Shown here: positions 1-64,000 of the stretch, one piece after another
How the letters are laid out: every line of letters begins with the position of its first letter
Position numbering within the stretch: the stretch's first letter is position 1
Source: Mobula hypostoma
Taxonomy: Eukaryota
Assembly: GCF_963921235.1 (NCBI RefSeq)
Contig: NC_086117.1
Location: 32,984,001-33,048,000, forward strand
Reading direction: 5' to 3'
Length of the DNA: 64,000 bases
The notes under the pieces: model-generated
Database searches by the model: none
Told to the model about the DNA's origin: nothing
Seen by the model: only the letters and a program-made list of their open reading frames with translations
Translations under genes and position numbers: made by a program

Positions 1-2618
1 CACCTTCCTACGTGCAAAATGTTTGTCAACTATCCTCTTGCTTGCCATTCATTTCAGCTTTACAATAGCTCCTTGATACCATATTCAGTCAGGCACTATC
101 TTAATGTCATGGACCGCCGCCCTCGTTTCTTCCATGGAATTCAGTCTTGTTATTATTGAACTAAGCTTACGACAAGATTTGAGACTAAACTGTCTCGGAA
201 AAAAAAAATCAAACTGACCGTTGGTAAACAAGTTATTAGTGACTAAATGCTTCTTCACAGCACTGTCAGCAACACTTACAGCAAATTGTTGTAGGTAGAG
301 AGTAACCTGATAGGGTGGTAAGTCCTCAGATTGAATTTGTGTTGTTTTTTGTTGGCAGAGCATACAAGGGTAATTATTCATGCTGTTGGATAGATGCCAA
401 TGTTACATTGCATACAGAACTAGATTGCCAAAGCTAAACTACTACCGTTCTAGATCCCAAATTGGTATCACATCCAGGATCAGAAGTGGAGATGCTGGAG
501 AAAGTGAATTGAGATTAAAGGTCTCAAGCTGAATCATCAACTGTCTTTTTCCCAGCACAGATGCCGCCTGACTTGCTGAATTCTGGATTTCAGCACCTCC
601 TGTATTTCGTGTCCTCTTCTATGCTAGATGCATTCTGCATGAGAAGAAGATGAAAGTGAGTCACCATTTCAGGTTAAGAGTCCTTCATCTGATCTGGAAT
701 GGTGAAAGATATGTCTAGTGGGTGAGTCCCACTGAACACAATGAAAATTATATAGGATTATTCACTTGAGGCTGAAATTTTGGAAAGTACAAGGAGGGAT
801 AAGAAAGGAAGGGTGGGATACACACATTTCTTTTCCTCCCATCACATTTCAGTAATCTGAAGGGATTGTTTTCACCATGAGTCTCTTGTCCATACTACCA
901 TCTCCTCCAAACACTTCACTTTCAAAGTACTTTTCATTAAAATATGACAGTTGTATCACCTGCCTTTTCACCTCATCCCTCCCCACCAGTGACCCAAACA
1001 ATCCTTCCAGAAGAAGCAGTAATTGACTTCCAGTTCTCCCCTTTTAATGCATTGAATTGGGATTGATGAAGACTACCTTTTGTGAGATCAGACACACCAA
1101 CTGGAAGCTGAGCTGGGACATCTCTGGATGAGGTCCTTCTATTACTGCTTTATTGTACACTACCAGTCACATCTGGATTTGTCAGACCTGTAGTGCTTTA
1201 ATCTGATCATTTTGTTGTGGAATCACATTACTTCATTTTTGCTATATAACAAGAACTCTGAGTTGCATCTCAGTAAGTGTTGTCAACTTGCTTTCAGATA
1301 GGGCAATAATTAGCAGATGAATTAGCTAATAAAACTAAATCCAAAAGAGTGGCTGGGGCTTTTAAATGTTGCTGATTAACCATGTCTCAGATTTTACCTC
1401 ATCTGCTGTAACAATTTTATAATAAATGCCAAGGGCATCATTGTAATTTTGATTACCAATTATGATTCTTTATCTTGACTTTAGAATAAATCTGTTTCTC
1501 CCATCACTGACTGAGTCACTGCAATGTCCTTGGCTCAAGTGGAAATAAACCATTTGCAACCTTGACAAAAATTTCAATCTCAAAATGAACTTATGACCCC
1601 AACACTCTCTCTATCACAAAGCTCCTTTGCTCTAACAATAACTCCCTTCTGGTACAGTTTCCTAAAGATCCTAATCAGTCACTTACTTCTACCTACAACT
1701 ATTTATTTCAAATATACATCTGACACAGAGGAAAATGAAATTCAGTCATTTAATTAATCCTTATTATAATTTAGTTTTAATATAGTTGTGTTCCTTGAAA
1801 TCTTTCATTAGTAAAAAGGTTGTACAGACAAGTTTAGCTCTAATTGTTATATACAGAGGTAGTAGATGGGTGAAAAATCCTAGACTGGAGAATCCTGCTG
1901 TTGAAATTAAGAGAGAGTGATTTCATTTTTACCAATAAAATGATTAAGAGTTATGATGCAGGTAATTGTTTCAAAATTGGACTCACTTACAAAGATTATA
2001 ATGACATATTTCAAACCTTTACCTTCACAAAAAACAATCTAGTATCTTCTAAATTATTAACTTAATTTTTTTTATCAGAATCATTTTTAAAGATGACCAT
2101 TTCACTTTATGCAATAATATAGATATCATCTTGGTATCAAAAGTATTTTCATTTTTAAATTAGCCACCAGATCAAAAATTTATATTAGATCAAGGGAGGA
2201 TAATAGAACCCAGATTATTACAACTACATTAAAGATTGTAGTGCAGAATTGAATAAAATCCTACTACTAGAAAAGAGCACTATATTTTTCATTAAGACAA
2301 AAGACCACGGTATTTTTCCCATATTGATCAAGAAACGTAATTTATTTTTACTTTCCATCTGCAGAAGATGTGAGAAGGGAAACAACATTAACATTTCAAG
2401 TTGAGATCCCTTTGTCGGAACTGGAAAGGGCAATAAAGAAATTTATTAAACTGCAGTGCAGGTAAGGGACAGCTAAGCTAGGATGAACATGCGAAAACAG
2501 TGCAAACAAAATTATCTGGTCAATTAGTGAATTGGAGCAGTAAGAGAGTGAAAGCATATACAAACAAACATCAACAAAAGAACGTAGAAGTGTAAAATGC
2601 AGAGCGGGAAGTCTTGCC

Positions 2619-2766
2619 AATATGAGAAAATCTGCAGATGCTAGAAATCCAAAGCAGCACACATAAAATGCTGAAGAGTCTCAACCTGAAACATTGACAG
2701 TCTACTCTTTTCCATAGATATTACCTGGTCTGCTGAGTTCCTACAGCATTTTGTGTATGTGGCATA
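2619..2766. mobile_element. Short PLE terminal-repeat insertion: inverted tail joined to a degenerate hammerhead-bearing segment
   Basis: Matches the PLE termini at 9277-10183 and 39261-39400. Flanked by a 12-bp TSD ggaag(t/c)cttgcc at 2607-2618 and 2767-2778. Confidence 0.7.
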
Positions 2767-3904
2767 GGAAGCCTTGCCTGGCAGGTTAAGTTGGGTGTGT
2801 CCTCCACTCCCAGAGAGAGAAAAAAATGAAGCAACAAGAAAAAATAAAGCTGAACTAATGTCACAAAATAAAGTTGAAAGAAACAATTACTTTGCAATGG
2901 GTCTAAGTTTTTCCAGCTATGTTTCCCTGCTGATATGCCAGGTGTCAAGATGACTGTATGCACCATAAAATAGATTGAAATGAAAATCCTCACCTTTCCT
3001 AATGCATTTGTTTTGTACATTGTGTTGGTAAGCTGTTTTCTTTGCCTTCCTACATGTTGCAGTTTCTGAAAAGGTTTTGAAAAATGCCCCTTATGATACA
3101 AACTCACTCCTGCCAAGTCTGACACCCTAAATCCTTCAATTCCCCGAGAGCCCCTTCTTTCCAACTGTTGAAGCGTTCATATGTAATGATTTCTGACATC
3201 TCCAAAACCAAGCTTCTGATGCAGGCACAGAACTCAAACCCATTCCAAAGCCACTTATTTGATTGCCAATATCTCCCTCTACTTCCCTGTATTGTCCCTG
3301 TCACCAACCACACTGAAAACTATGAGACTCCACTATATTGAATTTATTCTTTGGCACATCAGGAAAATAATCTGTACATGCTGGAAATTTTCAATAGATC
3401 AGAAACATCTGTGGCAAAAATAGCCACATTGATACTGCATCAGAATTATATTGTAATGTCTATTTCCATACAAGTCAATAGGTTGAGAAAATGAACTTTG
3501 CTTCTCTCACCCATATGCTCCCTGATCTGCTGACGATGTCTAGCATTTCTGTTTTATTTCAGAATTGTAACATCTGCAGTATTTTAATTTGAAATCATAA
3601 ATGAGATTGTGTATTTCTTAAATAATGCTTGGTTTTGAAGTTGTGTGTATTTATTTATAATGTCCTTTTTTATTCTTTGCAAGAAGGTGCAAAGTGTTCT
3701 CTGTTCTCCCTTCCACTGTTCTCAGTTGACTAAACAATAATTGCAAATCTGGATCCTATTATGCTAAAACCAGAATTTAAATTCATGTAATTGGATAGAT
3801 TGAGAATTAAAAGTAGAATCATCCACGGTGCCCCTGAAACAGTCATATTATCACAATAAAAATAATTTGATCACTGACATATTTCTACTGCCATCATTCA
3901 AGCT

Positions 3905-4380
3905 CAAGTTCAATTTCATGTTTAATGTTCTCATAGGCATCCATACACAGAGTATAAGTACAATGAAAATAAGCCTTTTGCAGTAACAGCATGGTACATT
4001 ATAAGGCAAGTACAAGCATAGTTAACATATACATAAATTATACATAATTTACAGATGCAGAATATAAACAACAAAATAAGCAATGACATTAGAATGAGAT
4101 TTAGAGAGAGAGAAAGAAAGAGAGAGAGAATTAAAGGTGAGGTAGTGTTCAGGGTCTTTAGGTAACGTCCAGAACCTAATGGCAATTGAGAAGAAGCTGT
4201 TTGCTGAACCTTAAGCTGTTGGTCTTCAAGCTCCTTTACCTCCTGCCTGGTGGTAGCATGGGGAAGAGACCATGGTCCAGACAGTGGGGTTCCCTAATGA
4301 TGGATGTTGTCTTCCTTGTAAGGCTATTTTGTGACTCTCCATCACCAATGCAGTTTAGCATTTCCTGAGATGTCAAATGA
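3905..4380 (-). mobile_element. Rex1/Babar-type LINE 3' fragment
   Basis: Antisense frame TTSIIREPHCLDHGLFPMLPPGRR resembles the Rex1-type ORF2 C-terminus (ASSIIKDPxHPGHxLFxLLPSGRR). 3' UTR and tail follow. Confidence 0.65.
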
Positions 4381-4409
4381 AAGTAGAACATAGAACAATA
4401 CAACACCGG

Positions 4410-5340
4410 ATTCAATGATTCAAAGTACATTTATTATCAAAGTAAGCAAAAATTATATAACCTTGATATTTACTTGCTTACAGGTAGCCATAAAGCAAGA
4501 AATCCAAAATAGCCCAATTAAAGAGAAAAAAGTAAATAAAAGACCAACACCCGATACAAAAGAGAAAGAAAATGAAAACACAAGTCATGCAAACAATTGA
4601 AGCGAACAACAACATTCTGAACCAAACTGAGTCTTCAGATCCAAAACCCGGAGCAGTGCAGTGTAGGCCGAAAGCCTCGCTTATTAGTTCATCATATTAG
4701 TGGGCACGGAGCACAACAGCTGGGGCAGTATTCATAGTCTCAGCATCATGGCGGAGAGCAGCAAAATCCGCTCTTGCCCCAGATCCTGACACCCTGTCTT
4801 TTTAGTCTATCTGGGCCAGCATTTCAACTGACGAAACAACAGAACAGCAAAACACCCTAGAGAGAGAAGTGACCATTGTGGTGAGAGAGGGACTTCAGCT
4901 TTCGCCTCCAATCGGGGTCAGCGTTTAAATTGTGTAAACTGCGGATCGTACCTCACACTAGGAACTGCCCGCTGCGAAGGGATTGGGGTCTAGGCCATGC
5001 TGCCCATGATTCACTCCAGGCCCAGATTTCGCCACCCAGTCCGAAGCCGCTCTCAGGGTCTTCAAATCATCTCAATGCCCAGACCGATCCAACCTTGCAG
5101 CCAGGACAGTTGTATGGGCATCGAATTACCCCTACCCCCAACCTCTCCTCTCAGAACACAGAGAGATCCAACCTCGCCCCTGGGCCAGTTCTGCAGGGAT
5201 CAGGACTACACTGGCCCAACCTCTGGTCTCTGAATGGGTCACTCTATCTGCATCAATTCTGCAACACACCATCCCAGTTCATCTCCCAAACTTGACTTGC
5301 CCCCTCACTGTTTGTGGCGGTAACTTAACACAATTTAACA
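4410..5340 (-). mobile_element. Non-coding LINE-derived (Rex1/L2-type tail) insertion inside a CR1 3' end
   Basis: Tail 'gattcaaagtacatttattatcaaagta'. It separates the CR1 tail (agaacatagaacaatacaacac, about 4385) from the CR1 body resuming at about 5345. Confidence 0.5.
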
Positions 5341-5344
5341 GAAC

Positions 5345-7550
5345 AAGTTTATCCAACCTCTTATCATAGCACATGCCCTCTAAACCAGGCGGCATCCTGG
5401 TAAACCTCTCTTACAGCTTCTCCAAAGCCTCAACATCCTTCCAATAGTGAGGCAGCCAGAACTGTATACAATACTCTGCATGTGGTCTAACTAGAGTTTT
5501 ATAAAGTTACAACTTAACCTCTTGACTTTTGAACTCATTGCCTCAACGAATAAAAGCAAGCATCCCATAAGCCTTCTTAACCACCTTATCGACCTGTGCA
5601 GCCCTACCTTGCATTTACCCTACCAAGGTGCAACACTTCACACTCATCTGGGTTCAGCTCCATCTGCCATTTTACTGCCCATATCTGCAACTGATCTATA
5701 TCGTACTATAATCTTTGACTCTTTTCTACACTATCCAACTCCAACAATCTTGGTATTGTGTGCCAATTTACAAGCCTACCAATCTACATTTTAATTCAGT
5801 TCATTTACATACATCATGAACATCAGAGGTCCCGGCACAGATTCCTGCGGAACACCACTAATTACCGTCCTCCAACTCAGACAACTTCCTTCAACCACTA
5901 CCCTCTGTCTTCTATGTATGTGCAAGCCGGTTCTGAATCCAAACAGCCAATTTGCCACAGACCCCATGCATGTTAATCTTCTGCATTTGTCTCCCATGAG
6001 GGACTTTGTCAAACACCTCATTAAATTCTATGTAGACAACTTCCAATGCACTACCCTCATCAATCCCTCTCGTCGTCACCATGTCAGAAAAACTCAATCA
6101 AATTGGTAAGGCATGATCTGCCATGCACGAAGCCATGTGGGGTCTCCCTACTAAGTCCATGGGTTTACAAATGCTCAGATATCCTATTCCTAAGACTTGT
6201 CTCCAGCAATATCCCTACAACTGACATGAGACTAATTGGTCTATGGTTCCCAGGACTTTTCCTTCTTAAATAGAGGTACAACATTAGTCAATCACCAGTC
6301 TTCCAGGACCTAACCTGTGGCTAGAGAGGAGATTAAGATACTGATCAAGGGCCCAACAATTTTATTTCTTGCCTCCTTTAACAACCTGGGGTAAATCCCA
6401 TCAGGTCCTGGGGACATACCCATCGTAATACTCATTAGGAGACCTAACACTTCTTCCTCTTTGACCTCTAAACACCCTGGCATATTTATACACTCAGCAC
6501 TGATTTCCTTGTCCTCTATATACTCTTCCTTGGTAAATACTGAAGCAAAGTATTCATTTAGTATCTCACTCGCATACTCTGCATCCAGACAATTGTTTCC
6601 TCTTTATCCCTGAGTGGTCCCACCCTCTCCCTAGTTATCTTCTTGCCCTTGATGTATTATAAAATCCCTTAGGATTCACCTTAATCCTACTTGCCAAGGA
6701 CTTTTCATAGCCCTTCTTGGCTTTCATAATTCCCTTTAGTTCTTTTCTGGCTTCTTTATACTTCTCATATGCTTTGTTTGATCCTAATTTCTAAAGCTTT
6801 ACATACTTTTCCTTTTTCTTCTTGATTAACTTCATCACTTCCCTGGACATCTTTCCATCCCCATCCTTTCTTCTAATGGAAACACAGCTTTCCTGTCCTC
6901 TGTACTTTAAACACCCTCCACATGTCTGATGTGGACTTGCCAGACAAAAGGTATTGCCAATTAACACTTTTTAGTTCCTGCAAGATGACCTCATAATTTG
7001 CTTTACTCCAATTTAAAACTTTCCCACAAGAACCATACCTATCCGTATTTATTGCTATCCTGAAAGTTAAGGAGTTGTGGTCACTATTCCCTAACTGGTC
7101 ACCCATTGAAAGGTCAGTCAGCTGGCCAGTGTTATTACCCAACACCAGGTCCAGTACGGGCCTTCCTCTCATTGGATCATCCATATATTGATTTAAGAAA
7201 CCTCTTGGATATACTTAACAAGTTCTGCCCCATCTAAACCCCTTGCACTAAGAAGGTCCCAAATTATATTAGGGAAGTTGAAATCCACCGTGACAACAAC
7301 CTGATTATACTTTCACATCTGCTTAATCTGATTACATATCTGTTCCTCAATGTCCCGATGGCTATTTGGAATTCTGTAGTACAATCCCATTAATGTGATT
7401 GCGCCCTTCCTGTTCCTGAGTTCTACCCAAATGGACTCAGTGTCTGACCCCTCCATTACATATCCCCTTAGTGCAGATGTGATATTGTCTCTGATTAGTA
7501 GTGCAATTACCCTCCCTTCCCTTTGCCTCCTCCTGTACCTTTTCTAAATG
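5345..7550 (-). mobile_element. CR1 LINE ORF2 fragment (endonuclease end and RT), decayed and internally deleted
   Basis: Antisense peptides PMRGRPVLDLVLGN..LGNSDHNSLTF, VVYIEFNEVFDKVPHGR and VISGVPQESVPGPLMFMMYVNEL, broken by frameshifts and stops. Confidence 0.9.
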
Positions 7551-8526
7551 AAGGGTAATCGGGATAGATAATAAATACTGGCATTTTAATCAATGACAGT
7601 AATGTATGAAAAAAATGAGAACAAAATCACATATATAACATGCAAAATCATTCACTGCTAGACTGTGACTTTAATTATAATGAAGTTGAGTGAAACCAAG
7701 CCAGTTTTCATAAGGTATTAGCTCAGCCTCACATAGATAATACATAAGTGACAGCTCCAAACATCCAAATTTAAATTGAACGATAGAAGTTGCGCTACAC
7801 TTATAAAACTTTTTCTACTGAAATTAATGAATCCAACAAGCACAAATGCTAATGAATAGTGCATTTAAGTCTACCAATTTGGGAAGAAATCCAAGGTGAG
7901 GACAGAAAATAAATGAAGCTTCTAACTCTGCATGCAGAGATAATATAAAACCACCTTCAGATCTCTTCTGGGGGAAAAGTTACAGCTTGCACTTTATCAA
8001 CTTGCTGTATTTAGTGTGAGATACTCCAACTACAATCAACATTCATAATTCATGATGGCTGAGGGACGGGAATTATGACACAGCTTTAACTTACTAATTC
8101 CTTTATTACACCGGAGCTTAGTAACAAATCTTAATTCATTTGAATTACCTTGTTTTTCAGCATATCTTTGAATAATGTACGTTTAATATTATGCACTGCA
8201 GAGAATATTTATATTGTGCAGTAAATTATTTTCATTTCACGATATCTCATTTTCATTGCCTATTTTTCAAAAGAAAATTTGTTAATAAAGGTTACTTCAT
8301 TCAAACACTTTACTGATGCAGGAGTTGTCCAACATCTTATAAATTAATAATATCTTGCTTTAAGCTCTGTATAAAATAATAATATGTTTTGAACTCCAGT
8401 CTTTTTCCGCTGTTCTTGAACTCAATAAAATCCAAATGAATATTATCTGGGCATTTTTAAAAACAAATCTAATGTCAAAATGCAGGTTTGGAGATTTTTT
8501 AAGTAGGTTTGATATCATTGCATACA

Positions 8527-8825
8527 TTTATTTATTTATTTATTTATTTATTTATTGAGGTACAGCACAGAATAGGCTTTACTGGCCCTTCGAGCCTCAC
8601 TGCTCAGCATCCCCCGATTTAATCCTAGCCTAATCATGAGACACTTGATAATGGCCAACTAACCTCTCAACTGGTATGTCTTTGGACTATGGGAGGAAAC
8701 CAGAGCACCAGGAGGAAACCCATGTCGTCAGGGGGACATCATATAATCTCCTTACAGACAGCAGTGGAATTAAACCCGGTTTGCTGGTACTGTAAAACAT
8801 TGTGCTTTACTAAGCTACCGTGCTA
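8527..8825 (-). mobile_element. HE1-like tRNA-derived SINE with (TAAA)n tail
   Basis: On minus: head gcacggtagcttagtaa.., B-box-like gggtttaattcc, core catgggtttcctcctggtgctctggtttcctccca. (TTTA)n at 8527-8556 on plus. Confidence 0.75.
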
Positions 8826-9368
8826 TCTCAAATTCTCTTTGTCTCTAATGTATGTTTACTGTATAATCCGATAAATGTATCTTTCAAATAACTCTGTATT
8901 AGAATAAATAATTCCAAATTAACTAATCTTAAAATAATTGGCAACTTTACTGGGGGAAGATAAAGAACATTCTACAGTTTGTAATCTACCCTTATATTCA
9001 CCTAAACCATTTGTCATCTGAACAGCTCCAGGAAACTGCATTCCATTCCATCGGAATATTTTGAACTAAAATAGCAGGATAACCTTTAGATAAACTTCAG
9101 ACTTTTACGGGGTCTTGCAATTTTACAATACTGTAATGTGTTTCTGTGAATGAGGTTGTTGTTCCTGTCCATTCTTTCAATGACACCTTGTGGTTTCACT
9201 GCTGAGTTAATTTGCATGATAACTTAGAATCCATTTTAACAGCATTAAGTATGTACAAACGTAAGAAGCAGATATAAACACAAAATAATCTGCAGATGCT
9301 GGGGTCAAAGCAACACTCACAACACGCTGGAGGAACTCAGCAGGTCGGGCAGCATCCGTGGAAACGAT

Positions 9369-9406
9369 CAGTTGACGTTTCGGGCCGGAACCCTTCGTCA
9401 GGACTG
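9369..9406 (-). ncRNA. Minimal type-I hammerhead ribozyme motif
   Basis: cagtc-CTGACGA-a-ggg(ttccgg)ccc-GAAAC-GTC-aactg; one mismatch in stem I. Confidence 0.75.
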
Positions 9407-10094
9407 TAGGGGGAAGGGGCAGAGGCCCTATAAAGAAGGTGGGGGGGAGGGTGGGAAGGAGAAAGCTGGTAGGTTCCAGGTGAAAAACCAGTAAGGAGAA
9501 AGATAAAGGGGTGGGGGAAGGGAGGCTAGGAGGTGATAGGGTCATCTATTTCATCCGGTGCTCCCGATGCAGCCTCCTCTACATTGGTGAAACCCGATGC
9601 AGATTGGGGGACCGCTTCGTCGAGCACCTCCGCTCCATCCGCCAAAACAGACAGGATCTCCCAGTAGCCGCCCACTTCAACTCTGCTTCCCACTCCCATT
9701 CAGATATGTCCATACATGGCCTCCTCTACTGCCATGATGAGGCTAAACTCAGGTTGGAGGAGCGACACCTCATATACCGTCTAGGTAGTCTCCAGCCCCT
9801 TGGTATGAACATAGAATTCTCCAACTTCCAGTAATTCCCTCCCTCCCCCTTCCCCTATCCCTATGTCACTCTGCCCCCTCCCCCAGCTGCCTACCTCCCT
9901 CATAGTTCCGCCTCCTCCGACTACCCATTGTGTTTTCCCCTATTCTTTCTTCACCTTTCCTGCCTATCACCTCCCTGCCTTCCTTTCCCAGCCCTTTATC
10001 TTTCCCCTGACTGGTTTTTCACCTGGAACCTACCAGCCTTCTCCTACCCACCCTCCCCCCACCTTCTTTATAGGGCCTCTGCCCCTTCCCCCTA

Positions 10095-10132
10095 CAGTCC
10101 TGACGAAGGGTTCCAGCCCGAAACGTCGACTG
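10095..10132 (+). ncRNA. Minimal type-I hammerhead ribozyme motif, intact
   Basis: cagtc-CTGACGA-a-ggg(ttccag)ccc-GAAAC-GTC-gactg: perfect stem I (cagtc/gactg), 3-bp stem II, palindromic ACGT in place of helix III. Confidence 0.85.
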
Positions 10133-10339
10133 ATTGTTTCCACGGATGCTGCCCGACCTGCTGAGTTCCTCCAGTGTGTTGTGAGAAGCAGATATAGGTG
10201 TTGAGTATCAAGTCTTTTGTGTTTAGTTTTCAATGAGATCTAGATATAGCTTTCACCTCAATGTCACTTGCCTATCTCCATATCAATTGAATTCATTAAT
10301 ATGTATATATCTAGCTATCTTTAAAGAGAACTAGTTTCA

Positions 10340-10560
10340 TACAGTCATAGAGCACTACAGAACAGAAACAGACCCTTCAGCCTATCTACTCATGCCAAGC
10401 TATTATTTTGCACGGTCCCATTGACTTGAACCTAGACCATAGCCTTCCATACCCCTCCCATCTATGTACTTATCCAAGCGTCTCTTAAATTTTGAAATCC
10501 AACCCACATCGTTCACTTCCAATGGCAGCTCATTTGACACTCTCAACACTCTCTGAATGA
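10340..10560 (-). mobile_element. CR1 3' end fragment
   Basis: Antisense CR1 3' UTR and tail (catagagcactacagaacagaaacagacccttcagcc). Confidence 0.7.
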
Positions 10561-10625
10561 ACTAAGAAGCATGCGTCATGCTTTATTCTAAATTGCTTGC
10601 ATCTCTCAAACTTGTCAATGGTTAG

Positions 10626-10757
10626 GACTGATGAAGGGTCTCGGCTCGCAACGTCGACTGTTTACTTTTTTCCATAGATGCTGCCTGGCCTGCTGAGTTC
10701 CTCCAGCATTTTTTGCGTGTTGCCTGGATTTCCAGCATCAGCAGATTTTCTCTTGTT
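10626..10757 (+). mobile_element. 132-bp PLE mini-insertion starting at the hammerhead core
   Basis: Starts gaCTGATGAagggtctcggctcgcaacgtcgactg (GAAA mutated to GCAA). 9-bp TSD aatggttag at 10617-10625 and 10758-10766. Confidence 0.85.
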
Positions 10758-11039
10758 AATGGTTAGCGCTAACCAACTTTGTTCATTCATGACAAGTATC
10801 TATATGATGTAAAGAGGGCAAAACAATTACCAGCTGACTCTATAACATAATCTACATGCATGGTCTTGAGATGATGCTTACATAACAACTATTGACAACT
10901 GCATTCACCCAGAATTTGTGACTAGTTGAAAAAAAGAATCGGCATCCACAGGGAGAAGACTGTCCACTCACAGTGCTCAGAATGAAATACCATGGGCCAG
11001 ATCAGTCTGCTTCACCTGACAAAATGTGCAAGTACAAGA

Positions 11040-11645
11040 ACTATAGCACTCAGGGTGGAGGAGCAACATCTTCTATTCCGCCTGGGGAGCTTCCAACTTG
11101 ATGGCATGAATATCGATTTCTCCATCAGGGACAAAAAAAATTCCACCCCTCCTTTCTTCTATTCCCCACTCTGACCTTTTATTATTTTCACCTACCCATC
11201 ACTTCTCCCTAGCTCCCTTCTCTATTCCTTTCTCCTACCACCCACTCTCCTCCCCTATCAAATTCCTTCATCTCCAGCCCTTGACCTTTCCCACCAACCT
11301 GGCTTCATCTACCACCTTCCAGCTAGCCTCCTTCCTCCCCTCACCCCTGCCTTTTTTACTCTAACAACTTCTCCCTTCCTTCTCAGTACTGAAAAAGGGT
11401 TTCGGCCTGAAACGTCGACTGTTCATTCAATTCCATAGATGCCGCCTGACCTGCTGAGCTTCTCCAGCATTTTGTATGTGTTGTCATAACAGATGAGGCA
11501 TGATAGTGAAAATGGTACTGCAGATGTTGGAAATTTAGGAAAAGGAACAAGAAATGTTGGAAAAGTATCAGCAGGCCAGGCAGCATCTGTGGAAGGAATA
11601 TTTGACGAAAAGCCCTGGACCTGAAATGTTAGCTATTTCTCTTTG
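11040..11645. mobile_element. PLE 3' fragment (plus) followed by an inverted terminal-repeat piece
   Basis: LRVEEQHLLFRLGSFQLDGMNIDFS; degenerate hammerhead at 11384-11421; antisense tail at about 11510-11645. Confidence 0.8.
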
Positions 11646-11658
11646 AAGCAATTCCAAA

Positions 11659-12308
11659 TGTAATGCCCTAATAAAGGTTTCACTGCTAGTGTTTGGGTTA
11701 TTGATAGAGATAAGGGGTGCTTAGGAATGTTGGCAATCCAATTAGGTGAGAAGACTGGAGGAGCTGTTGTTTTTGTGCCTGACACCGAGGGGATTCTTTG
11801 GTTTTGTTTGGTGGGAGATGAAGAGAGAAGATGCTGGAGAGAACCAGTTGTAGGAATGAACCTGGAGGGGACCATGATTCAATGGAGTTAAGCTGTGGAT
11901 GTCTACGGGGGGATCAGTGAATATGACTTTTGGAAGATTTGAGCTCCAACCTGTGCAACATTTGACTGTTTAATTTTAATGGGCCTTTTTGTTTTTTTTT
12001 TTCTTTTCTCTCCTAACTCTTTAGTTAAGTTACTATTCATAAATATACTTCTTTTAATTGTATGCCACGTGTGATCTGTTATTTCCTGCGATGAGCTGTA
12101 ACAGGGCAGCAAATCACACACCATTCACAGAAACCAGGGTTTGGGTGGGCGAGACATCCCAATCTCACAGATTTGGCGGGACCAGAGTGTGTATCCCCTA
12201 GACATACAAGGCTGGAGAAAAGTGGGTACCTGGGCACTGAGTTGGGAGACTGCCAGCGAGGACTAATGAACCATTTCCTGAGATGCCGGAAAGAAAGGGG
12301 GTTTCACA
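11659..12308 (+). mobile_element. Probable solo LTR, diverged relative of the 46191 and 59501 LTRs
   Basis: TG..CA ends (tgtaat..ttcaca), about 650 bp. Shares the blocks atcacacaccattcaca and cccctagac with the other LTRs. No clean TSD; strand is inferred. Confidence 0.6.
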
Positions 12309-13990
12309 ACCACTTTATGGAATTATTTGTCTGCAATGGCTTCTCTTCAGCAATAGTTGAAAGAGGAAAATGAAACTACACATAAATGATTGCGTTATGA
12401 TCACATTTAAATGGACAATCAAATCACTGCATTTCTCATTTGCAGTCTTTTGAACTTTGACATTGCCAGGTACTCAGAGTTGTGCTGGAATTCTCATAGT
12501 ATATTTCTTAATCTGCTGGTATAGTTGAAAATGCAGCACTTTAGAATATTTCACTTCCATACAGATGATACTTTTAGAAGCTCTAAACGTTTAATCTGCA
12601 AAAGGTGTATCAGTTAGACTCACTATTTCTTAAAATTAATAGAAAGGAAATGGTATTTTCTATTAAGCAATCCACATCATTTATCTTTCTGTTTATGGTT
12701 ATTACATTTTCAAAAGTCTATTAGTTCTTTAGAAACTTGTATTTAAGAAATTTCATTTTACACTGTCATGATATCATCAAAGATTTAGCAGGCAGCAGAA
12801 TATGGTTGAAAACAAGGCATTCATTTGGAGGTAACCAGAAATTTTGAATTGGTTTTCAGGGAATTCATCTTTTTGATTAACAACTATCTCACACTCTTCA
12901 AAAATGCCGTGGAATCTTTCACGTCATCCTGAGACAGCAGGTCACGAAGATGAGAGCAATTCCTCAGTGCTGCAGTGGAGTACCATCTGAGATCACAGAT
13001 GCTCTTGAATCCATGATCTTAATCAAGATGAAAGTGCCAACACTGAGTTCAGGCTGAATTGATGCACTTTTACAAGTTGTATAAATAGATATTAATTATT
13101 AAGGAAAGTGATTTATATTTCAGAAAGTCTACAAAGAAAAAATATAATATAATTTTATATTGTTTTCCTGGCTAAGGTTGAAGCTTAAATATTTGACCAA
13201 CAGAAATGAGAAGAAAATATTCTGAAAATAAAATGTAGCCTCAGCTCTTATTTCTGGCAACAGAATTTCCTTGGAGCGGCACTGCATATAAGCAGTATCG
13301 ATCCCTCCAGCGGCAAATCCCACAGAAATGTGCAGAGAGCGGATTGCCTCGTGCTCTCAGGCTGGACCAGCTGTCAAAGCTGTCAAACAAACTGAATGCT
13401 TGTGACATTTACATTCTCTCAGAAACTTTAAAAATTATTTAACAAAAAAGGGAAAAAAATCTTTAAAATGTGAAAACAATGCAAGCGAAGTTAAACCATT
13501 AGAAGTACATAAATAATTAAGCAGGTCTGAATGAAGCAAATTAAGTAAAAATCTATCTTAGCTAATAGACGTCCCTTTATCTGACAAACTAATGGAGTCA
13601 TTGATCATACAGTTAGTCACATATTTAAAAAATATTTTTTTTCTCCAAATCTGATATGGTTGTATAACAGATACCTCAGATAAATCCTGACCCACATATT
13701 AAAGAGAGAAAAATTATTTCCTTCCTGTGACCTTGAAATCCAATGACAGAAAAGAGACGATCTGTGGCATTCTTCTCATATAAGGGAACTAAACATCAAC
13801 ATCAGCAACATGTCAAGTTAGGAAAAAAGATCTTTTTAATATGCAACTCCTCTCTTGTCTCCAAGCAGGACAGTGGGGTGGAGACCAAAGATTAGGTCAT
13901 GACCACAGCAACAGTAAAAGCAGGCTGGAAGATATATGTGACTGACCTTTTATTTCTTGGTTTCCTCAAATCACACCCTCTGTCTATCTT

Positions 13991-14078
13991 AAAGGATCTC
14001 AGACTAAACTGTCGACTATTTACTCTTCTATAGATGCTGCCTGGACTGCTGAGTTCCTCCAGTGTTTTGTGTGTGTTG
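13991..14078 (+). mobile_element. 88-bp PLE mini-insertion starting inside the hammerhead motif
   Basis: 13-bp TSD ctctgtctatctt at 13978-13990 and 14079-14091. Confidence 0.8.
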
Positions 14079-15184
14079 CTCTGTCTATCTTTCTACCTTG
14101 CAAGTCTCTGCCTCACTTCTTCTTCCAGCATTGTCATCGATCGTATTGTTTACTGTTTGCCACAGTGCCTCTTTTCTAGACTTATTCCTTCACAGCTTCT
14201 AACAGTGGAGTTTCAGACTTCCTCTTGTGTGATCTACGTATTTTTTTAAACTAATAACCTTGGTATCCTAATCTATACATTTCTTGTTGCTGCTCATATC
14301 AACCTTGATGGTGTCCTGCACATTGAGCCCTGACTTCCTATCAAAGTTTTTCAAGAGACACATAAATTAAATTTGTAATACCTTGCATACGGGTCTGGGA
14401 TTTATGATTTCTGTCATCTAGCTCTACTGATCATAATCTTCTAGATATATAAACTTCTGATTTAGTGACTAGAAATGCCTTGACATTTGGTCCATAAATA
14501 AATACCAGTGAAACTAAGTTTTATCTCCTTAGGAGCAAGCAGATTAAGTGTTATTGATTTACCAGTCCAAGCAATGAAGTTCACTTCAACTCTGTTCAAG
14601 CTGAACTGACTGTAATAAATTATCACAAGGCAGCATCAGGTGGTTATTGCAAATTTCTCTTTCATTTCAAATGGATGCATGCAATTCTAGCTGCGTCCTT
14701 TAGTCACTATTTCAAGGAGGATTTACAATGAATTTTAAACATTCAGGAAAAGCATGCATTTATCTGTTGTCATTCTTTAGTGGGATGTGTTACTGCTACT
14801 ACATTTGTAGGTAGCAGAATCAAAACCACATAGAAATTGTGAGTTTCCATTTATTTATTCTACACATTAAGAGAACTGAACCCTATCATTTTTGATTTGC
14901 CTCTCCTGAAATAAAAATATATTATTGTTAACCTTGAATATTCTTTAAAACCCGCCATCTCCTTTCTATTAGTTGAGAGAAAGCATTACATATGCAAACT
15001 AAATTTTATGTTGTCTAATATAGAAACCTAAGGAGTACATCAAGAGAAGTAAAGTGCTTCTTTTGACAATACTATGCATTGTATCAGGAGGAGGATTGTA
15101 GTGAAGTTTGCTTTCCCTACAATTTGCTTGCCAAACAAAACTTACCAGGGATTGGTGTCTTTTCTGATCCTGACTTACAGGTCA

Positions 15185-15556
15185 TCTTGATCGAATGTTG
15201 AAAGGACCAGATAGGGTGGATGTGTTGAGGAAGTTTCCTGTGGTGGGAGTATCCTGAACTAAAGGGTAGAGCCTCAAGATTGAATGGCGAGCTTTTAGAG
15301 CAGAGTTCAGGAGGATTTTTTTAGCCAGAGAGTAGTGAATCTGTGGAATGCTCTGCCTAATACTGTGGCAAAGGCCAGATCTGTGTATATATTTAAGGCA
15401 GAAGTTGACCGTTTTCTGATCGGTCAGGGCATCAAAGAATATGGTGAGGAGGCAGGTGTATGGAGTTGAGTGGGATCTGGGATCAACCATGATAGAATGG
15501 CAGAGCAGACTCGATGGGCTGAATGGCCTAATTCTGCTCCTATGTCTTATGGTCTA
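15185..15556 (+). mobile_element. CR1 3' end fragment
   Basis: gagagtagtgaatctgtggaatgctctgcc ... ctgctcctatgtcttatggtct tail. Confidence 0.85.
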
Positions 15557-15599
15557 AGAATTAATCTGCCTCCTTTTGGGATGGGATGGAAGTCCTATT

Positions 15600-15950
15600 T
15601 ATCTATTCCATAAACCCCAGGTTTATGGTGTCCCACAGTCGAGTGAGCTGATGTGTCATGAGATGTTCATTTATCCTACAAGCAAATACCTGAAGACACG
15701 AAGGGACATCGTTCTTAATGTCAAAATATATCCCATGAACTTCCTCTCCCTTCAGAAGAAGGTATATCCATCACTTTGTTGTTTTATCTGGGCTTTCACT
15801 TTCCTCTCTTGTCTCACTCAGGACAGCGATACCATTATCAAATTATCTGAGTTCCCAGGCTATGAAAGAGAAGTGACATTCAGGGATTGTTCAGGGCTGT
15901 TAGCATTGTCCATGATGGATGCTGATGTTGCAGATTTTGGATTTATTTTA
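15600..15950 (-). mobile_element. Ancient RTE-clade LINE endonuclease fragment
   Basis: Antisense translation IAVLSETR..KGEEVHGIYFDIKN..INEHLMTHQL resembles the RTE APE domain (IAALSETR..HGVGFAIKN..INERLMxLRL). Confidence 0.6.
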
Positions 15951-16497
15951 AGGAGCAGCAGGTGTTTGTGCTTAATTTCTTTTACTGTGAGGTTGGATGT
16001 TGCTCACCAGCTATATATTATGGACTTGACACAGAAAGGCCTTTCTTCAATAGAATTGGTTTCCAGAAGAACAAGAAACCCAGCATTGTTGTGTGGGCTG
16101 AACATATACATGCAGTTGGAGGTAAATATAAACAGCTGCCTGCACAAGATACACACGTGAGTAGCTCAAGCAAAGGTACCTTTGCCCATGGATTCCTTCT
16201 GGTTCCTGTGCCCATCCATCCTCACAAGCAATTGCCTCATCCCCAAATATATTTTTGTTTATCTTCCTACCTTCCCCTAGAATGCCTCCAACGCTTGCAT
16301 CTATTTCCTCCTTGTAACCAGCCTTTCCAGTCACTGGGCAAACCTCCTTCACCTGGTATTCAGCTGTATTATCTCTGCACTATGTTCATTCCAAACCCAT
16401 GACCCTCAAGTCTACTCCATGTTTTCCCACATTCTCCATACCCAAGAAACCTAATCCTACCAGCACCGCTTCATGCATCATCCATGAGTATCTAAAG

Positions 16498-16578
16498 CAA
16501 GGGTTCCCACCCTGGGGTTTCATAGACTCCTCTGTTATTGGGAAAGCTCTATGGCATAAAAAGGGTTGAGAGTCCCTA
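16498..16578. mobile_element. About 81-bp hAT/Charlie-like MITE
   Basis: Decayed TIRs caagggttcccaccct / agggttgagagtcccta; 8-bp TSD-like atctaaag / acctgaag. Confidence 0.55.
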
Positions 16579-17809
16579 ACCTGAAGAATTTTTTTTTTTG
16601 TTTTCTGATGACCTCATAAATAAATTTGTTGGAGTGTTCATGAATAGAGGTTGCATAGTTCCCAAAGGCAAAGGAAAGTATTGAATATAGTTTACTAACT
16701 AGCATCACATCTTAGAGAACTGCTGAAAAGCTGCTAAATTCCAGTTTGAGAGACTGTTGGAATGTTTTCTTATTCCTTACTTTTTTACATCCTGTTGAAA
16801 TGTTCTATTTCCCCATTGTTTTTAACAGCCTTTAATTTACGTTGGTTTCTTCCAAGTGATCTGGTTTCCTCCCACATTCCATTAAGGTTAGTGATTTGAG
16901 GGCATGCTATGATGGTGCTTGAAGCGAGACGACACTTGTGAACTACCCAGCACAATCCTTGATGATTTGATCTGATGCGAACAACGTATATCATAGCTTG
17001 TTTCAATATACACATGACAAGATCATCTTTAATTATCCAAAAAATAAAAACAATCAAGTTAATGATAAAGAATCAAATTGATATTTAGACAAGGGTAGCT
17101 TGACCCTGGAGTATGGCTCTATCACAGTATAAATTCTTGATTTCCATCAGGCGGTGTAAGAGATAATAATTAGAAGCTGTAGGTGCAGCTGAGAAAATGA
17201 TGCAAAAGTTATAATGCAAAGTCACACTGAAATGATTTAACTTTGTGGCTGATATTAAGAGAGGCCTTTAAGTCTGTTTATCTTCCTGACATCATAGTCC
17301 AATAATGAGATGAAGCCAAGCAAAGCCAAGGAGAACTAATGAGGTCAATAATTCTGTTCCAGTAATACATCATTGGGCAAGACCTTATGTTTTAATGATG
17401 TGCGGGTTAATTTACCTGACAACGTGGCATGCATATTTTGTCAGGAGCACAGTAGTTTCAATTAGGGAGTAGTTATCCCATACCAGAGACTCTTAAATGG
17501 TTGTCAGTCAAACTTTAACTATCTTGACAAAAATAGTTGGTACAGGTTGACTCAGCAGAACAGCTCGTTACCATACGTGATCTTAAAGATGTTTCAGAAA
17601 CAGGCTCTGCTGGTTAGGCAGAGGTATTCTTATTCATGGGTGATTACTTAAGTCGACTCACATTTCTTGTTGTCATAATCTTGTCCTTCAATGCACAGCA
17701 TTGTACGGTTAGAACAGCCTCGCCAAACAAAAGTTCAGAATTACAGGTAATTTAAAAATGTGCTCCTTCTATCTGTAAAAAAAGCTGAGTAGTAGGTTTA
17801 AAAGGTGGT

Positions 17810-18100
17810 GCTTCTCTCCCCTTTTTTCTTCCATGGTCTTCTGTTCCTCACCAATCAACTTCCCAGCTCTTTACTTCATTCCTCCACCTTCAGGTTTCAC
17901 TATTACCTTGTGTTTCTTTCTCCCCTCCTTCCACCTTTTAAATCTACTCCTCCGCTTTTATTGCTCTGGACTTTCTGAACGGTTTTGGCCCGAAACATTG
18001 GCTGTCCTCTTTTCCATAGGTGCTGCCTGGCCTGCTGAGTTCCTCCAGCATTTTGTGTGCGTTGCTTGGATTTCCAGCGTCTGCAGATTTTCTCTTGTTT
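17810..18100 (+). mobile_element. PLE terminal-repeat fragment
   Basis: Degenerate hammerhead (..ggcccgaaacattggctg) followed by the standard tail gctgcctggcctgctgagttcctccagcattttgtgt. Confidence 0.8.
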
Positions 18101-19542
18101 GCTACTTCTGTCTGATAATTACTTTCTTGTCAATGTTTCAGCTAATGTTAATGAAATTCAGAAGATAGCAACACTGTATATATTATGTTCAAGTATTCAC
18201 TTAAAGCCTTGCTAGGCTTTTAAGTTTGAGAAGCCACAATTCAGCTAAATGACTGGGGGACATAACTCTTTCCTTAAATGAGGGTGTAGCACATGGAAGA
18301 GTGCTCAGGAACGATTGCCATCTCAAATGCAGCATTCACACATTTAAAATATACTGGCAATTCAAGAGTAAAAACAATAAAGTTTTTCCACATGCCAATT
18401 TCCATTGATTCCAATCAAGATATAAAGAAGCTGTGTGATTTATAAAGCATGCTTAATCAATACTGCCTGTTTTAAGGTATTTCTCAAAGATAGAATTGCT
18501 TGTGATACAGCTGGAAAACATAGGTAAAAGTTCAGTAAACTGCCATAGCAAACAGCCTCAAAGTCATCCACTGTCCTGCACTGGAGTTGCCTCCATCCTA
18601 GAAGGCAGGCAAACTTTCAGACTTTTTCCTCTGAGAGGAAAACAGTGGGATTGCACACCTGAAATAAAGAGCAAACAGCAAACACTGAGCATATTCACAC
18701 ATTGAAGAAAACCACAATCCATCTATTGGCAAGATGAATAACATTCCAGGGATCTGTTGCTCCAAATTTGTGATGGAGATGTTTAACATTGATGAAGACA
18801 AATACTGTGGTATCCTTTAGTCTTGTGTTCACTGAAAATAAGAGATTGGGGGGTCATTTAATGGTAATCTTAAAGTAGGATGATAATTGTAGCAAGATGG
18901 TGTTTCAATTAATGGTTGATCATTAGTTGTCTCTTAGATTTATGAGCTAGTCCTTTCCTCTTCCATCACTGACTGAGGGAGAAATTCTGCTTATATTCTA
19001 TGGTGATAGCATTATTGCTGCAGTACAAAGCATTTAATATCGAGTCACGTCGCATACAAAATAAATATCAAAAGTGTTATTAAATATTCAACTCATGACT
19101 GAACTGTCATTTATAATATGCAACATCTGTCTGGCACTCCAGTCTTCCGCCACAGAAAATTTATCCCAATTTTGACATGATCACAGAACCAAGAATAGTT
19201 TCTGCTAGCCCACAGCACACACAGGCAGACAATACTTAGCGAGTCTGACAGTTATTTCATCTGTCACTGAAGCTAATCATTCTCTATAGCCTGGAGATAA
19301 CGACGGTTATCTGACAAGTTGATGTCCAAAATGACATGAAATGGAGAACGCTATAATAAGTTTAGAGAGAGCCAGGCTTTGTCTTTAAAGTAAAGCAATG
19401 TTCCCCAAGGACTTCGTCAGCAAGTTTACTTTCTGACTGAATCATTGTGATAGAGCAGAACTTTTATCAAACCTGATTGAACCCAGTGAATATGTGTTCA
19501 CTCAGTGTTCAGTGATTTCCCTAAAGATGCTTAATATGAAAG

Positions 19543-19613
19543 ACTGCATTTTTAAACACTTGTAGTTACTGATGATAAACTGCATTTTTAAACACTTGTA
19601 GTTAGTGATGATA
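19543..19613. repeat. 36-bp tandem duplication
   Basis: actgcatttttaaacacttgtagtta(c/g)tgatgata, two copies. Confidence 0.9.
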
Positions 19614-20849
19614 GATGTTGTTGCTGTATCAAATCAAATGGAACGATCAAAACTTAAGGTGAATATATTACCCTGTTGCCTTTCAAAATGAATTCTGCTT
19701 TGAACTCTGTTCTTAAACCGTTCCCCTTTTCAACCTTATACTTAAATAAAAACTAGAATATAGACCTCTGGAAATTCTCTCCCTCTCTCCACACCCGACT
19801 CATGTACACGTACTTCTTATGAACCAAAAGCGGCAAGAGAAACATAATTGAAAAGTAGGCTACATGCCATTTTTGTGCTTCATCTGGTTAACTTTTGCAA
19901 GGTCAGAGGGGTTTACTGTTATGCAGCGAAGGCAGGAATAAGAATAGTCAATTCTGTGACATCCCACACATGGAATGTTTTAAAAGGCATCATGGACCAG
20001 GGAATGGAACAGAACACCATATCACTGGTCCCTGACTGCAGACCACACACATTTCAAGTAAGGCCCCAGATCTCCTCTATCAAGCAGTTGCATTGCAATA
20101 TTGAAAAGAATACAGGATGACATGGTTTACCCATGTGATATTTGCAAGTTATGTTCACGGTTGTGTGACTGAGAATAGCGTGTCTTTAGGTGACATTAAT
20201 TTATATTGTGCAGAGATTTAAAAAGAAATAGTGCAGGGAAATTTTGAGGAAAGTGCTTTATTTTGTCCTCATTTGTGTCAGGGGAAAATTATCAGATACA
20301 CTTTGGTCTTATGTGCAAAAAAAGCAAGGCTAATTTTGCAATCTCTCAATTTTTTTGGTTCTGGGCCAGAGATGACCATTTGTGCAAAATCTCACAGCCT
20401 ACTGCTCCACTGGAAAGATTACCTACTGTATATTCTATATGTACTCTTTGATTGTAATATTGCAAGTGCATCATATTATTGTGCTACAAATGCAGAAATC
20501 CTGGTGGTTTCCTGATATTGAAAAGGAAAGAAGATGTTCTCCACTTTTCTTTCATTTCTCAAGGGTATGCAAAAGGCATACGGAATTTGCGTGCATTGCA
20601 GTTTCTTCAAGCCTAGGGATTCACAGATTGCACACAATTCCTTACAGAGTCCCCGTTATCAATCTTCTACTAGTATGTATCTCTGAAGAACTTGCTTCAA
20701 CCATAGCACATGCTGGAATTCTGTGATGAAATAGCAAGAACTTGGAATGCATCAGTTGGGAACATTGTACTTAGTGAGTCAGTAAACAGGAAAACACAAA
20801 AAAAGCTATTCTCTCAATATCACAGCTGAAGTTCTTGGTCTACTGTTTG

Positions 20850-21520
20850 TACCAATGGTGTTGAGGTGAAGGTGGTTAAGACTGTCAATTTCCTAGGTGT
20901 AAACATCACCAATTATTTTCCCTGGTCCAACTATGTAGATGATATAGCTAATTGTTCCTCTGCTTCCTCAAAAGCCCATAGCAATTTGGCACGTTCGTGA
21001 TGACCTCACCAGGTTTACAGATGGACAATGGAGAGCATGGTTGGTATTTAAAGCTGCAAGAAATGACAGTGAGTTGCGAATGTTGCCCAGTACAACATAA
21101 AAATCAGCCTCCCCTCCATTGACTCTGTCCACAATATATGCTGCCTTGGGGAAGCAGGTAACATAATCAAGGATACTTCTGACCACTTCTCCCCCTCCCA
21201 TTAGGCTAAAGTTACAAAACCTTAAGAACAAATGTCACTAGGCTCAAAGATAGCTTATATCCCATTGCTATAAGACTCTTGAACAAACCTCCTATATGAT
21301 AAAGGTGAACTTTTGATCTCCCAGTCTACTTTATCATGGACCTTGAACTCTATTGTATTTGCCTACATGCATGTACTTTCTCTGCAACTGTAACACTTAA
21401 TTCTCCATTCTTTTTCTCTTTTTCCCCTTCTGTACTAACTCAAAATATGTTTGGATAGAATGCAAACATTAGTTGTCCACACTATCTTGGTAGATATAAT
21501 GGAAATGAACCAATTCATAA
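20850..21520 (+). mobile_element. Rex1/Babar-type LINE 3' fragment, old
   Basis: aatttcctaggtgtaaacatcacc (xFLGVNIT motif), then the C-terminal region and 3' UTR. Confidence 0.65.
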
Positions 21521-21959
21521 TTTTCACAGACAAAGGAAGAGTGATCCACATACCCACATCAAAAATTTAGTGCCATTAAATGAGAATATTGCTTTTATAG
21601 CTAACTCCTCTTTGCTGTCTCCCTCCGCTTCTTATATTCACCTGAGGAATGGAGTGACTTACTGGGTAACGCAATAAGTAAAGTGTGCTGGGTTCAGCAA
21701 CAATAGGAAAATTTTATCCCACAATTCTTGAGACAATGGATCTGCTCAGACTAAAATGAAAGAAGTAATGGAAGGCAAATATAAACGTTTGCAATTCCCA
21801 GGTGCAAGTAATGCAGAGATTATCTGTATTGTTTTAATCAGTTAACTTGATGTATTTATGATTTTGCTTACAAGTTTAGAAATCTTTGCTTTGGGTCAAA
21901 CAGAAAATAAATTGTTGACATTGTTATCAAAGGAACATTTGGACATTTCATTGAAATAC

Positions 21960-22580
21960 AGTCAATCAGAGTCAGGTGTATTATCATTGGCATGTGTCGT
22001 GAAATTTGTTAACCTAACAGCAGCAGTTCAATGCAATATATGATAATAGAGAAAGAAGAAAAAAATAAATAAGTAGATCAACTACTGTATGTACCTGTAT
22101 GTATATTAACTAGTTAGATAAAAATAGCGCAAGAACAGAAATATACAGTATATATTTTTTTAAATTGGGTAGAATTCATGAGTTCAATATCCATTTAGGA
22201 ATCACATGGCTGAGCAGAAGAAGCTGTTTCTGAGTTGCTGAGTATGTGCTTTCAGTACTTTCTTCCTGATGTTACCCATGAGAAGAGGGCGTGCCCCTGG
22301 GGATGGAGGTTCTTAATAACAGACACCACCCTTCTGAGGCACCGCTCTTTCAAGATGTTTTGGGTACAATGGAGGCTAGCGGACTAATTTTACAATTTTC
22401 GGTAGCTTCTTTTGGTCCTGTGCAGTAGCCCCCACCCCCATTCTAGACAGTGATGCAGCCCGTCAGAATGCTCTCCATGGTACCCCTATAGAAGTTTTTG
22501 AGATTTTTTAGGAGACAACCCAATTCTCTTCAAACTCCTAATGAAATATAACCACTGTCTTGTTTTCTTTATAATTCAAA
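21960..22580 (-). mobile_element. Rex1/Babar-type LINE 3' fragment
   Basis: Tail aatcagagtcaggtgtattatcattggcatgtgtcgtgaaatttgtt; antisense ORF2 end. Confidence 0.7.
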
Positions 22581-23059
22581 TAAATTAAATTCAATTAAAT
22601 ATGCTGTAACCTCACTTGGATTTGCTTTAACTTAAGGCTGAAGTTATATCATCCATTAATCAAAAACCATCAGTTTTAAATATAATGCATGTTTGAGTTT
22701 ATGTGTGCATGTATGCACCTGTGTTTGTGTGTGTGCTGTTATATTGTTAGTTATGATCTAGTTATTGTACATACATGAGAAAAGTTGATATAGATCTCAC
22801 CAAATACCAGAAACAATGGGGTAGCTGAGCAATTTTCCAATTCATTGCTGACCATCTAGTATTTTTCGTCATTTACAAATTGTTTTGCCCCCTTCCAAGA
22901 TGAAGTCATCAAGCACAAGAGAGTGATGTACAAGAGACTACTGATCAAGATGTATCAAGTCTTGTTTAAAGTAAAGCAAAGTTAAACACATTCTTTCTGG
23001 CACATTACTTTATGAGTTTTATGATTTGGAGCTACAAAACATGACACCATTCACTGGAT

Positions 23060-23356
23060 GTTTTCTTTTTGTTCTTTGAAGCATTCTATGTAAACTCCAG
23101 AGCTGTTAAGCATAAAAATCCCTGGAGGTCTGCAGATTCTGAGATACTCAAACCACCCTGTCCGACATCAACAATCATTCCATGGTCTGAGATCATATTT
23201 CTTACCCATTCTGATGTTTGGTCTGAGCAACAACTGAACTGTTTGAACATGCCTGCATGCTTTTATGCATTCAGTTGTTGCCACATGATTGGCTGATTAG
23301 AAATTTACATTAATGAGCAAATGTGCAGGTGCGTTTGAAAAAGTAGCCGCTGAGTG
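23060..23356. mobile_element. Tc1-like non-autonomous DNA transposon, one end
   Basis: catgattggctgattag..caggtgcgtttgaaaaagtagccgctgagtg resembles the TIR of fish Tc1-type elements. Confidence 0.6.
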
Positions 23357-23379
23357 TTGATCATTGTGTCTCACCACAG

Positions 23380-24570
23380 TGGTGAGGGAAGAGTCTTGGA
23401 CATAGGACTTATTAGCATTTGGAGAAGCAAAGACTTGTTAAACATAGTCAGTAGGGCTTTGTGAGGTCATGCCTCACAAGTCTGATTGAATTTTTTGAGT
23501 ATGTCAAAAAACACATTGATGAAGGTAGATCATTGGATCTGGTGCATATGGATTTTAGTAAGGTGATTGATAAGTCTCATTTAGAATGTCAGGATCCATG
23601 GGATCCAGGGAAACTTTGCTGTGTGGATTCAGAATTGGCTTGCCTATAAAAGAAGAGGTTGGTAGTGGATGGAGCATAGAGATTGATGACAAGTGTTGTT
23701 CGACAACCATCTGCTCTGGAACCCCTGCACCTTGTGATTTTTATAAATGACATGGATGAGGAAGTGGAAGGGTGGGATTGTAAGACTGCAGATGGTACAA
23801 TGTGCTGGGTAGCTTAAATGTTGTCAAGGGTTACCAGAGGACATTGATATGATGTAGAGCTGGGCTGAGACATGGTAAATGGAGCCCAACCCTGAAAAGT
23901 GTGAAGTACTTCACTTTGGAAGATCGAATTTGAAAGCAGAATACAGGGTTACTGAAAGAATTCTTAGCAGTTTCGAGGAACAAAAGAATCTTGGGTTCCA
24001 TGTCTATAGATCCCTCAAAGCTTTCAGGCAAGTTTATCAGGTTGTTAAGAAGTTTTCTGGTGTGTTGGACTTCCTTATTCAAGGGATTGAGTTCAAGAGA
24101 TGCAAGATAAAGTTGCAGCTTCATAAAACTCTGGTTAGATCACCCTTTAATATAGTGTCCAGTTCTGGTCATCGCATCATCAGAAGAAATTCTAGAGAGG
24201 GTGCAGAGGAGATTTGTCAGGATGTTGCCTGGATTAGAAAGTATGACTTATGAGATGGCCTTAGAGAGTTCGATCAGTTGAGCAAACTAGGGCTTTTCAC
24301 TTTGGACCAATGGAGGGTGAGAAATGTTGTGATAAAGGTGTACAAGATAAAGAATTGACAGAGTGGAATGGAATGCACTACCAGGATATTTTTATGGTTA
24401 TTTATGAATGAGCCTTTTCCGTAGTCAAATGGATGATCGAAAAATGGAAGGCTATGTGAGATGAAAGGGTTAGATTCATCTTAGAGCAGGCTAAGAGGAT
24501 GTCAAAATGTCATGGGCTGAATAGCCTGCACTGTGCTGTAATATTCTATGTTTCTATGTTTTATGATTAG
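23380..24570 (+). mobile_element. CR1 RT-to-3' end fragment
   Basis: RSCLTSLIEFFE..DLVHMDFSK; NPEKCEVLHFGRSN; tail tattctatgtttctatgt. Confidence 0.9.
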
Positions 24571-25500
24571 GAAGCTAAAATTGGACATGACTTTTTAAGG
24601 AATATAAAGTAAACTGTAGGGAACATAAATGGGAAATCAGAATGGCTAACGTGGCTATGAAGTGTCTTTGGTGAGTCAGATTGAAGAGAATCCTAAACCA
24701 TTTAATACATACATTAACAGTGAAATGGGCACCAGAGAGAGGGTGGCATCACACAGAAGGATCATGAGATCAGGGAGATGATATTCTAGAACAGATTAAG
24801 GAGGGGGAAGTGTTTGGTCTCTTGAAGATGGATGTTGCCAGGGCATAATGGGATTATTCAATGTAGAAAAAGACAAGAATGGTGATTGCTGGAACCTTGA
24901 TAGAGATTTTTTTTTTATCTTATTCAGCCTCAGTTGAGGTTCTAGAGCACTGGAGAATAACAAATACCTTTCCTCATTATTTTATGTAGGGCTGTGAAAG
25001 GCAAATGAGAAAGTAATAGGCCAACGAGCCATACATCAATGGTAGGGAAAATATTGGAGATGATTCACTGGGATAGGATCTAATCACATATAGAAAGGCA
25101 TAGATTTATTTGGAAAACTATATGTAGCCTTCTGGTGATAGGGTCATGCCTTACAAACTTGATGGAGTTTTTTTGAGGAGATTAGATGATTTTTGAGAAT
25201 AGAGCGGTTGATGTTGTTTACATGGGCACTAGTAAAGTTTTTAACAAGGTCCCTCAATGTAGGCTGATCAAGAAGATTACAACACATAAGATCCATGAAG
25301 ATTTAATATGTTGGATTCAAACTGGCTTGGAAGACAGAGGGTATTGATGGAAGGGTGTTATTTTGACTGGTGGTCTGTGGCGAGTAGTGTCTTGGAAGGT
25401 TCAGTGCTGGAAACTACGACATGGACAAAAATATAGTTGGACTGGTTAGTATGTTTGTAGATGGTATAAACATTGGTTGAGATATTGATAGTGAAGTGAG
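24570..25500 (+). mobile_element. Older CR1 ORF2 fragment
   Basis: tcatgccttacaaacttgatggagttttttgag (SCLTNLMEFFE) and downstream RT motifs, heavily decayed. Confidence 0.75.
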
Positions 25501-27601
25501 TGTTGGAGTGATTTTTGGGTTTAGGACATATACATATAGCAATTGACTTTGGCTACCAGTCTTCAGGACTGAAAGTGTATTGTGCATTTAATAGGGAGTG
25601 CAGCTCTGAACAATGAGTTCCTAAAAGCTTTGAATCCCACTCCAGATAATGCTGATTAAAATTCATCCGAATATCTGTGATGTGGATCTGAATCAGGAGG
25701 TGTGAAGGTTGTATGTGGTTTCAAAGAAAGCATTGTCTATACATTGTAAATATGGAGCTGTCCTTTGATGTTTGGCACATAAAATATCGAGCACCACACT
25801 GGGCCAGCGGACCTTTCCACTGAAAGTGTATCCATATGATGCCTGCTGTACCTTGTTTTGTCAAGTAAAGAAACTGCTTTGTATCTACCAGTATTTTTCT
25901 CCAGTGACTTCATTCACACAACAACAGTGAGGAAGATTGTCAAACCATTCAGCCAGACATAGACTATTTGGAAATGTGGGCAAATTTGATGATGCAAAGA
26001 TCATTGCCAGAAGCTCAGCCATCTCCTCCCTCACCCCCCAAAGTAGCCTCCCAAGTCTTGTCCAGTCCCAGAGACTTATCCAACTTGATGCTTTCCAAAC
26101 GCTACAGCACATTCTATTTATTTATGTCTTTATGCTCAAGATTTTCAATTCACTGTAAGTCATCCTCACAACCGCCAAGATCTTGGAGATCTTAGTGATT
26201 CAAATGGAAGAAGTACTTTGCTCTGGGTCTCATGTTAATGTTATTTCTGGTTTCAAGTCACTCCTTTTTTTGTTACTATTTTGGGCAATTTTGATTGGGG
26301 TGGTCTGTAGATAATGAATGACAAGTGCGAGATTGAATTGAACTGAGCTGAACTGAATATTCCTGAACTCTTTTTATTTTGTATTTTATTTTCTGTGTTT
26401 TTCACTAATTTTTTAAACTTTTTTTGCCATTTGTGCAATTTTTTTTGCATGGGGTGGGGGTTTGATGCTTTTCAATTGAATGGGTTCCAGGCTTTTCTTT
26501 GTTTTGTGGCTGTCTGTGGGAAGTATAATTTCAGGGTTGTATACTCCATACATACTTTGACAATAAATATACTTTGAACCTTTGAGTCTTTGAATTGGTC
26601 CATGTATCTTCTACCAATAGTTATCATTTTGCACTCTTCTACAATACTCGTTGTTAGTCAGCTACAAATGCTAATTGGATTCTCCCAAGAAACACAGAGT
26701 GATTGATTACATTTGCCTCTTCCAGCAAAAACTAGCAAGTGTCAATATAAATTATGCATTCCTATCTTCTGAAGCAGTACGTGTAAAATTATTTGCATTT
26801 CTTTACCGGTATTTATTCATAAGTAATACATTTAAAGTTATCGCTTTTGGAACTACTTTTGATGTTTGTAACGTATTTCATGTTGTTTTATGAATTTTTC
26901 TTTAACCAAACTCCCATCAATAATATACATTGCAATTATCTTGTTAATATAGCAGGCCGCTGAATCTTATACATCGGGAATCTTTTACTCAATTAGATTG
27001 ATTACAGTGCTGTTCAGCACTAATCACTGTGCCTGTTACTTTCCCCATCCTCTGATCCACTACCATTATAATCAGTCTTTCAATCAGGTGCTTTAGGAAT
27101 CGTTGAAGGTGAAGTACTGTTTTATATTAGGTAATTTTGCTTTTGTTAAGATCACCACAATTAGACCTAGTGATATAATTTGAGTATAATTTGCCCTCAT
27201 TTAATAAATGGTTTTGATTCCTTTTCAGTTTTCTAAACACATTAAGGAAAGCTTTCACATTCAAGAAACCAAAAAAGGTTGTTCTCAGTCTGCAGTAGTT
27301 ACCTCACTAATAAAAGATGCGTATTTATATCCTTCTATCCTCTTACAATGTAGCCCTCTTTTCACTCCTCCCATCAGCAGAAGGTACTGGAGTCTTCAGT
27401 CCTACACTACCAGATCCCTGACAATCATCAGGATCCTGAACAGGCATGGAAAATATTATTCATCACTACTCTCAACACATTCTGCAACATATAAACTCAC
27501 TTTCAAGGGCTCTGTATATCTCATGTTCTCAGTATTATTTTTATTTGCAAAGTTTTTCTTCTCTCACGTATTGGTCGCTTGTCAGTATCAATCTGTTTAT
27601 G

Positions 27602-28220
27602 TGTAACCCTCAGGCTCGGCCAGCACGTGTTCGCCTAGGGGAAATCAACCACTGACCCCGCGAAACTGAGAAATCTCGTTTATGTGGATGCTGCGTGATG
27701 TGTTGCCCGGTTATAAATCCGCGCTGCAAAATATCAAACAGTACACAATATGTGATTAAATAATTGAATTTTATAAATCTTAATCTGAATAAAGAGTTAG
27801 TAAAGAAAATAAACAGAAAAAGGGCCCATTTTAAGGAAAAAAGTCTATTGCGCATCGTTGGAGCTCACTGATACAGCTATTCATCAACCACAGACCTCCT
27901 CCGAGCGTCGCCGACCTCCAACTGTAGCCGGTCCTCGGACCCTCGCTCCTCAGTCCACTCCGTTCAGTGGTCTTCCAACTCTCTCCATTCGCGTCCTCTC
28001 TCTCCATCGCTCCCTAACGAAAGCCTACGAAAATCCCGGCTTCCAGATACACAAGAAAGAAAAACATTTCCTCATTGGCTAAACCCTGCAGTCCAAAGCC
28101 CCGCTATCTCTAGCCATAACCTAAACATTGCTGCTACAGAGAACCCATTTCCTTAGCAGTGGAACATTACATAGAAGCCAATGCATTGGCCTTAACAGTG
28201 AAACCTCACAGCATGTTACA
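27602..28220 (-). mobile_element. Solo LTR
   Basis: Terminal inverted repeat tgtaac..gttaca, 619 bp. Shares ctaggggaaa and tgtggatgctgcgtgatgt with the LTR at 59501. Confidence 0.75.
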
Positions 28221-28290
28221 CATTCTGTTGTATTTCACTAATTTCCTGTAAATGCCTGCAAGAAAATTAATCTCAGCGTAGTGTATGATC

Positions 28291-28490
28291 ATTGTTCCTC
28301 TCCATGCCTTGTGGCGCATCGGGTGGCAACCTTGCTGTTCCTTTAGCACTTATCTGTTATTTACGAGGTTGAGTTGCCAGCTCAATGCTCAACCCAGCAT
28401 GGATTGGAGGCGTGCAAGGAGCCAGCTGGATTCGAACCGAGACCACTCAACTTGAAGTCTTGTGTGGATGCCACTACACCACCAGCTGAC
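28291..28490 (-). mobile_element. tRNA-headed SINE with RTE-like tail
   Basis: On minus: A-box-like ggtggtgtagtgg, B-box ggttcgaatcc, tail cccgatgcgccacaaggcatggagaggaac. Second copy at about 30220-30425. Confidence 0.75.
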
Positions 28491-28669
28491 AGTATATGGT
28501 AACATGCAGAGTATATGTACTTTGATAGCAAATTTACATTGAACGTTGAACTTTTACTCGCGTAAGTTCAAAGTAAACTTTTCAAGCTTTTAAGATTTCT
28601 TAAAGAAATCCAACTTTGGGGAGAGGTGGTGTGTACTTGACAAAATCTGGTGCAAATAATTAAGCTTAC

Positions 28670-28965
28670 AACCACAGTCAGTCTGGAACAGGAAGGTAAT
28701 GGTTCTTGTCAGCCCGGAGGGATAGAGTCACTCATTGAACATACTTAGGCACAGTGTTGTGTCTAACAGCCGCAGAAGTTCACATGACTGCTGCTAGTTA
28801 GGAACTGTTCGACAGCAGTCTCCTGTCTCAATTAAGCAGCAGAGTCCCAAATATATGAAGGAAATACCAGCTATTTTCTTGATTAGTTTTTATTTTTTTT
28901 AAAGGGCCGTCCCAAGTAAGTGGCTGCCCCAACTAACTGATGGCCCAACTAACTGGAACCCACTG
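28670..28965. mobile_element. Tigger/pogo-like DNA transposon end
   Basis: Ends cccaactaactggaacccactg|ta (CAGTGG-type TIR, TA target) with repeated cccaantaa sub-motifs. Confidence 0.55.
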
Positions 28966-29679
28966 TATATATTTTAAATATGTTTTTATTTACACAATTT
29001 GGCTTTATATGAACATCGGTAGTTGGTAAGGTTTTGTTTATGTGTAGTTTTTTTCATAATTTGTATTGCATGTCTTTAATTTCCTATAAATGCTTGCAAA
29101 TTTCAAGGTAATTTATGGGTACTTTGATAATAATTTTACTTTGACTTTGAATTTGAGATCATCAAAAGCAATCTTTTTGAGTAGAGAATCCCTCTCTCTT
29201 ATTCTCATTTGTAACTGAGTCCACATCTGCAAATATTCAGTATGATCCTTCACTGGATGCATTATTCACAGCTGGAAAATTTGAGTGGTTGCCGTGGACA
29301 TGCAAAATCAAACACTGGATACACACTGACAGATTACTAACACTGCGTTTCAGGTGCCCAACCTTACTGGTTCCTTTGTGCTTGTTCAGAAGAACTTGGT
29401 CAGCACATCTTGAAGCTCTTGGCTGCTGCAAAATTTCTGCTTGGGAGGGACCTTTCTAATGCAGGATGACCACCTTGTGCATTGTTATGCTCACTGCTCC
29501 CATAGTGTAAAAATTGCTGACTTGAAGGTTAAACTACCACACCCTCATCTTTTAGATTGATTGTCCTTTGCCCATTTTGATTCCTTCTACACCCATTTCT
29601 GTTTCAGTTATTCAGTTTAGTTCATTCAACTCATTATGTCATTGATCATTAGCATCCTGTTTGTCATCTTTGTTTAATT

Positions 29680-30145
29680 AGATTAGATTAGATTCGACTT
29701 TATTATCATTGTGCTGAGTACAGATACAAAACCAATGAAATGCAGTTAGCATCTAACCAGAAATGCAAAGAATAGTGCTATTTACAAAATAACTGTGAAT
29801 AAAAAGGAAGTGCTCCAGCACACAAATCTAAAAGTTCTGAAATAGTACAATATGGGTGCAATACTGCTTAGTGCCGTGATGTGAGGTTCAGCAGGATCAT
29901 AGCCTCTGGGAGGAAGCTCTTCCCGTGCCTGCTGGTGCAGGAGCAGAGGCCCCTGTAGCACCTACCAGACGGGAGGAGAGTAAGAAGTCCATGGTTAGGG
30001 TGAGATGCATCCTTGATAATGCTTTTCGCCCTGCCCAGGCAGCGTTTATGTTAGATGTTCTCAATGGTGGGCAATTGGGTGCCGATAATCCACTAGGCAG
30101 TTTTCACCACCCGCTGGAGTGCTTTGCGGTCCGATATGGAACAAT
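29680..30145 (-). mobile_element. Rex1/Babar-type LINE 3' fragment
   Basis: (ttaga)n tail; antisense RAKSIIKDASHPNHGLLTLLPSGRCYRG. Confidence 0.8.
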
Positions 30146-30219
30146 CATCCATTGAACTATATACCTAAAAAGTAATCAAGTTTTTAATTGAAAAGTGGTC
30201 TGTAGATCAATATGAAAAG

Positions 30220-30425
30220 CAGGGTGGAAGTGTAATGGCATCCGCATTGGACTTTGAGGTGAGTGGTCAGTGTTCAAATCTGGCTGGCTCCTTAATGCTC
30301 TCCATCCATGCTGGGTAACAACATCAAGCTAACAACTCAACGTCATAAAAATACAGACAGAAAAATGCTGAAGAAATGGCAAGCTTTCTACCCAATGTAC
30401 CACAAGGCATTGAAAGGAACAATGA
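30220..30425 (+). mobile_element. tRNA-headed SINE with RTE-like tail, older copy
   Basis: Colinear with the reverse complement of 28291-28490. Confidence 0.7.
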
Positions 30426-30724
30426 ACTTAATATTTTACTTTCTTTAATGAAATACAAAAATTCTCTGTCACTCCTAACTTTTTAGAAAATAAATATTTC
30501 AAGATCTAAAATTTACTCTACAAAGAAAAAAATAAAATGAAACTTACATTAAAAAAAAAACTAGAGTGCTTTGCACAGTAGTTTATATATAGAGTTTTGC
30601 TGAGTGAATTTATCCACACCAGTTCGGGAGCCTGATGGTTGTAGAGTAATAACTGCTTATGTTTGCTTATATGGAAGCCCTACTGAAAGCCAAGGATATT
30701 CCAAATAGAGAGGGTAATTGACTG

Positions 30725-30856
30725 ACAAACAAGAGAAAAACTGCAGGTGCTGGAAATCTAAACAACTCACACTGCTGAAGGAACTCAGCTGGCCAGGCAG
30801 CATCTATGGAAAAAAGTATAGCCAACATTTTGGGCTGAGACCATTCAGCAGGAATC
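30725..30856 (-). mobile_element. PLE mini-insertion with 5' end at hammerhead stem I
   Basis: TSD aattg(a/t)ctg at 30716-30724 and 30857-30865. Confidence 0.75.
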
Positions 30857-33336
30857 AATTGTCTGCTGCATTTTTCCTCAAGTGGGTAGATGAGTGGCTG
30901 AATGTGGGAGGAGTTGGGAAATGTGATGGAGAATGAAAAAAGAGATTCGTACAGGATTGTTATAAAATGTGTGCTTGATAGTTAGTGCAAAAAGTAGAGA
31001 AACAAACTATTTTTTCTGATGGGCTAAATGGCCCATTTCCATGTTGTGTGACTCTTGATGGCGTAACTAATTTTATCCATTGCTGAGTGTTTATCTGATA
31101 GAAAGCTGCTAACTAAAGGCAGCAGTGATGACTCCATCCCTGATAACAGGTTAACACTTTGTCAGGGAACGTGCTGTTGAACAGCAGAAGGCAATATTCT
31201 CTCTTCCTCTTGCTGGTAAATGAAGGTGAATGTAGCACTTTCATTTGCAGTGGGAAAGTGAAGGATAAAGCTACTGGACAAACTGCTGAGAGAACACAGC
31301 ACAGCAAAACTTCTGAAATTAATTGATGAGTGCACATGCTGAGGTTGGACCAATTTAGAAAATTGTCCAAGGCTGATCATGGAGAAATTTTTACAACACT
31401 GATTAAAACTTCTGAATTGGCAAGTTATAATAGTCATTTCCTCTATCCTGAGAGGATGAATCTTTGATCATTTTTACACAGCAATGACACTGGTATTACA
31501 GGTGCATCCTGGTTTGCAGCTGCATTTGCAGTGACTGCACACAGCCATCGTTATAGTGGCTGTCGTCTGAGCAAATGTAGTCACAGTGGTGATCTTGAGG
31601 CTTCAGCTCTTTGAGGCTTCACTCAGCGAAAGCAATGGAAAGAAAAGCTCTTCTTTGTCCTTCTCTTCTTTACATCTGTTCAGCTAGGACAGTAGACATG
31701 CCAGGCAGAATAGCGAAATGCTCCTCTTGCAGGATATAGGACGGCAGGTTGACCTCCAGAGTCCCTGATGACCACAACTGTGAGAAGTTCATCCAGCTGC
31801 AGCTTCTAACACACCACATTAAGGAGATGGAGCTGGCACTGGAATAACTCTGAATCATTCGGAAGGCTGAAGGGGTGATAGGACATATGGAGAGGTAGTT
31901 ACATCCCAATGTGAAGGACACAGGAAACTCTGTGACAGTCAGGAAGGGGAAAGGTGTTAAGGAGCCTGTGCAGAGTATCCCTGTGGCTACCCCTCAACAA
32001 CAGGTATATGACCTTGGATACTGTCAGGGAAGGGGGAGAAGAGGTATGCTGTGGTGATAGGGGATTCATTAGTTAGGGGAATGGACAGGAGGCTCTGTAG
32101 GCGAGAATGAGATTCCCGGATGCTATGTTGCCTCCTAGGTGCCAGGGTCCCAGGGTTCAGGATGTCTCAGATTGAGTCCTCAGCATTCTTAAGTGGGAGG
32201 GTGAATAGCCAGAAGACGTGGTCTATGTAGGTACCAATGACATGGGTAGGATGAGGGATAAAGTTCTGCACAGGGAGTTCAGGGAGTTACGTGCTAAGTT
32301 AAAGGGCAGGACCTCCAGGGCTGTGATCTCAGGATTGCTACCCGTGCCACACGTTAGTGAAAGTAGAACTAGGATGTTTATGCAGTTTAATACGTGGTTA
32401 AGGAGTTGGAGTGGGAGAAAGGGCATGAGATTTTTGGATCATTGGTCTCTCTTCCAGGGAAGGTGAGATCTGTACAGAAGGGACGGTTTGCACCTGAACT
32501 GGAGGGGGACGAATATCCTAGTGGGAAAGTTTGTTAATGCTTCCATGGTGGGGTTTAAACTAGAGTTGCAGGGGGATGTGAACCAGAGTTCCAGAACAGT
32601 TAATGGAGAGGTTATGGATGCAGATGTTGGTAAGATCTCAGACATGTTAGGAATCAAGAGATTGAGCATGGTCCGACTAGTGTAGTGAGCTGCCTGTATC
32701 TCAATGCAAGAAGTATCATGGGAAAGGCAGATGATAGTGCTGAAAATAAGGTAGCTGGTTTACAAGCAGAGGCAATGTGTAGTGAGGAGAGGCAAAATTG
32801 TAGTCAACAGCATGAGTTGCAAGGTAAAAGGAGGACAAAATCAAAAAGCATCAATACAAGACTGAAGGTGTTGTAACTAAATTTCCACAGTATACAGAAT
32901 AAGGTAGATGAACTCGTAGCACTGTTGCAGATTGGCAGGTATGATGTTGTAGGCATCACTGAATCATGGCTGAAAGATTATAGGTGGGAGCTTAATGTCC
33001 AAGGATACACATTGTACCAAAGGATAGGCACGAATGCAGATGGGACCGCATTGCTTTATTGATAAAAAATGAAATCAATTCATTAGAAAGTGGTGACATA
33101 AAGTTGGAAGGTGTTGAATCATTGTTGGTAGAACTAAGGAACTGCAAGGGTAAAAAGATCCTGATCAGAGTTGTCTACAGACCTCCAACAGTAGTAAGGA
33201 TGTGGCCTACAAATTACAATGGGAGGTAGAAAATGCATGCCAAAAAGGAAATGTTGCAATAGCCATTGAGGAATTAAATATGCAGATAATTTGGGAAAAT
33301 CAGGTTTGTGCTGGTTTACAGAAGGGGAATTTCTAG

Positions 33337-33803
33337 CAACAAACAAGAGAAAATCTGCAGATGCTGGAAATCCAAGCAACACGCACAAAGTGCTGGAGGA
33401 ACTCAGCAGGCTAGGCGGCATCTATAGAAAAGAGTATAGTTTATGTTTCAGGCCAAATCCCTTCATCAGGACTGGAGGAAAAAGATGAGTTCAGACTGGG
33501 TGGAGGGGAAGAAGAAACACAAGGTGATAGGTGAAACCCTGAGTGGTGGGGGTGGGGGGAAGGGTGAAGTAAGGAACTGGGGAGTTGATCGGTGAAAGAG
33601 ATACTGGGCAGGAGAAGGGGAAATCTAATAGGAGAGGACAGGATGTCATGCCCTCATAGCGACAATAGAGGAGGCCATGGACTGAAATGTCAGATATCTC
33701 TTTTTCTCCAGTCCTGATGAAGGGTCTCAGCCAGAAACATTGACTATACACTTTTCCAGGGATGCTGCCTGGCTTGCTGTGTACCTCCAGCATTTTGTGA
33801 GGT
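33337..33803. mobile_element. PLE fragment with inverted termini nested in the CR1
   Basis: 9-bp TSD aatttctag at 33328-33336 and 33804-33812. Hammerhead-type motifs at 33437-33474 (minus) and 33709-33746 (plus). Confidence 0.88.
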
Positions 33804-34882
33804 AATTTCTAGAGGGTCTTTGAGATGGCTTTTTATAGCAGCTGATGGTTGAGCCCTCAAGAAGATCAGCTATTTGGACTGGGAGTTGTGCAATGAACCA
33901 GAATTGTTTAGAGATCTTAAAGTAAAAGAACCCTCAGGGGCAAGTGATCATAATATGATTGAATTCACCCTGAAATTTGGGAAGGAAAAGCTAAAGGCAG
34001 ATGTATCAGTATTACAGTGGAGTAAAGTGAATTACAGAGGTATGAGAAAGAAGCTGGCCAGAGATGATTGGAAAAGAATCCTGGCAGGGATGATTGCTGA
34101 GCAGCAATTGCTGAAATTTCTGGAAGCAATTCCAAAGGCACAGGATATATACAGTACATCCCAAGGAAGAAGAGTTATTCTAAAGGAAAGATGACACAAC
34201 TGTGGCTAACAAGAAGTGAATGCCAACATAAAAGCCAAAGAGGGGGCATATGATAGAGCAAAAATTAGTGGGAAGTTTGAGGATTGGGAAGCTTTAAAAA
34301 TCAACAGAAGCCACCTAAAAAAGTCATTAAGAAGGTAAAGATTAAGCTCACCAATAATATTAAAGAGGATGCCAAAAGTTTCTTCAGATACACTAAGTAT
34401 ACAAAACAGGTGAAGGTGGATATCAGACTGCTAGAAAACTATGCTGGAGAGCTAGTAATGGGGATCAACTAAATGGTGGACGAACTGAGTAAGTACTTTG
34501 CATCGCTATGGAAGATACTAGCAATATGTGGAAGTTCCAGGTGTCAGGCGGCATGAACTATGTGAAGCTACTTTAACTAGCGAGAAGGTTCAGGGGAAGC
34601 TGAAAGGTCAGAAGATAGATAAGTCATCTGGACCAGATGGTGTACACCCCACGGTTCTGAAAGTGGTGGCAGAAAAGATTGTGGAGACATTAGTATTGAT
34701 CTTTCAAGACTCACTAGATTCTGGAATAGTTCTGGGAGACTGAAAAATTGCAAATGTCAAGAAGGGAGAGAGGTAAAAGAAAGGAAACTATAAGCCAGTT
34801 AGTCTGACCTCAGTGGCTGGAAAGATGGTTCAGTCAATTATTAAGGATGAGGTCTCAGGGTACTTGGAGGCACAGGATAAAA

Positions 34883-35570
34883 AATACTTTATACTTTATT
34901 GTCGCCAAACAATTGGTACTAGAACATACAATCATCACAGCGATATTTGATTCTGCACTTCACACTCCCTGGATTACAAATATTAAATATTAAAGATATT
35001 AAAAATAGTTAAAATTAGTAAATATTAAAAAATTAAATTATAAATCATAAATAGAAAATAGAAAAATGGGAAGTAAGGTAGTGCAAAAAAAACAAGAGGC
35101 AGCTCCGGATATTTGGAGGGTACGGCCCAGATCCGGGTCAGGATCCATTCAGCAGTCTTATCACAGTTGGAAAGAAGCTGTTCCCAAATCTGCCCGTACA
35201 AGTCTTCAAGCTCCCGGAGGGAAGAGGGACGAAAAGTCTGTTAGCTGGGTGGGTCGTGTCCTTGATTATCCTGGCAGCACTGCTCCAACAGCGTGCGGTG
35301 TAAAGTGAGTCCATGGACAGAAGATTGGTTTGTGTGATGTGCTGTGCCGTGTTCACGATCTTCTTCAGCTTCTTTCAGTCTTGGACAGGACAACTTCCAT
35401 ACCAGGTTGTGATGCACCCTAGAAGAATGCTTTCTACGGTGCATCTATAAAAATTAGTGAGGGTTTTAGGGGACAGGCCAAATTTCTTTAGTTTTCTCAG
35501 GAAGTAAAGGCGCTGGTGGGCTTTCTTGGCAGTGAACTCTGCTTGGTTGGACCAAGTCAGGTCACTTCTC
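34883..35570 (-). mobile_element. Rex1/Babar-type LINE 3' fragment nested in the CR1
   Basis: ORF 35138-35356 AARIIKDTTHPANRLFVPLPSG..RFGNSFFPTVIRLLN; tail atactttatactttattgtcgcc. The CR1 RT resumes at about 35572. Confidence 0.85.
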
Positions 35571-36899
35571 TATAAAATAGTCTATAGTCAGCATGGTTTC
35601 CTCATGGGAAAATCTTGCCTGACAAATCTGTTGGAATTCTTTTCAGAAATAAGCGGGATAGACAAAGGAGAATTGGTTGATGTGTACTTGGATTTTCGGA
35701 AGGCCTTTGACAAGGTGCCACAAATGAGTTTGCTTAACAAGCTACAAGCCCATGGTATTATAGGAAGGATTCTAGCATGGATAAAGCAGTGGTTGATTGG
35801 CAGGAGGCAAAGAGTCGGAATAAAGTGGGCCTTTTCTGGCTGGCTTGCTGTTAGTCTCTAGTGGTGTTCCACAGGGATCTGTGTTGGAACAGATTCTTTT
35901 AACTTGTATATCAATGATTTGGATGATGGAATTGATGACTTTGTTGAGAAGTTTACCTACAATATGAAAATAGGTGGAGGGGCAAGTAGTCTTGAGGCAG
36001 GCTACAGAAGGACTTAGGCAGATTAGGAAAATGGGCAAAGAAATGGCAGATGGAATATAGGACCGTGAAGTGCATAGTCATGCACTTTGGTAGAAGAAAT
36101 GAAAGAATTGGCTATTTTCCAAATGGAGAGAAAATACAAAAAAACTGATGTGCAAAGGGACTTAGGAGTCCTTGTGCAGGATTCCCTAAAGGTTAATTTG
36201 CAGGTTGAGTCTGTGAAGAGGAAGGCAATTGTGATGTTTGCATTCATTTCAGGAGGACTAGAATATAAAAGCAAGGATGTGATGTTGAAACTTCATAAAG
36301 CACTGATAAGGTTTCACCTGGAGTGTTTTGAGTAAGTTTGGGCCCCTTATTGTAGAATGGATGTGCTGAAACTGGAGAAGGTTTAACAGAAGTTCATAAA
36401 AATGATTCCAAGTTTGAATGACCTGTCATATGAAGAGCTTTAATGGCTCTGGTCCTGTATTCACTGGAATTTAGAAGAATGAGGGGTGACCCATTGAAAC
36501 CTATTGATAGTGAAAGGCCTTTATAGTGTGTATGTGAAGAGGATGTTTCCTATGGTGGGAGAGTCTAAGACCAGAGGACACAGCCTCAGAATATAGGGGC
36601 AGACTCTTAGGACAGAAATGAGGAGGAATTTCTTTAGCCAGAGAGTGGTGAATCTGTGGAATGCTTTGCCACAGGCAGCCGTGGAGGCCAAGTCTTTATG
36701 TATATTTAAGGCAGAGAATGGTAGGTTCTTGATTTGTCATGGCATGAAGGAATATGATGAGATGGCAAGAGATTGTGGCTGAGGGGAAAATTGGATCAGA
36801 CGAATCCAAATGAAATGAAATGGTGGAGCAGACTCGATGGGCTAATTCTGCTCCTATATCTTATGGTCTTATTTCAATGTACTTTGAGCATCAGAACAG

Positions 36900-37090
36900 G
36901 ACCATGGTGTGACAGTTAATATTACACAATTCGACCCGGTAAGGAGTCTGTAAGGAGTGTTTGTGTGTTTTCCCTGTGACTGCATGGGTTTCTTCCTTTG
37001 ACTCCAAAATCATATTAGTTAGTAGGTTAATTGGTCACGTGGGTGTAATTGATTGGTGTGGTAGGACATGTTACCATGCTGTATCTCTAA
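36900..37090 (+). mobile_element. HE1-like SINE, degenerate
   Basis: gtaaggagtgtttgtgtgttttccctgtgactgcatgggtttc..gtaggttaattggtcac core. Confidence 0.55.
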
Positions 37091-37449
37091 AATTTTAAAA
37101 AAGGTAATAACTGATTCCTTGGTGCACTTGGCTTCATGCTGAGATCCTTCTCATTCTTGTAGCAACTGGCTTAGAAAGTCAAAAAGATTGTGTCACATGG
37201 AGAGATGTATAGGCTCCAAATCAGTGTAATTTTGGTGATGTAACAGCAGCTATTTTCCATTTTAAGGAGGCCAAGTTTTATATGTATCAGAATAAAGGAG
37301 ATGCAGCAATGGCTTGCAAGCCCAAGCCCACGATTACTCTAGTTTTTTCTCCAAATTTCTACACCTGCAGTTCATTGTGGCACCAAATCAATATTGATCA
37401 AAGACTGATATCATGAATGTCCTCTCTTCACACACCAGATGGACGTTAG

Positions 37450-37980
37450 CATCAGATTCAGATTTATTTATCACATTGAAACATACAGCGAAGTGAAAAA
37501 CATTTCTGTTAATAAGCAGCACACCCAAGGATGTCCATGGAGATGTCTGTAAGTGTCGCCATATATTCTCGTGGCAACGTAGCATGCCACACCCTTCAGA
37601 AGAACAACACAAGCAGTAATAACAACAACAATTAATGCAAGATAAGAACAGCGAAAAACAAGCCCTGTTCCCACTCCCCATTCATCCACCCAAACATTTG
37701 CATTCACAAACAGGTCTCCAGTGCCAGGACTTGCTGCCTCTGGACCTCCAGACAGAGTCACAGACATTCGGCCTCCAATTTCTGAATTTATCATCCTCTG
37801 GGTATTGACCACAGGACTCTTCAGTCAAGGTTTGAACTTTGGACCTAGACTCCAGGACTCACTGTTCATGGGTTTGCCCTTCAAGTCTTGACTTCGGGAC
37901 TCGCACAGAACTCTGACCCTGGTGAGCTGGGAGGTCTCCAGCCACTGTGACCCCTTCAGACCTCAACCTCTGGACTCACC
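37450..37980 (-). mobile_element. LINE/SINE-derived element with Rex1/L2-type tail
   Basis: Tail tcagattcagatttatttatcacattgaaacatacag; internal degenerate ggactc repeats of about 42 bp. Confidence 0.5.
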
Positions 37981-39260
37981 GAGCTTTATACTTCACAAAC
38001 AGCAATGACGTTCCTGATATGGCAATTCATACACGCTACCTCAAAATGTGCCAAATATGCAATCATAGTAATTATTACTGCAAGGCCTTTGTTCTCAACC
38101 AAACATGCTCCTATTTGACCCTCTACTTCAATAATCTGTCAACAAACATGACAGTTTTTAAATGTATATAATCAGTTTTCAACTTATTACCTTAAGCTTA
38201 CATTTTCTTTAAAATAATTCTGGCACGTAACATCTCAATATTTTTTCACTTTACTTTTATCTGCTGTGCATTTAGCTTTAGCTTGCAAGCATACTGCAGG
38301 GACTATACATCAGTTGTCCTCTGATTACAGCAGCCCACGACAATATAAACATGAAATTAAAGACGGCGAATTGATGAATCAGTTCTTTTGAAGCACACGG
38401 ACAGTACAGAAAATTTCTCCTGTAACTGTAGGCAAGTGATTATTAGAAAGAAAGAGACTGCGGTTAATGCTGTTAGGATTTGTATTAAAGCCCTTGAAAA
38501 GTATACAAAATAATGGATTTAAAACCAGTTTCATTTGGGAAGAATGGATTCTGATCAGAACATTCTTCATTTGCCTAGTTCAGTACTTCTACACCATTGA
38601 ATGTGACAGAATTTAGTTCAGTATGATTTGTATTCAACCCTTTTCTATGAAAGATATGTGTCTCTGAAAGAATAATAATAAGTGACAGAATTGTGATTCC
38701 ACCTAGTCCAGTAAAGCACAGACCTTGTTCACTTATGTATATGTTTCCAATGCTTGAAATTCCAACTGCAATTCAGCCAAATGTGTTACATTACTTTTAG
38801 GTAATGAATTCATTATTTCTATGGTAACAATGGAAGGAGTATGTCTCAGTCCTCCTCTGATGACAGTTGTGAGGGCACTTGCAGAAGAAAAGCTATATTT
38901 AAATGACACCTAGTGCTATGTTACAAGCAGCTGCTCAAAGTGATGAAAGGAACATCCTGCTGAGTTAAAGCTCCTGCCTTACTTTCCAGTAAAGGAGATA
39001 ACTTAGCCGACTCCTTTTCTGACAAAGCCGACTCAACAAAGACAATCAGTGACCATGACTGCATCTCAGCTGCCGAGACCCGCGTTTGATCCTGACCTTC
39101 AGTGCTGTTTCTGTCGAGTTTGTACATCTTCTCAAAGGGTCTCACCCCTGGGTGCTCTGGTTTCTTTCCTATTTCCGGAGAAGTGTTTGCTGGGGGTTTA
39201 TAGGCCAGTTACCTTATCCCCTATGTATAAGAGCAGCGGGAGCATCAGGGTGAGGTAGTA

Positions 39261-41219
39261 CGCAAACACGAGGAAATCTGCAGATGCTGGGATTTCAAGC
39301 AACACACATAAAAGTTGCTGGTGAACGCAGCAGGCCAGGCAGCATCTCTAGGAAGAGGTACAGTAGACGTTTCAGGCCAAGACCCTTCGTCAGGACTAAC
39401 TGAAAGAAGAGCTAGTAAGAGATTTGAAAGTGGGAGGAGGAGGGGGATATCAGAAATGATAGGAGAAGACAGGAGGGGGAGGGATGGAGCCAAGAGCTGG
39501 ACAGGTGATTGACAAAAGGGATATGAGAGGATCATGGGACAGGAGGCTTGAGGAGAAAGAAAGGGAGAAGGGGAAGCACAAGAGGATGGGCAAGGGGTAT
39601 AGTGAGAGGGACAGAGGGAGAAAAAGGAGAGAGAGAGAAAAAGAATGTGTGTGTATATAAATAAATAAATAAATAACGGATGGTGTACAAGGGGGAGGTG
39701 GGGTATTAGCGGAAGTTTGAGAAGTCAATGTTCATGCCATCAGGTTGGAGGCTACCCAGATCGAATATAAGGTGTTGTTCCTCCAACCTGAGTGTGGCTT
39801 CATCTTTACAGTAGAGGAGGCTGTGAATCGACATATCAGAAGGGGAATGGGATGCAGAATTAAAATGTGTGGCCACTGGGAGATCCTGCTTTCTCTGGCA
39901 GACAGAGCGTAGGTGTTCAGCGAAACGATCTCCCAGTCTGCATCGGGTCTCGCCAATATATAGAAGGCCGCATCGGGAGCACTGGACACAGTATATCACT
40001 CCAGCTGACTCACAGGTGAAGTGTTGCTTCACCTGGAAGGACTGTCTGGGGCCCTGAATGGTGGTGAGGGAGGAACTGTAAGGGCATGTGTAGCACTTGT
40101 TCCGCTTACAAGGATTAGTGCCAGGAGGGAGATCGGTGGGGAGGGATGGGGGGGATGAATGGACAAGGGAGTCGCATAGGGAGCGATCCCTGCGGAAAGC
40201 GGGTGTGGGGGGGACGGGAAAGATGTGCTTCGTGGTAGGATTCCATTGGAGGTGGCAGAAGTTACGGAGAATTATATGTTGGACCCAGAGGCTGGTGGGG
40301 TGGTAGGTGAGAACAAGAGGAATGCTATTCCTAGTGGGGTGGCGGGAGGATGGAGTGAGAGCAGATGTGCTTGAAATGGGGGAGATGCGTTTGAGAACAG
40401 AGTTGATGGTGGAGGAAGGGAAGCCTCTTTCTTTAAAAAAGGAGGACATCTCCTTCATCCTGGAATGAAAAGCCTCATCCTGAGAGCAGATACGGTGGAG
40501 ATAGAGGAATTGCGAGAAGGGGATGGCATTTTTGCAAGAGACAAGGTGAGAAGAGAAATCGTCCAGATCACTTTGAGAGTCAGTAAGCTTATAATAGACA
40601 TCAGTAGATAAGCTGTCTCCAGAGATAGAGACAGAAAGATATAAAAAGGGGAGGGAGGTGTTGGAAATGGACCAGGTAAACTTGAGGGCAAGGTGAAAAT
40701 TGGAGGTGAAGTTAATGAAGTCAACAAGCTCAGCATGTGTGCAGGAAGCAGCGCCAATGCAGTTGTCGATGTAGTGAAGGAAAAGTGGGGGACAGATACC
40801 AGAATAGGTTTGGAAAATAGATTGTTCCACAAAGCCAACAAAAAGGCAGGCATAGCTGGGACCCATACGGGTGCCCATGGCTACACCTTTAGTTTGGAGG
40901 AAGTGGGAGGAGCCAAAGGAGAAATTATTAAGAGTAAGGATTAATTCCACTAGACGGAGCAGATTGGTGGTAGAGGGAAACTGGCTAGGTCTAGAATCAA
41001 AAAAGAAGCGGACAGCTTTGAGACCTTCCTGATGGAGGATGGAAGTATATAGGGACTGGACATCCATGGTGAAAATAAAGCGGTGGGGGCCAGGGAACTT
41101 AAAATCATCGAAATGTTTCAGAGCGTGAGAAGTGTCACGAACATAGGCAGGAAGGGATTGAACAAGGGGGGATAAAACAGTATTGAGATATGCAGAACTG
41201 AGCACGAACATAGGTAGGA
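39261..41219 (-). mobile_element. 5'-truncated Neptune-type Penelope-like retroelement
   Basis: RT, Cys-rich linker and GIY-YIG, plus a terminal repeat with a hammerhead motif. 14-bp TSD agggtgaggtagta at 39247-39260 and 41220-41233. Confidence 0.95.
39361..39398 (-). ncRNA. Minimal hammerhead motif in PLE terminal repeat
   Basis: tagtc-CTGACGA-agggtcttggcct-GAAAC-GTC-tactg. Confidence 0.7.
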
Positions 41220-41412
41220 AGGGTGAGGTAGTAATTGTCATACGGATGCCTAACTCACAAGCATATCCTTTTCTGTCAGTTGCAAGCCCCTGGAAGGGAA
41301 AGGAAAACTGAAAATTTAATGAATAGGGGCTTGATGATTGACATGGATGTGGTGCGTGCAAGAAGCTATTTCTGTGCTGTGTAATTGCTTGTGACGTGGC
41401 TGTAAAGTGCAT
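39706..41412 (-). pseudogene. PLE RT and GIY-YIG reading frame, 568 aa; the N-terminal ~64 codons come from flanking DNA
   Basis: FTMDVQSLYT, QTKGVAMGTRMGPSYA, YIDN (canonical YIDD), PCKRNKCYTC, VIYCVQCSRCGLLYIGET. Confidence 0.9.
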
Positions 41413-41479
41413 CAGGGCACCTGATAATCCAGGACTTCGCTACACATTGGATCGCAGTTAGAAACTGATGCAGTTGCAA

Positions 41480-42530
41480 AGTAGTAGTGTGATCACTTGA
41501 GCCGACTACGATGTTCTCCTGAGGGATTGTCTACTGGTGGGTCCTCAGGTGGCTGTGGGAACTGATCCTGAATCTTGTAGTATGGGCAAGAGGAAGTGAT
41601 GGCTGTGCTTAGAGGTTGGGTCTTTTGGTTGTTCAGTCTCTCCTCTCGTAGCTGCCACTTGTTCTCTGTCGCAAAGCAGAGCTCGTTCTCATGTAACGTG
41701 GCTCACTGTTGAACAGATTTCCTTCAGATGTGTCTACTAAGTGAAATGCCTTCCCAGTTTTTAGATGTACGAGGGGTGACTGATAAGTTCATGGCCTAAG
41801 GCAGAAGGAGTCAATTTTAGAAAACCTAGCACATTTATTTTTCAACATAGTCCCCTCCTACATTTACACACAGTCCAGTGGTCGTGGAGCATACGGATCT
41901 TGGACCTCCAGAAAGTGTCCACAGCAGGGGTGATTGATACGTTTGTGGCCCAAGGTAGAAGGAGATGAATTATACAGCTCTCGTTACATGCACATGCAGT
42001 TCAACTCTTTGAGTGATTATGCAGAATGTTTGAAGTTAATAACTTATCTCCTTCTACCTTAGGCCACGAACTTATCAATCACCTTTGATGAGTTATTAAC
42101 TTCAAACTTTATGCATAATCACTCGAAGAGTTGAACTGCACGTGTATGTAACGAGAGGGATATAACTCATTTCCTTCTACCTTCGGCCACAAACTTATTA
42201 ATCACCTCTGCTGTGGACACTTTCTGGAGGTCCAAGATCCGTATGCTCCACGACCGCTGGACTAAGTGTGCAAGTGTAGGAGGGGACTATGTTGAAAAAT
42301 AAATGTGCTAGGTTTTCTAAAGTTGACTCCTTCTACCTTAGGCCACGAACTTATCAATCACCCCTTGTAATGTTGAATTTCTTCAGGCTGATTTTGATGT
42401 TAACTTTAAAAAATTTTCTTTGCCCACTAGGGGCTCACTGACCTTTCTTCAATTGGGAGTAAAGGATCTGTTTGGGAAGACGTATGTTAGGCATGCAGAT
42501 GATATGACATATCCTTTGGAGTCTGATCGC
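41480..42530 (-). mobile_element. Old RTE-clade LINE 3' fragment interrupted by the mariner MITE
   Basis: Antisense HIICMPNIRLPKQILYSQLKKGQ*APSGQRKFFKVNIKISLKKFNI at 42370-42510 is a typical RTE C-terminal region. Confidence 0.7.
41770..42367. mobile_element. Mariner-derived fold-back MITE, 598 bp
   Basis: TA at 41768-69 and 42368-69; TIR cgaggggtgactgataagtt; near-palindromic throughout. The right arm carries a transposase C-terminus KIRMLHDRWTKCASVGGDYVEK* (42234-42302), mirrored in the left arm. Confidence 0.92.
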
Positions 42531-44213
42531 CCCATTACAAGGTTGTTATACATTATCATGAATTAGAATATCTTAATAATACAAATAATAATTGGGACCC
42601 AATTCCTTTCCCCGTACATTCAGAAACTGATGGAGAACGTATCATGAAAGTAACTGGACAAGAAAAGATAGACGTTTAGTGGTTGGTGAGTTTTCCACTT
42701 TATGCAGAAACAAAGCTACAGGTTTACTTTATGAGGATAATGAAGTTCAGTTTTATGAAAGCAACACCAGTGGTGATTTGGATGATACAGCACAGAAGCA
42801 GACTCTTCAGCCCAACTGGTCCAGGTTGATAATTATCATCTAAACTTGTCCCTTTTACCTGCATTTGACCCATATTCCTTTAAACCTTTCCGACCCATGT
42901 ACCCATACAAATAGTATTATATCCAGGCTGTAGGACACATTTTAAGCAAATGCAAAGACAAGACATTAGTTTATTTGCTCTTCAGAAGACCTTAAGTTAA
43001 ACAGAAAACATAGTGGCAGCAGGGACACCTTGAAATAATTAGCAGAAATAACTCATAGAAATAACATCAGTCAACCAAGCCTCATTAACCATTTGCTGGA
43101 TCAGGAGGTGTATTAATAGTCGCATTAGCTTTGTCTGAATTCTGGAAGATCATCGGTTGGTTAAATCTCACATTTACTGAATATAGTATCTCTAGTATAT
43201 TACTGGAATAACAGACATGCAGTAAACAATGTTTTGTTTAGCTATGCAGATATTGAGTGCCATTCAAACACACCTGTCACTCAAAGTTGAGCAAGGAGCC
43301 ATAATATCCAAGCATACAATTTTAGATCATAGTGTCACTTTAAATGACCTATGGATGTAGTTCAAGTACCTGCTTCTTTCTCAGATATCCTATAAGTATT
43401 ACTCTTCAACTTTTTAGCTGCATTTTAAAATTCCACGTTTTGCACCTGCTGCCCATTGAAGGAATATTTTGTTTCTCCTTCAGGAGTCCCTTGGAATCAA
43501 AAAGAGCCCACTTTGGTTTTCAATCTTCTGAGGTGACTGAGGAACAGTGCAACATCCACAGGCTATTCTGGAGATGAAGCAGGAGCTGACTGAAGAATTA
43601 AATGAGTGAATAGTTTCCGGTTGTTTATTCCTTTGAACATTTACACAGTGCGACATTTACTCATGGATTTAAGCTTCCCAGATCTCAATCTTAAATATCC
43701 TTTTCCCACTCTGAGAAGAGTGTCCAGCCCAGTAATAAATGTTCTGCCCTTTTGGGCAATTGATTTACTGCAGGTTTCTCTATATGATTAAGCACATTCA
43801 GCTTTTATTTTAATGAGCAGTTTCTGATCTATATTATGTCACTTCTTGTGCAGCCAGGAAGTAGTAAGTAGAACATCACATTGGCTGACAGTAGGCCAGA
43901 GGTTAATGTTAGGAGTGAAAGAAGTTTCTATCCAAAGCCATCCTGTTGTCCTCAGGAGAAGCATTGCTTGTAAGCTGATATTATATTGGTTATAAGTTAA
44001 TCGAAAGGTATCAATAATATTTTGCTGAAATAGAATGACAATCTTGAGTTTATTTGACACTAACCTAGATGCTAATGCTTTACACATACTGTAGTATCTA
44101 CTTGTCAAAATGTTATAATATTTACCTACAGAAAACTTAACCAAGTTCGTCCTTACCTGTGTATATTTGCTTGTGTGAATGGAACAATGCAGTAATTGCA
44201 CTCTATTTTGTTG

Positions 44214-44307
44214 CTGACGAAGGGTCTCGGCCTGAAACGTCGACTGCACCTCTTCCTAGAGATGCTGCCTGGCCTGCTGCGTTCACCAGCAACTTTTATG
44301 TGTGTTG
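44214..44307 (+). mobile_element. About 94-bp PLE mini-insertion starting exactly at the hammerhead core
   Basis: CTGACGA-agggtctcggcct-GAAAC-GTC-gactg. 13-bp TSD ctattttgttgct at 44203-44215 and 44308-44320, overlapping the core by 2 bp. Confidence 0.88.
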
Positions 44308-44809
44308 CTATTTTGTTGCTGTTCAGTTTCACTCCTTATTCACTGTGTCATGTCATTGAGTCTGCAATAAAACCAAGGAGCTAGGAGACTATACCCTGGT
44401 TCTCAAGTTATTCTTGAATGGACTTTGGCTGACTGTCTAGTTGATGCTACAGCACCTCAGTGAGGGCAGTACAATAAAGTTGTTGGCTATTTTTAAGATA
44501 GCACTTGGGACATTGTTCTCTTTCTCTGTCCACTTGGTAATCAGTTTGCATGAGAGAGCACAAAATAGAGTTTCCATTTTAAGAGCTACTGTCAGCCATA
44601 CGAGCAGTGTGGCCTGCCCTTCAGTTGACTGAGTGTAATTCGGGGTTTGACGCTGAGAGTGTTGGCCTGGGAGAGATCACTGACCTCGGTGCATTTATCT
44701 TTCTAGGGGACTTAGAGGACATGGAGGAAACAGAATTGGTGATCTGAGGAGCTAGACGTAGGTAGTCGCAAGAGCAAATAGAAGTTCAGCAATCACAAAT
44801 GACTAGAAA

Positions 44810-45780
44810 AGCTTTGACTTTATTTATTTATCATCACTGCCATATGTAAAAGTACATGTATGCACAGATATAATGAAAAACTTACAGCAGCATCACAGAT
44901 ACATTGCATCATATAAGCAACATTCACAAGGAAAAACATAAATTAAGCATAAATTATACACAAAAATTGCAAAAAATACAAATAGAACAAAAAAGTAAAT
45001 GTTCGTGCAAAGTGGTGAAAGTAGCCATGGTTTTGCTGAACTTTTGTGATTAGGGTTGTGCTAGTCCGTTCAGCAACTGAGTGGTTGAAGGGAAGTAGCT
45101 ATTTTCTTAGTAATTCTTCAACCTGATGGTGTGGGATTTCAAGCTTCTGTACCTCCTGCCTTGTAGCTGCTATGTAGCTGATGCAACGTCCTGGGCAGTG
45201 GAAATCTTAGATGACAGATGTTGCCTTATTGAGGCAGTTCCTCCTGTAGATACTACCAATGATAGAAAAATGTGCTAATGATGTATTGAGCAGTGTCCCC
45301 ATCTCCTCACAGCTTGTTTTGTTCCTGTGTATTCAAATTGTCCTACCAGACCATGATTCAACCAGTCAGAATAATTTCAAAAGTACATCTATAGAAGTTT
45401 TATTACAGACAAGCCAAACCTCCTTAACCTTTTAAGAAAGTAAAGATGCTGGTGCATTTTCCTTATGATTGCATCAATATGTTGTGTTCAAGAAAAGATA
45501 TCCATTATGTTAATTCTAGGAATTTAAAACTGCTAACTCTATCCACCTCTGATCCAATAACGTAGACTAGTGCAGGTTTCCCTCCTTCCCCTTCCTGAGG
45601 TCAACAGTCAGTTGTTTATTTTTACTGATGTTGGGCAGCAGGGCGAGCTGGTGACCTGCTTTGTTCCAATAAGATGATACTTCGTCACATGTGATTTGTC
45701 CAGCAACACTAGTGTTGTCAGGGAATTTGAAGGTGATATTGGAGGTATGCTTAACTACATAGCCATGTGGGTATACAGAT
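44810..45780 (-). mobile_element. Rex1/Babar-type LINE RT-to-3' fragment, old
   Basis: Antisense THMAM*LSIPPISPSNSLTTLV / FKFPDNTSVAG region at about 45700-45775; FKFLELT at about 45510-45530; 3' UTR. Confidence 0.65.
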
Positions 45781-45909
45781 TAACAAAGTTTGTACCAGGT
45801 TTGAAGGCTTGATTTCAAACACCTTTTTGCTTAGTTGATCAAAAGCTGTGCAAGCACACCAAATACGATGGTGAATTAGGATGACTGCTTTGTCTAAGAT
45901 GGAGATCCT

Positions 45910-46090
45910 GGGGTGACAAAGTGATGTAGCTAGTAGAGCTGCTGCATTACAGCTTCAGTGGTTGAAACCTAATCTTCCATCCTGTGAAGTTCGCACATTC
46001 TCTGTGTGACTGCATGGGTTTCCCAAGTACTCTGGTTTCTTCTCACAACCACACAACCAAGAGATTTGCAGATTGATTGCTCCATTATTG
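45910..46090 (+). mobile_element. HE1-like tRNA SINE, degenerate
   Basis: gtgatgtagctagtagagctgctgc head; gtgactgcatgggtttccc core. Confidence 0.55.
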
Positions 46091-46190
46091 TCAGTTAATC
46101 ATTTCTTCTTGCACTACTTCAGTTTGCATTGCAATTTTTGCATCATTCTGTTGCTTTGCGCTCATCACTATTGTATTTATTGTTCCTAGG

Positions 46191-46889
46191 TGTAAGGGGG
46201 TTTCCTCTTTTATGTTACTGCGTAGGCTAATTAAAATGGCTTCTTCGTTATGTTATACTTGGGGATGCTTTTTTGTTATGTTAAACGCTGAGAAAGTTCC
46301 GGCGCTAGCAGTTTGTTTTGGGTTAGAGCGTGATAAGAATATGTTATGAACCAACTGGGATAGTTGTTATGTTTTTGGTGTATTTGAAGATACTGTATGC
46401 GCGGGGTTTTGGGGCAGAAGGCGGGAGCGAGAGACAGAGGATGGACCAGGTGCTGTGAGTCTGCTAACAGGGTCAGACCCCGAGGAGGGCGTTCAGTGAG
46501 GAGAGGAGACGGAGACGGACTCGTGTGGAGCGTCTGGTTGACCACCGTTGTTGGTCCCAGGCGGCCGGTTGAGGTGGTCCGAGGGGTCGCAGGGTGAAGA
46601 AGAAGGGTCCTGAGCTCCATTTGTTTGTGCACGAAGAGGTTGAACTTTGATAAGTGTGGCGCCTTTTATTTTCCTTTTATATTTTATTCTCCATTAATTA
46701 TATAGATCCAGTAATATCTATAAACCGTAAATCATTTAATTGTATCTGGTATATTGTCTGTTATTTGGTCGGGGTGGGGTACATCACACAGCATCCACAC
46801 AAACTAATTACCCAGTTTGCTGGGGCCGAGGGCTATTTCCCTAGACGACAGAGAGCCAAGCGACCCTGAGGCTAGCCAGGGGGGCTACA
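46191..46889 (+). mobile_element. Solo LTR, 699 bp
   Basis: tgtaag..ctaca ends; 4-bp TSD-like tagg/tatg; highly similar inverted copy at 59501-60195. Confidence 0.88.
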
Positions 46890-48659
46890 TATGTATACTG
46901 TAAGCTTCAAGAGAGCAAAGAACTACATAGCATACTGATGTATTTGATAATAAACTAATCTGAGCAACGTGTTTTCCCAGATCCCCTAACAGATAAATGA
47001 CCTTTGTCTTTGAGACAGTGCTTTGTTCTGACAGACTCCTGCTCCCTAATTCATCAGCAGACTTGATTCAAGAAAACAGGATTGGGAAGAGCAACTTAGC
47101 TGCACTAGGATGAGTGCACTAGAATATCTATAAAATTGCATGCATGTTGTACTCCTCAGAAAGTTAGTTCCATTGACCAAATTGTATCTTGACTGGGAAT
47201 TAATCTTTAAGATGTATATTCACCCTGTTCAGCTAAAGTACACCACGTCTTCCCAGAAATTAATAATTTCCATTTATTTTTTGAGTTCCCTGCAAAGTAC
47301 CTCAATAAACAACCTGAAAAAAAACAAAGTCAAAGACTTTGAAATTTCATTGTGAAATATTTGTAACTGATGTTTTAATTCTTTAATATATTTTGCTTTC
47401 CTGTTTCCTGCAATCTTATTGTTTTACTGTTATTAAGATTTACTTCTGTCACCCGGAATAAGTCTTTTTGAATGCAAGTTTAATAGGAATAAAGCATGCT
47501 TCATGATAGATGCCATTAGTAAGTCTGCTTGGGGCAAATGTGGGATGGTTGAGGTACGGTCTAGAGGTTCTCCACCTGTTTCAAAAATCATGGCTTCAGT
47601 CAAAATCAGATATGAACAGACCTTTATGCACTTTAATTTTGTCACATAAAATGTCCAATTGATCTCACTCTCTGAGGTGGCACAAGTTACAGCTCTTCTG
47701 TGTTTTGAACATGAGCTTACAGGGAACTCACACAAGGCTGTCTGTGTTTTCCCCACTTTGAATGGTAATAGGTGGGAAGTTAAAGAAACTTTGCTATGAT
47801 TGCACTGGGCGGGATACAAATACAGGTTTCAGAGTTGAAGGGTGACACTTTTCTCTTCTACCTTTCCCTTTCATAGAGTGATCTAATATAACCACAAATT
47901 ACTGCTAACTGGTTGTGTGGTTCAGAAAGATTTCTGGGAAATCATGCTCATGATGCACCTCATCATAAATGTGAAAATTGCATGGATGATGGATGGAATT
48001 AGTTACCTTTCATTATGAATTGCAAATCTCCACAATTTTCTGGTTAATTTACACCAGTGTTGCCTTCACTTCCTTTGATCTCCTGTTGTTTTCAAGAGCT
48101 TGCTGGATTTGCACATTAATTGCTCATAAAACACATTGCCAAATGTTATTTCTGATTAGAGTTTACCTACCTCTTAAACTATTTTTTAAATCTGAAATTA
48201 TCTCTGCTCCTAAATTCTTCAGTCTTAGCAGTTTATAAGACTGTTTATTTGCAGAGTTTAAACAGATCAGATTTATAATTTTTGATTGGATGTTTCCATC
48301 TCTAATTTTTAATCTTTCCCTTGCTTTATTTTTTTCATTTTGTACCCAATTTATCCATAATTCTCCCCCTTCTATTACTTTGCTCTCAATTTTAAAAGAA
48401 CATTTGTTTTAAAGAAGCATTGTTAAATTCCTCCATTACCATAGAATAAAGGTAAATCCAAAAATTCTACTTTCAATTGGATTTCTTCAAGGAACATGCT
48501 CACGGCATCAGCAAAGGAAGATGTAATTAGATTCTAGGTCAGCTAGAATATTTTCTTTAATCTGGATGTACTAGAGATGCCTGCTGCACTTAAAGAAGTA
48601 AGTCACCAGATCCAGGTTGAATGCGAGTAGCAGGAGCCAGACACTTGTAATGAAAGCTA

Positions 48660-49000
48660 CCAAATTTTGAAAGGACTAGATAAGGTGGATGTGGAGAGGA
48701 TGTTCCCTCTAGTGGGGTTACCCAGAACTAGAGGGCATAGCCTCTAGATATAAGGGAGACCTTTTAAAACAGAAGGAAGGAGGAATTTTTTTTAGCCAAA
48801 GAGGGGATAATCTGTGGAATGCTCTGCCATAGACTGTGGGAATATTTAAAGTGGAAGTTGATAGATTCCTGATTGGTCAAGGGATATGGTGAGAAGCCAG
48901 GTGCATGAGGTTGAATGGGGTCTGGGATCAGCCTGATGAAATGGCAGAGAGGACAATGAACTCAATGGCCTAATTCTGCTCCTATGTCTTATGATTTTAT
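48660..49000 (+). mobile_element. CR1 3' end fragment
   Basis: Same family as 15185-15556. Confidence 0.85.
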
Positions 49001-49325
49001 GGAAAGGTTATTTTCAAACTGATGGCAAGTGCAATGCGAATTTTCACGAAGATTGTATCCTGGACTATTGCTTTCCTTATTATATGTTAATGACATGGAT
49101 ATTCAGAGCAATTTTTGAAATGTGCAAATGAAACAAAACCTGTAACTGTAATGAACTGTGAGGATGATAGAAATAGACCAAAGAGATATAGACGGGCCAA
49201 TGGAATGGGTAGAGAAATAAATGTTATGCTAAGAAATGCAAAGTGTTGCATTTTGATGATAGGAATAAGAATAAATTAGAGTCACATTTTTCAAAGGTGT
49301 GCAAGAGGAGGCATCAGAAATATGC

Positions 49326-50008
49326 TACACACGTCAAAGTTGCTGGTGAACGCAGCAGGCCAGGCAGCATCTGTAGGAAGAGGTGCAGTCGACATTTCAG
49401 GCTGAGACCCTTCATCAGGACTAACTGAAGGAAGAGTGAGTAAGAGATTTGAAAGTTGGAGGGGGAGGGGAGATCCAAAATGATAGGAGAAGACAGGAGG
49501 GGGAGGGATGGAGCCAAGAGCTGGACAGGTGATTGGCAAAAGGGATACGAGAGGTTCATGGGACAGAAGGTCCGGGAAGAAAGACAAGTGGGGGGGGGGG
49601 TAACCCAGAGGATGGGCAAGGGGTATATTCAGAGGGACAGAGGGAGAAAAAGGAGAGTGAGAGAAAGAATGTGTGTATAAAAATAAGTAGCAGATGGGGT
49701 ACGAGGGGGAGGTGGGGCATTAGCGGAAGTTAGAGAAGTCGATGTTCATGCCATCAGGTTGGAGGCTACCCAGATGGAATATAAGGTGCTGTTCCTCCAA
49801 CCTGAGTGTGGCTTCATCTTTACAGTAGAGGAGGCCATGGATAGACATGTCAGAATGGGAATGGGATGTGGAGTTAAAATGTGTGGCCACTGGGAGATCC
49901 TGCTTTCTCTGGCGGACAGAGCGTAGGTGTTCAGCAAAGCGGTCTCCCAGTCTGCGTCGGGTCTCGCCAATATATAAAAGGCCACATCAGGAGCACCGGA
50001 TGCAGTAT
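49326..50008 (-). mobile_element. PLE 3' fragment (GIY-YIG end and terminal repeat)
   Basis: Close match to 39261-39995. 13-bp TSD atcagaaatatgc at 49313-49325 and 50009-50021. Hammerhead motif at 49386-49423. Confidence 0.92.
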
Positions 50009-50334
50009 ATCAGAAATATGCAGCCAGGGTCAGGGTCAGTGACAGAAGCCGATACCATTACAACTTTTAATAGACACTTAGACGTACACATGAGTAAGTT
50101 GGGGAAATAGGGATGAGGACAAGTCTAGACAGATGGGATTATTTTAATTTGGTTGGCCTAGACATTGTGAGCCAAAAAGCTAATTCTTTTGTTGTACTTT
50201 TCTGTGTTCTATATTGTGTATTCTATGCGCACAGCTAATAGGGCAGGGTGAGAAAAAAATAGATTAAAAAGAATATGGGAGTGTGTCCATTATAAGTAAA
50301 GGTGAAGGGTAAGGAAAACATGATACGCCTTCAT

Positions 50335-50580
50335 AAATTTTATTTTTTTATTTAGAGATACAGAGCAGAACAGGACCTTCTAGTCCAATGAGCTGCACCA
50401 CCAGCTTCCTACTAATTTAACTCTAATCACTGGGCAATTTACAAAGACCAATTTCCCTACTAACTGGTAGAACTTTGGATTGTGGGAGGAAACTGGAGCA
50501 CCCGGAGGAAATTCACATGCAAAACTGACAGACAGCACCACAATTGAACTGCAAACTCAGATGCCCCAAGTAGTATTAGT
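50335..50580 (-). mobile_element. HE1-like SINE
   Basis: Similar to 8527-8825 (gtgggaggaaactggagcacccggaggaa). Confidence 0.7.
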
Positions 50581-50619
50581 ATCGTCCAGACTGTAACTGG
50601 TTCAACCATGACGGGAGTT

Positions 50620-51310
50620 TTGTAAAGAGTTCTGCATGCTATAACTTACTGAAGATATGAAGGAAACAGAAAAGAATGTGAAATTGATTCCAGGGGTAAA
50701 TGGTTTTAGCTTTGTGGATAGAATAGAAAAGGTAATATTATTCTCCTTGGATGAGAAAAGGTTGTGAGGGGATCTGATATTTAAAATCATGCAGCATATG
50801 GACTGAACAGATGGAGGGAAACTGTTATTGGCAGAAAGAGTGTCAAGGAGTGATTGTGATTGACAGAAGAACAAAACATGAAATGAGAAATTCTTTACTT
50901 CACAGCAGGTTATTCGTTGCTGGAGTATACCGTCAGAGGTAGCAATGAAGGGATTAGTGCATTAGGGAGGAAGTGAGATTGACTGAAAAAAATTGCAGGC
51001 CTTTGCGGAAGGGGCAAGAGAGGGACTAACTGGCTCCCTATTACAGATACTATGTACTATGTAGAACATACAAGAGTATATTACAGGAATTGGCCCTTTG
51101 GCTCATGATGTGCTGAACTAATTAAACTAGTAATTAAATACCCAACTAAACTAATTGCTTCTACCTATCCAATGTCTATATTCTCCCATTCCCTGGACAT
51201 TCATGTGCTTACTAAGAGCCTCTTAAACACATCTATTGTATTGTCTCCACTGCCAGACCTGGCACTGAATTCCAGGTACTCATCACCCTCTGCATAAAAA
51301 TCTTGCCCTA
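50620..51310. mobile_element. Two old CR1 3' fragments, tail to tail (plus 50620-51050; minus 51060-51310)
   Basis: ttctccttggatgagaaaaggttgtgaggggatctgata; antisense tail tagaacatacaag..ggccctttggctcat. Confidence 0.6.
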
Positions 51311-52659
51311 TAACAATACCAACTCTACGTGCTGAATGGTATCTCAGTGTTGGAGTATATTAGCTTTTCTATGATATTTTTCAAAGTGCACGTTGCAGGT
51401 TGAAGTATATCTTCATCACAAATGATCAACAGGAAATTAAACTAGGACTGCTATCAACAATACAGTTCTCATTGGGAATCTTTAGAAATTACTGATTGCT
51501 GACTGCAGACATGTAATTTTCAAATCCTGATAAGCAGGTTCTGGGAATCCTGAAAAACAGCTAATGGTGAAGGACTTTGGCCCAAAACGTCAACTGCTTA
51601 TTCCTCTCCTGAGATGCTGCCTGATCTGCCGAGTTTCTTCAACATTTTTAATGTGTTACTCAGGCAATTTTCATCTCCTTTAATTGAATCCTGCTGGTGT
51701 TGTCTGAAATATTACTAACACTCCTATGTGTTCTCATGTACTAAAACTCATAGAATAAGTATTTCCAAGGCCTTGAATCCACTGCCTTTCTGCTCTGAGT
51801 ACCTCAGTACCATGAATCATCATCCATTACTGAGCGATAGGTCACACTGAATTCAGGTCAGAGCTGGAGAATCACCTACTCTTTAGGCTTTAGATTTATA
51901 GTAGTGGAAGAACCGCTGAGCTGGTTTTTCTATACCGAGGCTGTGATGCACATTGTAGTTGGAGATGACACGTATTGGACAACTCCTAAACTAACTACCC
52001 CTTAAGATCAACAAACAGAAGATACTGGAGGAACCCAGCAGGCCAGGCAGCATCTATAGAAAAGAGCACCGTCGACGTTTCGGACTGAAACTCTTTAGAT
52101 AGTTGTCAAGAAATTTATGCTAGTTTTCAAAGAAGAGCATTTGCACTCGCTAAGTATCTTTTGCTCTTTATATCCCATTTCATCACTGACTTGTCATATC
52201 TCTCATTGACTTTGTGGAATATAATTGACTACTAAATTTGTCTAAATTACTAGATTTGTAACTTAAAAAAAAGTATGTTATTCACTCTGATACTCCAACG
52301 ATCCAGAAAATTTAAATAGATAGTTTTATCTATAGTAAATGCAACAGAATAAGTTTGCAGCGAAATGGTGTTGTAGGTAGTGCAGTTGTCTCACAACTCT
52401 AGTGACTGGGTTCAACCTTGACCCGTCTGGTACTCTGCATGGAGTTAGTATGTTCTCTGTTACTGTCTGGTTTTTCCTAAATGGCACGTCTCCTCTGACA
52501 ACCCAAGGTAGGAGAAATGATCACCATAAATTGCCCCAAGGTTAAATATGTGGTGGGTGATTTGTGGTGGAGAACACCAGTGGCTCCCTCGCTAACATTG
52601 TTCCTGCGCCATGGCTTTCATGTACCATTGTTATCTTTTGAATGTATTTTTTTGATTTC

Positions 52660-53150
52660 CTGCATCTGCTCTCACCCACTCTCCTCAGGGAGAGAACAAA
52701 GATGGTCCTCACCTTCAAGCCCACATTCAAAAGATTATTTCGCATAATTTCCACCATCAGGTGCATCTCCTCTTAGGATTACACAGATATTCTTCACTTT
52801 GAGACTTCTGATTCACTCTTACCAACAACAATGGTTATTCATATCAACTATTGTTCTTTCTATTGCATCCATGGGCAATACAGTACTTTCCTCCGGCCTC
52901 TTCCTTTCACACCATCCTGGATCCACACTGCCCTTCCAGGTGAGGCACACTTCACTTGCACTTTATCCCATCTGGTGTGCTGCATTTGGTATTCACAATA
53001 TGGCTTCCTCTATGGTGGAATTCAGATTGGGCGGACACTTTGCAGAGTGCCTGTGCACACTTGGTTTGATTATTGTTTTAATGCCCCTATTTTTCCCTCT
53101 GAGAGAGGAAAACATGCCCAACCTGACCTTCTGAGCAGCTCTTCCTATTT
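52660..53150 (+). mobile_element. Old PLE fragment (linker and GIY-YIG)
   Basis: ccttccaggtgaggcacacttcacttgc..RLGGHFAECL. Confidence 0.65.
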
Positions 53151-53199
53151 CATAATTCCTTCAGTCTTTTTCCTATGTTTAGACTTTCCCCCTCACTGA

Positions 53200-54085
53200 C
53201 AATAAATACGGATGCACCTCAAGGATGGATGCTTAGCCTACCGCTCTACTGTCTTTTGTCTCATGACTTTGTGGCTATGCACAGCTCAAACAACATCTAT
53301 AAATTCGCCAGTCACACCATTATTGTTGGCAACATCTAAAATGTCAACAAAGAGGTGTACAAATGTGAGAAAGACTTGCTGATTGACTGATGACATAATG
53401 TCAACCTTGCATTCAAAATCAGAAAGACCAAAGAATTGATTGTGGATTTCAGGAAGGAAAGACAGGAAAACACACATTAGCCCTCATTGATGGGTCAACA
53501 GAGGAAAGGGTGAGAAGCTTCAACTTGGTGGGTGACAGCATTGTAGCGGATCTACCCTGGGCCTGATATATTGATGCAAACATGAAGAAGCCCCACCAGT
53601 GACAAAACTTCATTAGGAGTTTGAGGAGATTTGGTATGTCACCAAGGGCAGAAACTGTTCATCACCACCTGGTATGGAGGCTTTAATATGTAGAATTGAA
53701 AAAGGCTTAGAGTGTTGCAGACTCAACCAGTTCTATTAAGGTCACACATCTCTCCATCAGCTAGGGTACTTTCAAAAGCTGGTGCCTCAAGAAGGCAGCA
53801 TCCATCATTAAATACACCCTCCATCTGGGACATACCCCCTTTTCATGATTGCCATTAGGGAGGAGGTACAGAAGCCTGATGATGCACACTCAAAGTTTTA
53901 GGAATAACATCTTCCCTTCTTCTATCAGATTTCTGAATGGTCCATGAACTCTTGATCACTAACTCACTATTCCTCTTTTGTGGCATTTATTTATTTTACC
54001 TATTATTGTAACTTCTAGTATTTTTTGCTTTGCAGCACACTGCTACAACAAAACAACAAATTTCATGACATATGTCCATGAGATA
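53200..54085 (+). mobile_element. Rex1/Babar-type LINE RT-to-3' fragment
   Basis: PQGWMLSLPLYCLLSHDFVAMHSSNNIYKFASHTIIVG (consensus-like PQGCVLSPLLYSLYTHDC..KFADDT); KTKELIVDFRK. Confidence 0.85.
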
Positions 54086-54089
54086 ATCA

Positions 54090-54920
54090 GACATAGGAGC
54101 AGAACTATGCCATTTGGCCCATTGAGTTTGCTCCACCATTCTATCATGGCTGATTTATTATCCATTTCAACCCCATTCTCCTGCTTTCTCCCAGTAACGT
54201 TCGACACCCTTACTAATCAAGAACCCATCAACTTACACTTTAAATATACCCAATGATTTGGTCTCCTTCGTCATCTGTGGCAATGAATTTCATAGATTCA
54301 CCACCCTCTGGCTAATGAAATTCCTCCTCATCTCTGTTCTAAAGGGATGTCCTTCTATTCTGAGGCTGTGTCCTCTGGTCTTAGACACCCCAATATGGGA
54401 GATATTTTCTCCATGTCAAACTTTATCTTGGCCTTTCAATATTCGATAGGTTTCAATATGATCCATCCTCATGATTCTAATCTCTAGTGAGTACAGGTCC
54501 AGAATCATCAAATACTCCTCATACATTAACCCTTTCATTCCCAGAGTCATTCTCATAAACCTCCTCTGGACTCTCTGTGATGCTAGCACATCCTTTCTTA
54601 AAATAAGGAGCCTAAAACTGCTTACAATATTCTAAGTCTGACCAATGCCTTATAAAGCCTCAGCATTATATTTCTGTGTTTTTATTATAGTCTTCTCAAA
54701 ATTAATGCTAACATTGCATTTGCCTTCTTTACCACACTTCCATACGCTATAATCCTTCTTTCACTTATTTTCCCAGTCTCCTAATCTGTTTGTCCTTCTG
54801 CAGACTCCTACTTCCTCAACACTACCTGTCTCCCCACCTACCTTTGTATTGTTCACGAACTTGGCCATAAAGCCATCAATTCTGTCATCCAAATCATTGA
54901 CATATAATGTACAAAGAAGA
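54090..54920 (-). mobile_element. CR1 RT-to-3' fragment
   Basis: LYVNDLDDRIDGFMAKFVNNTKVGG; tail agacataggagcagaact. Confidence 0.9.
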
Positions 54921-57106
54921 AGTCTCAAATCATCAAAAATGGTGGCATGCACCAGGAGATTATCCAAATAGATTACACTATGACTCCACAAAATGTGAGC
55001 CAGCACCCTCTCCATCAGTCCTCGAATGTGGCCAGGGCAATACACAGACCTAACAGCTTTACCCAGAAATGCCACAAACCTTTACCAATGGTGAATGGAG
55101 TCTTGGGCCATGGATCTTGGGCCAGTTTGATCTGCCAGTAGCCACTGTAGAGATTGAGAGAGCTGAAACAGGCCAAACACATGATACAGTCCAGGGTATC
55201 ATCAATTCAGAGCGTGGCTAGGAGTTCTTCTCGGTCAAGGCCCTGAGACAGTGGTAGTCTACACAGAAATGCCACGGCCCGTCTTTCTTCCTGATCAACA
55301 CCGCTGGGGTTGCCCACAGGCTGTCAGAGTGCTCATTGATGCCAGCCGCTGCCATCTTTTTGATCCCCTGCTCTGCTGCTTGATATTTGGTGAGGGCCAG
55401 GTGACAGGGCTGCAGGAGGATGCGATGGACATCCCTGCTGTTAATGTGGTGTTGGACTAGCCCCATGCACCTGCAGTCCTCATCTCCAGCTGTGAAGATG
55501 CCAAGGTGCTGGTCCAAGAGGTCTTTCAGCATCTGCCGCTGGACCTGATCCAAGCCCTTGCTGCTCTGCTGCCACAGCTCTCGTACTGCCTGAGCAGTCT
55601 CACAGGAGGGCGCCACAGTAGTGCTGCCAAGGTGGTTGCTGATGACAGCAACCTGGAGTGCTGTGCTGGGGTGACCGGAGGTGGTTATGGCTGTGCCCGC
55701 CTGGTTTACTTCCTGGAGCTTCCCTGCTGGACAGCCATGAATTTAGCACCTAGGTAGTATGTTGTCCCTGGTACATCCACACGGGGTCCAGCGGGACAAA
55801 GGTCCAGGGCAATGATGCAGAAGTCCGAGATGTTGGCTAGCTACACCTCGTACTCTACTGTATTTCTCCCTACAGTGATGTGCAGCCACCTCTTCCCTCT
55901 CATCGCTGCACTGTGCCGGCGACCATAGCAAGCTGCACTGCAGACATTGTCCATGCGGGCAGTCCATGCTGGGGAAGACATTCGGACAGGTGATGGTGAT
56001 GGTTGACTCTATATCTACCAACGCACGGTATCTGATGCCCTCAGCACACAGTCCATGTATAAGCCTTGTTCTTCACCCAAGTAGCCCACTTGGAGGGGCA
56101 ACAATGGAAGGATTCTGCTGGAGGTCTCAAGTGGTGCTTCCCTCATAGCGCCGCCTGCTTGGCATTTCCCTATGGCCACGCTGGGCCTTGGCATGGTGCT
56201 GGTGCAGGGCACTTCCAGGCCACATGGCCTGCCTAGCCATACCGGTACCATGGATCGCTCAGTGGCATGCGGCAGGACCAGAGTGGCTCTGGTCAGGCCT
56301 GTCTCACAGGCTACTCCTCGTGAACTTCCTCCTGCACCTTGGTGACATGACCCCGGGCTCACAGCATGCTACCAGTATGGAATGCTTTGGGGCTAAAGTA
56401 GCTTATGCCTTTCCGCCGCAGTCAGTAATGATGGTGATGTCAGGTGAACATGCTGCTGAAGGCACTACGGCATCATTGCCTTTACAAAGGGATGGAGCGT
56501 AACCTCTTCCTGGGCCATGGGAGGGACTGGGGTAGCCTGCTGAGCACAGTGGTGGAGATCTGCTGCAAATACCTCCAGGTTTACTCCCACAGGCCGCCAC
56601 CTGCTGCCCAGTTCTTCCCTTGTTGCTTCCTCCAATGGCCTCTGCTTGAAACACCACTCCAGCGCCATTACGAGGGCCCTGTAGTCATGCTGTTCAGCCA
56701 GTGTTAGGTCAAAGAGGGCCGCAGTCCAGTGCCAGGGCAAGGTGCACTGCCATCTCAGTGGGGCTCCACCTGTTGTGCCAAGTTTGACTTGCGGCAGGTA
56801 AGGCTCAAGGTGGCTGGTACCATTGTATCTGGGGAGCTTCAGGCTGGACCTTGTGGTGTTAATTGCTGAGGCCTGTTGGTCTCCCTCCTGCTGTACTGCG
56901 TCCCCTGAGTTAGTAGCTTGTGAATGCCTGCTCCATTGGGGTTCTCCGCTCGGTTTCCAGGTCCTCCCTCCGGGTCCCACCCTCATTTGCCCGGCCTGCA
57001 GGTGTGAGGGGGCGGAGGGCATTCTGCTTGGTCCCTTGACTTATTCCCCGGGTCTTAAGGTGCACTATCTGACGTCATAGCTCTTCATTCTCATGGTCAA
57101 ATTCTA

Positions 57107-57124
57107 ATCCCACTTTTGACACCA
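57107..57124 (-). promoter_or_regulatory. Primer-binding site complementary to tRNA-Leu
   Basis: Plus strand atcccacttttgacacca versus the vertebrate tRNA-Leu(CAA) 3' end ATCCCACTTCTGACACCA (17/18), 1 nt from the LTR. Confidence 0.85.
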
Positions 57125-57125
57125 A

Positions 57126-57499
57126 TGTGGCAAGCATTTGCTCCATGATGACAGACGAGTAAGCTTGTTTCACACTGCGACAAACACAGAAACAGACTTG
57201 GTGCTAAGACCCAGGGAGAGAACCCACTCAGTCACATACAGATGGGGGAGAGAACCCACTCAGTCACACACAGATGGGGGAGGTGGTAATCACACACACC
57301 AGTTATAGTCAGGGTGACCCACAAACATACATGTGAGCAACTGTATAACCCAAGCTAGAACGTAACAATAAATGAACATGAGTATCCTTCCATAATTCCG
57401 TAAAAGCACTTTAACACAGGAACAATAAATAGTGCTGGTCATCACAAATGTTGGTGTGGGCTGCTGACCACAACACCGCTCCCCCCTTGGAGTGCCACA
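57126..57499 (-). mobile_element. Gypsy 5' LTR, 374 bp
   Basis: Terminal inverted repeat tgtggca..tgccaca; adjoins the PBS; internal 32-bp tandem repeat at about 57214-57281. Confidence 0.85.
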
Positions 57500-57679
57500 A
57501 TATTATTTTTGTATATGTCTAGTCTTCCACTTTTAAATGTTCCCCTTTCTTGAAGCTGCAGTCTTATATGTATGGGAGACATTGGTTGCAATGTGACGAT
57601 TTAGATAAAAGGGGGCAGACAAAGAAGGAAAGTAGAGAGGTAGTGGAAGAGAGAGTAAGTCCAGCAACAGTATTGCTTT

Positions 57680-58200
57680 CTTTGTACTCCTCTCACATTT
57701 CTTCCCTTGTAACTCTCCCCCTACCCTCTTCCTCCCCAACTCTTCTAACTACCATCCTTTTATTTCCTCCCTTCATCCCTCTCGTCACTCTACTTCCATC
57801 AGGTGTGCTCCCACACAGAGCTACTCTATCACTTGTCTCTCCCCAAAAACCCTCTCTCATTTTCTCTTCCCTGCCACTCTATTGTTCCTGTACAACCCAT
57901 GTGTTTTCTCCTTCTCATGATCCTCCTGCCTCCTTTTCACTTCCCCTGCTCCTCGTGCTCTTTGCTCTGCCTTTTCTCATTCTACAGCTCATCCCTCTAC
58001 CCCTCTCTATTCTCTCCTCTCCCTGTCTCAACTCCTCTCTCTTTGCCAAGCCTCCCTATTGTCTTCCCTCTCATCTGCATATTTCTTTCTCTCTCTTTCC
58101 GCTTTCTCAGCGACCTCCTTCCTTTTCAATCTTGCATTTCTCTTTCACCACCATTCTCTTCATTTTCTTTTACTTTTTGTTTCCTCTCTCTCTTTTTCTG
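57680..58200 (+). repeat. Polypyrimidine low-complexity tract
   Basis: About 500 bp dominated by C and T; explains the spurious 232-aa and 136-aa ORFs. Confidence 0.85.
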
Positions 58201-59184
58201 TCAAAGCGATTGAAAAGCTACCAAATGGTTAGGAATTCATCCAAGTGAGGATACTTTCATTTAAGCTCTGCAGCAAATATTTTTAATTGTGCAATTAAAC
58301 ATTTTAAAAAAATTTGTTTGCACTACTAAAATGATTATAAACTGGGCACGGGGTTGAGACCTGAAAAACTTTTGACCAGGATTGAACCTGGAAAATGTTC
58401 ACCTTGGGTTCATTGAGATAGAGGAAGACCTAATTAAATATGAGAAAGATGAGAAAGTTGCTTTTACTGCTATCAAAATACATAGGACAAATGATGGCAA
58501 TTTATTTTATAAGAGAAAACTTAATATTTGCATAGATTAGAAACTAATTCATATTGCAGTTTTTGAAGATAATGGGTTATGAGATATTTCAGCTTGTTAT
58601 GTGGGTTTCTTGTGGATGTACCAATTATATTCTTTGCAACCTGCAACAGATACCTGTATTCCCATGTTTTTACTACCCTTATCCTTGTTGCTTGAGATAA
58701 AGAATTTGAGATATACTGTTAGAGCAGCCTTGTTGAATAACTGAAGTGTACTTGGCACATGGCACACAATGCCTCCATATGTTGGTTGGAGAGGGAGTGA
58801 ATGTAAAGGAGAGTGGATAGGGTGCTGATTTGTTTTGTCCTGAGTGGTGCTGATTTTCTTCAGTGATGGTGGAGCTGCATTCATCCAGCAAGTGAATGGT
58901 AAATCCATCACAGTTCTACCTTCGGCTTTGTGGACATTTGAAGTATTCGATGACTCAGCTCAGGATCCCAAGCTTTTAAGTATATTGCAATGGTGTGGCT
59001 AGCTCATGTGACTGAGGATAAATTTCTACTCGGATTCAATGATGCTGACGGTAACATTGATTGCAACATAAGCAGATAAGAAGGAAAGAAGAGACACTGC
59101 CTAAGTGCCTACATCAGTTGGGAATTGGATAGACATGATGGGAAGTCATGTTGCAACAGCATTAAACTTTGCAAGTATTGTATG

Positions 59185-59400
59185 CAAACACAAGGAAATC
59201 TGCAGCTGCTGGAAATTCAAGCAACACACACAAAAAACACTGGTGAATGCAGCAGGACAGGCAGCATCTATAGGAAGAGGTATAGTCGAAGTTTGGGCCG
59301 AGACCCTTTGTCAGGACTCGGCCTGAAATGTCGACTGTACCTCTTCCTATAGATGCTGCCTGGCCTGCTGCATTCACCAGCGTTTTTTGTGTGTGTTGTT
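59185..59400. mobile_element. Head-to-head PLE terminal-repeat pair
   Basis: 9-bp TSD tattgtatg at 59176-59184 and 59401-59409; inversion junction at about 59315 inside the hammerhead motif. Confidence 0.88.
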
Positions 59401-59500
59401 TATTGTATGGAGTTCCCTTCACCCCAGAGGGTATGGAGGCTTTAGAGAGGGTGCAGAAGAGGTTCTCCAAGATGTTATCTGAATTAAACATTTTTATCCA

Positions 59501-60195
59501 TATAGCCCCCCTGGCCAACCTCAGGGTCGCTCGGCTCATTGTCGTCTAGGGAAACAGCCCTCGGCCCCGCCAAACTGGGTAATTAGTTTGTGTGGATGCT
59601 GTGTGATGTACCCCACCCCGCCCAAATAACAGACAATACACCAGGTACGATTAAATGACTTACAGTTTATAGATATTACTGGAACTATATAATTAATAGA
59701 GAATAAAATATAAAAGGAAAATAAAAGGCGCCACACTTACCAAATTTCAATCTCTTTGTGCACAAAACAGTTGGAGCTCAGGACCCTTCTTCTTCACCCT
59801 GCGACCCCTCGGACCACCTCGACCGGCCGCCTGGGACCAACAACGGTGGGTGACCAGATGCTCCACATGAGTCCGTCTCCTCTCCTTGCCAAATGTCCTC
59901 CCCAGGGTCCGACCCCGTTAGCGGACATCCCAGCACCTGGTCCATTCTCTGTCTCTCTCTCCTGCCTTCTGACCCAAAACCCCGCACATACAATATCTTA
60001 CAGATACACCAAAAGCATAACAACTATCGCAATTGGTTCATAACATCTTCTTATCAGTAATGTGATTCAACAAACTGCTAGCGGGAGGACTTTCTCAATA
60101 TTTAACATAACAAAGAAGCATTCCCAAGTATGACATAAGAAAGAAGCCATTTTAATTAGCCTACGCAGTAACATAAGAGACAAAACCACCTTACA
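59501..60195 (-). mobile_element. Solo LTR inserted in a CR1 fragment
   Basis: Reverse complement of 46191-46889; TSD-like tcca/ccca. Confidence 0.88.
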
Positions 60196-60239
60196 CCCAT
60201 AATGAGAGAATGACCAAACTTGGGACCAAAAGAATAAGG

Positions 60240-60800
60240 AAAAGCAAATTGGGGGGAGGAGAGTTGAAGACAGGTAAGAGGTTATGCAAGAAATAAATTC
60301 TGATGACATTGGATTACAGACTGCTAAACTAGAGTATGTGGTGTTGCTCCTCCAATCTGCATCAAGCCCAGTGTGGTTATAGAGAAGGTCATGGACAAAC
60401 GTGTGGGAATGGAGAGTAGAATTAAAATGGCTGGCCACTGAGAGATCCTGACTGTTACGGTGGACAGCTCAAAGGTTCTCTTAAAAGCAATCTCCCCAGT
60501 TTGTACTGGGTCTCACCAATGTAGAGGAAGCTGCACCAGGAACATCAGATACAATAAAGGATCCCAACAGATTCACATGTGAAGTGCTGTCTCACCTGGA
60601 AAGATTGTTTAGGAACACTCACAACGCGCTGGAGGAACTCAGCAAGTCAGTCAGCATCAGTTGAAAAGATTAGTCGACTTTTCGGGCCGAAACCCTTCGT
60701 CAGCACTGAAGGAAGAACTTTGGGGAGGGTTTGAAGAATGCTGGTAGTTGAAAAAAACAGTTATTTGGAACCAGAATGGTGGTGGGGGGGGGGGGGGCGA
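60240..60800 (-). mobile_element. Old PLE GIY-YIG fragment (60240-60612) and a younger PLE terminal repeat (60613-60800)
   Basis: PVASHFNSTLHSHT; hammerhead motif cagtg-CTGACGA-agggtttcggccc-GAAA-agtcgacta at 60671-60708. Confidence 0.8.
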
Positions 60801-60822
60801 GATGTATTGGGACAGCTGTAAT

Positions 60823-61350
60823 TGTTTGTCCATCGTCGATGTCGATGAGGAGCTCGACACCATTGTGATGGTGTCAAGACCAGCTCGTGGTTTGAATTTA
60901 AGTGAGGGAGAGTTGCGCAGCGTCAGCCTCACTCTCTCTTCCCAATTCCCATCTGGATCCAGTGGCAAGACAGAGTCGAGATGGCTGGAGATGGGACTAT
61001 TCACAGTGGATGACCAGGAAGTCTTCTGTGTCTTGTCCTGCTCTACACGTTCCACGACGCTTGCAGAGACCACCTTCCTGAATCCGCTGGAGTCTGTCTT
61101 CACATGCTGGGATAGACAACTCCCTATCTCACCGAGGGTTTGAGACCCGTCGGCTACCCTCACCTGGTTTAGCCGGCTTGTCGAAGCCGTTGCCCAGGGT
61201 GTGGCCGCTGTCGCATGCAAACAGCTACGGGGAGCCACAGGTGAGAGCTGAGTGCCAGGTGGGGACCAAAGGTGGACTAACAGCCCTGAAAAGGACGCAA
61301 CATGTTCCCCCACCAAAGGTGCTATCCCTCCCTGACACCCCATACACCCC
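60823..61350 (-). mobile_element. 528-bp non-autonomous RTE-type retroelement with a ribozyme head
   Basis: TSD a(g/a)ctgtaat at 60814-60822 and 61351-61359. No RT coding and no pol III boxes seen. 3' stem-loop and ..gatggacaaaca tail; 5' HDV-like ribozyme. Confidence 0.8.
61157..61350 (-). ncRNA. HDV-like (nested double pseudoknot) self-cleaving ribozyme
   Basis: P1 GGGGUGU/ACACCCU with a G1.U wobble; P2 CUCUCACCUG/CAGGUGAGGG; P3 GGC/GCC; L3 UCCCCGUA plus hairpin; P1.1 CC/GG; GGGCAA; P4 CGGCUU-cgac-AAGCCG; J4/2 GCUAA. G1 is the first base of the element. Confidence 0.85.
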
Positions 61351-61691
61351 AACTGTAATACTGAGCAATACTTAGTATTATTGCAGCGATATGAGGCTGG
61401 ATGGGGATTGGTGGGGAGGAATGAATGGGCAAGGGAGTCATGGAAGATGAAGCAGGGAGAGGAGGAGAAAATGTGCCTGGTGGTTGCCTCCCATTTAAGT
61501 TAGCAGAAATTGTGGAGAATGATATGTTGGATGTGAATAGACAGATAAATAAATACTTGATCCCAAAAGAAATTGCAGTAGCATTACAAGTGCACAGATA
61601 TATAAGAATTAGAGGAAAAGTATAAAGAATAAAAAATAAGTTACCTCAGTCTAATAGGTGGGAGGGGGTGGTAATCACTTCCTCGGCTATT

Positions 61692-62350
61692 AGATTAGAT
61701 TAGATTATGAGGACACTCAGTCCTCGTTTACTGTCATTTAGAAATGCATGCATTAAAAAATGATACAATATTCCTCCAGAAAGATATCACAAAAACACAG
61801 GACAAACCAAGACTAAAACTGACAAAACTTCGAATTATAACATATAGTTATAACAGTGCAAAACAATACTGTAATTTGATAAAGAGCAGACCACGGGCAT
61901 GGTAAAAAAAGTCTCAAGTCCCGATAGCCTCATCATCTCACGTAGACGGTAGAAGGGAGAAACTCTCCCTGCCATGAATCTCCAAGCGCTGCAAACTTGC
62001 CGATTCATTGGAAGCACTCGACCGCAGTCGACTCTGAGTCTGTCTGAAAGCTTCGAGCCTCCGACCAGCCCTCCGACACCGAGCACCGACCACCATCTCT
62101 GCCCAGCGCTTTGACCTCGCCCCGGCCGCCGAGCAACAAGCAAAGCCGAGGACTCAGGGCTTTCCCCTCTGGAGATTCTGGATCACACAGTTGCAGCAGC
62201 AGCGAAACAGGCATTTCAGGAGTTTCACCAGATGTTCCTCCGTGCTCTCACTTCTGTCTCCATCAAATCAGGATTGTGCACGCCACCCTACCTGACAGAT
62301 AACAGATATCATTCACTGGAGTGGCCGCTGCAAGCTGTGTCGCGTTGCCA
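61692..62350 (-). mobile_element. Non-autonomous LINE-derived element with (TCTAA)n tail, nested in a Rex1-type 3' fragment (about 61545-62430)
   Basis: Tail tagattagattagattatgaggacac; GC-rich body; head atggcaacgcgacacagc. The host sequence resumes at 62351. Confidence 0.6.
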
Positions 62351-62429
62351 TATAGGTTGATTCATTAAAGAGCCTAATGGCCGAAGGTGAAAATGACCTC
62401 ATATAGTGCTCTATGGAGCAATGCATTTG

Positions 62430-63500
62430 TTTGTGGGATGATAGACGAGAACAAAGAGAGCGTTAACTCTATTATTTAGGGAGTGATGGGGTGAGGGCAG
62501 ATATGTGGGAAATTGATTAGATGTGGTTGAAGGCTGTTTTGATAGAAATTGAGGGGAAACCCCAATTTCTGGAAAAAAGAGGACATCTCAGATCTTCTGA
62601 AATTACATTTCAGATTGATATCCTGTATCAGGACTGAGAGTTTGCAGGGAAGATGGCTGCTATATAGAGGTGAGAGGAACATTGGTAGGTGATCATCTGA
62701 CGCAGATAAAGTAGAGGTGATGGGCAGATGCAAATAAATGATGAAAGAAAACTACCGGTGTAATTTGGAGTGTGTGGGCAGAGTGGTGAAATATTAACAA
62801 AAGACTAACAAAAACTGGGTGAACTAGCAGGAGTGGGAAAGAAACACAAGGGTGAGGGTTAGCTGAAATTAGAAGCTCAATACACATATAATTGGGTTTT
62901 AGGCTACCCAAGTGGAATTTGAGGTGTTGGATCCATTATGTGAGTACCCATTAATTTCACTCTGAACTTCTACATAGTCCCAAGGTATTCAAGGAACCAT
63001 ACCTTACCTTCTGCAGGCCTTTCCTGTTTGCTTCAGAACTGATTCATTCTAATGAAAGATCATCAATCTGTTGTGTTAATTCATTTCCTTTCTCTCTACA
63101 GATGCTGCCTGACCTAATGAATGTTTCCTGTATTCACCTTTCTTTCAGCTTTCCAGCAACTGCTGTATTCTGCGTGTCGTAGGTCCACCATTACTTTTTT
63201 TCTTTCTCCTTTGTTCTCACTCAGCTTCCTCTATCTGCAGCTCAGAAGATCAGATAAGAAGTCTTCACTTCCTCCTCTCAGAAGTTTCCATCAGCAACTA
63301 TGTTATCTGGAATTCTTTCACCTTCAGCTCTGCTCCCACTTGCATTTAGTCAATAATTACTTTCCCACTTTCATCAGTAATGTTGAAAGACCATTGAATG
63401 GAAATGTTAACTCCATTTTTCCTTGTCTGCAGGTGTGGCCTGAGCTGTTGAGTATTTCTGATAGTTCAGATTTTGTCTCAGAGTTCAAATAGGCCAGCAT
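62430..63500. mobile_element. Old PLE fragments and terminal repeats
   Basis: EMSSFFQKLGFP (minus); cagatgctgcctgacct-type tails at about 63100 and 63430. Confidence 0.55.
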
Positions 63501-63569
63501 TGAGGGGAAAATTTCTTCTCTTATTGAAAGGAACATCTTGGGAATTCTTTACCCAAGACAGCGTTAGAT

Positions 63570-64000
63570 GTTAGAATTCCTTAAGGAAACAACAAGTAGG
63601 ATAGACAAGAGAGAGACAGTTGATGGTGTTTACTTAGATTTTCGGAAAGCTTTGACAAGGTGCCATACCAAGGTGAAGCAAGGCTGCTTCACAAATTCAG
63701 AGTACAAAAAAGGTATTGGCATGGATAGAAGATTGGCTGACTACCAGGAAGCAAAGAGTGGGAATAAAGGGGGGCACCTTTTTCTGGGTGGTTGTCATGA
63801 CTAGTGGTGTGCCACAGAGGTTGGTATTGCGAACATTTTTTTATGTTACGTTTCAATTATTTGGATGAAGGAATTGGTGGCTTTGTGGCCAACTTTGTGG
63901 ATGATACGAAGATAGGTGGCAGTACAGGCAGTATTGAGGAAGTAGAGAGGCTGCAGAAGGAATTAAATAACCTGAAGAATAGGTAAAGAAGTAAAAAAGA
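63570..64000 (+). mobile_element. CR1 RT fragment running off the window
   Basis: LEFLKETTSRIDK..VYLDFRKA; NYLDEGIGGFVANFVDDTKIGG. Confidence 0.9.

Follow-up and report, generated by a model that had tools for sequence, protein, structure and literature searches.

[quoted passage not shown] HDV-like ribozymes at the 5' ends of LINEs are established in insects, in trypanosomes and in rDNA-specific elements, and the most likely explanation of the evidence presented below is that the window holds a genuine member of the HDV-like family, doing this known 5'-processing job for the LINE and for its short derivative. The first-pass annotation had proposed that the first base of P1 is also the first base of a small retroelement, and this proposal is supported by copies that start at the same GGGGTGT, by the existence of parent LINEs and by the conservation of the catalytic core. 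The architecture is unusual in two respects, namely a hairpin within L3 and a consensus G-C pair at the predicted cleavage site, both of which an active ribozyme would have to tolerate.

A bipartite element derived from a LINE

The ribozyme region lies at the 5' end of a repeat whose parts, all on the minus strand, are the following.

60823-61350, minus strand: whole non-autonomous retroelement, 528 bp, bipartite (LINE 5' region plus LINE 3' tail), delimited by steps in family depth and by BLAST
61359-61353, minus strand: upstream target-site duplication ATTACAG, the same 7 bases as after the element
61352-61351, minus strand: two further bases, TT, that separate the duplication from G1, with non-templated addition at integration as their probable source
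60881-61156, minus strand: rest of the LINE 5' leader, aligning to about 200-500 of the L003 LINE with about 61% identity
60823-60876, minus strand: LINE 3' end, matching the final ~55 nt of the LINE in L003
60822-60816, minus strand: downstream target-site duplication ATTACAG, matching 61359-61353

In contig sets from several organisms, both DNA and RNA, family depth rises in a step at 60823 and falls in another at 61350, and contig alignments terminate at 60820-60823 and at 61350. The element is a very high-copy repeat in public contig sets, present in DNA and RNA libraries of several organisms, with thousands of contigs per organism in six runs and with its sequence words found in about 20 organisms. 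The 528 bp are open in one frame, and their translation matched 13 spurious ORF products, whose contigs supplied DNA copies for comparison.

The ribozyme region corresponds to the first ~195 nt of a LINE of ~4.1 kb found in six loci (L001 and L003-L007). This LINE consists of a leader of ~700 nt, one ORF, a 3' UTR of ~40 nt and a tail reading ...GGACGAAC(AAC)n, with n variable among copies. The ORF has 1110 codons and is uninterrupted in L003, L004, L005 and L007; stops or frameshifts break it up in L001, and the L006 version is shortened. Its product carries an Exo_endo_phos domain (48-273), an RVT_1 domain (596-866) and a C-terminal C2H2 finger, and no domain match to RNase H was found in it. 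More than 2000 related LINE proteins, 65-83% identical, occur across very many animal assemblies. Among viral contigs, neither a single protein nor an alignment as query retrieved relatives of the LINE protein. Bacterial-genome contigs gave none with a single LINE protein as query and, with an alignment as query, a few eukaryote-contaminant contigs holding 5'-truncated or distant LINEs only (25-41% identity). In these contaminant contigs no ribozyme was found by our own covariance model R1 or by the relaxed descriptor described below, bar one descriptor match in L023, which is weak and misplaced and is regarded as chance.

Pfam, PDB and source names provided no clade label for this LINE. On its architecture and its microsatellite-like tail alone it looks RTE-like, and Vingi is also possible. 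Malik and Eickbush reportedly described in 1998 that RTE elements have a short 3' UTR ending in a microsatellite-like repeat. The combination of a very short 3' UTR with a microsatellite-like tail repeat is listed elsewhere as an RTE-clade feature (PMC6007223). Bipartite non-autonomous LINEs, in turn, have been reported only for RTE, Ingi, Vingi and R2, and three of these four have known 5' ribozymes (Kojima, PMC5786205).

The derivation of the window element from such a LINE emerges from BLAST to L003, in which element positions 1 to ~470 match LINE positions 1 to ~500 and the last ~50-55 nt match the LINE 3' end. The element has the same termini as the LINE and no ORF, and several contigs span its own internal junction. 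A further locus, L008, is an independent derivative that joins LINE 10-520 to LINE 4037-4084 at a different internal junction. Judged from these alignments, the window holds a non-autonomous LINE that is bipartite and multi-copy, a 5'+3' deletion derivative whose 3' end (60823-60876) is presumably recognised by the LINE protein for reverse transcription.

The 5' junction

Copies of the element in three different assemblies start at the same GGGGTGT behind unrelated upstream flanks, and full-length relatives start at this same G. The base immediately 5' of G1 had been annotated as already belonging to the target-site duplication, which is wrong by two bases, as TT (61352-61351) intervenes in the window copy. 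The junctions that could be read, from the duplication to the element, are as follows.

Window: duplication ATTACAG, then TT, then G1
L003: duplication ATGGAAGTGAAT, then TGAAATT, then G1
L004: duplication CTCAATCTGT, then CACCCCTGTT, then G1
L007: duplication TAACATGTA, then AAAT, then G1
L001: duplication ...TGAAGATCG, no extra bases, abutting G2/G3
L008: duplication GCCGTGCCCTC, no extra bases, abutting the second GGGGUGU at i 10

The extra bases differ between copies and are therefore not inherited. Variable, non-inherited extras before an invariant first base are also what is found in R2 elements cleaved at the element junction (Eickbush and Eickbush, PMC3774820). Variable extras between duplication and G1 are thus as expected if every cycle restores the RNA's 5' end at G1, and finding them there in place of the duplication strengthens that main point. 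RNA contigs running across G1 exist, which counts against the ribozyme reading. Ordinary ligation-based RNA libraries, according to the AbRiDGed preprint, pick up HDV-like cleavage products poorly.

Fold of the probable ribozyme

Minus-strand positions are numbered here as i = 61351 - coordinate. The full set of HDV-ribozyme elements is present in the right order on the minus strand of 61350-61157, in agreement with the first-pass annotation, and P1, P2, P3, the 6-bp P4, P1.1 and the catalytic-C equivalent at 61172 were all found. The order is that of a nested double pseudoknot (P1, J1/2, P2, P3, L3, P3', P1', P1.1, J1/4, P4, J4/2, P2'), with the following components.

61350-61344 (i 1-7), minus strand: P1 5' strand GGGGUGU, predicted cleavage 5' of G61350
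61343-61248, minus strand: J1/2 peripheral domain, a 96-nt rod with an outer 10-bp helix (61340-61331 with 61259-61250)
61247-61238 (i 104-113), minus strand: P2 5' strand CUCUCACCUG, 10 bp with 61166-61157
61236-61234 and 61205-61203 (i 115-117 and 146-148), minus strand: P3, GGC with GCC, 3 bp, 5' strand invariant in the alignment
61233-61226, minus strand: L3 core UCCCCGUA, with both Cs of P1.1 as well as the U, C and G fixed by the published descriptor
61225-61207 (i 126-144), minus strand: extra hairpin of 19 nt within L3, its stem 5 bp long and its loop, which includes the palindrome GCAUGC, 9 nt
61202-61196 (i 149-155), minus strand: P1 3' strand ACACCCU, 7 bp with the 5' strand, including G1.U155
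61195-61190, minus strand: P1.1 3' strand (GG) and J1/4 (GCAA), J1/4 reading GGGCAAC
61189-61184 with 61179-61174 (i 162-177), minus strand: P4 hairpin, 6 bp with a 4-nt loop CGAC, folding at -6.6 kcal/mol
61173-61167, minus strand: J4/2 GCUAAAC, catalytic-C equivalent at 61172
61166-61157 (i 185-194), minus strand: P2 3' strand CAGGUGAGGG, pairing with 61247-61238

The published family descriptor comprises a G1-Y closing pair, two P1.1 pairs, a U, a C and a G in L3, and C-R-R-A in J4/2 (PMC6326823), and its nucleotides are present in the window copy, except for a U at the first R of C-R-R-A. In the window copy G61350 closes P1 with U61196; across the greater part of the family depth its partner is C, and both pairs fit G-Y. 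The P1.1 pairing is possible between C61232 and C61231 and G61194 and G61195, which are invariant in 9 distinct aligned sequences. The conserved L3 bases U61233, C61229 and G61228 stand at the expected spacing (the reverse-wobble U/G, and the C before the G), and J4/2 starts C61172-U-A-A, matching a catalytic C followed by N-A-A. The window, L003 and L002 agree on the G, the C and the two As of J4/2, and the base that follows the C is U or A.

The first-pass annotation had described J1/2 as structured and about 95 nt long. Folded by itself, the domain of 96 nt indeed gives a rod of -43 kcal/mol, and L003 and L009 yield the same architecture. Its pairs are retained in the alignment, with two double-sided changes. 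In large HDV-like ribozymes, a structured J1/2 pinching together P1 and P2 is known to act as an activator (PMC4908430). When the whole region is folded, nested sub-structures containing P1 or P2 lie 3-9 kcal/mol from the unconstrained optimum, which retains J1/2, the L3 hairpin and P4.

Conservation and covariation

The core (i 104-195) is 90-92% identical among the window, L003 and L002, whereas the rest of the leader is 55-65% identical; J1/2 is 75% identical between the window and L003, and L002 is without the start of J1/2. As far as these alignments go, no part of the 5' region is better conserved than the ribozyme core. In four organisms, with contigs numbering in the thousands, P1 (5' strand), P2, P3, the P1.1 Cs and J4/2 show no variant that reaches 10%, and J1/2 has many.

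The pairing itself is also maintained. On a 10-sequence alignment, 95.3% of pair cells hold standard pairs, compared with 29-50% when the partners are slid. Double-sided changes occur on this alignment in three pairs (one in P2 and two in J1/2), from four independent lineages only: the P2 change is a compensatory replacement of U61239-A61165 by A-U in two other lineages, and P2 also shows one C-G to U.G change. In P4, a minor subfamily, whose consensus was obtained from contig loose ends in four organisms, has C-G in place of G61188-C61175; it also reads GGUACAC in J1/4. Wobble replacements in P4 are found in L003 and L002. One more locus, L015, is a decayed copy with deletions and was uninformative for covariation. 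With four independent lineages alignable, the support from covariation appears real but thin.

The G.U pair that closes P1 in the window copy had been regarded as diagnostic, a view that does not hold for the family. Position 61196 is C in 78-97% of the family depth in four organisms, giving a consensus G1-C pair, with a U share of 3-22%. The U share tracks the share of decay at other CpG sites in the same runs, so the G.U of the window copy is probably the product of CpG deamination, common to a minority of copies. HDV itself prefers G.U at the cleavage site, and changing that pair lowers its activity (PMC1874588). A second deviation concerns L3, where a large subfamily carries AA at 61230-61229 (i 121-122), removing the conserved L3 C. 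This subfamily accounts for 16-28% of the depth in three organisms and for 86-88% in the fourth, and it probably coincides with the subfamily whose J1/2 differs 5' of 61274.

A hairpin within the catalytic loop

L3 had been described as a loop of 7-8 nt. In the window copy it is not such a loop closed directly by the 3-bp P3: 28 nt lie between the P3 strands, made up of 8 core bases, the 19-nt hairpin (61225-61207) and 1 base. The hairpin, which folds alone at -5.2 kcal/mol, is located between the eighth L3 base and the P3 3' strand, that is, inside the catalytic core. It is present in four of the four lineages, with one-sided changes to G.U and U.G and with one mismatch, in a decayed copy. 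An alternative P3, pairing GGC with GCU at 61225-61223, would restore an 8-nt L3, but it puts 20 nt between P3 and P1' and, though possible, is not preferred to the GGC/GCC pairing.

No precedent for a helix inserted in L3 of an HDV-like ribozyme was found in the literature searched. Structural work on HDV has characterized the last L3 base, the point where the hairpin inserts here, as dispensable and solvent-exposed, so that a helix at this place may be tolerated. Tentatively, and with the odds against it, the hairpin with its palindromic GCAUGC loop may even be a new peripheral domain that has a function in an active HDV-like ribozyme, serving protein binding, loop-loop dimerisation or the gating of cleavage. 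Were this so, it would be the first HDV-family ribozyme with a helix embedded in its catalytic loop, and the domain would be present in many thousands of vertebrate transcripts.

Descriptor searches and alternative explanations

Standard searches set L3 to 7-8 nt. A relaxed HDV descriptor, which the first-pass annotation had suggested, was defined here as a 7-bp P1 starting from G, a J1/2 of up to 200 nt, a 7-bp P2, a 3-bp P3, an L3 of 6-45 nt with CC, then GG, a P4 of at least 4 bp and GCNAA. Scanned over both strands of the 64-kb window, it matched the 61350-61157 site and nothing else, the two registers of the match reflecting two occurrences of GGGGUGU, at i 1-7 and at i 10-16, and it also found the homologous site in seven related loci. 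No second copy of the ribozyme was found in the window by BLAST, by the relaxed descriptor or by R1. The exact 21-23-nt core pattern had no match in viral contigs; five JGI metagenome matches to it lie in unrelated bacterial coding sequence and were put down to chance. A permissive Rfam scan of 55000-64000 with E up to 10 returned no HDV-type family (HDV, CPEB3, drz-Agam or similar), a silence that would be expected given the two insertions, the long J1/2 and the L3 hairpin, yet it counts against simple membership.

Three other explanations of the same data have to be weighed against a cleaving ribozyme. According to one, short complementary stretches in a GC-rich repeat have fallen into this pattern by chance. 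The motif was, after all, picked by eye from 128 kb of sequence, and a partial descriptor (core plus P2, with P1 left out) is matched about once per ten shuffled windows, with 29 matches in 300 dinucleotide-preserving shuffles of the whole window. However, the full descriptor was matched 0 times in the same 300 shuffles, independent lineages keep the pattern and show compensatory changes in it, and the site sits at the exact 5' end of a LINE, so that chance is effectively refuted. A more serious contender holds that the HDV-like fold, reached by descent or by mimicry, no longer cuts and now acts as a structured 5' leader (an internal promoter, or a translation or protein-binding element), the uniform G1 reflecting precise initiation of transcription. 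In its favor speak the interruption of L3 by a hairpin, the G1-C pair that replaces G.U in most copies (PMC1874588), the abundant subfamily without the conserved L3 C and the silence of Rfam; moreover, T precedes G1 in 8 of 9 copies, so a start one or two bases upstream is possible, and L1Tc is a case in which one stretch of 5' bases serves promoter and ribozyme alike (PMC3383444). Nevertheless, the catalytic-core nucleotides of the descriptor are all kept while the rest of the leader drifts, P1 starts exactly at base 1, something that a promoter model gives no reason to expect, and the extra bases between duplication and G1 vary by copy and hence are not inherited. The L3-end base at which the hairpin is inserted is, in HDV, one that can be dispensed with. 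Taken together, these points make a leader that has lost cleavage unlikely, although it is far from negligible.

The remaining explanation accepts the ribozyme family as real and regards the window copy as an inert fossil, either never transcribed on the minus strand or no longer active, which would leave empty the earlier suggestion that it cuts host transcripts. This copy departs from the family consensus at 61196 as well as at a number of positions in J1/2, and so has aged since insertion, and the RNA evidence consists entirely of family-wide contigs, none of them locus-specific. On the other side, no helix or core nucleotide is disrupted in the window copy, and the change at 61196 creates a canonical G.U pair, leaving P1 unbroken. 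[quoted passage not shown]

Proposed mechanism and implications

A mechanism can be proposed by extension from the known R2, RTE and L1Tc ribozymes. The element, which is without a recognised promoter of its own, would be transcribed within a longer host or read-through RNA. The ribozyme would then fold, its first 7 nt pairing with 61202-61196 and the rod-like J1/2 pinching P1 and P2 together; C61172 would serve as the general acid, and the RNA would be cut 5' of G61350. The cleaved RNA would begin exactly at G1, with a 5'-OH, and the LINE protein would copy it from the 3' tail by target-primed reverse transcription. A few untemplated bases would be added at the RNA end, which in the window copy would be the TT.

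If the ribozyme cuts, a whole and very abundant vertebrate lineage of LINEs and SINE-like elements would use ribozyme processing, and the catalytic loop of the HDV fold would have to tolerate an embedded helix. Each sense-oriented intronic copy would then be a potential transcript-cutting site in its host. There would also be a mechanistic reason why known 5' ribozymes are found in most of the clades reported to make bipartite non-coding derivatives.

Comparison with known ribozymes

The HDV ribozymes themselves share joining strands with the window copy, J1/4 GGGCAAC being that of the genomic ribozyme and J4/2 GCUAA that of the antigenomic one, and also the start of L3, UCC(U/C)CG, the 7-bp P1 and the 3-bp P3. 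In contrast to HDV, the window ribozyme is not part of a circular RNA replicon, its J1/2 has 96 nt as opposed to a few bases, L3 contains a hairpin and P4 is short.

The R2 ribozyme (Eickbush and Eickbush 2010, 2013; PMC3774820) is likewise a double pseudoknot, with a core of L3, P1.1 and J4/2 near that of HDV, and its J1/2 is highly variable (23 to over 700 nt), as is its P4 (PMC3774820). As with the window LINE, internally deleted non-autonomous derivatives of R2 are known (PMC3414825). However, R2 is site-specific in 28S rDNA, encodes a restriction-like endonuclease and is co-transcribed with rRNA, whereas the window LINE has an AP-type endonuclease and dispersed insertions with duplications of 7-12 bp.

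The ribozymes of RTE elements offer several further parallels (drz-Agam-2, Anopheles; Ruminski et al. 2011 via PMC5786205 and PMC4908430). Like the window ribozyme, drz-Agam-2 starts at the first base of a LINE with a single endonuclease/RT ORF, its family has a long structured J1/2 (P1.2) domain, and its presumed role is to free the element RNA from a longer transcript; bipartite non-coding derivatives are also described there for the RTE element family that carries it. The window ribozyme differs from drz-Agam-2 in its vertebrate host (a cartilaginous fish, according to the first-pass annotation), its 19-nt L3 hairpin, its consensus G-C cleavage pair and the absence of a drz-Agam Rfam match. 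Finally, in the trypanosome pair L1Tc/NARTc (PMC3185411, PMC3383444), an HDV-like ribozyme occupies the first bases of the LINE L1Tc and is common to its internally deleted partner NARTc, just as the window ribozyme is shared between a LINE and its short derivative. The L1Tc ribozyme is 77 nt long and overlaps an internal promoter, in an element of the Ingi clade with RNase H and a protist host, all points in which it differs from the ribozyme described here.

Duplicated P1 strands and variant 5' junctions

Both strands of P1, the helix at whose first base (G1, G61350) the candidate HDV-like ribozyme is predicted to cleave, are present twice on the minus strand (window 61335-61350 and 61250-61255/61197-61202, corresponding to i 1-16, 96-101 and 149-154, where i is 61351 minus the coordinate):

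61335-61350, minus strand: GGGGUGU, at i 1-7 and again at i 10-16
61197-61202 (i 149-154), minus strand: ACACCC, second copy, within P1'

In the family of L003, a full-length LINE from another assembly, ACACCC also occupies the 3' strand of the outer helix of J1/2 (61250-61255, i 96-101), where the window has GCACU instead. Swapped pairing of these duplicated strands would shift cleavage to G10, and the 5' end of L008, a bipartite derivative, lies exactly at G10, directly abutted by its target duplication. A different junction is found in L004, another full-length LINE, which carries the extra bases CACCCCTGTT between the target duplication and G1 (L004:10221-10236). These bases open with the reverse complement of the first six bases of the element, and they look like the product of cDNA snap-back or of a cDNA template switch at the RNA's 5' end.

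The hairpin within L3 bears in its loop the self-complementary hexamer GCAUGC (window 61212-61220), which is kept in all four lineages and within which loop L009, a further related locus, has GCAU duplicated. Such a loop could allow loop-loop dimerisation.

Flanking repeats and open reading frames

The flanks of the element (60588-60728 and 61669-61800) are extremely high-copy repeats, with a summed word depth of more than a million in the DNA runs. Common to both is a GGGTCTCGGCCCGAAA..GTCGAC-type motif, also present at 59232-59352, where it makes a long inverted repeat (59274-59346) that gives weak microRNA-like Rfam matches scoring far under the gathering threshold.

A single minus-strand frame of 231 codons (60657-61352), without a Pfam match, is open across the entire element and past it. 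It is also open in the relatives, but this reflects ascertainment, since they were found through that very frame. Because protein-level identity is about 43%, below what nucleotide identity would lead one to expect, the frame is probably not coding. Elsewhere in the window, an ATG-initiated ORF of 568 codons (39706-41412, minus strand) and three others of 185-232 codons likewise had no match in Pfam.

Relatives of the LINE ORF

Relatives of the LINE ORF include the proteins P0021, P0042, P0080 and P0123 and the loci L016 and L018. Proteins 58-68% identical to it appear under the tapeworm Spirometra erinaceieuropaei and the frog Leptobrachium leishanense, and contigs encoding fragments 67-83% identical come from bacterial genome bins, namely a MAG of Thioalkalispiraceae and a scaffold of Alcanivorax profundi. 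Such occurrences result from contamination, or else from a broad and possibly horizontal dispersal of the kind typical of RTE elements.

The C-terminal end of the ORF is a C2H2-type zinc finger (L003:13930-14070, residues about 1066-1103), whose matches in the PDB are PRDM9 and designed fingers. Fingers of this type, which bear on the clade to which the LINE belongs, are known in LINEs of the Ingi group.
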